Shown: positions 1 to 64,000, numbered from the stretch's first letter. The stretch is DNA of 64,000 nt from an uncultured Pseudomonadota bacterium (GCA_949295995.1 CASFNK010000033.1:2485-66484), one strand, 5' to 3'. Notes: generated from the sequence alone by a model not told the origin. Program-made: numbers and translations.

Positions 1-1533
1 GGCGACTTTGGATTTGAGCTAGATGAAAAAGGCTTCCCTACTTCCAAAGTTATTTCCAAGAAAGTAATCACCGGACAAGACACCGGCGGACAAGTTTACT
101 ATGTAAAAGCACTGGCTGCAAATTCCAACAACTACGATGTTGACTTGGTAACACGCCGTGTTGACCCCAGAATTTGCCCTCAATTTGGCGGCACACCACG
201 CAATTTGGGCACAGATATCAACTATACAATTGAACAACAATGGCACGAAAGTTCTAACATTCGCAGTCGTGTTTTGCGTGTTCCTGCCGGTGGCAATTTC
301 AATTTTGTACCTAAAGAAGAGATTGTTCCCCTTTTACCGGAATTGATTAAAAATTTATATGAATTCTATAAAAAAGAAAATGCCTTGGATAACATTGAAG
401 TTGTTGAAGGACACTATCGTGATGGTATGTTAGCCGCCGATATGCTTTGCAGCAAGATTGAAGAAGAAACCGGACGTCGTCCTATTATGTTGGTAACCAG
501 CCACTCTTTAGGACACAAAAAATACGAACGCAATCTTCCGCAATATGAAGCAGGCAAGATTAGCGAAGAAGAATGGCAATGGCACAACTTTGAGCAACGC
601 ATTGAGCATGAAACCTTTGCTTTTAAAAAGGCAGACATTATCATTGGTACCTCTCCTGACGAACAAACTCGTCTGGTAGCTGAGCCTTATCTGGCAGATA
701 TCAACAAGATTACGGTTATTCCGCCGGGCTACAATGATGAAATTTTCAAACCATTAAATCCGCAAGAATTACACAAATTAAAATATCACTTTGATTATAA
801 AAATATTTATAATGAAGACAAAGTCATTGATTTGACCGATAAGAAAGTCGTTTCCTCTTTGGGGCGCGTTGTAAGAGATAAGGGTTTCAGCGAACTTTCT
901 CGCTCTATGGCAGAAATTATGAAAGAAGACCCGTCGGTTGTTTATATGGTTAGTGGTGAAATCGGCAATCCTGTTACCCAAGAATGTCATGAAATTTTGA
1001 AAGACTTTGAAGATAGAGTTATCTTTTTGCCATCACTCAACCAAAAAGAAATGGCAAGAGTGTACAATGTTTCATCAATTTTTGTAATGTCCAGCTTAAA
1101 CGAAGCCTTCGGTATGGTTCCGATTGAAGCCATGGGCTGCCAAACGGCCGTTATTGTCGGACGCAGCGGCTTCAACGATTTTGCACATTGTGCGGACATT
1201 CGTGATGACAGCCAAGATTACAGCAAAGCAATCGGTATCTATGCACCATCACAAGAAAGCGACCGTTGGCGCCAAGTAAAGGCTCTGAAATTGTTATTAA
1301 ATAACGAACCTCTGCGTCAAAAAATTGCTGAAAACGGCAACACTTATGTTCGCAATAATCTGACCTGGCAAAAGATTTCTGAACAAAAAGACCAAATTGT
1401 TCAAAAAGTCTTACGAGCCAAATCAGAAAATGTTGCATCAGTTACACATACAAACGCCGTCAAAGATTCTTCTGGTACCCAAAAGATGAGCACCACGGAT
1501 ATCATCACGGCAAAGAAACAAAAAGCCATTTAG
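1..1533 (+). CDS. GT4 glycosyltransferase, sucrose-phosphate synthase / mannosylfructose-phosphate synthase-like (5' end lies outside the window)
   Basis: Frame is open from position 1. DTGGQVYYV at nt 79-105, then GHYRDG, TSHSLGHKK, RIEHE, VIPPG and EAFGMVPIEAM match SPS-family GT-B motifs. Confidence 0.75.
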   Translation, partial: GDFGFELDEKGFPTSKVISKKVITGQDTGGQVYYVKALAANSNNYDVDLVTRRVDPRICPQFGGTPRNLGTDINYTIEQQWHESSNIRSRVLRVPAGGNFNFVPKEEIVPLLPELIKNLYEFYKKENALDNIEVVEGHYRDGMLAADMLCSKIEEETGRRPIMLVTSHSLGHKKYERNLPQYEAGKISEEEWQWHNFEQRIEHETFAFKKADIIIGTSPDEQTRLVAEPYLADINKITVIPPGYNDEIFKPLNPQELHKLKYHFDYKNIYNEDKVIDLTDKKVVSSLGRVVRDKGFSELSRSMAEIMKEDPSVVYMVSGEIGNPVTQECHEILKDFEDRVIFLPSLNQKEMARVYNVSSIFVMSSLNEAFGMVPIEAMGCQTAVIVGRSGFNDFAHCADIRDDSQDYSKAIGIYAPSQESDRWRQVKALKLLLNNEPLRQKIAENGNTYVRNNLTWQKISEQKDQIVQKVLRAKSENVASVTHTNAVKDSSGTQKMSTTDIITAKKQKAI

Positions 1534-1551
1534 TTTATGGCTATTCGTTAA

Positions 1552-1583
1552 AAAGAAAACCCGCCGATTGGCGGGTTTTCTTT
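1552..1583. terminator. Bidirectional intrinsic terminator
   Basis: aaagaaaacccgcc-gatt-ggcgggttttcttt inverted repeat between convergent genes. Confidence 0.85.
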
Positions 1584-1848
1584 AATGTTTATCATCTAAA
1601 ATTTCATATTCGGCATCAATGATATCGGCTTGTTTATTTTGATTTTTTTTCTTAACAATCACTACTGTTTCTTGTCCGAATTTTTTCTGATAATACCAAC
1701 GTCTTCCTAAATTCCACAAAAAATCGCCCAGCAAAAACACAACGACGACCGGCAGAATAAACGACAATAAATAAACCGAAAACACAAGCCCGCCCAAAAT
1801 CAAGACACTCACGGCAAGCCACATCACAAAAGCATCAATTTGTCTCAT
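1582..1848 (-). CDS. Small membrane protein, hypothetical
   Basis: ATG at 1848 directly follows the ROK stop. Two hydrophobic segments and an acidic tail, IIDAEYEILDD. Confidence 0.65.
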   Translation of the reverse strand: MRQIDAFVMWLAVSVLILGGLVFSVYLLSFILPVVVVFLLGDFLWNLGRRWYYQKKFGQETVVIVKKKNQNKQADIIDAEYEILDDKH

Positions 1849-1849
1849 A

Positions 1850-2743
1850 CTAAGCATCCTTATTAAATTTTTCGGCAGCAGCCAAAGTCGTCCCGATAAG
1901 AGCCGCGTCATTTTCCAATTGAGCATGTTTAAGTAACAACGGCATGGTTACGATTTGCCCGTTAACCTCATTTTGTAATTTTTCAAAATCCATAAATGCG
2001 GTTAAAGAGCCAAACAACACCACCACTTCGGGATCAAAAATATTAGCTAATCCGGCAATGCCGCGAACAACATCACTTTCCCAAATATGATATGCTTTTT
2101 CAGCTAAAGGATTATTTTCTTTCAAACCTTTAATCACATCATGACTGGACACATCATCTCGACCGTAAACTTCTTTGGCATCGAGCCCCAAAGCCGTTCC
2201 AGAGGCATAAATTTCATAACAATCCCATAATCCGCAACCACATTTCCTTTTTTTCTCACGATTCACCGAGAAATGCGCCTCTCCTCCGGCACCTGATTTT
2301 CCTTTTAAGAGCATTCCGTTCACAATAAAGGCCAAACCGACACCGGTTCCTATAGCTACCAACATAGAATTTTGAGTTCCTTTAGCGGCCCCCAAACGAT
2401 ACTCTGCCCACATAGCGGCATTTGCATCATTTTCCACATAAATCGGCTTTGATGAGAGCGAGACAAAATCCGTATTCATATAACCCTTAGGCATATTTCC
2501 GACCGATGCAATAATTCCGGTATTTTCTTTATTAACCTCCCCTGCCGTTGCAATCGCCACAGCATCAATTTGACTTTCAAACTGATGAACAATATCTTTC
2601 AGTGTATTATAGAGAACATCATTATCTTTCGGCGTTGCGATTCTGGTTTGTTTAGAAAGTAACTTTCCGTCTTGCGCAACCAAAGCATAAGCAATTTTGG
2701 TCCCGCCGATATCAAAGGCAAGAAAAGTCTTAAAATTTTGCAT
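1850..2743 (-). CDS. ROK family sugar kinase (glucokinase-like)
   Basis: DIGGTK, ENDANAA, GTGVG, AGGEAH and CGCGxxxCxExxxSG motifs. Confidence 0.9.
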   Translation of the reverse strand: MQNFKTFLAFDIGGTKIAYALVAQDGKLLSKQTRIATPKDNDVLYNTLKDIVHQFESQIDAVAIATAGEVNKENTGIIASVGNMPKGYMNTDFVSLSSKPIYVENDANAAMWAEYRLGAAKGTQNSMLVAIGTGVGLAFIVNGMLLKGKSGAGGEAHFSVNREKKRKCGCGLWDCYEIYASGTALGLDAKEVYGRDDVSSHDVIKGLKENNPLAEKAYHIWESDVVRGIAGLANIFDPEVVVLFGSLTAFMDFEKLQNEVNGQIVTMPLLLKHAQLENDAALIGTTLAAAEKFNKDA

Positions 2744-2821
2744 AAAAATCTCCCTAATCTGGTTGTCTTATATAAATATATGACTTATAGTAACCAAAAG
2801 CAATCAATTCTGAGGAAAATC

Positions 2822-3178
2822 ATGAAATATTTATTTTTAGAATACCCCAAATGCTCCACCTGTCAAAAGGCGCGACGCTGGTTGGAAGAACATCAGATTG
2901 AGTTCACAGCTCGCCACATTGTTGAAGCCAATCCCACAGCAGAAGAACTTGCCTTTTGGCAAATAAAAGGAACTCTCCCCTTAAAGCGATTTATAAATAC
3001 TTCGGGATTACTTTATAAATCTTTAGGCCTAAAAGACAAACTCCCTCTCCTCTCCGAAGATGAACAAAGACACCTCCTAGCCTCTAACGGCATGTTGGTT
3101 AAGCGCCCTATTTTAGTAGGTGAAGATTTTGTACTGACCGGATTTAAAGAACAAGAATGGCAAAAACATCTTCTTTAA
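2822..3178 (+). CDS. ArsC/Spx-family thioredoxin-like protein (arsenate reductase family)
   Basis: YPKCSTCQKA ... GMLVKRPILV ... GFKEQEW. RBS gagg precedes ATG 2822. Confidence 0.85.
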   Translation: MKYLFLEYPKCSTCQKARRWLEEHQIEFTARHIVEANPTAEELAFWQIKGTLPLKRFINTSGLLYKSLGLKDKLPLLSEDEQRHLLASNGMLVKRPILVGEDFVLTGFKEQEWQKHLL

Positions 3179-3251
3179 ACGCTAATTTACTGAAAATTAA
3201 AAAATTTTATATATTATCACAGTAAAACATTTTATATCAAAGGATTCTCAA

Positions 3252-4022
3252 ATGGAAAAATCCACTACAATCGGTCTATCAGCCGGCATTGCTTCTATTG
3301 GTATTGGTATGTATCTTAAAGGAGCTGATCCCCACGCTTTAATAAATCCGGCGGCATATTTAATTATTTTTGCAGGAACAGCGGCCGCATTATTTAACGC
3401 CTTCACAATGGAAGAACTGAAGCGCTTTCCAACATTATGCAAAATAATATTCTGCGGGAAACCGCAAATGAGCAAACAAGAAGTTTTAGAACTATTTGTC
3501 AGCTTAGCGAAATCAGCCAAACAAGAAGGCGTCATGGCCATTGAAAAAAAAGCAAATGAAATAGAGGATCCATTTATAAAATCGACCTTATCCATGGTAG
3601 CCGATGGTTTTAGCGCAGATTTTATATACGAAACAGCCGATAACGATATCAAGCAAATGGAAGAGAGACACCGTGCAAATGCTTCTATCTTTTCGCAAGG
3701 AGGAATGTATGCCCCGACACTTGGTGTTTTGGGAGCCGTTATTGGATTAATTGCAGCACTTGGTAACTTATCGGATATTGATAAATTAGGACACTCGATT
3801 GCGGCAGCCTTTGTCGCAACCTTATTGGGTATTTTTACCGGTTATGTCTGTTGGCACCCATTCGCTAACAAACTTAAAAGAATATCTGCCGCAGAAGTAG
3901 AAGTAAAGAAAATGATTTTAGAAGGGGCACTCGCTTTACAATCAGGAGCTTCATCCATGGCAATGGAATCAAAATTACAATCTTTCATTCCTGCTTCGGA
4001 AAGAAAAGCCCGCCAAGATTAA
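3252..4022 (+). CDS. motA: Flagellar stator A subunit, Bacillus-like H+ type
   Basis: APTLGVLGAVIGLIAAL ... AAFVATLLGIFTGY ... HPFANKLKR. Followed by motB. Confidence 0.92.
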   Translation: MEKSTTIGLSAGIASIGIGMYLKGADPHALINPAAYLIIFAGTAAALFNAFTMEELKRFPTLCKIIFCGKPQMSKQEVLELFVSLAKSAKQEGVMAIEKKANEIEDPFIKSTLSMVADGFSADFIYETADNDIKQMEERHRANASIFSQGGMYAPTLGVLGAVIGLIAALGNLSDIDKLGHSIAAAFVATLLGIFTGYVCWHPFANKLKRISAAEVEVKKMILEGALALQSGASSMAMESKLQSFIPASERKARQD

Positions 4023-4034
4023 AAAGGAAAGCAA

Positions 4035-4697
4035 ATGGTCAAGAAAAAGCCAGCCGAACAACCCCATGAAGAACACGCCGATGAAACGTGGTTAATTCCT
4101 TATTCTGATTTATTAACCTTATTATTGGCATTATTCATTGTGTTATTTGCATCTTCTTCACTTGATAAGAAAAAAGCCGCACAAATTCAATATGCTTTTG
4201 CGGCAGCTTTTGGTTCTATGGGCGCCGACCAAATGAACGGAACCATTTTAAATTTTTTAGATGATGCAGCCAAAGCAAACTTAGGAGAAGGAATAGGCAT
4301 TGGCTCGGATGCCCAAGGAGCAACTTTAGACATCACCAGTTCCATATTGTTTGAAAAAGGTTCTGACAAATTAAAAACCGGCACGGATGAACTTTTGGAT
4401 AAAATAGCCACATTACTAAAAGGAGATAAGTATCGCAGATTTGGAATTAGCGTTGAGGGACACACCGATACCGTTGAAACCAAACTCTCACGCTATAAAT
4501 CCGATTGGGAATTATCTTCTGCCCGAGCAGGAACAATAGTGGATGCGTTAATATCTCGAGGAGTAAAAGAAGAGCGCTTCAAATCAGTCGGTATGGGACA
4601 TATTGTTCCGAAATATCCCAATACCAACACTTATGGCGAATATATCCCCGAGAATCAGGAAAGAAACCGCCGAGTTGTTGTCAGACTAGAAATTTAA
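4035..4697 (+). CDS. motB: Flagellar stator B subunit
   Basis: TM segment WLIPYSDLLTLLLALFIVLFASS with the conserved Asp. OmpA-like domain VEGHTD ... WELSSARA ... NRRV. Confidence 0.92.
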   Translation: MVKKKPAEQPHEEHADETWLIPYSDLLTLLLALFIVLFASSSLDKKKAAQIQYAFAAAFGSMGADQMNGTILNFLDDAAKANLGEGIGIGSDAQGATLDITSSILFEKGSDKLKTGTDELLDKIATLLKGDKYRRFGISVEGHTDTVETKLSRYKSDWELSSARAGTIVDALISRGVKEERFKSVGMGHIVPKYPNTNTYGEYIPENQERNRRVVVRLEI

Positions 4698-4759
4698 GAC
4701 CTAGCCCTATTGACTATTCATCATCAAACTGCTATTCCAAACACGAAAGGAAGGTAGAA

Positions 4760-5356
4760 ATGTTTAGCCTATTTAGCATTCAGGAATTTATCAGTGCCTT
4801 TGTGGTTTTATTTGCAGTCATAGACGTTACGGGGTCAATTCCCATCTTTTTAAGCCTCAAGAAAAAAGGCAAAAAAATCAATGCCACCAAAGCAGCACTT
4901 TTCTCTCTCATAATGTTCATCGGCTTTTTTTATGTCGGAGAGGCTTTTTTACGTTTATTCAGTGTAGATATATCCTCCTTTGCGATTGCCGGCTCAATAA
5001 TTATCTTTGTAATGGCTATGGAAATGATATTGGACATAGAAATATTTAAGAGTTCACCCGATTCCCCCAAGGATGCAACTTTTATACCGGTTGTATTTCC
5101 GTTAATTGCCGGAGCCGGAGCCTTAACGACACTGCTTGCCATTCGCTCTCAGTATGCAGATATCAACATCATTTTAGCGGTTTTGCTCAATGTGATATGG
5201 GTCTATATTGTCCTAAAGCTCAGCAAAAAAATTGACCGTATTTTAGGTGCCGGAACCATATATATGTTGCAAAAATTTTTTGGAATAATTCTACTTGCGA
5301 TTTCCGTAAAATTATTTACACATAATCTGGCCATTTTACTGCAAGAAGTAAAATAA
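4760..5356 (+). CDS. MarC family membrane protein
   Basis: LFAVIDVTGSIPIF, PVVFPLIAGAGA, KFFGIILLAISV. RBS aggaagg precedes ATG 4760. Confidence 0.88.
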   Translation: MFSLFSIQEFISAFVVLFAVIDVTGSIPIFLSLKKKGKKINATKAALFSLIMFIGFFYVGEAFLRLFSVDISSFAIAGSIIIFVMAMEMILDIEIFKSSPDSPKDATFIPVVFPLIAGAGALTTLLAIRSQYADINIILAVLLNVIWVYIVLKLSKKIDRILGAGTIYMLQKFFGIILLAISVKLFTHNLAILLQEVK

Positions 5357-5382
5357 AAAAGAGCCCTATCCAAAGGGCTTTG
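5355..5382. terminator. Probable terminator hairpin
   Basis: agccct-atccaa-agggct preceded by an A-run, between convergent genes. Confidence 0.55.
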
Positions 5383-5385
5383 GGG

Positions 5386-7728
5386 TTACTTTTCTCTATT
5401 TACAAAAATAAATAAGGGAATACAACCAAACAACAAATATTTGCAACGATTTCTGGTTTGAATAGTCTTCCAAACAGGCAACATATTAAATAATCTCCCG
5501 ACACTTACATGCCCTTTTTTAATCATCCGCCACAAAACAAACTTATTAAACAACTTCAAGGTCTTAATTTCTTTTTTATTGGCTTTTGTTTTGGGCATCA
5601 AATCCAAACTTTCTTTAAGAAAAGCAAAAGAAGATTTCTGTTTTTCTTTCAATAATGGCTCAACAATATCATAATTGATACCGACATATTCTACGGATTG
5701 CTTATCAAGCCTATCAACCAAATGCGTTTTGAGGTTCAAACTTCCCAACAAACTTTCCAATCGAGACGCCCCTCTTTGTGAATTGATAACGCATAAAAAA
5801 TCTTTTTTAAAAATTAAAGAGAAACAAACACAATGAAAAGAATCAGTAATTACCAATTCAGCATTTTTAATTAAATTCAACCATTCTCCGATATGACGAA
5901 ATTGACTACTCTGAGCTTGCACCTGAGGATTATTGTAAATATCAACCAATTCCAAATTTTTCTCATTTGCAATAGATTGTAAAACCGCCATTGTCTCCGA
6001 ATTGTCGTCTAACAACATATAAGCAATATATTTTTTATCGATTTTATTGTTTTGAGCTTCTTTTTCAATAATTGCCTCATAATCTTCCTTTTGCAATAAT
6101 AACGTCGGATCCAAAACCTGAGTAGCATCGACATGGAACATATTCCGACAAATATCTACACCTGACGCTTCTCTTACAGAGATTGCCGAAAACCGTTTCA
6201 GAGCTTTTTTAACTTGCTCTGTTGCCTCATCACTCCCCTCCCAAAAATCGACCCCGAAGCTAGCCGCATAGGAGATTAAATTTTTACCATTATCCGCAAA
6301 TTCCAAGAAGAACTCTGGCAAATTACGAAAACTATACAAATAGCGCCAAACTTGGTCGCTTCCCACCACAAAGGTATCATACTTTGAGTTCAACTCGCTC
6401 AAATCATCAAAATTCCAACAAACCCGACTTCTTTTCAAAAAAGCCTGTCGAAATTCTTCAAAAAACTTTCCTTTATACCGATATTCAGATTTTTTAACCT
6501 GGCTTTCGGGACGAAAATCAATAATTTCAGCTTTGTTGCCGGTTTTTTCAATGGCTTTTTGCAAAGCATAAGCAACCAAACACGCTCCAAAATTACTACT
6601 ATGTTGCAAATTAAGAATACCGACTTTGTGCTTAGAAACCTCATTAGTCTTAATAAACATATCAGCCAGAGATTTCCAATTTTGCTCTTTTTGTAAAGCA
6701 CTGAAAAATTCTTCCCTCGCGACATGGGCTGTTACCGGCTTGCTCAAAGAGGGATTACCCAATATCACGGCATCAGCCGGCACCTGTTCACAAAATGATA
6801 CTTTTTCTTTTAATTTTTCCAATAATAACCCCGCTTTAGGTGAATTAACCATAACCACAGAGGTTCCCTTATCATTATCCAAATGTCGGCGATAAGAAGA
6901 GATACCCCAAAAATCACCAAGAGTAAAATCAGAACATCTTTTTACACCGCAAAATTGGCATTGATAACAACTTTTTCGTAAATAAAGATTATTTAAGAAC
7001 CCCAACATATAAGAATTTTCAGAGTGGAGATCGTGAAGTTTACCGTCAATCACTAAAGAATATTTTTTCCACCCTTTGCCTTTATTGCGAAATTCAATAT
7101 GTGTTTTTTCCTTAACTCCTAAATTTTTCAAATATAATTGCCATACCTTAGGAGATGGAACACCATGACACAACAAATCAACCAAAAGTAAATTATCATA
7201 ATTTTTCCCTAAAAACGCCTTCAAACCGGCGACCTGACAGGGTGTTCCCATAAACAAAACCTGTTTATTTTCATGCAAATCCGCACGCACTTGCATAAAA
7301 ACAGACCCGATATCACTTTGCACATATTTAGAACCGAGTAATTTTTCAAGCTCTGCAAAATCATCTACCCGCACATGGCGCAAAACATTTTCATCATCAA
7401 AAGCGGCACCGTAAACCACTCCTTTTTGAGCCAGAATATGTTCAGCCAACAAAGCAAAAATTCCACCTGAAGAACTTTTTTTCACCATATTGGCGTTACT
7501 ATTTTGCACGGCAAAAAAACGGGTTGCATAATTATTTTTCAATTCGCCACTATGCAGAGCTGGACAAACCTTTTCACACTTGTTGCAATTAACACAAACA
7601 TCTTCATTCACTATTGGTCGAGCAAAACCTTCCTTATCGGCTTTCATTTCAATTGCTCGGACCGGACACACATTAAAACAAGCAGCACAACCATAACATT
7701 GGCTATTTAAAACGCTTCCAATCTTCAT
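5386..7728 (-). CDS. Fusion: 4Fe-4S dicluster + F420-hydrogenase beta (FrhB)-like domain + polysaccharide pyruvyl-transferase-family domain
   Basis: Two CxxCxxCxxxCP motifs, SSSGG, GSKYVQS, GTPCQ, DLLCHGVPS, TLGDFWG. Then NFGACL, VVGSDQVW, SYAASFG, ISVRE, LDPTLL, TDSFH. Confidence 0.88.
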   Translation of the reverse strand: MKIGSVLNSQCYGCAACFNVCPVRAIEMKADKEGFARPIVNEDVCVNCNKCEKVCPALHSGELKNNYATRFFAVQNSNANMVKKSSSGGIFALLAEHILAQKGVVYGAAFDDENVLRHVRVDDFAELEKLLGSKYVQSDIGSVFMQVRADLHENKQVLFMGTPCQVAGLKAFLGKNYDNLLLVDLLCHGVPSPKVWQLYLKNLGVKEKTHIEFRNKGKGWKKYSLVIDGKLHDLHSENSYMLGFLNNLYLRKSCYQCQFCGVKRCSDFTLGDFWGISSYRRHLDNDKGTSVVMVNSPKAGLLLEKLKEKVSFCEQVPADAVILGNPSLSKPVTAHVAREEFFSALQKEQNWKSLADMFIKTNEVSKHKVGILNLQHSSNFGACLVAYALQKAIEKTGNKAEIIDFRPESQVKKSEYRYKGKFFEEFRQAFLKRSRVCWNFDDLSELNSKYDTFVVGSDQVWRYLYSFRNLPEFFLEFADNGKNLISYAASFGVDFWEGSDEATEQVKKALKRFSAISVREASGVDICRNMFHVDATQVLDPTLLLQKEDYEAIIEKEAQNNKIDKKYIAYMLLDDNSETMAVLQSIANEKNLELVDIYNNPQVQAQSSQFRHIGEWLNLIKNAELVITDSFHCVCFSLIFKKDFLCVINSQRGASRLESLLGSLNLKTHLVDRLDKQSVEYVGINYDIVEPLLKEKQKSSFAFLKESLDLMPKTKANKKEIKTLKLFNKFVLWRMIKKGHVSVGRLFNMLPVWKTIQTRNRCKYLLFGCIPLFIFVNREK

Positions 7729-7913
7729 ATAAAAATGACCCTAAAATTTCAAAATACCAGAGTAGATATATATATCCACCTGTCATATTCAATATATACC
7801 TCAAACAACTAAATGCTTTTAATTGTGAATTATCCAGAGATATGAATTGACGAACCTAAAGGAAATACCTTAACACTAAAGAGTAAGTTAACCCTAAAAT
7901 ATAAGAAAGAACT

Positions 7914-8876
7914 ATGGAAAAATTACAATATTTATTTACACATCACGCCACCCTTTCCCAATCTTGGATGTGGGTGATTTTTGGTATTGCAGTTATTGTC
8001 TTACTGCTCTGGGACTTGTTATTTTTTAATCGTAAGAATGAAGTTCCTAACTTTATGCATACCCTCATTTTGTGCATTGTCTATATTCTCGCCGCCTGCA
8101 TTTTTGGCGTCTTTGTGATATACGAAGAAGGCATGGAAAAAGGCTTGCTGTTTTTCACCGGTTTTTTGGTTGAAAAGAGTTTGTCATTAGATAACGTTTT
8201 TATTATTTCTTTGGTCTTTACATCACTGCAAATTCCAAGAATGTATCAACACCGTGTCTTATTCTGGGGTATATTAGGTGCTCTGGTAATGAGAGGTATT
8301 CTCATTTTTGTCGGCGATGCTTTAATCAAAGAATTCCACTGGGTACTTTATCTGTTTTCTGCCTTTTTGCTCTACACAGGTATCAAGATGGTTCTCCCTT
8401 CTTCAGAAGAAGAAAAACCCTTAAAAGAAACACGTTTATACAAAACGATTTCTAAGTTTTTCCACGTAACACATGAAATTCACGGAGAACACTTCTTCAT
8501 TAAGAGAAACGGGCATCACTACATTACCCCGCTGTTTTTCGCGCTCTTAATTGTAGAAACCATGGATGTTATCTTCGCATTAGACAGTATTCCGGCAATC
8601 TTCTTAATTACGCAAGATATCTTCATCATCTACACCAGTAACATTTTTGCAATTCTTGGCTTAAGAGCCTTATACTTTCTTTTGGAAGCTGCCGTACATC
8701 GCTTTGTCTATCTCAAACAAGCCTTATCAGTTATTCTTATCTTCATCGGAAGTAAGATATTCTTGCCCTATGTGGGATGGAAATTAGAAGCATGGCATTC
8801 ATTATCAATAACTTTCTCAATTATCTTTATTGGTATTGCTGCTTCACTTATCTCCACCAAGAAAAAGCAAGCCTAA
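7914..8876 (+). CDS. TerC/Alx family metal-homeostasis membrane protein
   Basis: EKSLSLDNVF, QHRVLFWGILGALVMR, DVIFALDSIPA, TSNIFAILGLRALYF. Confidence 0.92.
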   Translation: MEKLQYLFTHHATLSQSWMWVIFGIAVIVLLLWDLLFFNRKNEVPNFMHTLILCIVYILAACIFGVFVIYEEGMEKGLLFFTGFLVEKSLSLDNVFIISLVFTSLQIPRMYQHRVLFWGILGALVMRGILIFVGDALIKEFHWVLYLFSAFLLYTGIKMVLPSSEEEKPLKETRLYKTISKFFHVTHEIHGEHFFIKRNGHHYITPLFFALLIVETMDVIFALDSIPAIFLITQDIFIIYTSNIFAILGLRALYFLLEAAVHRFVYLKQALSVILIFIGSKIFLPYVGWKLEAWHSLSITFSIIFIGIAASLISTKKKQA

Positions 8877-8887
8877 AAATTAAGAAC

Positions 8888-8922
8888 AAAAAAATCCCGA
8901 AGAAAACTTCGGGATTTTTTTT
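8888..8922. terminator. Bidirectional intrinsic terminator
   Basis: aaaaaaatcccgaag-aaaa-cttcgggattttttt. Confidence 0.88.
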
Positions 8923-8939
8923 CTCTCAACGAGTCTAAA

Positions 8940-10121
8940 TTAAAAATCCTCTCCTTTCATAAGCTGCAAAAACTTATGCGAAAAGACCTCCAATGTACCA
9001 TTATCAATATATTTCTGACGAGAATTATCTCCCATCTCCTGTAATCTATGTTTATTTTCCAACATTTGAATAATGGCTTTTTGCAAACTCTCGATATTTT
9101 CACTTTCAAAAATGAAACCATTTTCTCCCGGAGTAACCAAGAACTTCGCTCCGACATTAGTACTGATAATCAGCGGTTTTCCAGCCATACAAGCCTCTAA
9201 AGCCACCAAGGAAAAAGACTCATCTCTGGATGCCACCAAAATCACATCACTGTCAGAATAAAACTCCTTCAGCTTATCATAAGGAACAGAGGTTCCCCAT
9301 TCAACATGTGGGTGATGAGAATATCTTTGTTTCAAATCTTCTGAAAATTCATCAACATCACGACCGGCAATATACAATGTCATCTGTTCTTGATATTTTT
9401 CAGGCAAAGTTGTAAAGGCTTTCAAGGCCACATCTTGCCCCTTAATCGGACAAACGGCACCCAAAATAGAAAAGAGTATTTTATCATGCGGTTTTCTGTG
9501 AGGAATACCTTCCGGAAACAAATCCTCAATCGCCAAATTCAAAATTTTAACATGAGAACTGTATTTTTGTACCACCTGTTTAGAATATTCCGTAACCACG
9601 GCAACTTTTTTAGCCATACCCAAACTGGCTTCTAAATCGGGACGAAATTTCTTTCTTTTATAGCGAGCAATATAGTCTTTATCAATCACTTGACTTTCAT
9701 GCACCCACCACAAAATTTCAGGTCCTTTCAAGAGTGAAATCACCGGATAAGTAACCACAGTATTGGCAATAGCATAATCACAATCTCCGGCAAATTCATT
9801 AATCAAAGCCTTATTCGTGCGAAATCCGGGGTGAACAAAAACTTCAATTCCCAGTGCCTCGAAAGTCGGACGCAAAGAGCCATCCAAATAAGACAGAACT
9901 CTCACTTGCCCGCCGTCTTTTAAAATTGCTTTAGCCACCACCAACAACATAATCGGCGCTCCAGTTGAAGACATCTCATGCGAAAAGAGAGCAACTTTAT
10001 AAGCATGGGTTTTATCTTTTTTCAACGGCTCCAAGCGTGCTCGCAAATCGGGCAACTTTTTGTGGTAATACCACCAATTTCTGATTTTTCTGACTTTTTT
10101 CTTAATGAATCTCATTTTCAT
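8940..10121 (-). CDS. GT4 glycosyltransferase
   Basis: SHEMSSTGAP, WWVHES, KGQD, DESFSLVALEA. Confidence 0.88.
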   Translation of the reverse strand: MKMRFIKKKVRKIRNWWYYHKKLPDLRARLEPLKKDKTHAYKVALFSHEMSSTGAPIMLLVVAKAILKDGGQVRVLSYLDGSLRPTFEALGIEVFVHPGFRTNKALINEFAGDCDYAIANTVVTYPVISLLKGPEILWWVHESQVIDKDYIARYKRKKFRPDLEASLGMAKKVAVVTEYSKQVVQKYSSHVKILNLAIEDLFPEGIPHRKPHDKILFSILGAVCPIKGQDVALKAFTTLPEKYQEQMTLYIAGRDVDEFSEDLKQRYSHHPHVEWGTSVPYDKLKEFYSDSDVILVASRDESFSLVALEACMAGKPLIISTNVGAKFLVTPGENGFIFESENIESLQKAIIQMLENKHRLQEMGDNSRQKYIDNGTLEVFSHKFLQLMKGEDF

Positions 10122-10128
10122 TTTTCCT

Positions 10129-11157
10129 TTAAGCAGCTTTAGAGCCCGTTAATTTTTTCAAATACCAGTCAACGGTTTTAACAATGCCGCTGGCAAAATT
10201 TTCATCAGCTTTCCACCCCAACTGGGTTGAAAGTTTGGTGGCATCAATTGCATAGCGACGATCATGTCCCGGTCTGTCTTTAACAAAAACAACCAAATCT
10301 TTATAAGAGCCGCCTGATTTTTTAGGCATTTTCTTATCCAAAATAGCACAAATTGCATCCACAATTTCCAAATTATTCTTTTCGTTATGTCCGCCGATAT
10401 TATAGGTTTCGCCAGACTGACCTTTATGGAAAATCAAATCGATTGCTTTGCAGTGATCCAACACATACAACCAATCACGCACATTTTTACCATCACCGTA
10501 AATCGGAATATTCTTTTCTTCCAAACAATTAGAAATAATTTTCGGAATAAGTTTTTCAGGATGTTGCTTCGGACCATAATTGTTAGAACAATTAGAAATA
10601 GTAACATTCATACCATACGTACGGTGATATGCTTTCACAATCATATCCGAACTGGCCTTTGAGGCCGAATAAGGCGAACTTGGGTCATAAGGCGTTGTTT
10701 CATAAAAATATCCGCTATCACCCAATGCACCATACACCTCATCGGTAGAAATATGATGGAAGCGGCAATTTTCATAACCTTCCTTAACTTGATTTGGCGC
10801 ACTCATCCAATAATTTCTGGCTACATCCAACAAAGTAAAAGTTCCTAAGACATTAGTTTCAATAAAGGCTTTCGGACCGGTAATGGAATTATCGACATGG
10901 CTTTCAGCTGCAAAATGCACCACGCCTCTGATATCATATTCGCTAAAAAGTTTTTCAATTAAGTTTCTATCACAAATATCGCCCTTCACAAATTTATAGT
11001 TTGGGCAATCCTGACAGTCTTCCAGGTTATCCAAATTACCGGCATAAGTCAGTTTATCCAAATTAATCACCAGATAATCAGGATATTTTTTAGCAAAATA
11101 CGGAACAAAATTAGCGCCGATAAATCCGGCGCCTCCGGTAACGAGAATAGATTTCAT
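10129..11157 (-). CDS. rfbB: dTDP-glucose 4,6-dehydratase
   Basis: GGAGFIG, DKLTYAGN, HFAAESHVDNSI, STDEVYG, YSASK, DRPGHDRRY. Confidence 0.96.
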   Translation of the reverse strand: MKSILVTGGAGFIGANFVPYFAKKYPDYLVINLDKLTYAGNLDNLEDCQDCPNYKFVKGDICDRNLIEKLFSEYDIRGVVHFAAESHVDNSITGPKAFIETNVLGTFTLLDVARNYWMSAPNQVKEGYENCRFHHISTDEVYGALGDSGYFYETTPYDPSSPYSASKASSDMIVKAYHRTYGMNVTISNCSNNYGPKQHPEKLIPKIISNCLEEKNIPIYGDGKNVRDWLYVLDHCKAIDLIFHKGQSGETYNIGGHNEKNNLEIVDAICAILDKKMPKKSGGSYKDLVVFVKDRPGHDRRYAIDATKLSTQLGWKADENFASGIVKTVDWYLKKLTGSKAA

Positions 11158-12296
11158 TTTTTATCTCCATATAAGTCGTTATATTTTAAGAAACGGTCAA
11201 AATAGCGTTCAACCAATTCATCCACCATAATATCTGGTTTATGCTCTTCAATCAAAGCCTCTAACTGCTCACGCTTATTGTGCTTGTTATGCGCATAAAC
11301 AGTTTTTTGAAAAGCCTTGTTCAAATAAGGCACCAACCCCATACCAAAAGAATCTCTAATCATAAACAAAGTTTTCTTTTCTCTTGCCTGAGAATTTTCA
11401 TAAATTTGCATAAATCCGTGATCTTCATTCTTCAAACATTGTATTTTCATATCATCAAAAAACGCGACATGATAATTTGTGTCTTTCATTCCTGCCACGT
11501 CCAAATCCGATTTTTGGCTTCCTGCCGCAGTAATCATATCTTCCGAAATTTTCTTCACCGGCAAATGATAACCGAATTTATTTAAATATTCCGCCATTGC
11601 TGTATAACCGACATATCCGCCGATTTCGTTCCAGTGAGAATCAAGCGGAAAATAAATTTCCATCGGCAACTCTTTTTTAGCAGCCATCAACGCATCTTTA
11701 AAATTAATGATTTTGGCTTTGGTGTTTTTTTGCAAATATTCCACCGCCAAATCCATACGCGACTTATCAGACTTGCGCTGTTTTTGCAAACGTTCAGGCA
11801 TATATTCCGAATACATAGCTTCTTTGTTCGGAGCTATTACAATAATATAATCGATTCCCTGACGCGCATAAAACTCTCTTGCTTTTTCCACCCCTTGCGC
11901 CATTTGTTGCAGCTCTTCTTCACTAAAACGCACTTCTCCGAAATAATCAATCAAAGTATAGCCATCAGGCACTTTTGCCGAATCATAGAAAGCCCAGCCC
12001 TTTTGCCCTTGAATAGAAATTCCGTTATCAATCCCTAATTTATACTGAATTTTGCCATATTTTTTGAGCAATCTTTTACGTCCCGCAAAAGTATCATTAT
12101 AATAGGCTTCATATTCTTTGGGAAAGTTCAAACTTAACTCTGTAGGTTTGGCCTTCAACGGACGATTATCCAATAATTCGGTATTGCTAGAAAACATATT
12201 AGCCGTAAACGGATAAAACACCCAATAAACAAACACCAAAGCGGGCAATAAGCGATACCAAACAAAAATATTTTTAAGAATTTTTTTAATCATCAT
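11154..12296 (-). CDS. AlgJ/AlgX-type SGNH polysaccharide O-acetyltransferase
   Basis: N-terminal TM helix, APNK, DSHWN (DxH), RDSF. Paralogue of the upstream neighbour. Confidence 0.85.
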   Translation of the reverse strand: MMIKKILKNIFVWYRLLPALVFVYWVFYPFTANMFSSNTELLDNRPLKAKPTELSLNFPKEYEAYYNDTFAGRKRLLKKYGKIQYKLGIDNGISIQGQKGWAFYDSAKVPDGYTLIDYFGEVRFSEEELQQMAQGVEKAREFYARQGIDYIIVIAPNKEAMYSEYMPERLQKQRKSDKSRMDLAVEYLQKNTKAKIINFKDALMAAKKELPMEIYFPLDSHWNEIGGYVGYTAMAEYLNKFGYHLPVKKISEDMITAAGSQKSDLDVAGMKDTNYHVAFFDDMKIQCLKNEDHGFMQIYENSQAREKKTLFMIRDSFGMGLVPYLNKAFQKTVYAHNKHNKREQLEALIEEHKPDIMVDELVERYFDRFLKYNDLYGDKK

Positions 12297-13416
12297 AATG
12301 CCCCGAAAAGATACGGCTGTAATTTGCATAGCGAGAGAAATAGCGTTCTATTAACTCATCAACCACCACGTCCGGCTTATAAGTTTTCATCAAATTCTCA
12401 TAATAAGACAATTTTTTGTTTCCGGCCGGCGCATTGATGGTATGTGCAAAAGCTCTATTCAAGAAAGGCATTAAAGCTCCTGCAAAAGAATCACCCAACA
12501 CCATCAAAGTTTTACCGTTAGATTGCGACTTATTATCGCACAAGAAGACATATTTTTCTCCGGCAGCATTTGCACAATCAAATTTAGCCTGAGACAAATA
12601 ATCAATATGATAATTCATTTCCATAGCTTCGGGATGCATATCAACATGTTGCTTTCCGGCAGGTTTAATCATCTCGAGTGTCAAATGCTTTTGTGGTAAA
12701 TAAATACCGTTTTGATTAAGGGCACGAGCAATATTTTCAAAACCGACATAAGCTCCGATATTATTCCAGTGTGTATCTTTCTTAAAATACAAATTATAAG
12801 GATATTCTGCCTTAGCTTGCAAAATTGGTTCTTTTAAGTTCACAAAAACCGCTTTTGTATGTTTTTTCAAATACTCAACCGCCGCATCCATTCGCGACTT
12901 ATCAGAAACTCTGGCTTTTTGCATACGCGCCGGCATAAATTCGGAATAAATCCCTTCTTTATTTGGCGCAATTACAATAAAATATTTGGCACCATGTTTG
13001 GCGTAAAAATCGGCAGCCATATTGATACCTTCAACCATTTTGGCCAGTTGTTTATCATCAAACCGAACTTCACCGAAATAATCCACCATGGTATTTCCGT
13101 TATTCACTTTAACGGAATCATAAAACATCCACCCTTTATCACCGTAAAAATACTGACCGGTGTCAATTTTTAGAGCCTGTTTCAATTTAATATATTTAGA
13201 GACCAAATCCTTTCTTCCGGCAAAAGTATCATTATAATAAGCCTCAAAATTTTTGCTGAAATTACGGTCAAACTTAGCTGGTTTTTCATGCAACGGACGA
13301 TTATCCAAGAGCTCGGTATTGCTAAAGAACATATTTGCCAGGAACGGCCAAAACACAATAAAGCAGAAAATAAAAGCCGGCACCAGGCGATATATGACAT
13401 ACAATTTTTTCATCAC
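12286..13416 (-). CDS. AlgJ/AlgX-type SGNH polysaccharide O-acetyltransferase
   Basis: N-terminal TM helix, APNK, DTHWN, GDSF. Directly downstream of an MBOAT gene. Confidence 0.87.
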   Translation of the reverse strand: MMKKLYVIYRLVPAFIFCFIVFWPFLANMFFSNTELLDNRPLHEKPAKFDRNFSKNFEAYYNDTFAGRKDLVSKYIKLKQALKIDTGQYFYGDKGWMFYDSVKVNNGNTMVDYFGEVRFDDKQLAKMVEGINMAADFYAKHGAKYFIVIAPNKEGIYSEFMPARMQKARVSDKSRMDAAVEYLKKHTKAVFVNLKEPILQAKAEYPYNLYFKKDTHWNNIGAYVGFENIARALNQNGIYLPQKHLTLEMIKPAGKQHVDMHPEAMEMNYHIDYLSQAKFDCANAAGEKYVFLCDNKSQSNGKTLMVLGDSFAGALMPFLNRAFAHTINAPAGNKKLSYYENLMKTYKPDVVVDELIERYFSRYANYSRIFSGHYDD

Positions 13417-14810
13417 TAGAACCTGAAATAAATAAACGGATTATAGGTATTGCTTGCCAAGAGTAACACACTGAAATAAGCAATCACCACACACCAAGCC
13501 GGATTTGCCAAACGCATAAATCCAAACTTATATTCAGTTTTAAGCGGTAATTTATCAAACAGGAGTTTTAAGAAACCGCAACTCAAAACAGCCAATACCA
13601 AAACCATTAAGAATTCGTTTGACAGATATGCTGAATAAACATCGGTTTTGTAAGGAACAAACATTCTGTTGAGATACCCCAGAGCCGAGCTTAAGTTTTC
13701 CGCTCTGAAGAACACCCACCCCACCATAACCACTAACAAGGTATAGGCAGTTTGAATAAGACGAAATCTCAAGAATTTCTCTATTGGCAAAATACGCTCA
13801 CAAACCAAGAACACGCCATGGAACAACCCCCAAACCACAAAATTCCAACTTGCCCCATGCCACAAACCGGTCATAAAGAACACAATCATCAAATTGCGAT
13901 AGGTTTTCAATTTGCCCTCACGATTACCGCCCAACGGAATATATAAATATTCCTTAAACCAGGTCGAGAGTGAAATATGCCATCTTCTCCAAAAATCTTT
14001 AATTGAAGTAGAGATGTAAGGATAGTTAAAGTTCTCGTTAATGTGGAAACCAAACATCTTACCCAAACCGATAGCCATATCGGAATAACCCGAAAAATCA
14101 AAATAAATTTGGAATGTATAAGCAACAATACCAATCCAAGCCATCGGCGTAGAAATATCATTTAACCCTAAGCCAAAGATTTCATCGGCAGTTTTTGCCA
14201 TAATATTGGCAATAATGACCTTTTTTGCCAAACCTTGCAAAAAGCGAACAGCTCCTTGGTTAAACAAAACAAAAGACACTTTACGATTATCAATTTGCGC
14301 CGCAATATCATAATATTTCAAAATCGGTCCTGCAATCAATTGCGGGAAGAAGGAAATAAACAAGCCCATCTTAACCAAACTTCTTTGTGGCTTGCAAACC
14401 CGACGATAAATATCCACCAAATAAGAAATAGATTGGAAGGTATAAAAAGAAATACCAATCGGCAATGGCAATGTTTTCACCTCAACATTGAGACCAAAAA
14501 TCGCATTTACATTTTCCATAAAAAAGCCGGAATACTTAAAAACACCGAGCAAGACTAAGTTAATGATCACACCCCACACCAAAGAGTTTTTGCGTTTTTT
14601 CTCATCACTTACGTCGATTTTCAAACCGCATATATAGTTAATGAGGATTGACAATAACATAATAACGACATAAACCGGCTCGCCCCAAGCATAGAAAAAC
14701 AAGCTGGCCACCAGTAATAAGACGTTGCGATAGCTTTCTTTGGTCAGAAAATAAAGCCCTAAAACGATTGGCAGAAACATCCACAAAAAGATTAACGAAC
14801 TAAAAACCAT
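13416..14810 (-). CDS. AlgI/DltB-family MBOAT O-acyltransferase
   Basis: PIGISFYTFQ, FFPQLIAGPI, YFDFSGYSDMAIG, FWRRWHISL, GLWHGA, NPFIYFRF. Confidence 0.93.
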   Translation of the reverse strand: MVFSSLIFLWMFLPIVLGLYFLTKESYRNVLLLVASLFFYAWGEPVYVVIMLLSILINYICGLKIDVSDEKKRKNSLVWGVIINLVLLGVFKYSGFFMENVNAIFGLNVEVKTLPLPIGISFYTFQSISYLVDIYRRVCKPQRSLVKMGLFISFFPQLIAGPILKYYDIAAQIDNRKVSFVLFNQGAVRFLQGLAKKVIIANIMAKTADEIFGLGLNDISTPMAWIGIVAYTFQIYFDFSGYSDMAIGLGKMFGFHINENFNYPYISTSIKDFWRRWHISLSTWFKEYLYIPLGGNREGKLKTYRNLMIVFFMTGLWHGASWNFVVWGLFHGVFLVCERILPIEKFLRFRLIQTAYTLLVVMVGWVFFRAENLSSALGYLNRMFVPYKTDVYSAYLSNEFLMVLVLAVLSCGFLKLLFDKLPLKTEYKFGFMRLANPAWCVVIAYFSVLLLASNTYNPFIYFRF

Positions 14811-15636
14811 TTTCTAATTTCTCCACACAATCTTTCAAACTAACCGTCCAGTGATTAATTTTCAAATTAAAATCACGTTTGATTTTGGCTTTATTGAGAA
14901 CCGAATAATTCGGACGTTTTGCCAGAGTCGGATAGTCCTTACTTTCAATTGGCAACACCTCACAATCCAAATCCGAGTATTTCATAACAGCCGTTGCAAA
15001 ATCATACCACGAACAAACCCCTTCATTGGAGAAATGATAAATTTCTTTCATCCCTTTTTTAATTTGCGGCAAAATATCAACAATAGCCTGAGCCAAATCT
15101 TTGGCATAAGTCGGAGTACCTGCTTGGTCAAACACAACGCTGAGCTGAGCTCTTTCAGCCCCCAAACGACGCATGGTTTTCACAAAATTATTGCCAAACG
15201 TTGAATAGAGCCAAGCCGTACGAATAATCACCGCTGTATCGGCATATTTCAACACTGCTTGCTCGCCTTCTAATTTTGTTTTTCCATAAACGGATTGTGG
15301 ATTAACCTCATCTGTCTCCACATATGGCTTACAAGACATACCGTCAAACACATAATCGGTTGAAATTTGAACCAAGGGAATACTGGTCTTGGCCAAATTT
15401 TCTGGTCCTTTGGCATTAATCTTTTGAGCCAATTCAAAATCATTTTCGGCTTTATCAACGGCAGTATAAGCGGCACAATTGATAATTGCTTGCCAATTAT
15501 CTTTTTTTGCAAAATCAAGAACAGCTTTTTCATCCGTAATATCTAATTCAGACTTATCAACGAACACAGCCTTATCTTTTAACAACAGCTTAAGTTCGCT
15601 CCCCAACTGTCCGTTGGCACCCACAACTAAAAACAT
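14800..15636 (-). CDS. rfbD: dTDP-4-dehydrorhamnose reductase
   Basis: GANGQLG, NCAAYTAVD, STDYVFDG, YGKTK. Confidence 0.95.
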   Translation of the reverse strand: MFLVVGANGQLGSELKLLLKDKAVFVDKSELDITDEKAVLDFAKKDNWQAIINCAAYTAVDKAENDFELAQKINAKGPENLAKTSIPLVQISTDYVFDGMSCKPYVETDEVNPQSVYGKTKLEGEQAVLKYADTAVIIRTAWLYSTFGNNFVKTMRRLGAERAQLSVVFDQAGTPTYAKDLAQAIVDILPQIKKGMKEIYHFSNEGVCSWYDFATAVMKYSDLDCEVLPIESKDYPTLAKRPNYSVLNKAKIKRDFNLKINHWTVSLKDCVEKLENGF

Positions 15637-16172
15637 GTAATATCTTTCAAAAGAGGAAGAACTTTATCTTTATCTGACAACACCGCATCTTTGGGATTAA
15701 TCTTCCAATCAATACCCAAATCTGGATCATCAAACCGCACACCGCCTTCCGAGGCTTTGCTATAAACATTATCGCATTTATAAGCAAAAACTGCCGTCGG
15801 AGTCAAAACAGAAAAACCATGTCCGAACCCACGCGGAATCATTAATTGACGATTATTTTCTGCCGACAATTCCACCGCCACATGTTTCCCGAAAGTAGGA
15901 GAATCTTTCCTCAAATCGACAGCCACATCTAAAACTGTACCTTGCAATACGCGTACCAGCTTGGCTTGAGAAAACTCTCCTTTTTGAAAATGGACGCCGC
16001 GAATGGTTCCATAACAAGACTTTGATTGGTTATCTTGAATAAAATCATAATCCAAACCGGCCTCAGCCATTTTGGCTTTATTCCAACTTTCAAAGAAATA
16101 CCCTCTGGCATCTTCAAAAATTTGCGGTTCAATAATAACCACACCCTCGATCGGCGTTTTAACAATCTTCAT
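15627..16172 (-). CDS. rfbC: dTDP-4-dehydrorhamnose 3,5-epimerase
   Basis: DARGYFFE, QDNQS, RGVHFQ, DVAVDLR, GFGHGF. Confidence 0.95.
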   Translation of the reverse strand: MKIVKTPIEGVVIIEPQIFEDARGYFFESWNKAKMAEAGLDYDFIQDNQSKSCYGTIRGVHFQKGEFSQAKLVRVLQGTVLDVAVDLRKDSPTFGKHVAVELSAENNRQLMIPRGFGHGFSVLTPTAVFAYKCDNVYSKASEGGVRFDDPDLGIDWKINPKDAVLSDKDKVLPLLKDITCF

Positions 16173-17043
16173 GACAATCCTCAACCACTCTCTTCAAATA
16201 ATCTTTATAATCAATTCCATCCTTGAGGGAATTAATGATTTCGGTTAATTGTTTTTCATCAATAAAACCGCGTTTGTAAGCAATTTCTTCAATACAAGCG
16301 ATTTTCAAATCCTGACGTTTTTCAATAATACCGATAAAATTGGACGCATCCAACAAGGATTGCGGCGTTCCGGCATCAAGCCAAGCATTCCCTCGCTTCA
16401 TGGTAACCACATTAAGACGCCCCTCTTCCAAATAAATTTTATTCAAATCGGTAATTTCCAACTCGCCTCTTGCCGAAGGTTTCAACTGGCGAGCTTTTTC
16501 AACCACATCTGACTTATAGAAATATAAACCGACAACGGCATAATTAGATTTTGGATTTTTTGGTTTTTCTTCAATTGAAATAGCCTTGTGATTTTTATCA
16601 AATTCAACCACACCAAAGCGTTCGGGATCTGAAACATGGTAGCCGAACACGGTTCCGCCTGGATTATGAGCCACTTCATCTCTAAAGAATTTGAGTTGGT
16701 CGCCCATATAAAAGATATTATCCCCCAAAATCAAGCAAACATCATCTTGCCCGATAAAATCCGCCCCGATAGTAAAAGCCTGAGCAATACCTTTCGGCTC
16801 TTGTTGAATTCTGTATTCAATCGTCAGACCCAAACGTTTTCCGTCACCAAACAAACGCTCGATATTTGGAGTATCTTGCGGAGTAGAAATAATCAAAATA
16901 TCTTTGATTCCAAACAACATCAAAGTAGCCAACGGATAATAAATCATAGGCTTATCATAAACCGGCAACAATTGTTTGCTGGTTGTATTTGTCAAAGGAT
17001 ACAAACGAGAACCGCTTCCTCCGGCTAAAACTATTCCTTTCAT
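16159..17043 (-). CDS. rfbA: Glucose-1-phosphate thymidylyltransferase
   Basis: LAGGSGSRLYP, SKQLLPVYDKPMIYYPL, EEKP, SARGELEITD. Confidence 0.96.
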   Translation of the reverse strand: MKGIVLAGGSGSRLYPLTNTTSKQLLPVYDKPMIYYPLATLMLFGIKDILIISTPQDTPNIERLFGDGKRLGLTIEYRIQQEPKGIAQAFTIGADFIGQDDVCLILGDNIFYMGDQLKFFRDEVAHNPGGTVFGYHVSDPERFGVVEFDKNHKAISIEEKPKNPKSNYAVVGLYFYKSDVVEKARQLKPSARGELEITDLNKIYLEEGRLNVVTMKRGNAWLDAGTPQSLLDASNFIGIIEKRQDLKIACIEEIAYKRGFIDEKQLTEIINSLKDGIDYKDYLKRVVEDCHEDC

Positions 17044-17255
17044 GGGACATGTCCTTTTTTTTCAAATAAAAAAATTTGTTTTATGTTACACCATCCCTTA
17101 TCAAAGGCAACTTTTTTCTCATCAATACCCACATTTGCAACATCATCGATATCAACTTTAGTTTATTTCGCACAAGAAAAAGCTGGTAATTTTATTGAAA
17201 ATCAGTTATATATAAGAACAAGTTAATATTAGGAGAAAAGAAAAGGATTTTCACC

Positions 17256-17861
17256 ATGACCGATATTACTTATTTTAACGGACTTTCATTGGAAGAAAAC
17301 ATCAAACACAACTTCACCCAAGCAGATAAGATACAGGTTTGGGCGCACACCCTTCAAGTTCGTCATAACGCCCTAAATTTGGCACAAAAATTCGGAATTT
17401 CGCCCGAACAAGCCTCATCAGCGGCACTTTTGCACGACATCAGTCGTATTTTTGCCAAAGAAGAATATCTGGAACTGGCGCAAATTTATGATTTGGAAAT
17501 TTTAGCCGAAGAAAGGCAACTTCCCGACCTTTTACATCAAAAACTCTCCCGCGTGATTGCCGTTGAGAGTTTTAATATCACGGATAAAGAAGTCCTAAAT
17601 GCCATATCTTGCCACACCACTTTGCGCGCTCATGCCACAAAACTCGATAAAATTTTATTTTTAGCCGATAAATTAAGTTGGGCCAGTCAAGACCTACCCG
17701 CCTTCACGCCTTTAGTCATCAAACAGCTAGAAAAATCTTTAGATGATGGGGTTTATTGTTATCTGTTTAACAGCTTACACAACGCAACGCCCATGCCGGT
17801 TGTTCACCCTTGGCTAAAAGCAGCCCTACAGGATTTAACTCCTTCTCTTGCCGCCTCTTAA
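17256..17861 (+). CDS. YqeK-like HD-domain hydrolase (probable Ap4A hydrolase)
   Basis: H ... LLHDI ... LLHQKLS ... AISCHTT ... FLADK. Pattern of Firmicutes YqeK. Confidence 0.78.
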   Translation: MTDITYFNGLSLEENIKHNFTQADKIQVWAHTLQVRHNALNLAQKFGISPEQASSAALLHDISRIFAKEEYLELAQIYDLEILAEERQLPDLLHQKLSRVIAVESFNITDKEVLNAISCHTTLRAHATKLDKILFLADKLSWASQDLPAFTPLVIKQLEKSLDDGVYCYLFNSLHNATPMPVVHPWLKAALQDLTPSLAAS

Positions 17862-17863
17862 AA

Positions 17864-19270
17864 TTAAAATCTGAAATAAATAAACGGATTATAGGTTGAC
17901 GCCGCCAAACTAATTGTTGACCAGAAGAACAAAACAAATAGCCAAATATTAATAGCCGTTCTCAAAACTTTGCGTTCATAAGCCACATACAGCATATTTT
18001 TGCATACCGGCATCGCACAAATTAATCCCACCACCATCATCAAGGCAAATTTGTTATTAACGCCATAATCGAAATTCGGCAAATGGTCTCCAACATTAAT
18101 TCCCAACATTTTACCGATAAACTCAAAACCATACATCACGCTGGGAGCTCTGAAAATAATCATTCCGATACCAATAGCCATCAAGGCATAAATATGTTTT
18201 CCGACACTTACAAGTTTAGTATCTGCTTTATCTTTACTCCAGCCGATAAAACGTTCAAACACAATAAAAATGCCGTTCCAAACGCCCCACAAAATATAGT
18301 TCCAAGCAGCACCATGCCAAACACCGGTAACCAGAAAAATAAAAAAGAGATTCCAATAGGTACGCACTTCACCTTTTCTGTTTCCACCCAACGGAATATA
18401 GAGATATTGGCGAAACCATGTTGCTAAAGAAATATGCCATCTCCGCCAAAATTCACTGATAGATTTGGAAATATAGGGATAATTAAAGTTCTCCAAGAAC
18501 CTAAAACCAAACATCAACCCTAAACCGATAGCCATATCAGAATATCCCGAAAAATCATAATAAAGCTGCAAACAATAGGCAACAGCGCCCAACCAAGCGA
18601 TTTCGGTTGTTAAATTTTCGGGAGCTTGCTCAAAAATCTTATCAACCACCACTGCCAAAGTATTGGCAATCAAAACCTTTTTCGCCAAACCGATGATAAA
18701 ACGTTTCAGACCGATTATGACATATTTGAATTCAACCTTACGCTCATCAATTTGTTCACAAACATCATGATATTTAACAATCGGACCAGCAACGAGTTGC
18801 GGAAAGAGCACGATATAAAGCGCCAATTTATAAACATCTCTCTGTGCCGGAATTTCTTTGCGATAAACATCAATCAAATACGACATCGCCTGAAACGTGT
18901 AAAAGGAAATACCAATCGGCATAATCACATCTACAAAATCAATATGTGTGTGGAGTGCCAAATTAATATTATCAATCACAAAATTAAAATACTTAAAATA
19001 GAACAAGAAGCTCAAATTGACCAAAATTGTTACAGTTACAATTCCCAATCTCTGACGCGGATTTTGGTACTTATCCAAGCATAAAGCGCCGATATAATTT
19101 ACCAAAATAGTAATAATCATAATCGCCAAATATCTGGGCTCGCCCCAAGCATAAAAAATAATACTGGCAATCAATAAGATATAGTTTCTGATTTCTTTTT
19201 TTGCCAAGAAATAGATTGCCATCACCACCGGCATAAAAACAAACAAAAATGTCATTGAGCTAAACAGCAT
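17864..19270 (-). CDS. AlgI/DltB-family MBOAT O-acyltransferase (second copy)
   Basis: Same motif set as 13416-14810: PIGISFYTFQ, DFSGYSDMAIG, WHGA, NPFIYFRF. Confidence 0.93.
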   Translation of the reverse strand: MLFSSMTFLFVFMPVVMAIYFLAKKEIRNYILLIASIIFYAWGEPRYLAIMIITILVNYIGALCLDKYQNPRQRLGIVTVTILVNLSFLFYFKYFNFVIDNINLALHTHIDFVDVIMPIGISFYTFQAMSYLIDVYRKEIPAQRDVYKLALYIVLFPQLVAGPIVKYHDVCEQIDERKVEFKYVIIGLKRFIIGLAKKVLIANTLAVVVDKIFEQAPENLTTEIAWLGAVAYCLQLYYDFSGYSDMAIGLGLMFGFRFLENFNYPYISKSISEFWRRWHISLATWFRQYLYIPLGGNRKGEVRTYWNLFFIFLVTGVWHGAAWNYILWGVWNGIFIVFERFIGWSKDKADTKLVSVGKHIYALMAIGIGMIIFRAPSVMYGFEFIGKMLGINVGDHLPNFDYGVNNKFALMMVVGLICAMPVCKNMLYVAYERKVLRTAINIWLFVLFFWSTISLAASTYNPFIYFRF

Positions 19271-19273
19271 TTT

Positions 19274-20620
19274 TTACTCCTCGGGCAAATCTAAATTCAG
19301 CAAACGGCTCAAGAAACGTTCTCCCGTTTCAATCACAAAAATATCAGGTTTATAATTAACAATCGTTTCTTTCATATATGGCAAGTCATAATCTCTGCCA
19401 TAACCGGTATAAATGTGGAGCATATTCTTAAAACTTTCCGCGGCATACCAATTCATCCGCAAAAACTGGCTATCGGCATAGAAAACAGCATTTAATTTAT
19501 TATTGGGATTCGAAGAAGAAAAATCATAAGTTTCGATTCTCTTTTCTTTGTCCACCATAGCATAAGAACTTTGAACGGTCGGCTTTTTAACTTCAAATTC
19601 ATCATAAGTCAACTCAGCCTTAGGTAAAACTTTATAAGCATCAATTCCCAAGGCCGAGGCAATATCCACATCGGCACTCACCTTGGGAACAATATTAAAA
19701 TCTTGTGTTTTCATCACTTTCAAATGAGGAAAATCTTTTTTTATGCGATTAAACAATTCCAGATAACCGACATAAGCACCTCGATGATTCCAGTGTGTAC
19801 CGGTCTTATAAAACAAGATATGCTTATTTTTTGCATTCATTAACGCCTCGCCCGGATACACAACCGAAACAAAAGAGCGCGCTTTCAAAAAGGAATAAAC
19901 CTGTTCGATTTTTGATATGGGATTTTCTTTTTCAAATCCGTCGGGATAAAATTCGGGATAAATACGTTCTTTATCGGGCACCAAAAACAGATAAAATTTC
20001 ATACCGTTTTTCTTTGCCCAAACAGAAATATGCTCCAAATTTTCTTGAATTTTTCGCAAATCGTTATTGCTGAACAAATCCTTGTTTTGGAACATTTCCA
20101 CCGAACCCCAACGTTTGGTAAACATCCACCCGTCTTTACCGCTCATAGCGGTTTCACTTTTGAGCTTGCGATTCAAAAACAAGTTAATTTCACTGTTCAC
20201 ATCAATAAAGAGTTTGCGCTGATTAAAATGGTCATTAAACCAAGCCTCAAAATCTCTGCCGTAATTAAAATTGATTTTACCGTCTTTCACCAAAGGCACA
20301 TATTCAGCTAAGGTTCTGTTTTCTTGTTGGCTGATTTTATCATGATTAATTTTTGAGATAGGAACAAACATAAAAGCAATAACAAAAGCCACAAATACAA
20401 TATCGATTCGCGAATTATGTTCAATAATTTTGAATTGCGCCAAATAATCCACCAATTTATAGCAAGCCAAACCAGCCAAAGTCAAAATAATGACAAAGAC
20501 CTTCCAGTCAAAAGAGACAGGCTCTCCCACCAGATAGAAATCACTTCCCCAAATCAAAATCAATAGGGTTAAGATGATAGCAATAATTACTCGACGCATA
20601 TAATATTTCCCAATTAACAA
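19274..20620 (-). CDS. AlgJ/AlgX-like SGNH protein with three N-terminal TM helices
   Basis: ENRTLA, VPDK, GTHWN, ADSQ. Directly upstream of the MBOAT gene. Start may be ATG 20599. Confidence 0.78.
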   Translation of the reverse strand: MLIGKYYMRRVIIAIILTLLILIWGSDFYLVGEPVSFDWKVFVIILTLAGLACYKLVDYLAQFKIIEHNSRIDIVFVAFVIAFMFVPISKINHDKISQQENRTLAEYVPLVKDGKINFNYGRDFEAWFNDHFNQRKLFIDVNSEINLFLNRKLKSETAMSGKDGWMFTKRWGSVEMFQNKDLFSNNDLRKIQENLEHISVWAKKNGMKFYLFLVPDKERIYPEFYPDGFEKENPISKIEQVYSFLKARSFVSVVYPGEALMNAKNKHILFYKTGTHWNHRGAYVGYLELFNRIKKDFPHLKVMKTQDFNIVPKVSADVDIASALGIDAYKVLPKAELTYDEFEVKKPTVQSSYAMVDKEKRIETYDFSSSNPNNKLNAVFYADSQFLRMNWYAAESFKNMLHIYTGYGRDYDLPYMKETIVNYKPDIFVIETGERFLSRLLNLDLPEE

Positions 20621-20675
20621 CTAAAGAGAGAGGGTATCATCATCTCTTCAAAAGTCAACGATACTTTTTAAAATA

Positions 20676-21620
20676 TCAATCATTTTCTGCCAAATAGGCT
20701 CTGATTTCACGTGCAATAAATTTCTTTAACAGCGGATTATAGTGCCCAATTCCGGGAGCAATTTTTAACTTTGAAAGAGGCATATTTTTATGCAACTGCC
20801 ATACCGAATACAGCGGACAATCCATATCCAAACGATTATGAATCAAGAGCGCCGGAATATTTTGAATTTTCTTCACATTGCGCATAATTTGGTTATTTTT
20901 CAAAGTATAGGCCTTAGCCGCATAATTCAGATAAATTTTCAACTCGGCATATTCATCTTCATCTAAAATTTCTTTTGTTCCGAAAGCAGGATGGACATTT
21001 CCCAAAATTCTTTCATACCAACCATATTGATTAGCCGCCGTTAAATTTTTTTGCAAATCATCGGCATTAATCAATTCGGCATAATACTCAGGCAAAGATT
21101 TCCAACTTCCGGCATTTTCTTGCATTTGTTCCAAAAATTCGGGATAAAAGAGTGCACTTTGTTTATCAAACCACTCGCTATGCACTTCGTCAGCCAAAAA
21201 CACTTGTGAAAGAAGGAGTTTATCAACCAATTCAGGATATCTTTCGGCAAAACACAACATCACGGTTGAGCCCCAAGAAGCACCGCGCAAAATCACTTTT
21301 CCGCTCAAGTTCAGATAATCATAAAGACGTTTGATATCCCAAATAATATCTTCCATGGAGTTATGTTTCATCTCACCTTTGGGTTCTGATAAGCCGCACC
21401 CTCTTTGGTCAAACATAATCACCCGATATTTTTTCAAATCAAAGATTTTGGCATGTCCTGCACTTGTTCTTCCCCCAGGTCCGCCATGGGTCAATAAAAC
21501 CACCTTTCCTTTTGGGTTTCCATATTCCGCAAAAAACACCTTATGTCCGTCAGCTTCAGGCAAAAAACCTTGATTAAAGGCTTTCGGTTCAAACAGTTTA
21601 TGCCAAAAATCTTTCCACAT
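20676..21620 (-). CDS. pip: Proline iminopeptidase-like alpha/beta hydrolase
   Basis: HGGPG, FDQRGCG, nucleophile motif GASWG, C-terminal GIGH. RBS aaggag precedes ATG 21620. Confidence 0.8.
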   Translation of the reverse strand: MWKDFWHKLFEPKAFNQGFLPEADGHKVFFAEYGNPKGKVVLLTHGGPGGRTSAGHAKIFDLKKYRVIMFDQRGCGLSEPKGEMKHNSMEDIIWDIKRLYDYLNLSGKVILRGASWGSTVMLCFAERYPELVDKLLLSQVFLADEVHSEWFDKQSALFYPEFLEQMQENAGSWKSLPEYYAELINADDLQKNLTAANQYGWYERILGNVHPAFGTKEILDEDEYAELKIYLNYAAKAYTLKNNQIMRNVKKIQNIPALLIHNRLDMDCPLYSVWQLHKNMPLSKLKIAPGIGHYNPLLKKFIAREIRAYLAEND

Positions 21621-21730
21621 ATTTCTCTCCTTTATTACGTCTCTTAGCATAAACAAAATAAAAATTTAGGCAATAATTTACTTTTTGAAACTATAATATT
21701 TTGCAAATCTACGAAGGAGATAAATAACTC

Positions 21731-22915
21731 ATGGCCTCTGAAATCTGTTTGCATAATGCCAATGTTCTGACCGGCTATTCCGTCATGAACAACTGTGCGG
21801 TTTTGTTAAAAGATTATAAGATTATTGATGTTTTCAATGAGGCTCGCTTTGCCAAGAAAAAATTCTCTCCCGACGTCAAATTTATTGATATGGAGCAAAA
21901 CTACATTGCCCCCGGACTAATGGACACTCATATTCACGGCATTGGAGGATTTGGAACTGATGACCTATCTCCCGATTCTATCCTCAAGATGTCTGAAATT
22001 TTACCCTGCTACGGCGTAACCTCTTTTATTCCCACGCTTTACAGTGCCCCAAAAAAAGAAATGATTAAGGCCATCAGAGCCGTTGTTTCGGCCATGGGAC
22101 AAGAAACCGGTGCCAAAATTTTAGGTCTGCACCTCGAAGGTCCTTTCATATCCCCTGACCGCCTCGGCGTCCAATCTGCCGATTCTTTAAGCCCGGTAGA
22201 TATTTCTTTAATGGAAGATTTTCTCAAAGCAGCCAAAGGTAAAATCATCAATATGACAGTAGCCCCCGAACTCAAAGGTATGAGGGAATTAGCTTTATTC
22301 TGCGTTTCCAAGGGAATTGTCCTACAAGCCGGACACACCAACGCCACCTATGAGCAAATGGTAGAAGGTATGCAAGTTCGTATTCTTCATACCACGCATT
22401 TGTTTAATGCCATGAGTCGTATGCACCACCGAGATCCAGGAGCGGTAGGAGCCGTATTTATCCACCCTGAAATGTCGTGTGAACTCATTGCCGACGGCAT
22501 TCATATCAACCCTGAGTTCATCAAATTTTTACTCCGTTGTAAACCGCTCGATAAACTTGTGCTGGTAACAGATTCGCTTAAAACCACCAAACAAAAAAAG
22601 TTACCTCTTATTGCCAATGGTGATGAAGTGTATTTGGATAAATGTTTTTACCGCAAATCCGATAATGTCATAGCCGGTTCGGCACTCACAATGATAGAAG
22701 GGGTTAAAAATTTAGTTTCGTTTGGTTTGAGCTTGGAACAAGCCATTCAAATAGCATCCACCAATCCGGCAAAGATTATGAGAAGAGAACATTTAGGTCT
22801 CATAGCCCCCGGCTATGATGCGGACTTAGTAATTTTTGACAAAGACTTCAAAATCAAATATACCATAATTAACGGCAAACTTTACAAACAAGGAAAAACG
22901 ATATGCGAGTTTTAA
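21731..22915 (+). CDS. nagA: N-acetylglucosamine-6-phosphate deacetylase
   Basis: [35 protein letters not shown]. Confidence 0.95.
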
Positions 22916-23700
22916 TCCAACCTGATTATGACAAATGCTCCCTCTGGACAGCGAATTATATAGCTTACCGAATACAAACTTTCCGCCCAAGCGAGAGTAA
23001 GCCTTTTGTTTTGGGCTTACCGACCGGCTCCACGCCTCTAGGAACCTATAAAGAATTAATACGCCTAAATCAGACTGGAAAAATCTCTTTCAAAAACGTC
23101 GTAACTTTTAATATGGATGAATATATCGGACTTCCGCCTGCACACCCGCAAAGTTACCACTACTTTATGGAAGAAAACTTCTTCAAGCATATTGATATCC
23201 CCCCGCAAAACATCAATATGCTCAACGGAATGACCCGCAACTATGCCGAAGAATGCCAAAGCTACGAAAACAAGATTAAATCCTACGGCAAAATAAATTT
23301 ATTTTTAGGCGGAGTCGGAACAGACGGACATATTGCTTTTAATGAACCAGGGTCCTCTTTGTCTTCCCGTACGCGTATCAAAACCTTAACCACAGAAACC
23401 ATTGAAGCCAATGCCCGCTTTTTTAATAATGATTTAAACCAAGTCCCCAAAACAGCCCTCACGGTTGGTATTGGAACAATTATGGACGCTGAAGAGGTAT
23501 TAATCATGGCCGCGGGCTCCAATAAAGCGCTGGCTATTCGCCACGCCATAGAAGAAGGCATAAACCACATGTGGCCGGTCAGCATTTTGCAAATGCACCA
23601 ACATGCCATTATCGTGTGTGATGATGCCGCCGCCAATAAATTAGAAGTCGACACCATCCGCTATTTTAAGGACATCGAATCTTCCAAAATTTTGAAATAA
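22903..23700 (+). CDS. nagB: Glucosamine-6-phosphate deaminase
   Basis: [26 protein letters not shown]. Confidence 0.96.
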
Positions 23701-23707
23701 CAACCCC

Positions 23708-23738
23708 AAAAACGCTCTTAAAAAAGAGCGCTTTTTTT
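23708..23738. terminator. Bidirectional intrinsic terminator
   Basis: cgctctt-aaaa-aagagcg followed by a T-run and preceded by an A-run. Confidence 0.8.
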
Positions 23739-23753
23739 AAGATTTATCTCACG

Positions 23754-24494
23754 TTATTCCAACCAAAATTCGACTGTGGAGACCACGCGAACTTTCTTAT
23801 CAATTTGTGCGCTTTCTTGTGCATTAGCCGTTTGCTCTCTTGGCAAAATAGAAAAGACGCCTTGTTGAGCTCTGCGAATTTTGCCGACTTTGCTATCTGA
23901 ACTTTTTGCAAATTCTTGCGCTGCCGCGGTTGCGTTTTTGGTTGCTTCTTCCAACATCTGCGGTTTAATTTCGTTTAAGCGAGTAAAGATATAAGAAACG
24001 GGTGAACCATATTGGTTATCCAAAATCACACCTTTTTCCACCAATTCTCCGGTCTGGCGCAAAGCATTTTCCACCGCATCGACCTTTGTTGAGCGTACGG
24101 TTACACTTTGCGAAATAATATAGCGCACCGGATTAGAATTATTATCCCGATAAGGATTGGTCATCAAATCATTGGTTTCCACTCTTCCTTCAATAACTTC
24201 GGCATCATCAAAACCTTTTTCTTTCAAAAAAGTACGTACTTGCGCCAAATTGGCATTAATTTGTTGCTGTGTTGAGAGCAAATCCATACCTGTTGCCACA
24301 TAGCGAATATTCCACACCGCCAAATCGGCACGAACATCCATTTCCGCCAAACCTTTAACGCTGACAAAATTGTTTTTCAAAACAGCTTGATAATAAAAAT
24401 ATCCGGGAAAGAAGCCGCCGCACCCAAGCCCTAAGGCAATAAGCAAAGCGCACCAAAATTTTCCGCCGCATTTGCAATTTGTTTGATTTTCCAT
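23754..24494 (-). CDS. SIMPL (DUF541) domain protein
   Basis: VSVKGLAEMDVRADLAVW ... IKPQMLEEAT ... KKVRVVSTVEF. Confidence 0.85.
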   Translation of the reverse strand: MENQTNCKCGGKFWCALLIALGLGCGGFFPGYFYYQAVLKNNFVSVKGLAEMDVRADLAVWNIRYVATGMDLLSTQQQINANLAQVRTFLKEKGFDDAEVIEGRVETNDLMTNPYRDNNSNPVRYIISQSVTVRSTKVDAVENALRQTGELVEKGVILDNQYGSPVSYIFTRLNEIKPQMLEEATKNATAAAQEFAKSSDSKVGKIRRAQQGVFSILPREQTANAQESAQIDKKVRVVSTVEFWLE

Positions 24495-24514
24495 AATTGC
24501 ACCTCTCAAATAGA

Positions 24515-25480
24515 TTAGCGTTCCAAATTCCAAGTTGTCTGAATAATATCATCAATATTGGTATATTTAGGCTCCCAGCCCAAGAGCTCACGGGCTTTAT
24601 CTGAGGAGGCAATCAACACCGCGGGGTCTCCGGGGCGGCGGTCCGCATATTTCACATTTATTTTCGTACCAATCACACGTTCAGCCGCCTCAATCATCTC
24701 TTTGACAGAGGTTCCCTCACCCGTACCAAGATTAAGCACGGCTGAAGGCATTCCTGCAATTAATTTTTCAATTGCCAAAACATGTGCCGTTGCCAAATCG
24801 CTGACATGAATATAATCTCTGATGCAAGTACCGTCTCGAGTATCATAATCGCTACCAAATACCGACATTTCGGCTCTCACGCCGGTTGCTGTTTCCATGA
24901 TAATCGGTAACAAATTCTGCGGATTTTTTTCTTTTCCTTTAATATCGCCATCCGCATCATAGCCAACGGCATTAAAATAACGCAAGGCAACGTACTTAAT
25001 TCCTTTCAAGGTATCATACCAATCCATAAATTTTTCAATTTCCAACTTGGTAAAACCATAATAGTTAATCGGCTTTACTGGGTGTTTTTCATCTACTGGC
25101 AAATATTCTGGCATTCCATAAACCGCAGCCGAAGAAGAAAAAACAATATTTTTGACATTATTATCGGCCATTGTCATTAAAATATTGAGCGACCCTTGAA
25201 TATTATTGAGAGAATATTTATTTGGATTTTCCATAGATTCACCAACGGCTTTTTTGGCAGCCAAATGCACCACGGCATCAAACCCTTGGCTCATCACTTC
25301 GCTCAATCTGGTATAATCCAAAATATCGCCTTCCTCAAAATCAGCCATATCAAACAAATTAATCTTTTGTCCGGTAGAAAGGTTGTCAAACACACAAACT
25401 CTATGACCGCTTTGCAGCAAGGCTTTCACCACATGACTTCCGATATATCCGGCACCACCGATAACTAATACTCTAGCCAT
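24515..25480 (-). CDS. galE: UDP-glucose 4-epimerase
   Basis: GGAGYIGSH, SSSAAVYG, YGFTK, LRYFN, DGTCIRDYIHV, RRPGDP. Confidence 0.94.
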   Translation of the reverse strand: MARVLVIGGAGYIGSHVVKALLQSGHRVCVFDNLSTGQKINLFDMADFEEGDILDYTRLSEVMSQGFDAVVHLAAKKAVGESMENPNKYSLNNIQGSLNILMTMADNNVKNIVFSSSAAVYGMPEYLPVDEKHPVKPINYYGFTKLEIEKFMDWYDTLKGIKYVALRYFNAVGYDADGDIKGKEKNPQNLLPIIMETATGVRAEMSVFGSDYDTRDGTCIRDYIHVSDLATAHVLAIEKLIAGMPSAVLNLGTGEGTSVKEMIEAAERVIGTKINVKYADRRPGDPAVLIASSDKARELLGWEPKYTNIDDIIQTTWNLER

Positions 25481-25483
25481 AAT

Positions 25484-26791
25484 TTATCCTCTCTTTCCAA
25501 TACAAGAATAAGTAAAGCCCAAATTTTGTACTTTTTGAGCATCCAACATATTACGCAAATCCAAAATATTAGGAGATTTCATAATTTGCTTGAGTTGAAC
25601 CAAATCAAGAGTGCGAAATTCTTCCCACTCGGTTAAAATAACGACCAGCTCTGCATTTTGGCAAGCATCTAAGGCCGAATTTGCATAGCTGACTTTATCT
25701 CCCAAAATTGCCTTAGCATTGCTCATTGCTTTTGGGTCAAACACGCATACATTAGAATTATGCTTCAAAATTTCTTGCAAAATCTGCATAGCCGGAGATT
25801 CTCTGCAATCATCGGTTCCGCCCTTAAAAGCCAATCCCAAGACGGCAATTTTTGCTTTAGGATTATGGTTGACCATCTCAATCGCACGCAAACCCATTTT
25901 AGCCTTGCGCAAATCATTTTGTTCAATGGTTGTTTCGATTAAAGATAAATGCACACCATATTTTTTACCCATTTGCGCCATGGCATTTGTGTCTTTGGGG
26001 AAACAAGAACCGCCATACCCGGGCCCCGGATTTAAGAACTTTGCACCGATTCGGCTATCCAATCCCATACCTTGCGCCACTTCTTTGACATCGGCACCGG
26101 CTTTTTCGCAAAAGTCCGCCATTTCATTAATATAATGAATTTTCATTGCCAAGAAAGCATTGGAGGCATATTTAATAGCTTCCGATGACTTGCGGTTAAC
26201 CAGTAAAAACTTGGTCTTACCTTCAAAAGGTTTGTAGAGTTCAAGCAAGATATCACGTGCTTTTTGCGAATTTGCCCCGATAACGATTCTATCGGGATTA
26301 AAGAAGTCATGGATAGCAAAACCTTCACGCAAGAACTCAGGCAAAGAAACCACATCAAAATCAGCACTAGGATTTGTTTTGCGAATAAGCTCTTCCACAT
26401 CATCACCGGTTCCGACCGGAACGGTTGACTTCGTTGCCACCACGGTATAGCCATCCAAATACTGAGCCAACTCGGTTGCCGCAGCATGAATATACTTCAT
26501 ATCTGCTTCTTTGGTAACGGGATGAGGCGGTGTTCCGACAGCAATCAACACCACATCGGCACCCTTAATTCCTTCGGCCATAGAAGTCGTAAATTGCAAA
26601 CGACCTGATGCCACATTTTTTTGAAATAAGTCTTCCATTCCGTCTTCATAAATGGTAACTTTTCCAGACTTCAACGAATTAATTTTTTCTTCAATTTTAT
26701 CAATACAAACCACATTATTTCCGAGTTCAGCCAAACCGACGCCTGTTGGCAAGCCGACATAACCCGTACCGATAATTGCAACTTTCATCAT
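25484..26791 (-). CDS. ugd: UDP-glucose 6-dehydrogenase
   Basis: GTGYVG, KSTVPVG, PEFLREG, GYGGSCFPKD. Confidence 0.94.
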   Translation of the reverse strand: MMKVAIIGTGYVGLPTGVGLAELGNNVVCIDKIEEKINSLKSGKVTIYEDGMEDLFQKNVASGRLQFTTSMAEGIKGADVVLIAVGTPPHPVTKEADMKYIHAAATELAQYLDGYTVVATKSTVPVGTGDDVEELIRKTNPSADFDVVSLPEFLREGFAIHDFFNPDRIVIGANSQKARDILLELYKPFEGKTKFLLVNRKSSEAIKYASNAFLAMKIHYINEMADFCEKAGADVKEVAQGMGLDSRIGAKFLNPGPGYGGSCFPKDTNAMAQMGKKYGVHLSLIETTIEQNDLRKAKMGLRAIEMVNHNPKAKIAVLGLAFKGGTDDCRESPAMQILQEILKHNSNVCVFDPKAMSNAKAILGDKVSYANSALDACQNAELVVILTEWEEFRTLDLVQLKQIMKSPNILDLRNMLDAQKVQNLGFTYSCIGKRG

Positions 26792-26872
26792 TAGTCCTTA
26801 GTATTATTAGTAATTACTCAGATAATAACAAAATCTCTTCTAAACACAACCGTGAAATCAGACTTTCCACCA

Positions 26873-28465
26873 CTAAGACAATATCCCCATTGCCACTCTT
26901 AAACCATCCACGGCCGAAGAGACAATTCCTCCGGCATATCCGGCACCTTCCCCGCAAGGATAAACCCCAATAATATTGGATTGTAAATCTTCCCCTCGGA
27001 TAATGCGAATTGGCGATGACGAACGGGTCTCGATAGCAGTCAACACCGCATCGGGATGGGCAAAACCGCGCAATCTTTTGTTCATCTCGGCAATTGCCAA
27101 GCGCAAAGTCTCGGCAACATAATCAGGAAACAATTCACTCAAATCACACCATTTTACCCCAGGCGTATAAGACGGTTTCACGCTTTTTGCTCCCACGGAG
27201 GGACGATGAGCCAGAAAATCACCCACCAACTGTGCCGGTGCAAAATAGTTTTTGCCACCCATTTCAAATGCTTTTTCTTCCAAAGCTCTTTGCCAATACA
27301 TTCCTTGCAAAGGATGCTCTCCGCCAAAATCTTGCGGATTAACGCCTACCAACAAAGCAGCATTTGCATTAATATTATTGCGGGCAAATTCACTCATTCC
27401 GTTTGTAACCACGCGAGATGTTTCGGACGCCGCCGCCACCACTTCGCCTCCCGGACACATACAAAAAGTATAGGCCGAACGCCCATTAGGCAAATGCACT
27501 GCCAATTTATAATCAGCGGCTCCAAGCTCCGGACGACCGGCATAACGCCCATATTGCGTTTCATCAATCATACTTTGCAAATGCTCAATTCTGGCACCGA
27601 TAGAAAACGGTTTTTGCTCAATTTTGATACCTGAGTTATAGAGCATTTCAAAAGTATCGCGCGCACTATGCCCCAGTGCCAAAATTAGTTTATCTGTTTG
27701 AATTTGATATAGGCTTCCGTCTGCTTTTTGAATTTGCACGGCACAAAGTTGGTTATTTTTTACTTCTAATCCGACCAACTTTTCCTCAAAACGATATTCT
27801 CCGCCCAAAGAGGTAATTTTTTTGCGAATATTTTGTACGACATGAACCAGATTATCGGTACCGATATGAGGCTTTGCCAAAAATAAAATTTCTTGCGGGG
27901 CTCCGGCATCAACAAATTCCTGCAAAACTTTTGCACTCAAAGCATCTTTTTTAATACCGGTCATGAGCTTACCATCCGAAAATGTTCCGGCACCGCCCTC
28001 CCCGAATTGCACATTAGAGCTCGGGTTTAATATTCCTTTTTGCCAAAAGGTTTGCACGTCTTTTTGCCGCTCAGGCACAGGCTTTCCTTGCTCAATAATC
28101 AGCGGATTTTGTCCCCCCTCAGCCAAAGCAATTCCAGCAAACATACCTGCCGGCCCGCTGCCAACAATCACCGGACGCAGTTTTGAGCGTATTTTAGGCT
28201 CAATCACCAACATAGGCTTAGATTTAATCAGCTCCACATCTTTCCACACCAAAATCCCGGAGATATAATCTTCATCGCCCCAAACTTCCATATCAATCGA
28301 ATACACAAAATGTACATTCGTTTTATTACGAGCATCGACGGATTTTTTAGCAATTTTAATTGCTTTAATATTTTCGATATCCAAGCCGGTTTTCATAGAA
28401 ACGATTTCTTTCAAGCCTGCTAAATCGACACTTAAATCGGCTTGTATATTATTTACTCTAATCAT
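26873..28465 (-). CDS. Conserved NAD(P)/FAD-dependent oxidoreductase
   Basis: GSGPAG, QFGEGGAGTFSDGKL, PHIGTD, FCMCPGG, GEGAGYAGGI. Confidence 0.88.
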   Translation of the reverse strand: MIRVNNIQADLSVDLAGLKEIVSMKTGLDIENIKAIKIAKKSVDARNKTNVHFVYSIDMEVWGDEDYISGILVWKDVELIKSKPMLVIEPKIRSKLRPVIVGSGPAGMFAGIALAEGGQNPLIIEQGKPVPERQKDVQTFWQKGILNPSSNVQFGEGGAGTFSDGKLMTGIKKDALSAKVLQEFVDAGAPQEILFLAKPHIGTDNLVHVVQNIRKKITSLGGEYRFEEKLVGLEVKNNQLCAVQIQKADGSLYQIQTDKLILALGHSARDTFEMLYNSGIKIEQKPFSIGARIEHLQSMIDETQYGRYAGRPELGAADYKLAVHLPNGRSAYTFCMCPGGEVVAAASETSRVVTNGMSEFARNNINANAALLVGVNPQDFGGEHPLQGMYWQRALEEKAFEMGGKNYFAPAQLVGDFLAHRPSVGAKSVKPSYTPGVKWCDLSELFPDYVAETLRLAIAEMNKRLRGFAHPDAVLTAIETRSSSPIRIIRGEDLQSNIIGVYPCGEGAGYAGGIVSSAVDGLRVAMGILS

Positions 28466-28523
28466 TGTATAAGTTATATTTTCCTTGCCAAAATAAATAT
28501 TTACCTATAACATTCTACACGTT

Positions 28524-28835
28524 ATGAGAAAGTTAGTCAGCATATTTATTACCGTTGCGTTATTAATATCTGCTTTTGATATTATAGACGTGAACGATAT
28601 AACACTCAATGGTAAAGAAATTTTTACCACAGACAATGCATGTGCCGACCACGATGAGGACGACTTAAGCAACACGGAATTTCATATTTCAATTTCGCCA
28701 CAAATCATTTATAACTTGCCGGCGCCGATAACTTTTTATCCTAAAATCTCAGACAAAGAAAAACACTTTTTCCCACAAGATATTCTGAATTTACCCAAAC
28801 TTACAGTAAGCCTCTATCGCCCCCCGATTGCCTAA
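28524..28835 (+). CDS. Small exported/membrane protein ending in RPP (DUF2946-like leader peptide candidate)
   Basis: Signal-like N-terminus, CADHDEDD patch, C-terminal LYRPPIA. Confidence 0.6.
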   Translation: MRKLVSIFITVALLISAFDIIDVNDITLNGKEIFTTDNACADHDEDDLSNTEFHISISPQIIYNLPAPITFYPKISDKEKHFFPQDILNLPKLTVSLYRPPIA

Positions 28836-28881
28836 ACGATATTTTTTTTGCACATCGTTAACACAATTAAAGAGGAAATTT

Positions 28882-29550
28882 ATGGCAAATAACATTAATG
28901 TATTTGTTCTTTGGGCGAACGGTCGGCATAAGGAAGCCGAAATTCTATCCGCCATCAGAGAACATTTTGAAATTCTGCAAACTTATGAAATTTTTTGGAA
29001 TTCAAAATATTTCACCCAAAATCTCAGCCGCTTTTACGGCAAAAAACTCCCCAATGCTTTTCGCAAGAAAAAGCTCTGCGGCACGGGCAGTTTTTTGGTA
29101 ATTTGCGTCAACGACCCCAATCCGCAAATTCAAAACCAGAAAAATCTAAATTTGACTTCCGCCAAACACCGTTGCCGTCAAATTTTAGGTGGAAATTATC
29201 TCCATGCCAGCGACTATAAAACCGAAGCCGAAGAAAACCTTCTGTTGCTGACGGGATTATCGCCGTCAGAACTGCCGCAAACACCGCATTCCCAAGCACT
29301 GCAACCGATTGTTTTGCATCAAGACTTAATCGGCACCCCCGCTTGGGAAAGTGAGACGCAATTATTGAACTTTATTGCCAAAATACCGCAAATTAAATTC
29401 AGCGCACCCAATACCATTGTAAGCCAAGACATCACACAAACCGCACGGCTGCTCAATGCCCGCAAAAAGCTCTTCTCGCTAAACCGTGAGCGTTACCTCA
29501 TTAAGGTAAATCACAAGAACTGCGAATTTTTGCTCAAAGAAGCGGCTTAA
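28882..29550 (+). CDS. Hypothetical protein
   Basis: RBS gagg precedes ATG 28882. Motifs NLSRFYG, CGTG and YLHAS recall an uncharacterised domain I associate with glycan loci. Confidence 0.6.
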   Translation: MANNINVFVLWANGRHKEAEILSAIREHFEILQTYEIFWNSKYFTQNLSRFYGKKLPNAFRKKKLCGTGSFLVICVNDPNPQIQNQKNLNLTSAKHRCRQILGGNYLHASDYKTEAEENLLLLTGLSPSELPQTPHSQALQPIVLHQDLIGTPAWESETQLLNFIAKIPQIKFSAPNTIVSQDITQTARLLNARKKLFSLNRERYLIKVNHKNCEFLLKEAA

Positions 29551-29870
29551 GCCTCATCATCGTCGGCCTCACTGTCTTTATCTGAGGCCGACAATATTTT
29601 CCATACGCCTTTGCGATACATCCACAAATTGATAACCCCGAGCACCACGGATAACGAACCGAACAAATAGAGCAAATAATACCAGTTCAGCTCATTAGCC
29701 GACATCATCACATCTTGCCCGCTGACACGAATAAAAGCGATTGCCACCGCCGTAATCAAAAAAGCCACAATAAAAGCCAAAGTCCAAATTTTGTTGACAA
29801 TCACCTTTCGTACCGTAAAAGCCGTCAACAAATAAACCAAAATCAGCGCCAAAAACAAATAAACTTCCAT
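29547..29870 (-). CDS. Small membrane protein (three TM helices), hypothetical
   Basis: RBS aaggag, hydrophobic helices, acidic tail. Confidence 0.7.
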   Translation of the reverse strand: MEVYLFLALILVYLLTAFTVRKVIVNKIWTLAFIVAFLITAVAIAFIRVSGQDVMMSANELNWYYLLYLFGSLSVVLGVINLWMYRKGVWKILSASDKDSEADDDEA

Positions 29871-29942
29871 TTTCTCACTCCTTAAAAACATAATCTAAAA
29901 GCAAGATATAATCTCAGTCCGGCAAAAATCACCCTTAGCAAT

Positions 29943-29978
29943 AAAAAAAAGAGCTGCCCCATAAAGAGGCAACTCTTT
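29943..29978 (-). terminator. Intrinsic terminator after 29992-30258
   Basis: Minus strand: aaagagttgcc ... ggcagctcttt followed by a U-run. Confidence 0.75.
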
Positions 29979-29991
29979 CGTATTTAACCTA

Positions 29992-30258
29992 TCAGAAAAG
30001 ATATTTGGCATCCTGATAAGTTAAAAACAATCCTATGAGCGCGCCTATAATGGCTCCCCACCAAGCGGCAGAGAGATCATTCCAAGCGCAGTCAAAAAAC
30101 ATTCCAGCCACAAACCAGAAGACGAAACCGCCCCAGATTGCACCGCCGAAACTATTTTTGATCAATGCAACTAGGACACCTGCACCGGCACATGCAAGCA
30201 TCCATACCATAATTATTGCTATCGCAATAAAAATGGCTAAGAAAAAAATTTCCATCAT
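29992..30258 (-). CDS. Small Gly/Trp-rich membrane protein, hypothetical
   Basis: 88 aa with three hydrophobic segments, followed by a terminator. Confidence 0.6.
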   Translation of the reverse strand: MMEIFFLAIFIAIAIIMVWMLACAGAGVLVALIKNSFGGAIWGGFVFWFVAGMFFDCAWNDLSAAWWGAIIGALIGLFLTYQDAKYLF

Positions 30259-30526
30259 ATTATTATTTTTTTTATTTTTTTTAATAATAAATGTGAAAAT
30301 TTTGCTTTATCAATTCATGGACTTTTCGGTAACTCAAAACAGAACTTAATCCGTCTCAAAAAACCTTACGCCCAATCAAAGCAAATCTTCACTCCCCCGC
30401 ACAATATCAACAAAATTATATAATTCATATCTATACTATACCACAAATCAGGGCTGATAACAACCCTTTTAAGCAGTCAGAACGCTTTTTTGTCCATTTT
30501 TTGATGATTTTATTTTATGGGAAACA

Positions 30527-30613
30527 ATCATATAATAAGAATTAAAGACAAAGTACCAAGCATAGTAAACCTATGTGAGGACACTTTTGACCAGCAAATT
30601 CTGTATTAAATGA
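30527..30613 (+). repeat. Degenerate RPE-like palindromic element (copy B)
   Basis: taataagaatt ... acc-aa-gcatag-taaac-ctatgt-gagga ... gcaaattctgtatta aligns with the core of 51716-51837. Confidence 0.7.
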
Positions 30614-30622
30614 CCTTTAAAT

Positions 30623-30854
30623 TAAAAAGCTGTTATATGAGAAAAATAGAGTAATTTCTAACAGTGATAAAAATTTTAGCAAACGCTAAGTAAAAATGCC
30701 TTTAATGTGGCATTTTTATCTGCAAGGTCTTTGGAACATCTTGTTGAGCTAGGTGATAAAATCACCACAGCGAAACTAGATGCCTAAGAAATTAGTACGT
30801 GAATTTTTATCATCTGTGTAAAATTGCTCTAGGTTTCCATAGAACAGCTTTTTA
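30623..30854 (+). mobile_element. ~230-bp palindromic, multi-hairpin element (MITE-like or structured RNA) sharing ends with 51716-51837
   Basis: Perfect 12-bp terminal inverted repeat taaaaagctgtt/aacagcttttta, extended by ~40 bp of imperfect pairing, plus five internal hairpins. Confidence 0.7.
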
Positions 30855-32597
30855 CAGAGTGGGCCATTGTCCCGACGCCACCTCATCCATACTCTTGTGG
30901 ACTTGACCAAAGCGCAGATTATATGCCCAGAAATTGGCCATTACCCGCTCCACATAAAGCCTGGTCTCCCGCGCCGGCAAAACCTCTATAAACAATAGGG
31001 GATCATTGTTATATTTAGCAGACTTCTGCCATTTGAATAAATTTCCGGGGCCGGCATTATAGGCCACCGCCAAATAAAAAAGATTATCTTGCACAAAAGG
31101 CTTGCCCATCAAATAGCTCAAATATTGCTGACCGATTTCCATATTATAATCCGCATCAAACAAAACCGAACTATCGCGCTTGAGTTTTCTGTCTTTGGTA
31201 ACATGATAAGCGGTATTAGGCATTAACTGCATTAAACCTTTTGCCCCTGCCCCACTTTTAGCTTCCGTATTAAACCCTGATTCTTGGCGAATAAGTGCTA
31301 ACACCAAAGCACGGCTGACTTTCCAGCCACCATCTGGCAACCATGAAGGCACAGGATAAGCAATATTGTCATAAAAACGACTGTTTTCGTTGTCTTTAAC
31401 CTCATTAGAAAGCCTAATTGCCAAGGACGGCATATTATACTGCGCCGCCAAATAGAGCGTTGCTTCCTTCTGGCGCTCATTCATATTCTTATAAGCATAG
31501 CGCAGCTCGCTTTCCGCCAATTTTGGATTTTTCGCCATAATCAAAACAATAGCACGCTGAATTGCCGCAGAAGCTAAAAGGTCATCTACATAAGTGTTTT
31601 CATCAAAATTATTAAAATAGGTTGTGCCCGCCCAGTTAAATTCCCACGGCTGGCGAAGTTGATAGTTGGCAAGCATACCGTAAAACGTGCGTTTATACTT
31701 TGAAGCGACTTTCAACCACCGAGTCGCAACTTGCTTTTTATTCAAACGCGAATAAGAACGATAAGCCCAATAAGCACCGGCACCGACCAGCCACTCATCA
31801 TTGTCTTTCTTAGCCCCGAGTTTTGAAAAATAAGCTGCAGCCTTATTATAATCATGTAACCGCCAAGCCGCCAAACCACCAATCCACAACGCCATGGCAT
31901 CACTACTTCTGCGAATAGGCTTGGCGGTATATTCCAAGGCTAATTTATTTTGATTATCCAACAAATAAACCGTAGCCAAAGTGGCACTCATGGCATCATG
32001 CTCTCGGTCAGGAATCCACATTCTCAAATTTTTATCTTGAAGAATTTTTTTTGCAGCCAAGGTTTTCCCTTTATTAATAGCTCTGCGAAAAGCCTCAACT
32101 TTTTGACGCACATATTTGCGTTTGTTATCGGGCAAATGCTCATAGCGATTATTATACCAACTGTAAGGAGAAATAAGCGGTTTAGGAATTAAATCTTCAA
32201 TTTCAGTCAGTTTATCTTGCGCTTTTTTGGATTTAGATTTTGCCAAACGCAAAATTCTGGGAGCCTGCGGATGATCATAATAAAGTCTGAGCCAATTTTT
32301 TAATTCTTCATAGCTTGATTTATAGGTTTTGGAAAGATACTTCTGCGCCAGCACATGCCCCATCAACAGTTGATTATGAATATCCTCAACATAATCATCA
32401 GCCGTATCAAAATCTTCTTTTTCAATGGCTCTGAAAACTTTCTTATAGTTCGTAACGTCTTTTTTGCTAACCACCAAATTGCTCATAATCTGTTGCAAAG
32501 CACTTTGGTCAATAACATTTTGCGTAGCCCAAGCCTGCTGAGCCTGAACACCACAAAACAAAACCACTCCGCAAAAGAGCAACACTTTTTTCAGCAA
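30852..32597 (-). CDS. slt: Soluble lytic murein transglycosylase (SLT domain with N-terminal helical repeats)
   Basis: Signal peptide, IRQES, GLMQLMP, AYNAGPG, ETRLYV. Confidence 0.88.
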   Translation of the reverse strand: MLKKVLLFCGVVLFCGVQAQQAWATQNVIDQSALQQIMSNLVVSKKDVTNYKKVFRAIEKEDFDTADDYVEDIHNQLLMGHVLAQKYLSKTYKSSYEELKNWLRLYYDHPQAPRILRLAKSKSKKAQDKLTEIEDLIPKPLISPYSWYNNRYEHLPDNKRKYVRQKVEAFRRAINKGKTLAAKKILQDKNLRMWIPDREHDAMSATLATVYLLDNQNKLALEYTAKPIRRSSDAMALWIGGLAAWRLHDYNKAAAYFSKLGAKKDNDEWLVGAGAYWAYRSYSRLNKKQVATRWLKVASKYKRTFYGMLANYQLRQPWEFNWAGTTYFNNFDENTYVDDLLASAAIQRAIVLIMAKNPKLAESELRYAYKNMNERQKEATLYLAAQYNMPSLAIRLSNEVKDNENSRFYDNIAYPVPSWLPDGGWKVSRALVLALIRQESGFNTEAKSGAGAKGLMQLMPNTAYHVTKDRKLKRDSSVLFDADYNMEIGQQYLSYLMGKPFVQDNLFYLAVAYNAGPGNLFKWQKSAKYNNDPLLFIEVLPARETRLYVERVMANFWAYNLRFGQVHKSMDEVASGQWPTL

Positions 32598-32627
32598 CTG
32601 ACGCTCCTTAAAATTAAGAATAAAAGA

Positions 32628-33350
32628 CTATTTTCTAAGCCAACGAACTTTAGCCGCACAATCCGTTTGAGACAATCCCTTTACCCTACACCGATTGACA
32701 ACGATATTAGGGATTTTATCCATTGAGTAACATCCATCACCAATAAGCGTATAATCATGATGAACCATTTGATTAGGCGGAACATCAATAAAACTCAAGG
32801 TAGTTTCCATTTCAGGCCAACGAAGACGAACGCTTAAATTGGTTAACTTGCGATCAAGTGTGGTAATGATTTGGAAACGCACATTACAAGTAACCGTTCC
32901 GCTAAGCAGTTTATTAACGCTAAAATCGCTATACAACAAGAAAATCAGAGGCTCATCTTCAGCTTTTTGCGCCCCGTTATAGGCAATCGGATAGATTGAA
33001 GTTGTACCTCTTTTAACGCCATCAAGCGTAGGGCGCAATTTTCTAGGCATTGCTTTATAGATATAATCCTCAGGATTTTCAACATCAACTTTAGCAGGAG
33101 GCCCCTTAGGCTCATTTGTCTGAGGTTTGGCTTGAGAAACCGTTTTTTGCTCAGTTTCTTTTGTTTGATTATTTGAAGTCTGAGAAGTATTATTTTCCCA
33201 CCAAGAACTTTTTTTATCATTAGTTGTTCGCTTCCAAGTCGGCGTTTTAGTTTCCGCCTCATCTCCAAACATTTGCGCACGCACAGGAAACAACCATAAA
33301 CATACGCCGATTAGCAACATAATTCCTATTTTACATCTCAGATTTTTCAT
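32628..33350 (-). CDS. Exported hypothetical protein with a four-Cys C-terminal domain
   Basis: Signal peptide, low-complexity linker, four Cys in the C-terminal domain. Co-oriented with slt. Confidence 0.7.
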   Translation of the reverse strand: MKNLRCKIGIMLLIGVCLWLFPVRAQMFGDEAETKTPTWKRTTNDKKSSWWENNTSQTSNNQTKETEQKTVSQAKPQTNEPKGPPAKVDVENPEDYIYKAMPRKLRPTLDGVKRGTTSIYPIAYNGAQKAEDEPLIFLLYSDFSVNKLLSGTVTCNVRFQIITTLDRKLTNLSVRLRWPEMETTLSFIDVPPNQMVHHDYTLIGDGCYSMDKIPNIVVNRCRVKGLSQTDCAAKVRWLRK

Positions 33351-33369
33351 ACATCAATTCCAAACAGAA

Positions 33370-34149
33370 CTAGCGAATTTGTCCCATAATATCGGTTGCT
33401 CGAGATAAATTCACCACAGCTTTGTCATAAATTTCTTTGAGTTCGTCTTGTTCTTTCTTTTGAGCTTGAACCTTAGCTTTTTTCTCTTCATTAAAGGTTA
33501 CCTTTTTAAATTCTCGATAATACTCGGGATCACTTGAAGGAACATATTTAAATAAGGACTCACAAGCACTCATAGCAGTTGTTTGAATGGTAACACCTGT
33601 ACTATTTGGATTAAGAACATTACAACTACCAAACTTAAATGTCGGATCATTAATTAACAAGAAACATCTGTCCGTTTCAATACGAGATTTTAAAGATACC
33701 TGACGATAGGCTTTCAAATCTGGCACTTTCAAACTGGTTGTCAGTGCAACGGATGTAATTTTTTCAGTTTCGGACTTAGGTTGTCTGAACTGCCCCTCGT
33801 TATTATTATAATTTTCCTCTTGCATTTTTTTCTTATCGAGATCTTTTTCAAACTTAATAACATTTGCGATAGCATCATCTTCCCAAGTCAAGTTCAACAC
33901 AATATTGTTTACATTATTTTCGGAACGATTATAAAAAGTAGCACTAAATTCACAATCTGTTACTTTACCATCTCTATCACGAATAGGTTTAACATCATGA
34001 ATTTTAAATAAGACATTTGGTTGTTCTTCAGTAACGACACTGACTAAGCCATCATCTTCTTCCGTAATTTCTTCAGCATAAGCCATCGTAGCCATAACCA
34101 CGGACAACGAACAAACGGTTCCCAATAAAAACTTTTTACTAATTGCCAT
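33370..34149 (-). CDS. Exported hypothetical protein with a four-Cys domain and coiled-coil tail
   Basis: Signal peptide ending AYA, four Cys in the mature part, RBS aagga. Confidence 0.7.
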   Translation of the reverse strand: MAISKKFLLGTVCSLSVVMATMAYAEEITEEDDGLVSVVTEEQPNVLFKIHDVKPIRDRDGKVTDCEFSATFYNRSENNVNNIVLNLTWEDDAIANVIKFEKDLDKKKMQEENYNNNEGQFRQPKSETEKITSVALTTSLKVPDLKAYRQVSLKSRIETDRCFLLINDPTFKFGSCNVLNPNSTGVTIQTTAMSACESLFKYVPSSDPEYYREFKKVTFNEEKKAKVQAQKKEQDELKEIYDKAVVNLSRATDIMGQIR

Positions 34150-34229
34150 TTTATAATCCTTACATAAAAAACTGGTTTAGCATTTACCCATAGTTTAAGC
34201 ACAAAAGATGAATAAATATATAATTTCCT

Positions 34230-35048
34230 CTAAATATTACACAATTTTTGTTTCATTCTGAGCATATCGACCCAAGCCTTGGCTTTTTGCCCACTGTTTC
34301 TGAGTAAATACGCCGGATGGAAGCTGGCTAAAACCGGAATTTTCTTTCCATCACTTGTTTTATATTCCAACCATTTACCGCGCAATTTAGAAATCGGCTC
34401 GGCATTATCGAGCAAAGCATTAGCCGCACTTCCGCCCAAAATCATAATAATTTCTGGACTAACCAACTCTATTTGCCTCTTCAAAAAAGGCAAGCAAACT
34501 GCGACTTCCCCTTCGGTCGGGGTTCTGTTCCCCGGCGGACGCCAAGGTAAAATATTGGTAATAAAGCACTCATCACGTTTAATACCGACGGCTCCGAGCA
34601 TTTTTTCAAGCAATTGCCCGCTTCTGCCCACAAAAGGAATACCGCTTCTGTCTTCATCTGCCCCGGGAGCTTCGCCGATAAGGAGCAATTTTGCGTGTTC
34701 ATCTCCATAACCAAAGACGGTCTTGTTTGCCGTAAGTTTCAACGCACACCCGTCAAAGCCTTCCACTAATTCTTTTAGAGCAGCAATAGTTTCCGCTTTT
34801 GAACAAAGCTCTCGAGCATTCTGACAAGCACTAACCGTTGCCTGAGCTAATTCGGTGGTCGCCGGACGAAGAGTTGCTTCCACACTTGAACTTTTATTTT
34901 GCACGGCAGAAACCGTAGCATGAACCGGAGCTGTTTTGGGTTCATCAATCGTTGTCTGAAGAGCAAAAGGCACATCACCACAGGTTTCATCAACACCTGC
35001 GGTTAAATACCACTCCAAAATTTCTCGTACATTTAAATTTTCACTCAT
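34230..35048 (-). CDS. Uracil-DNA glycosylase, family 4
   Basis: GEAPGADED, PFVGRSG, RPPGNRTP, HPAYLLR. Confidence 0.92.
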   Translation of the reverse strand: MSENLNVREILEWYLTAGVDETCGDVPFALQTTIDEPKTAPVHATVSAVQNKSSSVEATLRPATTELAQATVSACQNARELCSKAETIAALKELVEGFDGCALKLTANKTVFGYGDEHAKLLLIGEAPGADEDRSGIPFVGRSGQLLEKMLGAVGIKRDECFITNILPWRPPGNRTPTEGEVAVCLPFLKRQIELVSPEIIMILGGSAANALLDNAEPISKLRGKWLEYKTSDGKKIPVLASFHPAYLLRNSGQKAKAWVDMLRMKQKLCNI

Positions 35049-35199
35049 GGCTATTAAATTAAAACAAATCTTACTTTTTGTCATTTAATAATTAAATATT
35101 TACACATAATAGTACATAATATAGAAATTGCTGTTGTATGATAGCAAAACTCATGTAAAATACAGAAGATTTAAAAATTAAATTAGGACAGAATTTATC

Positions 35200-36999
35200 A
35201 TGGCAAAAATCGGCTATTTATTTGTTACAGTTTTGAGTTTCATGCTGTTCAATTCTTGCTCTAACAGGCAAGAAGCTCAATTACCGACGATTCAAGCCCC
35301 TTCTTCTCAACCTAAGATTTCCTCTGTTAGCGGGCAAAAACCTTACGGAGCATATTTGGCAGGTCGCGTTGCCCACTTGCGTAAAAATTTTAACACTGCC
35401 GCCGATTACTACATTCAAGCCTTAAATGAGGATTCGCAAAATCAAGACTTAATCAGCCGTATTTACATCATTCTTGCTTCGGAAGGTCGCATTGACGAAG
35501 CTGCTAAATATGCCAAAATTTCTCTGCAAAAAGGAGATAAAAATAACATAACTTACATTATTATTGCCACAGATGAAATTAAACAGCAACAATATGCCGC
35601 CGCCATCAAAACCATGAACAAATTAGACGGCACGGTTTATAAAGAATTCATCACCCCGTTGATTTCTTCTTGGGCATATGTAGGATTAAACCAACCCGAC
35701 AAAGCCTTAAAAGAGCTTTCAATTATAAAAAAAGAGCCTAGTTTCAAAGCGTTATACAATTTCCACGCCGGAATGATAAACGATTATTTTGACCGTACGG
35801 ATGCCGCCCGCAAGCACTATGAGGTTATTGTCCATGAAGAAAGTTTGGAAATGTCTTTCCGCGCCCTGCAAGTCATCACCAACTTTTATCTGCGCAATAA
35901 CGAAAAAGACAAAGCAATAGCGTTAGCGCAAAAATACAATGATGACAAACTCATGCTTGATATGCTCAACAAGCTCTCGAACTCTGTACAAGCCGCCAAT
36001 CCCTCAGAAACTAAAAGAATCATCACCAGCGCACAACTTGGCTTATCAGAGGCACTCTTCAGCATTGCCGCTACTTTGCGCCAAGGTCCATCAGGTGTTG
36101 ATTTAGCACATATTTTCATTTGTCTGTCCATTTATTCCAACCCCAAATACGATTTAGCAAAGCTCTTGCTGGCTGACATATTGGAAAACCGTGAAATGTA
36201 CGCCCAAGCCAATGAAGTTTATAATGAAATCGACGAGTCTTCGGTAGCTTATTTTTCGGCGCAAGTCAAAAAGGCTAATAACTATGTTTCCATGGAAGAT
36301 TACGAGAATGCCGAAATTTTGCTCAAATCTTTAGCTCTTGAAGCTCCGCAAAACTACCAAGTTTTGCTTGATTTAGGAGATGTTTTGCGCCTGCAAGAAA
36401 AACCGGAAGAAGCCATATCTTATTATGAAGAGGCTCTCTCCAAGATGCCTTCTAATGCCTCACAAAAATGGGTATTATACTATGCTTTGGGCATTTCTTA
36501 TGACGCCAACAAACAATTTTCCAAAGCTGAAGAAAACTTAACCAAAGCTCTTGAGATAAGCCAGAACAACTACCTTGTGCTCAACTATCTGGGATATAGT
36601 TGGCTCAAGCAAGGCAAAAACACCGAACAAGCCTTTGGTATGATAATTGACGCCTACAACCAACTTCCAACCGATGGACACATTACCGATAGCTTGGGCT
36701 GGGCATTTTACCAACTTGGTATGTATGATAAAGCGATTGAATATTTGGAAAAAGCCGCCGAGTTAGAACCTGCCAATGCTTTGATTAATGAACATTTAGG
36801 CGATGCTTATTGGCAAGGCGGTCGCAAGAACGAAGCCCGTTTTCAATGGCAACACGCCCTCACCTTGCCTGATGATACCGGTGAAGTTATCACTAAAGAT
36901 GTTAAAGCAAAAATTGCTAACGGCATAAAAAAACACCAACCGCTTGACTATGACCAAGCCGACATCAAGAGCAAGATAGCAACCATTTCTCAAGATTAG
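35200..36999 (+). CDS. TPR-repeat lipoprotein
   Basis: Lipobox-like FNSC, G-YLAGR, LNYLGYSW, DSLGW, HLGDAYW ... EARFQW. Confidence 0.88.
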   Translation: MAKIGYLFVTVLSFMLFNSCSNRQEAQLPTIQAPSSQPKISSVSGQKPYGAYLAGRVAHLRKNFNTAADYYIQALNEDSQNQDLISRIYIILASEGRIDEAAKYAKISLQKGDKNNITYIIIATDEIKQQQYAAAIKTMNKLDGTVYKEFITPLISSWAYVGLNQPDKALKELSIIKKEPSFKALYNFHAGMINDYFDRTDAARKHYEVIVHEESLEMSFRALQVITNFYLRNNEKDKAIALAQKYNDDKLMLDMLNKLSNSVQAANPSETKRIITSAQLGLSEALFSIAATLRQGPSGVDLAHIFICLSIYSNPKYDLAKLLLADILENREMYAQANEVYNEIDESSVAYFSAQVKKANNYVSMEDYENAEILLKSLALEAPQNYQVLLDLGDVLRLQEKPEEAISYYEEALSKMPSNASQKWVLYYALGISYDANKQFSKAEENLTKALEISQNNYLVLNYLGYSWLKQGKNTEQAFGMIIDAYNQLPTDGHITDSLGWAFYQLGMYDKAIEYLEKAAELEPANALINEHLGDAYWQGGRKNEARFQWQHALTLPDDTGEVITKDVKAKIANGIKKHQPLDYDQADIKSKIATISQD

Positions 37000-37073
37000 A
37001 CAAAAACTAATTCTGGACAGGCAAACAAATTTGTGCTATTTCTAAATAAGAAGAAGCACAAAGGAGAAGTATC

Positions 37074-38579
37074 TTGCAAAATAATCCGTTTGCCAAACTA
37101 TTTGCCGACAAATTTCAATCCGAAGTTCTCAATCAAAGCACTTTTTATGGGGAGAAAGAAACCATAAAAAAGAGCACAATCGAAACTAAATTTATGGAAA
37201 GGTTCAACCTCTTTCTGGAACGTTGCGGCGAAAAACCGATTGATACCTCACACCATTTTATCTCCGATAAAAAATTGGCCAATTTTTGCTCAAGCCTCCG
37301 TTTTTATATGGTGCGCAATATTCAAGATTTACCTCAAGTTTCATCTGAATACAGCCGCGATAAAGACCTGATTAGCTTATTTGACAGTGCCGCCCAATAT
37401 CTCATCAACCGCTCACGTCAATATCGGTTAAGAGGGCGCAGAGTTCCCGAACTCTCTGATATATATGATTACATTACTTGGAAAGCAAATATTGGCAATT
37501 TCCCCCATCAAGTCAAAATAATTCCTTCAAAAATTCCGGCCAAACCCGGAAAAAAGAACTTATTTATCTTTGACCCCAACCGCATTCCCGAAAAAGAAAA
37601 TCTGGTCGAAAAACTATTTCATCACGATATGCAAGATATGCTCACCCCTGCCCCGCAAGAAACAAAGATTTTCTTTACGCACATGCCAACTTCTTATCCC
37701 GAAGAAATTGCCGTCGCCAATGTTTTAACCACTTTGCGCTATCCGCAAGAATACAACGAAGCAGACATGGAATTTGCCAAAATTCATTGGAGCAATTTTT
37801 TAGGAAAAAAATTAGAATATAATGAGGATAATGAAATCACCTCTGGCTATCGCTACGAGGACCAAGATTTCGTCAACAACCTCAAAGACATCAAAATTTT
37901 CGGTTACTGTGCAGGCATGGCTGACGCGCACCGTTGCCTCAAGGCTTTCAAAGAACTGGCTCTGCAAATTTATGATAAAAAAGTTGTTCAACAAGCCTTC
38001 AAAAATATTCAGGTTATGGGCTATGCTATGGGCCCTTTGGAAAAAACGAGTGATTACTCCGCTGTTTATTTTATGTCAAATGATGTTAACGATATCAGCA
38101 AACCCGAACACGTTTTCAAAACCAATTTTCCGGAACTCTATCCTCAAGTTCACATTACCCCAAAAGACTTAGAAACTGTTGATTCTAAAATTACTGAGAC
38201 ACAGGATGGTAATTTTATTGTAGCCAGCCCCATGCCGGAAAATTCATTTCAAATCATGGCTAATGGCGAGATTATTGATAAATTAAAAAACAAAAACGCC
38301 ATTCCGGCTCACTTAACATTAGATAAGGATATGAATAAAGCCAAACAAATCAAAGAAGAAAATCTGCGCAAAAAGGAATGGCGCGACGGCCACCGCCTGC
38401 AAAACACCACAGCCGCCAATTTAGGTCATCCGAATCACATTATGGCAAGGACGGTATTTACCAATATGCTGCAAGATAAAACCGGAGCGGAGCTGTTCAG
38501 CCACACCGACAGCCCCAACGCTCAATATGTACTCATGCCGGCCATCTCATACGCCCACCGCCAAAAACTAAAAGAATAA
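37074..38579 (+). CDS. Hypothetical protein, possible alpha/beta hydrolase fold (GYCAG)
   Basis: 501-aa ORF, RBS aaggag before a TTG start, own terminator. Confidence 0.65.
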   Translation: MQNNPFAKLFADKFQSEVLNQSTFYGEKETIKKSTIETKFMERFNLFLERCGEKPIDTSHHFISDKKLANFCSSLRFYMVRNIQDLPQVSSEYSRDKDLISLFDSAAQYLINRSRQYRLRGRRVPELSDIYDYITWKANIGNFPHQVKIIPSKIPAKPGKKNLFIFDPNRIPEKENLVEKLFHHDMQDMLTPAPQETKIFFTHMPTSYPEEIAVANVLTTLRYPQEYNEADMEFAKIHWSNFLGKKLEYNEDNEITSGYRYEDQDFVNNLKDIKIFGYCAGMADAHRCLKAFKELALQIYDKKVVQQAFKNIQVMGYAMGPLEKTSDYSAVYFMSNDVNDISKPEHVFKTNFPELYPQVHITPKDLETVDSKITETQDGNFIVASPMPENSFQIMANGEIIDKLKNKNAIPAHLTLDKDMNKAKQIKEENLRKKEWRDGHRLQNTTAANLGHPNHIMARTVFTNMLQDKTGAELFSHTDSPNAQYVLMPAISYAHRQKLKE

Positions 38580-38584
38580 AAAAC

Positions 38585-38615
38585 AAAAAATCCGGTGGCA
38601 TAAAGCCCACCAGAT
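38585..38615. terminator. Probable terminator between convergent genes
   Basis: aatccggtgg ... ccaccagatt hairpin with an A-run on the left. Confidence 0.6.
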
Positions 38616-38621
38616 TAAATT

Positions 38622-39230
38622 TCAAAATTCTAACAACGGCAAAATATAAGCATAGTACTCAATATTACAACTATAACTCATGCCATTATTAAAATTTAAT
38701 ACCCACGCATAAGCCTTACACAAACATTCTTCATCTTTCTCCAAAAAATTCAGAGAACCTGTCCAATAATAGGACGGATGCAACAACTCCGCACCTGGGA
38801 TCAATGACAACGCTTGGTTGATTTGATAGCGATTCTGGCAAATAAGAGACATTTCTTCCTTATTCCCCAGAAAAGCTTCTCCTTGCCTGATACCGTTTTC
38901 TGAATAATTATAACAAATAACGGAACTATCAGTACATCTGACATCATGTAGATTCTTAGTTTTTTGTTGAAATATATACCATACAATGCAGCTACGTTGT
39001 TTACTGGCTGCACATTGTGGAACATAGTAGTCATCTGCATCATAGGTATGTTCATTTGCCCACTCACCTACTTTCTGATGTAACGTAACAATCAAGCCAT
39101 GCTGACCTGTTTCATCAACATAACCGACAACACCGGAAACCTGCTTATTCGGAAGCAATTGTTTTGAAAATGCTCGATCTTTGGCATAATAAAACATGCC
39201 AACATCAATCAAACGTTCCTTCTTTTCCAT
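38622..39230 (-). CDS. DUF1566/Lcl-C-terminal-like protein
   Basis: GVVGYVDETGQHGLIV ... YYWTGS ... AWVLNFNNG ... YILPLLEF. Confidence 0.6.
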   Translation of the reverse strand: MEKKERLIDVGMFYYAKDRAFSKQLLPNKQVSGVVGYVDETGQHGLIVTLHQKVGEWANEHTYDADDYYVPQCAASKQRSCIVWYIFQQKTKNLHDVRCTDSSVICYNYSENGIRQGEAFLGNKEEMSLICQNRYQINQALSLIPGAELLHPSYYWTGSLNFLEKDEECLCKAYAWVLNFNNGMSYSCNIEYYAYILPLLEF

Positions 39231-39348
39231 AATTGTAAATTTTAAATATGTTACACAAAATAATTATTAATTAGCATCAGTTGTAACAGATATTTCTTTT
39301 TTGTCAATATTTTCTAAAAAAACATATTCAATCACTATCGCACACACC

Positions 39349-39383
39349 AAAAAGCTCCGGAAAATAAAACTCCGGAGCTTTTT
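39349..39383. terminator. Intrinsic terminator after pheT
   Basis: aaaaagctccgga-aaataaaac-tccggagcttttt. Confidence 0.88.
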
Positions 39384-39424
39384 ATTTACTGCCCAAATTA
39401 TAAAAACAAATTAAATAGTCTGGC

Positions 39425-41818
39425 TTAGCTTCTCAGTTGTCCGCCTGTTTTGTTGCAAACAGCCATTTCAACCTTTTTCATCAAAACCTCTAACTCTTGG
39501 TCGCTAAATGTTTTTTCTTGCGGTTGGAAAGTAACCGAAATAGCAATAGACTTTTTGTTCTCAGGCAAATTTTCGCCCTCATAAAGGTCAAAAATGCGTA
39601 CATCGATAATTGTATTGCGATCAGCCGTCTTAGCCGCCGTAATCACATCTATTGCTTTAACTTTTTTATCAACCACAAAAGCCAAATCTTTATCAACCGG
39701 TTGAAATTGAGAGAGTTCCAATTTTTTCTTAGCTTTACTTTGCGCATCACGTGGGAGCGGAATATTATCCATATAAACCTCAAAAGCATAAACTCTCTGT
39801 TTCAACCCAATCTTTTTGGTAACACTCGGATGCAATTCACCAAAATAAGCCAAAACATTTTTGCCCAAGCGTAAGACACCGCTTCTTCCCGGGTGATAAT
39901 ATGTCGGCGCATCTGTTGTAATTTGAGCATTTTCAAACGGTCCGTTAGCCGCAGCAATAGCTGCCAAAGCATCAGCTTTCACATCAAACACATCGTATGC
40001 TCTGGCCTCTCCTGTCCAATGTTTTTTAGAGGTTTGACCAATGCGGATACCGCCGGCTACCAAAGTCTGTTGCCCGGGCTTGCGACCGAAAAATTCCGGC
40101 CCGACTTCAAACAAAGCAACATTACCGTATCCTCTGGCAATATTGTTTTTCGCCCCCAAGAGCAAGTTTGGCAAAACCGAAGGACGCATCTCATTTAAAT
40201 CTGCTGCAATCGGATTCATCAATAAAACGACATCATCATTTTGGCGACGGAAATATTGCGCGATATTACTGTCGGTAAAACTCCAAGTAACCGTTTCCAA
40301 CAGTCCTCTATTAGCCAATTCATGTTTAACCGTAAGCATACGTTGTTGTGCCGGCGTCAAAACCTGGCGTGGCAATTTATCATGCGGCAAAGATTCCGGC
40401 ACAATATTATCCAAACCAATCATTCTGACCACTTCTTCAACAAGGTCGTGCTCACCTTCAATATCGCCGCGCCATGTCGGAGAAATAGCTTTAATTCGAC
40501 CATCAGCTTCAACCGAAATCTTAAAACCGAGGTTACTCAAAATTTCGGTTATTTTATCGGATGACACATCAATACCGGCAAAATTCTTCATTCTTTCCGG
40601 ACGCAGATAAGCCACTCTTTCGGCACAATCTTCAGAGCCTGCAATTTCCATTTCACTGACTTCACCGCCACAAATATCAACAATCATCTGCATTGCATAA
40701 TCAGAGCCGAGCACGTTTGACTTTGGGTCAACCCAACGCTCATAACGATATCTGGAATCAGAATCAATTTGGAAATGGCGTCCCGTCCGAGCAATGCATT
40801 CCGGCTTAAATAAAGCACATTCCAAGAACACATTTTTGGTCTCATCGGAACAGCCTTTTTCTTGACCGCCCATAATACCGCCCAAACATTGAACACCTTC
40901 ATCATCGCAAATACCCAAAGATTTGCTGTCCAACGCATATTCTTTTTCCTCTAAAGAGATAAATTTTTCACCTTCTTTAGCCATGCGAACGGTGATGTTG
41001 CCTTTGAGCTTATCGGCATCAAAAACGTGCAACGGACGAGCCATATCATAGTTGATATAGTTGGTAATATCAACCAACGGAGAAATCGAACGTAACCCGA
41101 TAGCGGTTAATCTGTCTTTCATCCATTTTGGCGTCTGTGCTTTGTTGTTCACACCGCGAATATAGCGTCCGACATAAGTCGGGCAGGCATCAAAATCTTC
41201 AATTTTTACTTTAACAGGGCTGGCAAAAGTACCTGAAATTTTGCGAATTTCTAAAGGTTTAAGTTTTCCAAGACCGGCCGCAGCCAAATCACGAGCCACA
41301 CCTCTGACTCCTAAGCATTCAGCTCTGTTTGGCGTAATTGAAATATCAAATACTGGATCAATCGGCAATACGTCTGCCGCCGGAACACCAACTTTGGTAC
41401 CTTGCGGTAGTTCGATAATTCCCGTATGGTCTTCCCCGATACCGAGTTCTTTTTCGGAGCACAACATACCAAAGCTCTCAACACCGCGGATTTTACCGAC
41501 TTTCAAAACCTCGTTATAGCAAGGAATAACCACGCCGACCGGCGCAAAAATTCCGATAAGCCCTTGACGAACATTAGGCGCACCACAAACAACTTGCAAA
41601 TTTTGTTGACCATCATTAACACTCAATAAATGCAAATGGTCGGAATCCGGATGCATTTCACAATCTTCAACTTTTGCTGTAACAAAACCTTTTAAATTGC
41701 TGGCAGGATTAAAAACTTCTTCAACCTCAAGACCGATTTTGGTAAGGGTTTCGGCAATTTCATCAACACTTGCCTGAGTATCCAAATGTTCTTTTAACCA
41801 AGATAACGTAAATTTCAT
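39425..41818 (-). CDS. pheT: Phenylalanine-tRNA ligase beta subunit
   Basis: MKFTLSWLKEHL, VVCGAPN, TPNR, PLHVFD, RGDI ... DLVEEV, FDX-ACB tail. Confidence 0.97.
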   Translation of the reverse strand: MKFTLSWLKEHLDTQASVDEIAETLTKIGLEVEEVFNPASNLKGFVTAKVEDCEMHPDSDHLHLLSVNDGQQNLQVVCGAPNVRQGLIGIFAPVGVVIPCYNEVLKVGKIRGVESFGMLCSEKELGIGEDHTGIIELPQGTKVGVPAADVLPIDPVFDISITPNRAECLGVRGVARDLAAAGLGKLKPLEIRKISGTFASPVKVKIEDFDACPTYVGRYIRGVNNKAQTPKWMKDRLTAIGLRSISPLVDITNYINYDMARPLHVFDADKLKGNITVRMAKEGEKFISLEEKEYALDSKSLGICDDEGVQCLGGIMGGQEKGCSDETKNVFLECALFKPECIARTGRHFQIDSDSRYRYERWVDPKSNVLGSDYAMQMIVDICGGEVSEMEIAGSEDCAERVAYLRPERMKNFAGIDVSSDKITEILSNLGFKISVEADGRIKAISPTWRGDIEGEHDLVEEVVRMIGLDNIVPESLPHDKLPRQVLTPAQQRMLTVKHELANRGLLETVTWSFTDSNIAQYFRRQNDDVVLLMNPIAADLNEMRPSVLPNLLLGAKNNIARGYGNVALFEVGPEFFGRKPGQQTLVAGGIRIGQTSKKHWTGEARAYDVFDVKADALAAIAAANGPFENAQITTDAPTYYHPGRSGVLRLGKNVLAYFGELHPSVTKKIGLKQRVYAFEVYMDNIPLPRDAQSKAKKKLELSQFQPVDKDLAFVVDKKVKAIDVITAAKTADRNTIIDVRIFDLYEGENLPENKKSIAISVTFQPQEKTFSDQELEVLMKKVEMAVCNKTGGQLRS

Positions 41819-41830
41819 TGTTCTCTTCTC

Positions 41831-42934
41831 CTATCTCTGCGCACCGCCGTTATTACTCAAACCACCTGTCATGGAAGACTCATCCAAAGGCACAAAGCCA
41901 TAATGTTTCAACCATCTGACATCTGATTCAAAGAACGTGCGTAAATCAGGAATACCATATTTCAGCATAGCCAACCTATCTAAACCCATACCGAAAGCAA
42001 AACCTTGATATTCATTAGGGTCAATACCTCCGGCTTTTAGGACATTGGGGTGCACCATACCGCAACCCAAAATCTCGAGCCAATCATTACCGGCACCGAT
42101 TTTGAGTTCGTTTTTTGTTTTCAAACAACCGATATCCATTTCGGCCGAAGGCTCAGTAAATGGGAAATAAGAAGGACGATAGCGCACCGGCAATTCATCG
42201 AGCTCAAAAAATGCCTTAACAAAGTCATATAAGCAGCCTTTAAGATGCGCCATGGTAATATTTTTATCAATCACCAAACCCTCAACCTGGTGGAACATTG
42301 GGGTATGTGTTGCATCATAGTCCGAACGATAAGTACGTCCCGGCGCAATAATTCTGATAGGCGGACATTGTTTTTCCATGGTTCTGATTTGCACCGAGGA
42401 GGTTTGTGTTCTGACCACATAGCTGTCATCAAAATCATCACTCTCCAAATTTTTGATATAGAAAGTATCTTGCATTTGGCGAGCCGGATGGTTAGCCGGA
42501 GTATTAAGCGCATTAAAGTTATGGAATTGGTCTTCAATATCCGGTCCATCAGCCACTTCAAAACCCATCTGCCCAAAAATAGCGACAACTTCCTCATAAA
42601 TTTTGCTGACCGGATGAATCCTGCCCTGCACTTCAGGACGAATAGGCAAAGTAACATCAATCACTTCATGAGCCAATTTTTCATTGAGTTCTTTTTCTTC
42701 CAAAATTGCTTTTTGCTTATCCAAAGCGGCTTCAATTTCAGTTTTCAAGATATTAAGTTGTTTACCCATTTCCTTTTTCTCTTCAACCGAGAGGGAAGAT
42801 AGAGATTTCATCAGTTCGGTAATTTTACCCTTTTTGCCCAGAGCAACCACCCGAACATCTTCCAAGGCTTTTATATTTTGAGCCGCACTCACGTTTTCGA
42901 GAAGCTCATTTTTTAATTGCGTAGTATCCACCAT
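41831..42934 (-). CDS. pheS: Phenylalanine-tRNA ligase alpha subunit
   Basis: HPARQMQDTF, THTPMFHQVEG, FPFTEPSAE, GFAFGMGLDR. Confidence 0.97.
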   Translation of the reverse strand: MVDTTQLKNELLENVSAAQNIKALEDVRVVALGKKGKITELMKSLSSLSVEEKKEMGKQLNILKTEIEAALDKQKAILEEKELNEKLAHEVIDVTLPIRPEVQGRIHPVSKIYEEVVAIFGQMGFEVADGPDIEDQFHNFNALNTPANHPARQMQDTFYIKNLESDDFDDSYVVRTQTSSVQIRTMEKQCPPIRIIAPGRTYRSDYDATHTPMFHQVEGLVIDKNITMAHLKGCLYDFVKAFFELDELPVRYRPSYFPFTEPSAEMDIGCLKTKNELKIGAGNDWLEILGCGMVHPNVLKAGGIDPNEYQGFAFGMGLDRLAMLKYGIPDLRTFFESDVRWLKHYGFVPLDESSMTGGLSNNGGAQR

Positions 42935-43060
42935 AAATCCACCATAAAATATTAAACTAAAACATTAAGTATTGTCAGTAACAACGTAATTTAAAATGCA
43001 AAAGAGTCAACCGAAACCATCAGTTAACTCTTCTGTAAAAATGTTTGCTAATTGCTTAAC

Positions 43061-43420
43061 TTATTTGCTTAAAGCATTTTTAGCAGCTTCGACCAATTTG
43101 GCGAAGTTAGCAGGCTCTTTCAAAGCGATATCAGCAAGGACTTTTCGGTCGAGTTCAATGCCGGCTTTGCTAAGCCCGCTGATAAATCGAGAGTAAGTCA
43201 AATCATGCAAACGAGTCGCGGCGTTAATTCTTTGAATCCACAAAGCGCGGAAACTTCTCTTTTTAGCCTTACGATCGCGATAAGCGTATTGTAAACCTTT
43301 TTCAACTTTTTCAACAGCAACACGGAAAACGTTTTTAGAACGACCACGATAACCTTTGGCCATAGCCAAAACTTTTTTATGACGAGCGCGAGCTGTTACA
43401 CCTCTTTTAACACGAGACAT
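43061..43420 (-). CDS. rplT: 50S ribosomal protein L20
   Basis: MSRVKRGV ... AKGYRG ... LWIQRINA ... DRKVLAD. Confidence 0.98.
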
Positions 43421-43432
43421 TTACACATCCTC

Positions 43433-43630
43433 CTACAAATACGGTAAAAACTTTTTAACAATGATGGTATCAGACTCTGAAAGCAGAGTAGTACCTCTGG
43501 CTTGTCTTTTCATTTTTTGTGTTTTGCAGAAAAGGCAGTGTCTCTTTTTGGCAAAATTTCTTTTTAATTTGCCGGTTCCGGTAACGCTGAAACGTTTTTT
43601 AGCGGAACTTTTAGTTTTCAACTTAGGCAT
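43433..43630 (-). CDS. rpmI: 50S ribosomal protein L35
   Basis: [14 protein letters not shown] ... LPYL, directly upstream of rplT. Confidence 0.97.
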
Positions 43631-43670
43631 TTTGCTTCCTTTCAATAAGTTATTATATTGGATGCATTAG

Positions 43671-43707
43671 GAGTATTCAGGCATGCCTTACCAGCACTGA
43701 CATACTC
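43671..43707 (-). promoter_or_regulatory. Putative structured rpmI-rplT leader
   Basis: Minus strand: gagtat-g-tcag ... ggcatgcc-tga-atactc stem 40 nt upstream of rpmI. Confidence 0.45.
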
Positions 43708-43811
43708 AAAACGATTGTTTTATACACTTAACTTTTCAATATTGCAAGCATTTTTTATTCATTTATATCGTTTATTAAAGAAACTTCTATTACACTCAAA
43801 CCCCAAGAGAA

Positions 43812-44171
43812 TTAATACAAATAATTTTCATTATCCCTGAGTTTGCGAATATATTCGGCGCGTTCTTGCTCATCGACAAAGCCATCTTTATCCTTATCCA
43901 TTTCTTTGAATTGCTCTTCAGGTGTTTTATAGGTACCGTTCTTTTTGTTACGGCGAATATTGCGCCTGTCTTCTCTGGTCAAATTATCAAACCGGCTTTC
44001 ATATTCTTCCAATGACAATTTACCATCTTTGTCTTTATCATATTCTCTCATTTGATAAGAGGCAATTTCTTCCGAACGACTTTTAACTGGCATTCCTTCA
44101 GGAAAAGTATATTTTCCCCATGCTTGTCCTGATAACAACCATACACCGACCAACACAACCAAATATTTCAT
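43812..44171 (-). CDS. Exported EF-hand protein
   Basis: Signal peptide plus loops DKDKDGKLSLEE and DKDKDGFVDEQE. Confidence 0.8.
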   Translation of the reverse strand: MKYLVVLVGVWLLSGQAWGKYTFPEGMPVKSRSEEIASYQMREYDKDKDGKLSLEEYESRFDNLTREDRRNIRRNKKNGTYKTPEEQFKEMDKDKDGFVDEQERAEYIRKLRDNENYLY

Positions 44172-44182
44172 ATTTACCTCTC

Positions 44183-44914
44183 TTAATAAAAATTACTACC
44201 CTCTATCGGCACAAAGGCTTCCAACCGCTTATCAACCAACTTACCCTCTTCTAAAGCAACTTTTCTATCCATTCTATCTGCCAACTCAAAGTTATGTGTG
44301 GCAATCAAAGCCGACAAGCCGGTTTCTTTCACAATTGCCAACAATTCGGCAAACACAATTTCGGCTGTTTTAGGGTCAAGGTTTCCGGTTGGTTCATCCG
44401 CCAACAACAACTTCGGCGCATTAGCTAAAGCTCTGGCAATTGCCACACGCTGCTGTTCACCGCCTGACAATTCCGCCGGACGATGATTAGCTCTTTTTTC
44501 CAATTTCAAACGAGATAATAACCATCTGGCTTTTTCTTGAGCCACCTTATATTTCACACCGGCAATCAACTGCGGCAACATCACATTTTCGGTCGCATCA
44601 AAATCAGGCAACAAATTATGATATTGATAGACAAAACCCAAATAATCACGCCTTAAAGCCGTGCGCATACCATCACCCAACTTGCTGCACTTTTGCCCAT
44701 TGAGATAAATTTCGCCTTTTGTTGGTCTATCAAGTAAGCCTGCAATCTGCAACATAGTTGATTTTCCGGAACCCGATGGCCCGATAAGCGCCACAACTTC
44801 TCCCGGCATAATCTCCAAATCGACCCCGCGCAAGACATCCAAGTTTTGACCGCCTTGCTTAAAGGTTTTCACAACTTTTCTTAATTCCAAAGTAGGCACA
44901 ATATTTTTATTCAT
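44183..44914 (-). CDS. lolD: Lipoprotein-releasing ABC transporter ATPase
   Basis: GPSGSGKS, LGFVYQYHNLL, LSGGEQQR, ADEPTGNLD. Follows lolC/E. Confidence 0.92.
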   Translation of the reverse strand: MNKNIVPTLELRKVVKTFKQGGQNLDVLRGVDLEIMPGEVVALIGPSGSGKSTMLQIAGLLDRPTKGEIYLNGQKCSKLGDGMRTALRRDYLGFVYQYHNLLPDFDATENVMLPQLIAGVKYKVAQEKARWLLSRLKLEKRANHRPAELSGGEQQRVAIARALANAPKLLLADEPTGNLDPKTAEIVFAELLAIVKETGLSALIATHNFELADRMDRKVALEEGKLVDKRLEAFVPIEGSNFY

Positions 44915-46154
44915 ATCTCAAAGCCTCCACCGGATCAAATTTAGCGGCACGATACGCCGGATATATGGTTGCCATGAATGACAATAACAAAGAAATCACG
45001 ACCACAACACCAACTTCCATAGCATCAACTTTAGCTGGCAATTTTGATAAGAAATAAATCTCAGCTGAGAACAAATCTTGCCCCAATAAGGATTGCAACC
45101 CCTGACGAATTGCCTCGATATTATCACAAAACAGCAACCCCAAAACTAATCCCAAAGCTGTCCCGACCACACCGATTCCTGCACCATCCATAAAAAAGAT
45201 ACGCATAATCATTCCTTTCGTCGCCCCCATCGTTCTGAGTACGGCAACATCGCGCCCCTTATCTTTTACGAGCATAATCAAACCGGTAATAATATTAAAA
45301 GCGGCCACGATAATGATGAGCGTGAGAATAATAAACATCACATTTCTTTCAACTTCAATCGCATTAAAGAAAGCCGAATTACTTTGTTTCCAATCATAGA
45401 CATAAGCCCCTGCCCCGACACTTTCTTCAATAGCTTGACGCACAGGTTTGAGCATTTTTTCATCATCTAAAGTAACATCAATATTTGTAACGGCACCAGA
45501 CAATCCAAAATAAGTCTGAGCACTCTCCAAAGGCATAAAAATAAAACTGGAGTCATACTCAAACATTCCCACTTCAAAAGTTCCCAAAATCGTATAAGAC
45601 TTCATCCGCGGTACGGTACCAAAAGCCGTAATTTTACCGTTTGGAGAAATAAGTGTAATTTCATCACCCTCAATAAGCCCCATTTTATTAGCCAAACGAG
45701 AACCGATAATCACGTTGTTTCCCTCAAAGCGCGACATATCAATATTTTTAAGGCTGTTTCTCAAAATATCTTTTTTTAAGATATCTTCTTTTGTAATACC
45801 ACGCACCATAGCACCTTCTGCTACTTTTCCCGAAGAAACCAAGAGCTGATTTTCAATCATCGGAATCACGGTTTTAACATCATCAAATTCGGCAATATCT
45901 TTAACCGCTTGCTGATAATTATTAAACGGCAGCCCGATTGTTGAGACAATACCAATATGCCCGTTAATCCCCAAAATGCGCGCGAGCAATTCCTCACGAA
46001 AACCATTCATCACCGACATCACAATAATCAAGGTAGCCACACCGAGAGCGATTCCCGTAAAGGCAAAACCGGTAATCACCGAAATAAAGCCCTCTTTGCG
46101 CTTGGCATGGATATAGCGTCTGGCGACCAAACGTTCAAATTTTGAAAAAATCAT
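44907..46154 (-). CDS. lolC: Lipoprotein-releasing ABC transporter permease (LolC/E)
   Basis: LGVATLIIVMSVMNGF, VAAFNII, AVLRTMGA, YPAYRAA ... PVEALRYE. Confidence 0.92.
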   Translation of the reverse strand: MIFSKFERLVARRYIHAKRKEGFISVITGFAFTGIALGVATLIIVMSVMNGFREELLARILGINGHIGIVSTIGLPFNNYQQAVKDIAEFDDVKTVIPMIENQLLVSSGKVAEGAMVRGITKEDILKKDILRNSLKNIDMSRFEGNNVIIGSRLANKMGLIEGDEITLISPNGKITAFGTVPRMKSYTILGTFEVGMFEYDSSFIFMPLESAQTYFGLSGAVTNIDVTLDDEKMLKPVRQAIEESVGAGAYVYDWKQSNSAFFNAIEVERNVMFIILTLIIIVAAFNIITGLIMLVKDKGRDVAVLRTMGATKGMIMRIFFMDGAGIGVVGTALGLVLGLLFCDNIEAIRQGLQSLLGQDLFSAEIYFLSKLPAKVDAMEVGVVVVISLLLSFMATIYPAYRAAKFDPVEALRYE

Positions 46155-46235
46155 TTTCAAGTCTCCTGTTTGCTTATAAAAATTTATAAAGCCCTCACAA
46201 GTCTTTGGCAACCATTCAATTCCGACAATGTGTAT

Positions 46236-46263
46236 AAAAAAAGCACCGATTTCTCGGTGCCTT
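46236..46263 (-). terminator. Intrinsic terminator after flaF
   Basis: Minus strand: gcaccga-ga-a-atcggtgc followed by a U-run. Confidence 0.8.
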
Positions 46264-46280
46264 AAGTAGCAATAAAAAAT

Positions 46281-46946
46281 TTAGCAAGCCGGACGCTTAG
46301 ACATCAAACCTTCCGAAATCTGCAGATTCGTCATAATCATACTGTCCAAGGCTTTATGATTAAGAGAGTCAACATTTTTGCCGACTTCCAAAGTTCTGCA
46401 AGAAACATAATCAGCCAACTTAATCAAATTTCCTTTAGTTTCTTTCGGCAAAGGATTATTTTCATCAGATGCCAAAGTTTTAATATAAACCCAAAGTTTC
46501 ATATTATTATCCAAAGCACTAACCAACTCGGCAGTACTGTTATTTTCTCTGGCATTAGACAAGTCAACGGCACATTTCAACAAAGAAAAAGCCTCTTCTC
46601 TGGCTAAATTATTCTTAACGGCTTCCACCAAGCCCTCAGAAATTTGCATATTAATATTAACCAGACAATCAAAATCGGTTTTAGTCATTTTCAAGCCCTT
46701 AGAAAGAATCATTCTTTCAACGAACTTAGAGAGTTTCATCAAATTAGCTTTAATATCTTCGGGAAGCAAATTCTTTGCGTTCTTTAATGAAGTTTCTATT
46801 TCGACCCAAAGCTTCAAATTGCTGTCCAAAGCCTGAATGATTTCATGTTGATTATTGCTGGTTGAAGCTTTAGCCAACAACATCGCATGATTCAGCAAAA
46901 CGACGGCTTCGTTTTCAGCATTTTTCACTTGGTTATTTGTATTCAT
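46281..46946 (-). CDS. flaF: FlaF-family flagellar regulator with two tandem FlaF domains
   Basis: Two repeats of E-A ... ALDxNxKLW ... NxLP ... KxNLxKL ... NxQISEGL. RBS gagg precedes ATG 46946. Confidence 0.8.
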   Translation of the reverse strand: MNTNNQVKNAENEAVVLLNHAMLLAKASTSNNQHEIIQALDSNLKLWVEIETSLKNAKNLLPEDIKANLMKLSKFVERMILSKGLKMTKTDFDCLVNINMQISEGLVEAVKNNLAREEAFSLLKCAVDLSNARENNSTAELVSALDNNMKLWVYIKTLASDENNPLPKETKGNLIKLADYVSCRTLEVGKNVDSLNHKALDSMIMTNLQISEGLMSKRPAC

Positions 46947-47037
46947 TTTTACTTCCTCAAAAGTTAATAGTTCATACACAATATAGATTTTAGACTAAGT
47001 TATTTAAATAATAATTCAAAGACATCCACAACTTATA

Positions 47038-47153
47038 TCCTAGGCCTGCCTAAAATGGGGAGAAAGACAGGCCTTCGGACAAAGAGAGAGAAACACCTCG
47101 TAATAAAGTTTTCTCTCAAACGCACCGGAACAAATGGGGAGAATTCCGATGCG
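47038..47153 (-). ncRNA. Candidate three-hairpin sRNA / 3'-UTR element with two UUCUCCCCAUUU loops
   Basis: Two 10-bp stems of unrelated sequence carry the same 12-nt loop core. The one non-Watson-Crick pair in each stem is G-U only on the minus strand. Confidence 0.65.
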
Positions 47154-47170
47154 AAAGGCTTTTACATAGG

Positions 47171-47935
47171 CTAGAAAGGAGACAGAATATCAATGAGCTG
47201 ACGACCATATCTCGGTTCTTGCATATCAGAAACCGTACCCCGACCGCCATAAGATACTCTGAGTTCGGCAATTTTACTCGATTCGATAGAATTATCGGAT
47301 TTAATGTCTGCGCGTCTGATAATACCTCTGACAGTGAGTTGGCGCAGTTCATAATTCACTCTGATTTCTTGGGTTCCCTCAATCACCAAATTATCATTCG
47401 GCAAAACTTGGGTAACAACAGCCGCCATCGTCATGCTGATATCTTCCGAACGGTTAATTTTACCCTCGCCTTGAACATCATGATTCGACATCACGTTAAA
47501 CAAATCGGTTACATCAACACCTTCCGGCAGATAATCATGAGCATATTTTTCATATCCGGCCAAAGCATTAATATTAACCGTATCTTCGTTATCATCACGA
47601 TACTGTTCGGTTTTGTTTTTCATAGAGGCATTATCCGAAGCCACGATATTAACCGTGATAATATCACCGACCTTAGCCGCTCTCTGGTCTTGGAAAAATC
47701 CGGAAGAGCCTTTTTTCCATAATGAGTTTGCCCCGGCATATTGCTCTGGCTTAGCTGGCATCGGCATAGAAACGGCCTGATACCCGGGAGCTTCCACCGG
47801 ATTTTGAATTGGAGCCAAATCCGGCTCTTTACCGATATTTGACAATCTTGACCAGGTATTACACCCACTCAAAGCCGTTGCCATCATCAACACGGCGGCT
47901 AATTTACAAAATTTTTGTTTTGAATTATTCATCAT
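47171..47935 (-). CDS. flgH: Flagellar L-ring protein
   Basis: Lipobox LSGC, NSLW, DQRAAKVGDIITV, QEIRVNYELR, IAELRVSYGGRG. Confidence 0.95.
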   Translation of the reverse strand: MMNNSKQKFCKLAAVLMMATALSGCNTWSRLSNIGKEPDLAPIQNPVEAPGYQAVSMPMPAKPEQYAGANSLWKKGSSGFFQDQRAAKVGDIITVNIVASDNASMKNKTEQYRDDNEDTVNINALAGYEKYAHDYLPEGVDVTDLFNVMSNHDVQGEGKINRSEDISMTMAAVVTQVLPNDNLVIEGTQEIRVNYELRQLTVRGIIRRADIKSDNSIESSKIAELRVSYGGRGTVSDMQEPRYGRQLIDILSPF

Positions 47936-47947
47936 CCAATCTCCCCT

Positions 47948-48670
47948 TTATTGGACATCTATCCTAACCGTATCGGCATCAACCACTTCACCGACAAGGA
48001 TTTTTTTGCTTTTCGTATTTTCGACTTCAATTTTATCGCCTTTTGCACCGTCTTGACGAGCTTGCCCGCGAGCGGTAATTTGCATTTTTTTGGTTTGATA
48101 AATTACCGTAATCAAGTCATTTTTATGAATAAGAATTTTCTCACCGATATCTCTGTCGGTAATAATTTTTCCGGCTTTAAGATATTTTTTAGCTTCTTTG
48201 TTTACGAGCTTATCCAAATCCACCACAAACATCGGTTTAATTCTGTTCATACGCACTTGAATGGTTTTGAGCATATCAGGCGTAATAACTTCGCCTTTAT
48301 CAATATTTTTTGCCGGCACGTAGATATCGCCCAAAACATAAAACTTACCGCTAACGGTTGTTTGGGCAAAAGGTTTCCCATCGGCAAAAATTTCCACCTT
48401 GCATGAAAACTTGTTTTGCAGTTCATCAGCTTCTAATTGTTCAACCAAAATTTTAGCGCGTTGAGCATTTTCGATTTGAAAGACAGTTTGCCCACCGAAA
48501 AATTCCAAATCAACAGCCTCCAGCCGTCCCTGCTCCACAAATTCTTTTTTAATTGCCGCTGATACTTCATCTTCGCTCACCATCAACAGATTATCTGTTG
48601 CCTCTACCGCTTTCAAATTTCCGACGGTTAAGATTAAAAATAACACACTGCAAATCAATCTAATTTTCAT
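47948..48670 (-). CDS. flgA: Flagellar P-ring chaperone
   Basis: Signal peptide, SAF-like region, GQARQDGAKGDKIEVENTKS. Lies between flgG and flgH. Confidence 0.9.
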   Translation of the reverse strand: MKIRLICSVLFLILTVGNLKAVEATDNLLMVSEDEVSAAIKKEFVEQGRLEAVDLEFFGGQTVFQIENAQRAKILVEQLEADELQNKFSCKVEIFADGKPFAQTTVSGKFYVLGDIYVPAKNIDKGEVITPDMLKTIQVRMNRIKPMFVVDLDKLVNKEAKKYLKAGKIITDRDIGEKILIHKNDLITVIYQTKKMQITARGQARQDGAKGDKIEVENTKSKKILVGEVVDADTVRIDVQ

Positions 48671-48689
48671 GAAGAACCCTTTACCACGC

Positions 48690-49478
48690 TTATCTAAGTT
48701 GCGTAATTGTACTCAACATCTGATCTGAGGTTTGAATAATCTTAGAGTTCATTTCATAAGCACGTTGTGCCGAAACCAACTCGGTAATTTCCGAAACCGC
48801 ATTCACATTAGATGTTTCAAGATATCCTTGCAGGATTGAACCAAACCCCTCGGCATCCGGATTATCGAGCACCGGCGCGCCTGATGCTTGGGTTTCCAAG
48901 AACAAGTTTTGCCCCATGGCTTCCAAACCAGCCTCGTTTACAAAGGTTGCGAGTTCGAGTTGCCCGATATTAATTTCATCGGTTTCACCGTCTTGTTTTA
49001 CCCAAACTTCTCCCGAATTATTAACATAGACTTCGGTAGCATCTTCAGGGATGGTAATTTCGGGCTGAACGACATAACCGTCATGTGTAACAATCACACC
49101 GTCACCGTTTCTTTGGAAAGCACCGTCACGGGTATAAGCCGTTCCTTTACCTTCCGGAAGCTCTACTTGAAAATATCCTCGACCTTGAATGGCCAAATCC
49201 AGAGAGTTATTGGTATTGGTCAAACCCGTACCGCCGGTAATACGATAAACGGCTGCGGTTCTGACACCGAGACCAAGCTGAATACCGGACGGTACGATTG
49301 TTTCACCGGCCGAAGAAGCAGCCCCCGGACGAACAATGTTTTGATAGAGCAAATCATTAAATTCAGCTCTGCGTTTGGTATAAGCCGTGGTGTTCATATT
49401 GGCAATATTGTTGGAAATAACGTCAACATTGGTTTGTTGAGCCAGCATTCCCGTTGCACCGATAGCTAAAGATCTCAT
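48690..49478 (-). CDS. flgG: Flagellar distal rod protein
   Basis: ISNNIANMNT, DLLYQ, YTRDG, LETSNVNAV, AQRAYEMNSK. Confidence 0.96.
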   Translation of the reverse strand: MRSLAIGATGMLAQQTNVDVISNNIANMNTTAYTKRRAEFNDLLYQNIVRPGAASSAGETIVPSGIQLGLGVRTAAVYRITGGTGLTNTNNSLDLAIQGRGYFQVELPEGKGTAYTRDGAFQRNGDGVIVTHDGYVVQPEITIPEDATEVYVNNSGEVWVKQDGETDEINIGQLELATFVNEAGLEAMGQNLFLETQASGAPVLDNPDAEGFGSILQGYLETSNVNAVSEITELVSAQRAYEMNSKIIQTSDQMLSTITQLR

Positions 49479-49495
49479 TTTCTCTCCCCTCTAAA

Positions 49496-50239
49496 TTAAG
49501 CCAGCTGAGAATAAGCTGTAATAGTGTTAGACAAACGTTCATGTTCTTCATCAATCATACTTTGCACAATTTCGTATGAACGTTGCAGTTTAATCATTCT
49601 GGTCATTTCGCTGATTGAATCGACATTGGATTTTTCCAACGCACCTTGCACAATCTGCACATCTTGCGCGCCGACAATCATGTCATTGCCATTGGTATTG
49701 GCAAACAAGGTATCACCGATTTTTTCCAGTTTTTGATTATCGGCAAATTTTACCGTCTTAATACGACCAATCGGACCATTTTCGGTCAAAACATCACCGC
49801 TTTCGCTAATGGTAATATCTTTTTCGCCCGGAGCAAAAAAGAACGGCTCATTATTTTCCGACATAACGGCATAACCCTCGCTCGTAACCAATTGTCCGTC
49901 AGCATTCAAAGTAAAATTACCTTTTTTGGTGTACATTTCTCCTTGCGGGGTTTCTACAGCAAAGAAATTATCACCCCGAACCGCCAAATCAAAAACATTT
50001 CCGGTTTCAACAATCGCCCCTTCGCTAAAGTCATGATATTGCCCGTAATCCATTGTAAAATAGACCGGAACTTTACCAAAACCTTGCGCTTGAGGCGTCT
50101 GTGTCAAATAAGATGTGAAAATTGCACCATCTTGCTTGTAACCACTGGTGTTCATATTTGCCATATTATTGGAAACAATATCCATTTGTTTCCATAAGGC
50201 CATTTGGCGTGAAAGTGCAATATATTTGGTATTATCCAT
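49496..50239 (-). CDS. flgF: Flagellar proximal rod protein
   Basis: VSNNMANMNTSGYK, TGNVFDLA, LEKSNV, QRSYE. Upstream of flgG. Confidence 0.93.
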   Translation of the reverse strand: MDNTKYIALSRQMALWKQMDIVSNNMANMNTSGYKQDGAIFTSYLTQTPQAQGFGKVPVYFTMDYGQYHDFSEGAIVETGNVFDLAVRGDNFFAVETPQGEMYTKKGNFTLNADGQLVTSEGYAVMSENNEPFFFAPGEKDITISESGDVLTENGPIGRIKTVKFADNQKLEKIGDTLFANTNGNDMIVGAQDVQIVQGALEKSNVDSISEMTRMIKLQRSYEIVQSMIDEEHERLSNTITAYSQLA

Positions 50240-50290
50240 TAATTTATTCTCCCCAATAAAAATCGGATAATTTTCTTTGCTTATAAGTAA

Positions 50291-50307
50291 TGCAAATTAC
50301 GTGCCAA
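50291..50307 (-). promoter_or_regulatory. Sigma-54 (-24/-12) promoter of flgFGAH
   Basis: Minus strand TTGGCAC-GTAAT-TTGCA matches TGGCAC-N5-TTGCW, ~50 nt upstream of flgF. Confidence 0.85.
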
Positions 50308-50310
50308 ATT

Positions 50311-50326
50311 TTAAGAAAGTTTTAAC
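50311..50326. promoter_or_regulatory. CtrA-type box
   Basis: TTAA-gaaagtt-TTAAC (TTAA-N7-TTAAC) directly upstream of the sigma-54 -24 element. Confidence 0.55.
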
Positions 50327-50363
50327 GGATTATTTTTTACTTTGAAAATTCAGTGATTTAAAC

Positions 50364-50401
50364 AAAAAAAAAGAGAGAGGGTGGAAGTTCCTCTCTCTCT
50401 C
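50364..50401 (-). terminator. Intrinsic terminator after 50422-51396
   Basis: Minus strand: agagagagagg ... cctctctctt followed by a long U-run. Confidence 0.8.
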
Positions 50402-50421
50402 GTCCTCCTTGCGGAGGTAGG

Positions 50422-51396
50422 TTACTTTCGGAAATAATTTAGAACCATAATGATGCTCTTCACATCATCATAAGTCATTTTTCGGTTTCTTGGAGAACCT
50501 CCAATTCCGACGTGTCCGCCGAAACCGGTACCTTCTTCCAGTCCATACAGCTCATTGAGCTTCGCATAAACCTTTTTAAGGCCGTTTTCTCCAAATAACT
50601 CTTCCGCAACTTCAGCACATGGAGTGCCGATTAAAATGTTGCCCTCGTCATAAAGAGCAACAACAATCGGATTTGCCCATGCCGCTGCAGTGCGGACATT
50701 CCCGTCTTTTTTCTGATACCAAGTGTCAAAGCCAAATACAGAAGCTCCTCGGATAACAAGGATTCCACTTTCCTTGTGTCCGCGTTCTGCCATATCAGCT
50801 TGAGCCTTGGCAACTAATCTTTCCTGCTCCTGTACGGCAGCGGCATAAAATGGAGCTAACATCTCCTCTTCGGAGAACATCAACTTCCGCCAACCGTGTA
50901 CGGACAGCTCAGCATTTGAGCCAAAACCGCTGTAAAATGCATGCCACAAGGACAGCATTTTACCGAACGGCAAAGCCATTCGGTCAAGACCGACTGGGTC
51001 TGTATCCAACAAGGCGATAGTCCCAGCCAGAGCCGTGAAATCACGACTCATGACTTCTGCCACTTTTCCTTTCAAGAACTTATTGTTCTTGTTGCAAGGT
51101 GCTGGAATGTAACCTGCCAATGCTGCGATTGCAAATGTGCAATCCGCGTCAATGTGCGAAATTACGAACCGCTGGTCTTTCCGTCTTGCTCCATAGCAAT
51201 CGCGATAAGCGCGAATTGCTACAGACTCGAGCTGAGATAAATCACGACCGTCGGGGGTTATCCCGTGATGGTCCATTAAAAGACCATCTACTACAGACCG
51301 CCCCCCGTAGGAGCATTCTACCGGGCAATAGCCCTGGTTTACATAATTTTGCGCCTCTGCCGCAGTCTTGGCAAAGACGATTTCGAGTTGTTTCAT
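50422..51396 (-). CDS. Hypothetical protein, DHH-phosphoesterase-like with permuted motif order
   Basis: MDHHG precedes SHIDAD. C-terminal FGGHVGIGGSPR. Confidence 0.6.
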   Translation of the reverse strand: MKQLEIVFAKTAAEAQNYVNQGYCPVECSYGGRSVVDGLLMDHHGITPDGRDLSQLESVAIRAYRDCYGARRKDQRFVISHIDADCTFAIAALAGYIPAPCNKNNKFLKGKVAEVMSRDFTALAGTIALLDTDPVGLDRMALPFGKMLSLWHAFYSGFGSNAELSVHGWRKLMFSEEEMLAPFYAAAVQEQERLVAKAQADMAERGHKESGILVIRGASVFGFDTWYQKKDGNVRTAAAWANPIVVALYDEGNILIGTPCAEVAEELFGENGLKKVYAKLNELYGLEEGTGFGGHVGIGGSPRNRKMTYDDVKSIIMVLNYFRK

Positions 51397-51715
51397 AATT
51401 ATATGGTTTTAAGTATTTGCATTTGAAATTGAGGCATGCAAACAACGGCCTCAGATATAAAAAAGAAAAAATATTATACCTAAGCCGTCTCCATATTTAT
51501 ATGAAACGAATGGCATAATAATTACTAAAGTCTTATAGAATAGACTTTAATAATACCATACCTCCGCCCTCCTGTCTAGACAAAAAACAGCTCTATTTTT
51601 GGAAATAAAAAAGAATTTGAAAAACAAACTTAACCCGCCGTAAGTCTTTTACGAACCTACAACGAGCTCCACGAAAAAAATTTACAAGCAGTCCACCGTT
51701 ATACAATTTTTTCCC

Positions 51716-51837
51716 AAAACCCGTTATATGAGATTGATAATAAGATTTAAGAGAGCTGACACCGCAGCGTAGCCAAACCTACGTGAGGATGGCAGCTTCT
51801 CGCAAAATCTGTATTAGAAATCCATAGAACGGGTTTT
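51716..51837 (+). repeat. RPE-like palindromic element (copy A, 122 bp) overlapping the era stop codon
   Basis: Ends aaaacccgtt/aacgggtttt, one long imperfect hairpin, apical caccgcagcgtag-ccaaac-ctacgtgaggat. Confidence 0.8.
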
Positions 51838-52747
51838 AAGAGTTGAAGTCAAGATTCCACGCACTATACCTTGCCGGATCATCAATCCAGTTGGCGCGTA
51901 CTTTCACAAATAAAAACAGATGAACACGCTCTTCGAGCTCTCGTTCAATCTCGCGACGTGCCGATTGCCCGATTTTTTTAATCATCTCACCGCCACGACC
52001 TAAAATAATGGTCTTTTGGTTGTCTTTTTTGACATAGATAGTCATCTCGGCACGCACCGATCCATCTTCACGCCGCTCCCATAATTCGGGCTCAACAGTG
52101 AGCTCATAAGGAATTTCTTGCCGCAAATATAAAAAGAGCTTCTCGCGCACAATTTCAGCCGCCAAAAGTTTCAGCGGCATATCAGACATCTGCTCTTCGG
52201 GATAATACCAAGGAGATTCCGGTAAGTTGTCAGCCAAATATTTGTAGAAGTCATCAATATTTTGTCCGGTAAGGGCGGAAATCATAAACGTTTCTTTGAA
52301 ATTTCCGGCCTCATTCAACGCAGCACTTAAGGCCAAAAGCTTGGTCTTGTCAATAATATCAACTTTGTTCAAAACCAAAATGGCAGAGAGTTTGTTTTTG
52401 TTGAGCTGGTCAATAATGGCTCGGGTTTCATCATCAAACCCACGTTTGGCATCAACCACCAAAACGACAATATCGGCATCTTTCACTCCGCTCCAGGCCG
52501 AAGACACCATAGCCCTGTCCAAACGTCTTTTGGGACGAAAGATACCCGGCGTATCAATAAAAATGATTTGCGTATTTTCATACACCCCGATACCTCTGAC
52601 CATGGTACGCGTGGTTTGCACTTTCGGCGAAACGATGGAGACTTTTGACCCGACAAAATTATTGGTAATGGTTGATTTTCCGGCATTCGGCGCACCGATT
52701 AATGCCACAAATCCACATCTTAAAACCTGAGTATCATTTGTGTCCAT
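51836..52747 (-). CDS. era: GTPase Era
   Basis: GAPNAGKS, KVQTTR, DTPG, NKVD, KH domain. Confidence 0.96.
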   Translation of the reverse strand: MDTNDTQVLRCGFVALIGAPNAGKSTITNNFVGSKVSIVSPKVQTTRTMVRGIGVYENTQIIFIDTPGIFRPKRRLDRAMVSSAWSGVKDADIVVLVVDAKRGFDDETRAIIDQLNKNKLSAILVLNKVDIIDKTKLLALSAALNEAGNFKETFMISALTGQNIDDFYKYLADNLPESPWYYPEEQMSDMPLKLLAAEIVREKLFLYLRQEIPYELTVEPELWERREDGSVRAEMTIYVKKDNQKTIILGRGGEMIKKIGQSARREIERELEERVHLFLFVKVRANWIDDPARYSAWNLDFNS

Positions 52748-53402
52748 GCGGATATCCCAAAAAATCAAGCATCTTAGCGGCAGCTTCCTGCTCGGCTAAT
52801 TTTTTATTACGTCCGGCGCCGACTTGCGGTTCAACCCCATTAAGAGCAACCGACATATAAAACGTCGGCTCGTGTTCACTCCCTTCCCTGCCTTTCAGTT
52901 CATAAATCGGATTACCCAAACCTTTGCTGTGAGCAACTTCTTGCAACAAGGTTTTGTTGTCTTTGGGAGGAGCCACATTTTTATCAATCAGTTCTTTCCA
53001 ATGTTGGTTCACAAAATTGACGGCTTCATCACAACCGGCATCCATAAAAATAGCTCCGATGACCGCCTCACAAACATCGCACAAGACATTTTCGTTATGG
53101 CGAATTTCTTCATCCGCCACAATCATAAACTTATCAAGTTTAAGCATTAACGCCACTTCGGCAACGGTTTCTTTACAAACCAACCCGGTATGACGTTGCG
53201 ACAAGCTCCCTTCGGGTTCATTGGGAAACATACGATACAAGAGGCTGGCAATCGCCACACCCAAAACTCTATCACCCAAAAACTCCAAACGTTCATAATT
53301 ATCACATAAACGCGCCGAATGACTGCTATGCGTCAATGCCTGTTGCAACAGATGCTGATTATGGAACTTATATCCCAAAATATTTTCTAAATCAGAAAGC
53401 AT
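52734..53402 (-). CDS. rnc: Ribonuclease III
   Basis: ALTHSS, YERLEFLGD, EAVIGA, dsRBD with KKLAEQEAA. Confidence 0.96.
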   Translation of the reverse strand: MLSDLENILGYKFHNQHLLQQALTHSSHSARLCDNYERLEFLGDRVLGVAIASLLYRMFPNEPEGSLSQRHTGLVCKETVAEVALMLKLDKFMIVADEEIRHNENVLCDVCEAVIGAIFMDAGCDEAVNFVNQHWKELIDKNVAPPKDNKTLLQEVAHSKGLGNPIYELKGREGSEHEPTFYMSVALNGVEPQVGAGRNKKLAEQEAAAKMLDFLGYPHGHK

Positions 53403-53450
53403 GATAAACTCTTTATTTATAAATTGTAAGGAACGATAACTTGGATAATC

Positions 53451-54179
53451 TTATTTAATTTTGTTAAACAAGCGTTCCCAACGAATCATTTTTGGCCAAG
53501 TCCAAGGCTTGTACCAAGCACCGTCATCGCTGTTTGAAAAGAATAAAAAGCGAGCCTTACCGACCAAATTTTCAAAAGGAACAAATCCGACATTAACACG
53601 ACTATCGTCGGAACGATCGCGGTTATCGCCCATAACAAACAAACTTCCCTCGGGAACGGTCAACTCGGGTAAGTTATCTTCGTTTTCAAAATCAGAAACT
53701 TCCAAAATTTTGTGTTTTTTACCCCCCGGCAAAGTTTCCATATATTGGTGATAGCGTTCGGCATTGCCTTGACTGTCGCGAATAACAAAATCTTGCATTT
53801 CTTCACGTTCAACCAACTCACCATTCACAAACAAGCGTCCGTTTTCCATTTTGATTTTGTCGCCAGGTAAACCGATAACTCGTTTTATATAGTCGGTTTT
53901 GTTATCTTGCGGAAACTTGAAAACCACCACATCACCTCTTTGAGGGACATCTGCCCAAACTCTTCCCTCAAACAAAGGAATACTAAAAGGCAAAGAATGT
54001 TTAGAATAACCGTAAGTATATTTAGAGACAAACAAATAATCCCCGACATAAAGGGTTGGATACATAGAACCCGAAGGAATTTTAAAAGGCTCAAACAAGA
54101 ATGTTCTAATCAGGATGGCAATAACGATTGCATAAAACAACGTTTTCACCGTATCCATTAAACTTTCATCTTCTTCCAT
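53451..54179 (-). CDS. lepB: Signal peptidase I
   Basis: IPSGSMYPTL, YIKRVIGLPGD, MGDNRDRSDDSR. Confidence 0.96.
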   Translation of the reverse strand: MEEDESLMDTVKTLFYAIVIAILIRTFLFEPFKIPSGSMYPTLYVGDYLFVSKYTYGYSKHSLPFSIPLFEGRVWADVPQRGDVVVFKFPQDNKTDYIKRVIGLPGDKIKMENGRLFVNGELVEREEMQDFVIRDSQGNAERYHQYMETLPGGKKHKILEVSDFENEDNLPELTVPEGSLFVMGDNRDRSDDSRVNVGFVPFENLVGKARFLFFSNSDDGAWYKPWTWPKMIRWERLFNKIK

Positions 54180-54309
54180 ATTAATCTCTTTTATAAAAAA
54201 ACAATAACTTCAGCCATTATTTTTGAAAAAAGCATGAACGCGTGCCTTTTTCAAAAACAATCAATCTTTTGCATACTAACCGCATATTTTACGGATAGCA
54301 ACAACAAAA

Positions 54310-54714
54310 TCAAATTAATTCAATAATTACAAACGCTTGCGCCCAAGGATAATCATCACTCATGGACACTTGCAGATTATACTCCTTGCCTTTACTTAAC
54401 TTTTGTAAATGTTTCAACGCACCGCCGTAAATTTTGAGTTGAGGCTTGCCTGACTTTTGGTGAACAATGGCAATATCTTTCATAAAGACCCCTTCACGAA
54501 AGCCTGTTCCCAAGGCTTTTGCAAAAGCCTCTTTAGCGGCAAAGCGTTTAGCCAAAGTGCAAGCATATTCTTTATTAGAAATCGCTTGACGTCTCTTAAT
54601 CTCATTAAATTCGACCGGCGCAAAAGAGCGTTTCAGAAATCTCTCTCCGAAGATGCTGATTGTTTCCTCAATACGGCTGATATTAGCCAAATCACTTCCG
54701 ACACCCAAAATCAT
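54310..54714 (-). CDS. acpS: Holo-ACP synthase
   Basis: GVGSD, AKRFAAKEAFAKALGTG, GKP. Confidence 0.94.
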   Translation of the reverse strand: MILGVGSDLANISRIEETISIFGERFLKRSFAPVEFNEIKRRQAISNKEYACTLAKRFAAKEAFAKALGTGFREGVFMKDIAIVHQKSGKPQLKIYGGALKHLQKLSKGKEYNLQVSMSDDYPWAQAFVIIELI

Positions 54715-54827
54715 AAAAATAACCCTTTTCTAACCTTTTGATACCACACAAACATTTGGTATATAATATAAAAAATTTTCCATCGCAACCCAGATTTAAG
54801 AAAAAACTTAAATTGTGGATTGTCTTA

Positions 54828-56978
54828 TTATTGATTAGCCCTTGCCACATAAGAAACTACTTTGCTGGCTTTGAGAGCCGCAATAATATCCGTCAAATGT
54901 TTAAGGTCTTTCACATCAATATCAATCAATAATTCAAAATAGCTGATTGTTCGATAAACGATATTCAAGTTGGAGATATTACCGTTATTTCTGGCAACCA
55001 GATTTGATAATTCGGCCAGCGACCCCGGTTCATTGGCAAGCATCACTTTCAAGCGTCCGGTATGCATTTCATTTTCGGCTTCCTCACCCCAAGCAATATC
55101 GAGCCAACGTTCAGGCTCATCGGCATATTTTTCCAAAGCCTTACAATCAATTGTATGAACAGCCACACCTTTACCGGTAGTAACGATACCGACAATTCTA
55201 TCGCCCGGCAGTGGGTGGCAGCATCCGGCAAAATGAACGGCCATACCCGGAATAAGCCCTTTAATTTTAAGCGGTTCGCTTTTTTTATCTTTTTTAATAA
55301 CCTTTTTAAAGCTCGGAACCTTGATGGCTTTAACCACTTTTTCCAGTTTGGATTGCTTATAAGCCGGATAAACCGCTTTCAAGACATCCCAACCGGTAAC
55401 CAACCCCTCACCAACCTTGGCATAAACATCTTCAATCGATTCGGCTTCAAAATTCTGCAACACGTTAACCAAGGCTTTTTCAGAAAATTCCAGATTTTCG
55501 CCCTTAAATAAGCGTTCCAAAATCTCTTGTCCCAAAGTAATGAATTGGTCGCGTTTGTTCGCACGCACATAACGTCTGATAGCGGCTTTGGCTTTTCCGG
55601 TTACCACAAAACGCTCCCACTCGGTTGAGGGGTGTTGCGCTTTAGAGGTTAAAATTTCGACCTGATCACCATTTTGCAACACGGTACGAAGCGGTCTGAT
55701 TTCACCGTTAATTTTAGCTCCGACACAAGTATCACCGACCGAAGAGTGAACGGCATAAGCAAAATCCACCGGTGTTGAATTGACCGGTAAACCGATTAAA
55801 TCACCTTTGGGCGTAAAGCAAAAGACTTGGTCGTTATACATTTCGAGCTTGGTATTTTCCAAAAACTCTTCAGGATTTGAGGCTTGCTCCAAAATTTCCA
55901 ACAACTCTCTAATCCAGCGATAATGCTTACCTTCGGCTTTTTGTCCTTGTTTGTAAGCCCAGTGGGCGGCCACACCTTTTTCACCGATTTCATGCATTTC
56001 ATGGGTACGGATTTGAATTTCGATACGGGTATTTTCAGGTCCTATCACACCGGTATGAATTGATTGATAACCGTTTGGTTTCGGGGTTGAAATATAGTCC
56101 TTAAAACGTCTTGGCACCATGTGATATTTGCTGTGAACCACACCCAAAGCCTGATAACAGGTTGCTACGTCATCAACAATAATACGAAACGCCATAATAT
56201 CGGAGAGTTGCTCAAACGAAGCGTTTTTCTGCTGCATTTTGCGCCAAATGGAATAAGGCGTTTTTTCTCGTCCGGAAACAACCGCCTTTATCCCATTTTC
56301 TTCCATATCTTTTTCAAGTTGTTTAATAATTTTCGGAACAATATTACTGCCTTGCTCACGCAAAAAGTTTAAACGAGCTACAATAGAATCATGAGCATCT
56401 TTATTAAGCTCGGCAAAAGCAATTTCTTCCAACTCGCTTTTCACTTCTTGCATACCGATACGTTCAGCCAAGGGCGCATAAATATCCAAAGTTTCACGAG
56501 CAATTCTGGCGCGTTTTTCAGGCTTCTTCACAAAATGCAAAGTCCGCATATTATGCAGTCTATCTGCTAATTTAATAAGCAGGACGCGGATATCTTCCGA
56601 CATTGCAAGCAAAAGTTTGCGAAAATTTTCAGCTTGTTTGTTATTGGCCGATTTTTGCTCAATCATCGCCAACTTGGTCAACCCGTCAACCAACTGAGCC
56701 ACCTGCTCACCAAAAAGTGAACGAATTTCCTCAACTGTAGTATCGGTATCTTCCACCGTATCGTGCAACAATCCGGCGATAATAGAAGCTGAATCCAACT
56801 TAAACTTGGTCAAAATACCGGCAACTTCCACCGGATGCGAATAATAAGGGTCGCCGGATTCACGAAGCTGGGCGCCATGTTTTTTCATAGCAAACACATA
56901 AGCGCGGTTAAGAGCGTCTTCATCGGCATCAGGGTCATAAGATTTTACTAAATCGACTAATTCATACTGTCTTAACAT
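54828..56978 (-). CDS. spoT: Bifunctional (p)ppGpp synthetase/hydrolase
   Basis: MLRQYELV start, LLHDTVEDT, KLADRLHNMRT, KDYISTPK, TGS domain, CCHP, ACT domain. Confidence 0.96.
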   Translation of the reverse strand: MLRQYELVDLVKSYDPDADEDALNRAYVFAMKKHGAQLRESGDPYYSHPVEVAGILTKFKLDSASIIAGLLHDTVEDTDTTVEEIRSLFGEQVAQLVDGLTKLAMIEQKSANNKQAENFRKLLLAMSEDIRVLLIKLADRLHNMRTLHFVKKPEKRARIARETLDIYAPLAERIGMQEVKSELEEIAFAELNKDAHDSIVARLNFLREQGSNIVPKIIKQLEKDMEENGIKAVVSGREKTPYSIWRKMQQKNASFEQLSDIMAFRIIVDDVATCYQALGVVHSKYHMVPRRFKDYISTPKPNGYQSIHTGVIGPENTRIEIQIRTHEMHEIGEKGVAAHWAYKQGQKAEGKHYRWIRELLEILEQASNPEEFLENTKLEMYNDQVFCFTPKGDLIGLPVNSTPVDFAYAVHSSVGDTCVGAKINGEIRPLRTVLQNGDQVEILTSKAQHPSTEWERFVVTGKAKAAIRRYVRANKRDQFITLGQEILERLFKGENLEFSEKALVNVLQNFEAESIEDVYAKVGEGLVTGWDVLKAVYPAYKQSKLEKVVKAIKVPSFKKVIKKDKKSEPLKIKGLIPGMAVHFAGCCHPLPGDRIVGIVTTGKGVAVHTIDCKALEKYADEPERWLDIAWGEEAENEMHTGRLKVMLANEPGSLAELSNLVARNNGNISNLNIVYRTISYFELLIDIDVKDLKHLTDIIAALKASKVVSYVARANQ

Positions 56979-57110
56979 TTTCACCCTTAAACAAAAAGTT
57001 ACCTGTAGCAATTGATTTAATACTACACCATTTACACACAAACCTACAACACAAAAATTAAAATTTGCTTTAAAACCCCCGAAATTTCCGCCTCTCTGTA
57101 ACATAAAGCC

Positions 57111-57138
57111 AAAAAAAGGAGCCGATTAAGGCTCCTTT
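57111..57138 (-). terminator. Intrinsic terminator after rpoZ
   Basis: Minus strand: aaaggagcc-ttaatc-ggctcc followed by a U-run. Confidence 0.8.
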
Positions 57139-57158
57139 AAAAATTTTTACATTAATAA

Positions 57159-57647
57159 CTACTCTTCATCGTCAAAATTATCGCCTAGGTCATCGCCTAA
57201 GTCAAAATTTTCATCCATAGCGTTTTCATCACCTAAAGACATATCATCGCTATCGACATCGGAGGCATCTAAATCCAAAACATCATCATCTTCACCATGG
57301 ACTTGCATACCCTCAGATACTTCATTATCAAGCAAAACACCTGAAAATTGGTCATCCAAATCAGCCAATTCTTTTTCAGCAGCCATAATTTCCATTTCTT
57401 CTTCTTCAGGCTCTTCAACTTCAACATATTTTTGAAGTCCCAAGACCAAAGATTTTTGCAATTCTTCAATACTAACGGTTTCATCAGCAATTTCACGCAA
57501 AGCCACAACCGAATTTTTATCATTATCGCGAGCGACCGTAATCGGAGCACCTGAAGCAATATCTTTAGCACGCTGAGCCGCAACCATTAACAGTTCATAA
57601 CGGTTAGGAATTTTATCAACGCAATCTTCAACAGTTACACGAGCCAT
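57159..57647 (-). CDS. rpoZ: RNA polymerase omega subunit with a long acidic tail
   Basis: MARVTVEDC ... NRYEL ... DK ... VALREIA. Confidence 0.95.
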
Positions 57648-57742
57648 TTTCTCTCATCCTCAAAAATTAAACAGAGTTTTCTTAGCTTTATACAGACTAA
57701 AAAACACAAATGCAATAGCAAAATGCAAAAAATTTTTGCAAA

Positions 57743-59008
57743 TTAATTTAAAACCGATACCACTTGTCCCAAAATACGATATTTTCCGGCTTCAAATTCT
57801 TTTTTTAAGAGCTTACGATTTTTACGAACCTCCAAAATATCATTCATCGGTGCCTTATACATTTCCACCATAGCCTGCATAGTTGCATATTGTAAATCTG
57901 CCAAACGCTCATTTAAAGTTTCTTCTAAATAAGCATTATATGCCCCGCTTTGAAAAGCTTTCACACTGGCCAAAGTTGCGCTACGCATCATTCCCATTCG
58001 GTATGCTTTAATTGTTTTATCACAAGTATAAGCCCATCCTTCGGGAGAAAATCCTTCTCCGCCAACAGCCAAACGAAGCTCTGTTTCCAACCCAGCCAAA
58101 CGCAATTTCTGTACCAATCGCTGACAAGGATTAACAATATCTTTCAATCCGTTCATTGGTAAACCGATTTTATTTTCAATCTCCCAAATATCCAGGAGAT
58201 TACCCGCATTATAAATTCGTCCCTGAACCCGAATATCCTCACCGATTTTATAAACTTTAGGCAAAGTTCTGGCAAAAGCCTTCACATCTGCACTTGTGAG
58301 TGGGCTATTAATATCGGGATTAATGGTGCGCAAATCACTAGCTCCTACTTTCACCTCAGGCTTAGCACCGGGAATAAATTCTTCTTCGGGCACCAATTCT
58401 CTGATTTTTTGATATAATTTTTCGTCATATTCTACTTTGGGAGATGCTTTTTTTATGATTGGTCTTTCTTGAGGTGTTCTGTTCTCCGGCCACATTTCAG
58501 GCATAAGCAAATAATAAAGATAAGGAGACAAAAACTCTAAATCTTCAATTCCGGCCAATTGAGGAGCGATTCGCGTCGGAAATTTATTTTTTGTTTCCTT
58601 AATTCCCGGCATATTAAGCACTTTTTCGGGCATATTTGGAACCGTATGCAAATAAGGTCCGATATATTGATAATACTCTTTAGGCATTAGAGAGAGCATA
58701 TCAAGCAAATCCTGTTCATGTTCATTACGAATACGCTTTTCGGTTGAACCATAATCGGTTATGGTCAACCGAAACAAATCATCAAATAGATTACCGATAT
58801 CCCAATGAAAATCATAACGCCGATTATACCGCCGTCTGCCGACAATATATTTTTGCTCCAGTTCTTCATACTTCGGCAAGGACATATCCATATCCACTTT
58901 ATAGTATTTGGCAAAATCAGCCGCACCGGCGCACACATTATGCGCCGTCAATAGAAATCCGCCCCAAAGACAAGAGCAAACAAATATTTTAGTTTTGGTT
59001 AAGAGCAC
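57743..59008 (-). CDS. Exported hypothetical protein
   Basis: 421-aa ORF with a signal-like N-terminus, overlapping the stop of the DUF4139 gene. Confidence 0.7.
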   Translation of the reverse strand: MLLTKTKIFVCSCLWGGFLLTAHNVCAGAADFAKYYKVDMDMSLPKYEELEQKYIVGRRRYNRRYDFHWDIGNLFDDLFRLTITDYGSTEKRIRNEHEQDLLDMLSLMPKEYYQYIGPYLHTVPNMPEKVLNMPGIKETKNKFPTRIAPQLAGIEDLEFLSPYLYYLLMPEMWPENRTPQERPIIKKASPKVEYDEKLYQKIRELVPEEEFIPGAKPEVKVGASDLRTINPDINSPLTSADVKAFARTLPKVYKIGEDIRVQGRIYNAGNLLDIWEIENKIGLPMNGLKDIVNPCQRLVQKLRLAGLETELRLAVGGEGFSPEGWAYTCDKTIKAYRMGMMRSATLASVKAFQSGAYNAYLEETLNERLADLQYATMQAMVEMYKAPMNDILEVRKNRKLLKKEFEAGKYRILGQVVSVLN

Positions 59009-60428
59009 TGCTTAATCTGACCTTATAAGAAAGAGTTGTTTTCCCTCGAGCCGGAACACTAACCTGCCACTCTGCTTTTTCGGCAGTTTTGTTTTGGGCA
59101 GGAATATTTTCTTCTAACATATTCCAAAGCGAGCCAAAACTCTGCACAAAACTAACCGATTCGCTTTTATCCGATGCATTACTGAAAATAATCTCAATCA
59201 AAGCCTCGACCGCATTGGGAGCAACTTTTTGAATATTCACAACCTTACCTTCAGCCGTCAGATCAAATGATTTACCGAGTTTGAGTTCTGATTTTTCACC
59301 GACCGCCAATTGAGCAAACACATTTTCACCCAAGAAGGCTAAATTTTGCGATTGTTGCTTATCATAAAAACGAATAACACCTTGTGGCAAAACTTCACCT
59401 AAGCCGGCATTTTTATCATTATTGAGTTGAACGATCTCATCAGGTGTTTGTTTTTCAAAACTTCCCCCGGTTACACCGTTCCATAAATAGAAGGGCGATA
59501 CAAACTTATATTCTTTTTGATAAGTAACATTTTTCTTTTCCAACAAAGCCAATTGTTTTGACTGATTATTCAAAACGTCTGTTTTAAAAGGCAATGTATA
59601 AAAATAGTAACTTCCCAGTTCTTTAGGCATTTGATTAAGAGCCGTTGTTTTTCCCATCACGGCCATATTGGCATTTTGAGTTTTTGCCGACAACATCACT
59701 GCTCGAGGTTGAATACCGCTGTTGTTATTAACTTGATTAACCTCACCTGCCACAAATTGCAAAGTAGCATTTTTATAATCTGCACCGGATTCGTTATTCA
59801 AAGTAATCCATCCCCAAAGATTAAGTTTATCATCACTCAGCATTTCGGCAGTATAATCAACTTTCCAAGAAATTCCTTTGGTCAAATAAGAGAGTGTTAG
59901 CGGTTGCACTCCGTCTTTTTGCGTCATAATCTGAGCGGATAAGGTCGGAACCGAAACTAATCCTTCGGGGAGCTTGTCAAAAATCAAGCGCCCCGGAAAA
60001 TCAATTTCTATTCCGTAATTAAACTGCAAAATTGACCGTCCATAACGGCTATCAATAATTTTCGCCTCATCAAAAATAGTTTTGCCCGTTGCCTCGTCAA
60101 CAAGCGCAGTTTTCACAGTTTTACCGATAGAAGCATCAACAATATTAATTGGCGTTTGCAAATTATAGTTATAATTTTGTTCTATAACTTGAATATCCGA
60201 ACCATGCAAAATAGCCGTTTCGGGCAACATTTTTTCGGCTACATTTTCAAATACCAAAGAATTTTTACCGACAACAAGATTAAATTCCCTCACATCCCTG
60301 ACTAAACCAAGGTTTCCGTTATAAACACTCAAAGTTACATTGTGAACACCATCTTCCGCCCAAACGGACAAAGGAAGCATACACAAACTCAAAATACCCA
60401 ATAATGCAAAATATCTCTTCATCAGCAC
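58989..60428 (-). CDS. DUF4139 domain protein
   Basis: LSVYNGNLGLVRD, LSYLTKGISWKVDY, TLNNESG ... AGEVN. Confidence 0.8.
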   Translation of the reverse strand: MLMKRYFALLGILSLCMLPLSVWAEDGVHNVTLSVYNGNLGLVRDVREFNLVVGKNSLVFENVAEKMLPETAILHGSDIQVIEQNYNYNLQTPINIVDASIGKTVKTALVDEATGKTIFDEAKIIDSRYGRSILQFNYGIEIDFPGRLIFDKLPEGLVSVPTLSAQIMTQKDGVQPLTLSYLTKGISWKVDYTAEMLSDDKLNLWGWITLNNESGADYKNATLQFVAGEVNQVNNNSGIQPRAVMLSAKTQNANMAVMGKTTALNQMPKELGSYYFYTLPFKTDVLNNQSKQLALLEKKNVTYQKEYKFVSPFYLWNGVTGGSFEKQTPDEIVQLNNDKNAGLGEVLPQGVIRFYDKQQSQNLAFLGENVFAQLAVGEKSELKLGKSFDLTAEGKVVNIQKVAPNAVEALIEIIFSNASDKSESVSFVQSFGSLWNMLEENIPAQNKTAEKAEWQVSVPARGKTTLSYKVRLSSALNQN

Positions 60429-60568
60429 TCTCCTAATTAATTATCCAATAATATAATCGATAAAAAAACAAAAAAAAAGTGATAAAATGTGAATATTGCT
60501 AGACTCGTGGATATTAATGACGTATTATCAAAACTAAATTAGTATTTCTCAAGAGAGGAGATAAGGAT

Positions 60569-61156
60569 ATGGCATGGACAGAGCAAATGATTGAAGACCT
60601 GAAAAGAATGTGGGATGAAGGTCTGTCAACAGGAGAAATAGGCAAACGCCTAGGCGTTACCAAAAACTCGATTATCGGTAAAGTTCACCGTTTACAATTA
60701 ACCGCCCGCCCCTCTCCGATAAAGAAGAAAGAAGACGGTGCCTCTTCGACCCCAAAAGCCAAAGAAGCGAAAAGTGCAAAACCTGCCACTTCTGGCAAAC
60801 AGGCTTCCACTCCTAAGGTTTCCACCCCAACTGCTCCTAAAGTAACGCCTCAAGAGGTCAAAAAAACTCCGAAAGAAGAATTGGAAATTTCTCAAATTCC
60901 CGCAAAAGAAGAAATTGAAGAAATTACCCCCAAACGGGACCGCATAGAAACAATACGTAATTCTGTTCACGTTGACCATCCCAAAGGCAAGCACAAAACC
61001 ATGTTAACAGATTTGGACAATCACACTTGTCGCTGGCCGATAGGCGATCCCAAAGACGAAAATTTTCATTTTTGCGGCCGTAAAGTAAAGATAGGCCAAA
61101 CCTATTGCGAAGAACATGCCGCCATAGCTTACGTTAAGGCCAACTCAAAAAAATAA
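60569..61156 (+). CDS. gcrA: GcrA cell-cycle regulator
   Basis: WTEQMIEDLKRMW ... KNSIIGKVHRL ... CRWPIGDP ... FCG ... YCEEH. Confidence 0.93.
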   Translation: MAWTEQMIEDLKRMWDEGLSTGEIGKRLGVTKNSIIGKVHRLQLTARPSPIKKKEDGASSTPKAKEAKSAKPATSGKQASTPKVSTPTAPKVTPQEVKKTPKEELEISQIPAKEEIEEITPKRDRIETIRNSVHVDHPKGKHKTMLTDLDNHTCRWPIGDPKDENFHFCGRKVKIGQTYCEEHAAIAYVKANSKK

Positions 61157-61228
61157 ACTTTGCAAATTATTAACAAATTTATGTTAATTTATATAAAGTA
61201 TTATGAAAATTTATAAGGAAGTAACAAA

Positions 61229-62041
61229 ATGTCTCTAGGAAGCCTTTTAGCCTTTTTGGCTGGTTTTGCGGTTGTAATCGGCTCAATAATATCTGCAACA
61301 GACCACCCAATGGCTTTTATTGATATTCCGAGTATTATCATTGTTGTCGGCGGAACGTTTGTGGCATCTTTTATTTCTTATGAAGCAAAGACAGCTCTTG
61401 GGGGGCTTAAACTCGGCTTAAGCACATTTAAAAAGCACAAAGATTCGGAAACCTCTCTCAAAGATGAAGTCGGTCGTATTGTTCGTTGGGCCTATATTAT
61501 CCAAAAAAATGGTCTTCAAGGTTTAGAAAACGAAATAACCGATGAGTTGCGCGAAAACAATGCCTTTTTAGCTTACGGAGCAGATTTGGTTGTTACAGGC
61601 TATACCGGAGCGGAAATCAAACAAATTTTGGAACACATGTTAGAATCTCAAGCCGAAAGGACCAAACGCATCAGTGATGTTTTAATGAAATTAGGCGGTG
61701 ATGCTCCTGCATTCGGTATGTTAGGAACTTTGATTGGCTTAATCATTATGTTGGGCAGCATGGCCGGCGACCCGTCAGCCATTGGTCCGAGTATGGCAGT
61801 TGCTTTGGTAACCACGTTTTATGGTATTATTCTTGCCCGTATCATTTTCATTCCATTAGCCACCAAAGCTAATTCACGCAACGATGTTACTTTATTAAAA
61901 AACACCTTACAAATGGAAGGATTGGTATTATTGGCAGAACGCAAGAGCCCGCGTTACATTCAAGATAAAATCAACTCCTTTGTTGATAGCAAAGAGCAAT
62001 TTCTGATTGATAGAGATATGAACAACTCCTCCGCTCAATAA
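61229..62041 (+). CDS. motA: Flagellar stator A subunit, PomA/MotP-like
   Basis: APAFGMLGTLIGLIIML ... IGPSMAVALVTTFYG. Confidence 0.88.
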   Translation: MSLGSLLAFLAGFAVVIGSIISATDHPMAFIDIPSIIIVVGGTFVASFISYEAKTALGGLKLGLSTFKKHKDSETSLKDEVGRIVRWAYIIQKNGLQGLENEITDELRENNAFLAYGADLVVTGYTGAEIKQILEHMLESQAERTKRISDVLMKLGGDAPAFGMLGTLIGLIIMLGSMAGDPSAIGPSMAVALVTTFYGIILARIIFIPLATKANSRNDVTLLKNTLQMEGLVLLAERKSPRYIQDKINSFVDSKEQFLIDRDMNNSSAQ

Positions 62042-62056
62042 TCCAAGGAAAAGGAT

Positions 62057-62716
62057 ATGAAAAAGAAACAAGCCGAAAAAATTGATGAAGATTGGATGTC
62101 CACTTACGGGGACATGGTAACATTATTGCTTTGTTTCTTTGTTATGATGCTGGCAGCCTCCACACCGGACGCCGCCAAATTTGAACAAATCCAAGCAGGA
62201 TTAAACGAAGGCGTCGGCAAACAAGAGACCCAACCCCGCCCAATAGAAATGATGATGGTTGAGTTAAGTGATGACCTCCAGTCAATGGACGTTGAAGACA
62301 AAGTAGCATTAGGAACCGACACTCAAGGCATTGTTCTTGAATTTGAGGGAGACACATTATTTGATTATGGTTCAGCAGTCATTAAAAATGAAATGATACC
62401 CGCCCTCAAGCGTATAGCAGCAACCCTTCAATCCGAAAGATACAATAAATTCATCTTCAGCATTGAAGGACACACCAGCGATGAAAAATTCTCCAACGCA
62501 CAATATCCGTCTAATTGGGAATTATCATCAGCACGCGCCGGAGCTGTTGCCAGATTTTTTGAAGAAAGAGGCATTAACCGCGTCAGATTGCGTACCGCGG
62601 GTTTATATGATGTATCCCCGAAATATCCTAACAAAGATCCTTTCGGCGAACCGATACCGCAAAACCGCATCAAAAACCGCCGCGTTGTTATCCACGTTGA
62701 ACCATCATATAACTAA
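62057..62716 (+). CDS. motB: Flagellar stator B subunit, PomB/MotS-like
   Basis: WMSTYGDMVTLLLCFFVMM, EGHT, SNWELSSARA, NRRV. Confidence 0.88.
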   Translation: MKKKQAEKIDEDWMSTYGDMVTLLLCFFVMMLAASTPDAAKFEQIQAGLNEGVGKQETQPRPIEMMMVELSDDLQSMDVEDKVALGTDTQGIVLEFEGDTLFDYGSAVIKNEMIPALKRIAATLQSERYNKFIFSIEGHTSDEKFSNAQYPSNWELSSARAGAVARFFEERGINRVRLRTAGLYDVSPKYPNKDPFGEPIPQNRIKNRRVVIHVEPSYN

Positions 62717-62719
62717 GTC

Positions 62720-63313
62720 TCAAAAAAGATTTCCTTCCATCTGCCAAGAGGAACCGTCCCACACCAGAAGAAACGCGGCACAATTAGGAATTTTTTCAAA
62801 AGAAAAATTAAGTCGATTTAACATAGCGGCCATTGTTCCGCCATGAATTGCGATGCCCATACGCTGATAGGGCAAATCTTTCAATTCATCTAACACCGCC
62901 CATACACGGTTTAACGCCACATCTTTTCTTTCCCCATTGGCAAAAGCAATATTCATATATTGGGGCTTATTCCAGTTATTAACGATTTCGGGACAAGATT
63001 TTTGCAAATCAGCAATCAACTGTCCTTCGGCATCACCATAAAAACACTCTCTTAAATCATCTTTAATCACAACCGGCAAATGAAGCGCATCGCCTAACAC
63101 TTGCGCCGTGTGCTTGGCACGAACCAAAGGTGAGGAAAAAATCATTTCCAAATTTTTATCCTTCAGCTTTTCAATCAGCCCTTGCGCTTGTCGAATACCG
63201 TTTTCATTTAAATCATAATCCATACCGGAACCTTGCCAACGCTTTTGCAAATTCAAATCAGTTTCACCATGTCTAAAAACATAAAACTCTTTTCTCATCA
63301 CTCTATTTCCCAT
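62720..63313 (-). CDS. Histidine phosphatase (phosphoglycerate mutase family)
   Basis: RHGET, SSPLVRA, LRE, HGG. Start may be ATG 63298. Confidence 0.9.
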   Translation of the reverse strand: MGNRVMRKEFYVFRHGETDLNLQKRWQGSGMDYDLNENGIRQAQGLIEKLKDKNLEMIFSSPLVRAKHTAQVLGDALHLPVVIKDDLRECFYGDAEGQLIADLQKSCPEIVNNWNKPQYMNIAFANGERKDVALNRVWAVLDELKDLPYQRMGIAIHGGTMAAMLNRLNFSFEKIPNCAAFLLVWDGSSWQMEGNLF

Positions 63314-63431
63314 TATTTAGACTTAAAATTGTTTAGACTTAAATAAGCCACCAAACACAAAAACTCAAGAAAAATTTAGGCCTCATATTCTCAAAAACAC
63401 TCACACAAACAAGCTTTGATTCTTCAAAGTA

Positions 63432-64000
63432 TTAAATAACGACCAAACAGATACCCCAAATAATTAGAGTAAAAAAGCTCAACTTTTTAGCAACATTCTT
63501 TACTTGAAAATCTTCCCGAAACTGACTTCCCCCAAATTTATAAAAACACCCACCCAGAAACAAAGCAAAAATACTTTGCGATGAACTTATTGCTTCAACA
63601 GTTAACACAGGCAAATGAGCCAAAGATAATATCATAATCCAAAATCCCCCCTGACTTAACATTTCATTAAATAGAAATAATTTTACTTTTTTTCTATATC
63701 TCGGAAACGTATCTACAATATCATCTCTGGTATTTTTAAATAACAAGAAAGAACAACTAATTAAAGAAGCAAATAATGACATCCAAAATAAGACAGTCAC
63801 AAAATCAATATGTTGTAAAGAATATTTAGATAAGACCGTAACCAAAGATAACAGAACAGAAACCAACAACATCAAAAAGAAAGCAATATTTAGTTTACAC
63901 TTCCGTACATCAAAATTTAAAATAAAAGTAGATGCGACAATTATGCCAAATCCCACATACTGAGAAAGAGCCAATTTTTCATCAACAATCAAATAAGCCA
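63432..64000 (-). CDS. EamA/DMT-like membrane transporter (5' end lies outside the window)
   Basis: Several TM helices with DMT-like spacing. Frame runs to the window edge. Confidence 0.6.
   Translation of the reverse strand, partial: AYLIVDEKLALSQYVGFGIIVASTFILNFDVRKCKLNIAFFLMLLVSVLLSLVTVLSKYSLQHIDFVTVLFWMSLFASLISCSFLLFKNTRDDIVDTFPRYRKKVKLFLFNEMLSQGGFWIMILSLAHLPVLTVEAISSSQSIFALFLGGCFYKFGGSQFREDFQVKNVAKKLSFFTLIIWGICLVVI

Follow-up and report, generated by a model that had tools for sequence, protein, structure and literature searches.

In Staphylococcus aureus, the 3'-UTR of icaR carries a UCCCCUG motif that pairs with the Shine-Dalgarno (SD) sequence UAGGGGG of its own mRNA; as described in PMC3868564, the pairing, which is possible both in cis and in trans, keeps ribosomes from loading and yields a substrate for RNase III. 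The locus reported here is similar to icaR, as described there, in that the operon's first gene, flgF, has an SD (UGGGGAGA) that matches the UCUCCCCA loops behind its last gene, flgH. Loop AUUCUCCCCA is complementary to the flgF SD UGGGGAGAAU over 10 nt, within what we infer to be a single transcript. In contrast to icaR, which by that description belongs to another phylum, is monocistronic and uses one motif, we deal with a four-gene operon of 3.2 kb that has several redundant loops and is known from sequence alone, and further matching sites are present on other operons (flgB, fliE, dnaA). RNAIII and RsaE of S. aureus, as cited in PMC3868564, also possess UCCC hairpin loops that pair fast with G-rich SDs, with several redundant loops per RNA. 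These Firmicutes RNAs act on their own, as regulators of virulence or of metabolism, and have no known flagellar context.

A second group of related systems is formed by UTR-derived RNAs of flagellar regulation. CJnc230 (FlmE) of Campylobacter jejuni is described in PMC11187230 as lying directly downstream of a flagellar structural gene in an RpoN operon, being co-transcribed and processed, and repressing flagellar-related mRNAs by pairing with their ribosome-binding sites (RBSs). The RNA described here likewise lies directly behind a structural gene of a predicted sigma-54 flagellar operon, on the same strand. Unlike this RNA, CJnc230 is described as using a single-stranded region, and its targets, flgM and Cj1387c, are regulators; neither rod genes nor the operon of CJnc230 itself are among them. 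The two RNAs are related neither in sequence nor through an Rfam family. A different sigma-factor class is represented by UhpU, MotR, FliX and FlgO of Escherichia coli, which are Hfq-dependent enterobacterial sRNAs. These four sigma-28 sRNAs, which derive from the UTRs of flagellar genes, tune flagellar synthesis at the post-transcriptional level, according to PMC10578931. In contrast to the RNA at our locus, none of them is known to have a C-loop hairpin array.

Two further systems come from the alphaproteobacteria. The loops of the CcsR/cuckoo RNAs are C/U-rich and carry an anti-SD-like motif, which is different from the loop found here. As in our case, these Rhodobacter RNAs are described in PMC8034643 as 3'-UTR-derived tandem hairpins; unlike it, they are placed behind a DUF1127 gene and in a stress regulon. 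The Rfam model search revealed no CcsR/cuckoo match to the spacer region at E values up to 10. EcpR1 of Sinorhizobium meliloti, which represses dnaA (and gcrA) mRNA by base pairing through a conserved loop (PMC4414408), provides an alphaproteobacterial precedent for the dnaA match discussed below; as portrayed in the same paper, it is a stand-alone stringent-response sRNA behind divK-pleD, of unrelated sequence and with no flagellar link. In the literature searched, we found no sRNA described 'downstream of flgH' and none for the gut lineage of the host. The RNA described here is of a known kind, as represented by C-rich-loop anti-SD RNAs and UTR-derived flagellar sRNAs, whereas there appears to be no precedent for the RNA family, the private four-G (G4) code, the match to the first gene of its own operon or the dnaA site.

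The window, by which we mean the whole analysed stretch of 64,000 nucleotides, originates from an uncultured bacterium with a genome of 1,597,989 bp, a G+C content of 39% and a completeness of 97.5%. The host family consists of uncultured gut bacteria with small genomes. By Pfam assignment, flgF, flgG, flgA and flgH are located upstream of the structured RNA and a two-domain flaF is located downstream of it, all on the minus strand, and hairpin 1 begins 17 nt after the flgH stop codon on the same strand. The positions of these features are given in Table 1, together with the strength and conservation of the loop-RBS matches.

Table 1. Features of the flgF-flaF locus and complementarity of RBS regions to the C-rich loops. 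Rank and duplex energy refer to the window's genome (1530 ORFs); median rank and the number of genomes with a match in the top 5% refer to the cross-genome comparison.
Feature	Position	Strand	Rank	Energy (kcal/mol)	Median rank	Top 5%	Remarks
Whole structured RNA element, three hairpins in flgH-flaF spacer	47037..47157	-					R1 135.8 bits, fold z -6.1, covariation on 23 sequences
Hairpin 1, 11-bp stem CGCAUCGGAAU / loop UCUCCCCAUUU / GUUCCGGUGCG	47121..47153	-					12-mer core 47132-47143
Middle hairpin GAGAGAAAACUUU / GAGGUGUUUCUCUC	47086..47117	-					without CCCC loop in the window's lineage
Hairpin 3, 10-bp stem AGGCCUGUCU / loop UUCUCCCCAUUUU / AGGCAGGCCU	47042..47074	-					12-mer core 47053-47064; no U-run after
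flgF (proximal rod)	49496..50239	-					Pfam Flg_bb_rod, LlgE_F_G_D1, Flg_bbr_C
flgG (distal rod)	48690..49478	-					Pfam
flgA (P-ring chaperone)	47948..48670	-					Pfam ChapFlgA
flgH (L-ring)	47171..47935	-					Pfam FlgH
flaF, two FlaF stretches, next gene downstream of RNA	46281..46946	-					Pfam FlaF
Predicted sigma-54 promoter TGGCACGTAATTTGCA of flgF-flgG-flgA-flgH	50291..50306	-					sole perfect match in window
Promoter-like TTTAAA-17-TATATT between RNA and flaF	46980..47008	-					
flgF SD UGGGGAGAAU	50246..50255	-	2	-17.3	6	34/35	10-nt complement of loop 1
flgG SD GGGGAGA	49483..49489	-	3	-16.4	51	18/35	
flgH SD GGGGAGA	47940..47946	-	16	-14.5	122	13/35	kept in part of family
dnaA RBS			1	-18.8	4	12/15	
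fliL RBS			11	-15.2			alternative start
flgB SD			15	-14.5	21	14/16	
flgB leader					36	10/16	
fliE RBS			18	-14.3	105	8/16	
flgC RBS					130	4/16	
flgA RBS					1154	4/35	control
flaF RBS					938	0/34	control

The initial annotation had described three minus-strand hairpins whose outer members have unrelated stems and a common loop core, and this description was confirmed both in sequence and in the predicted fold. The core shared by hairpins 1 and 3 is UUCUCCCCAUUU, and in genus g10 the middle hairpin bears a UUUCCCCAA loop. The loop motif TTCTCCCCATTT has two copies in the window, and the same two copies are the total for both strands of the genome. Since this 12-mer occurs only twice in 1.6 Mb, the RNA is not a dispersed repeat; a REP or MITE origin is also dismissed by the two covariance models R1 and R2 introduced below, each of which finds one locus per genome. 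Hairpins with a stem of at least 8 bp and CCCC in the loop number 87 genome-wide on both strands, which corresponds to a chance expectation of ~0.006 per 230-nt spacer; those located elsewhere in the genome are ordinary terminators or lie inside coding sequences.

The ribosome-binding sites complementary to these loops are of an uncommon type. GGGGAGA is found on the minus strand at 50248-50254, 49483-49489 and 47940-47946, exactly where the initial annotation had placed the RBSs of flgF, flgG and flgH, and a further copy lies within a CDS (37149-37155). By crude ORF calling with our own start codons we obtained 1531 ORFs, for which the usual SD is AAGGAG(A). The genome-wide survey that the initial annotation had suggested as a check reveals GGGGA upstream of only ~30 of them, with an enrichment of the GGGG type in rod and ring genes. 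We then ranked 1530 ORFs by how strongly their -22 to +3 regions form a duplex with the two loops (mean energy -6.3, sd 2.9 kcal/mol). Six flagellar genes are among the top 18, which gives a hypergeometric p of 1e-6 to 4e-5 under the assumption of 35-60 flagellar genes in the genome, ~20 of which were verified by family searches. The identities of FliE, FliL and DnaA are backed by Pfam. Beyond the targets originally named, matching sites were observed at flgB (both the leader hairpin and the SD), fliE and dnaA, the last of which is the best-ranked site in the genome.

Ordinary SDs were found for the hook, filament, MS-ring, switch, export and motor genes, as well as for flgA, flaF and four flagellins. 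Because these other flagellar genes have ordinary SDs, the G4 mark, as read from the RBSs of this genome, is specific to the rod proteins (FlgB, FliE, FlgF, FlgG) and the L-ring, possibly also including FliL. The RBS of flgA, being ordinary, therefore serves as an internal control.

For the cross-genome comparison, the loops of each genome were matched against the RBSs of the same genome, using the 1530 RBS windows of the window's genome as background (Table 1). The flgF SD has the form (U/A)GGGGAGAAUAU, or GGGGAAAA in some genera, and its G4 is present in 35 of 35 family genomes and absent from one genome read outside the family. The proposed complementarity between the loop and the flgF RBS is accordingly conserved across 35 genomes; the corresponding proposal for flgH stands for the window itself, but only a part of the family retains that match. 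The flgB gene is preceded by a sigma-54 promoter of its own, and 27 of 30 loci show a G4 SD for this gene (the SD of genome G008 being one without G4). In 26 of 30 loci its leader contains a hairpin with covarying stems, the loop of which reads (UU)GGGG(AA); in about five of these the hairpin is upstream of the promoter and is not to be counted. A G-loop hairpin that faces the C-loops suggests a loop-loop contact at flgB in addition to SD pairing.

Individual lineages provide longer or altered matches. In G021, ACUUCCCCAAG corresponds to CUUGGGGAAGU of its flgF, and in G024, UUCUUUUCCCC corresponds to GGGGAAAAGAA of flgF, each over 11 nt. In the sub-lineage of the window both loops contain UCUCCCC and the flgG SD is GGGGAGA, whereas in most other genomes a second loop with UUUCCCC is paired with a GGGGAA site of flgG; exceptions to this correspondence are G005, G085 and G130. 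All of these matches are short, covering seven to ten nucleotides in general and centred on the conserved GGGG/CCCC core. The longest complement to flgF showed no excess for cognate over non-cognate combinations (9.0 vs 8.7 nt), and no signal was obtained for within-clade against between-clade combinations (8.2 vs 8.6 nt). This result can be explained by the core of loop and SD being the same everywhere, and the evidence therefore consists of co-conservation and a few lineage events, not of statistical co-variation.

The same hairpins could serve to bind a protein, with the C-rich loops acting as a sponge or platform in the way CsrB does for CsrA, and with the GGGG sites read by some other factor or unrelated to the RNA. 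We consider this unlikely. Two to four tandem hairpins with the same loop are the architecture of protein-sequestering RNAs, the flgB leader with its G-rich hairpin loop and SD is reminiscent of those to which dimeric translational repressors bind, and FlbT (two copies) and FlaF are encoded in the genome. However, CsrA (PF02599) was not found by a six-frame search of this 97.5% complete genome, and the sense-strand loops are C-rich and devoid of the GGA of Csr/Rsm sponges. The flagellin leaders, which are known substrates of FlbT, have ordinary SDs and neither G4 nor C4 motifs, and an FlbT decoy was discarded in view of the lack of a common motif in the flagellin and flbT leaders. We know of no protein that reads CUCCCC loops in such a setting. 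On this explanation, the exact complementarity of loops and SDs in 35 genomes would have to be a coincidence. A contribution of the adjacent double FlaF, which had also been put forward in the initial annotation, found no support.

The distribution of the element was assessed in the flgH neighbourhoods of related genomes by scanning for contiguous stems of at least 8 bp, G-U pairs allowed, with CCCC in the loop. The flgH-flaF spacer holds at least one such hairpin in 36 of 37 flagellated family genomes and at least two in 29 of 37; G006, the sole miss of this strict scan, has the motif in an interrupted stem. No hairpin of this type was detected by the strict scan in 10 loci from outside the order. 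Between genera the stems are unrelated, but the core of the loops does not change: CUCCCC(A) is retained throughout, most genera add a second loop with UUUCCCC(A/U), and some have three or four C-loops in the spacer.

The covariance model R1, built from seven close sequences, recovers the element in 23 loci at E <0.05, always at the same position. On the alignment of these 23 sequences (A2), 93% of cells are paired, compared to 43-56% with slid partners, the pairing figures being inflated by the fitting of the alignment to the structure of the model. Compensatory, two-sided changes are present in 33 of 36 pairs, a level reached in 0 of 500 shuffles. The alignment of flgH-flaF spacers from relatives, which had been recommended for the verification of the hairpins, thus resulted in conserved loops on covarying stems. 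R1 also produced matches in the non-flagellated genus g8; these were treated as false positives because the one inspected, in G020, sits within rpoB. Within the window, a weak R1 match at 2922-3026 (E 0.25) is unremarkable. A broader model, R2, was searched against 150-151 alphaproteobacterial genomes, one per family, and has a clear match only in the window's own family. Three marginal R2 matches (E 0.005-0.007) were rejected, since the two inspected as alignments are missing either the CCCC loops or the stems and the third, in G199, did not reach the E 1 level on re-scoring.

The search of Rfam 15 with both strands of 46500-47700, another of the suggested checks, assigned no family to the spacer; the best overlapping hit was Pedo-repair, which scored 12.9 bits (E 5.2) where its gathering score is 150. 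The families covered include cuckoo/CcsR, flg-Rhizobiales, AbcR and Csr/Rsm, none of which match the spacer. The same search of the flgB leaders returned only a tRNA.

The operon context is similarly conserved. A sigma-54-like promoter precedes flgF in 36 of 36 readable loci and RpoN (rpoN) is encoded in the genome, in agreement with the original proposal of sigma-54-driven expression; the promoter position predicts a leader of ~45 nt followed by a four-gene operon that ends at the RNA. The RNA is placed at the 3' end of this operon because the conserved promoter is predicted to drive flgF-flgG-flgA-flgH. In 8 of 34 spacers of relatives, a T-run follows the last C-loop hairpin, which can for this reason be regarded as a terminator in these spacers. 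Relatives show the same TTTAAA and TATAT motifs as the promoter-like sequence that separates the RNA from flaF, together with an upstream GTGGATAG box, as read by eye from the spacers. Given this promoter-like motif, the T-runs and the spacer distances presented below, the RNA is most simply interpreted as the 3' end of the flgFGAH transcript, with a promoter of its own located just upstream as an alternative. RNA-library runs hold 5-7% of the words, and the short Logan contigs, which are 85-99% identical, come without strand or ends; one RNA-library contig (X1) covers 46904-47081 and likewise carries no strand or end information.

Such a position is also compatible with a purely structural 3' end, at which the hairpins would terminate the flgFGAH mRNA or stabilise it as a 3' exonuclease barrier and the loops would have no function in trans. 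The element directly follows the last gene of the operon, and the T-runs in 8 of 34 spacers are those expected of terminators. We nevertheless regard this explanation as quite improbable. An invariant loop is not required for termination or stabilisation, yet here the loops are conserved and the stems vary, and the rare GGGG SDs of flgF, flgB and dnaA would be left unexplained. In the window's own genome there is no U-run, and no terminator-like site, that is, a GC-rich hairpin with a U-run, was found in 46700-47600, as was anticipated by the initial remark that the hairpins lack a long U-run and are not simple terminators.

The spacer distances raise the alternative of a cis-acting flaF leader, in which the hairpins belong to the flaF 5' UTR and control its translation or stability. 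The last hairpin is separated from the flaF ATG by a fairly constant distance (median 96 nt, range 50-189), whereas insertions, the longest of 377 nt, spread the distance between the flgH stop and the first hairpin over a range of -2 to 377 nt, and flaF follows flgH in 20 of 20 loci. This explanation is very unlikely in view of the conserved promoter-like TTTAAA-17-TATATT and its GTGGATAG box, which lie between the RNA and flaF and are preceded by the T-run terminators of the 8 spacers. Moreover, the loops have no complement in the flaF RBS (GAGGAAG or AAGGAAG), as reflected by the median rank of this RBS, 938 of 1530.

The strand of the RNA is indicated by three types of evidence. The minus strand has a minimum free energy of -52.0 kcal/mol with a z of -6.1, a stability that none of 200 shuffles attained, compared to -39.2 kcal/mol for the plus strand (z -2.4, attained by 4 of 200 shuffles). 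Folding of whole spacers, which involves no fitting, favours the sense strand in 33 of 35 cases by a mean of -10.7 kcal/mol. Finally, the alignment contains 63 G-U cells vs 18 A-C cells. A plus-strand antisense RNA whose AAAUGGGGAGAA loops would act as a decoy and capture a protein with affinity for GGA or G-rich sequence, the alternative offered along with the minus-strand RNA in the initial annotation, is rejected as extremely improbable on these folds and counts and on the failure of the search for CsrA, even though the loops on that strand contain GGA and the hairpins still partly form. We conclude that the element is a real conserved RNA family on the flgH-sense strand.

Based on these observations, we tentatively propose that this family represents an anti-Shine-Dalgarno 3'-UTR RNA that represses translation of rod genes in trans or in cis, a function that we regard as reasonably likely. 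The RNA would form the 3' end of the flgF-flgG-flgA-flgH transcript, which sigma-54 is predicted to drive, or would possibly come from a separate promoter, and its two to four hairpins would each present a (C/U)UCCCC(A/U) loop as a private anti-Shine-Dalgarno. These loops may pair with the rare GGGG-type RBS that marks a small regulon, comprised of flgF, flgB (through both its SD and its GGGG-loop leader hairpin), flgG, fliE, flgH in some lineages, and dnaA. As the C loops match the GGGG RBSs of rod genes and dnaA, the RNA probably damps their translation. With its SD paired, an mRNA would be closed to the 30S subunit and possibly cleaved by an RNase, and the rod and L-ring operon, once transcribed to its end, would exert negative feedback on the synthesis of rod proteins. 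The RNA could act either as a released sRNA or inside the operon mRNA, and Hfq is encoded in the genome. The loops should prefer GGGGAG over AAGGAG, because CUCCCC forms four G-C pairs with the former, for which the 16S tail needs G-U wobbles. From the sequence comparisons we infer the accumulation of the RNA, its pairing with the GGGG sites and repression as the effect of this pairing.

The highest-ranked site of the putative regulon belongs to the replication initiator. The commonest loop, AUCUCCCCAUU, is exactly complementary to the dnaA RBS AAUGGGGAGAU, and the match extends to 11-13 nt in some genera. Within the family, a G4 SD precedes dnaA in 20 of 25 flagellated genomes vs 1 of 21 non-flagellated ones; the flagellated genera g33, g38 and g9 have dnaA without G4. 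On a DnaA tree with a weak backbone, each of the two traits (flagella and G4 SD) changes 4 times, and only 2 independent pairs are obtained on starred branches, a number that leaves the sign test without power. One common clade for the 20 genomes that lack both flagella and the G4 is compatible with the AU test (p 0.40), and the association of the dnaA G4 with flagella may therefore stem from one event. GcrA is encoded in the window, and CcrM is likely encoded in the genome, as read from its N-terminus only. It is conceivable, though doubtful, that the RNA couples the building of the flagellum to the cell cycle through its CUCCCC loop on the dnaA RBS. While its flagellum is being finished, a cell would then make less of the replication initiator, leading to a swarmer-like G1 state.

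UTR-derived RNA control of flagellar assembly has been described only recently, in Campylobacter and E. coli, and the element reported here is a covariation-supported candidate for a new Rfam family. If confirmed, it would provide a natural case of an operon 3' end that matches the RBS of the operon's own first gene. It would also define a regulon marked by a private SD variant, in which GGGGAG is readable by the ribosome and better read by the CUCCCC loop. Finally, the dnaA match, if true, offers a testable hypothesis by which assembly of the motility organelle may be coupled to the initiation of replication in these bacteria.

Upstream of flgB, in the genome from which the window derives, a sigma-54 promoter is followed by a hairpin and then by a GGGGAG Shine-Dalgarno (SD) sequence. 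The hairpin reads GGUUAUG-UUGGGGAA-CGUAACC, its G-rich loop is complementary to loops of the UUCCCCAA type, and covariation was detected in its stems across the family. A search of Rfam with this leader returned no match. A comparable two-site arrangement is seen in the flgF leader of one relative (genome G108, locus L069), where the G4 site, the rare SD form complementary to the C-rich loops of the three-hairpin RNA, is present in duplicate: a hairpin CUAUU-GGGG-AAUAG precedes a second SD, AGGGGAAAA.

The flgF 5' UTR of the window also carries a AAAUUAUCC box, which precedes the GGGG SD by ~10-15 nt and is found again in nearly all genomes of the family. This box may be a protein site, or may form weak base pairs with the SD region. 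No Pfam family matches the 324-aa ORF that precedes the flgF promoter, and among the loci searched the tblastn matches of this ORF are confined to close relatives.

Coordinates of the features described in the window and in other contigs of the same and related genomes
Feature	Location	Strand	Remark
dnaA ribosome-binding site	contig C2:82454-82475 of the window's genome (locus L074/L105)		outside the window
flgB leader	contig C10:12109-12200 of the window's genome (locus L072/L075)		outside the window
EF-hand protein, 119 aa	window 43812-44171	minus
FlaF, 221 aa	window 46281-46946	minus	two FlaF stretches
GUUGUGGAUAG box	within window 47009-47036	minus	before flaF
AAAUUAUCC box	within window 50256-50275	minus	flgF 5' UTR
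324-aa ORF	window 50422-51396	minus
R1 match in genome G020	contig C24:11324-11405		genus g8

In four loci (L006, L007, L011 and L014, from genomes G010, G004, G001 and G008, respectively), insertions of 100-380 nt separate the flgH stop codon from the first hairpin of the RNA. These are palindromic and repeat-like, as illustrated by GTAGCTAGTTGTACA, present in two genomes, and by a duplicated unit in G004, and they look like small mobile repeats. Displacement of the RNA from the flgH stop codon is tolerated. On the flaF side, the GUUGUGGAUAG box lies directly upstream of a promoter-like TTTAAA-17-TATATT, occupies the same place in relatives, and may be a regulator binding site. FlaF itself is about twice as long as its Pfam profile (113 positions); flbT is not its neighbor, both copies adjoining flagellin genes on other contigs. 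The window further encodes, after a lolCDE-like ABC transporter pair, a 119-aa protein with EF-hand calcium-binding motifs; proteins of this type are uncommon in bacteria.

At 25 bits, R1, the covariance model of the RNA, matches four of the nine genomes of the non-flagellated genus g8. One of these matches, in G020, was inspected and lies antisense within rpoB; we therefore treat the g8 matches as false positives, to be filtered out on any reuse of the model.

The best-ranked match to the loops of the RNA is the dnaA SD of the window's own genome, AUGGGGAGAUAAA. Across the family, 20 of the 25 flagellated genomes have the G4 form at dnaA, versus one of the 21 non-flagellated ones, an association with flagella that may represent a single evolutionary event.
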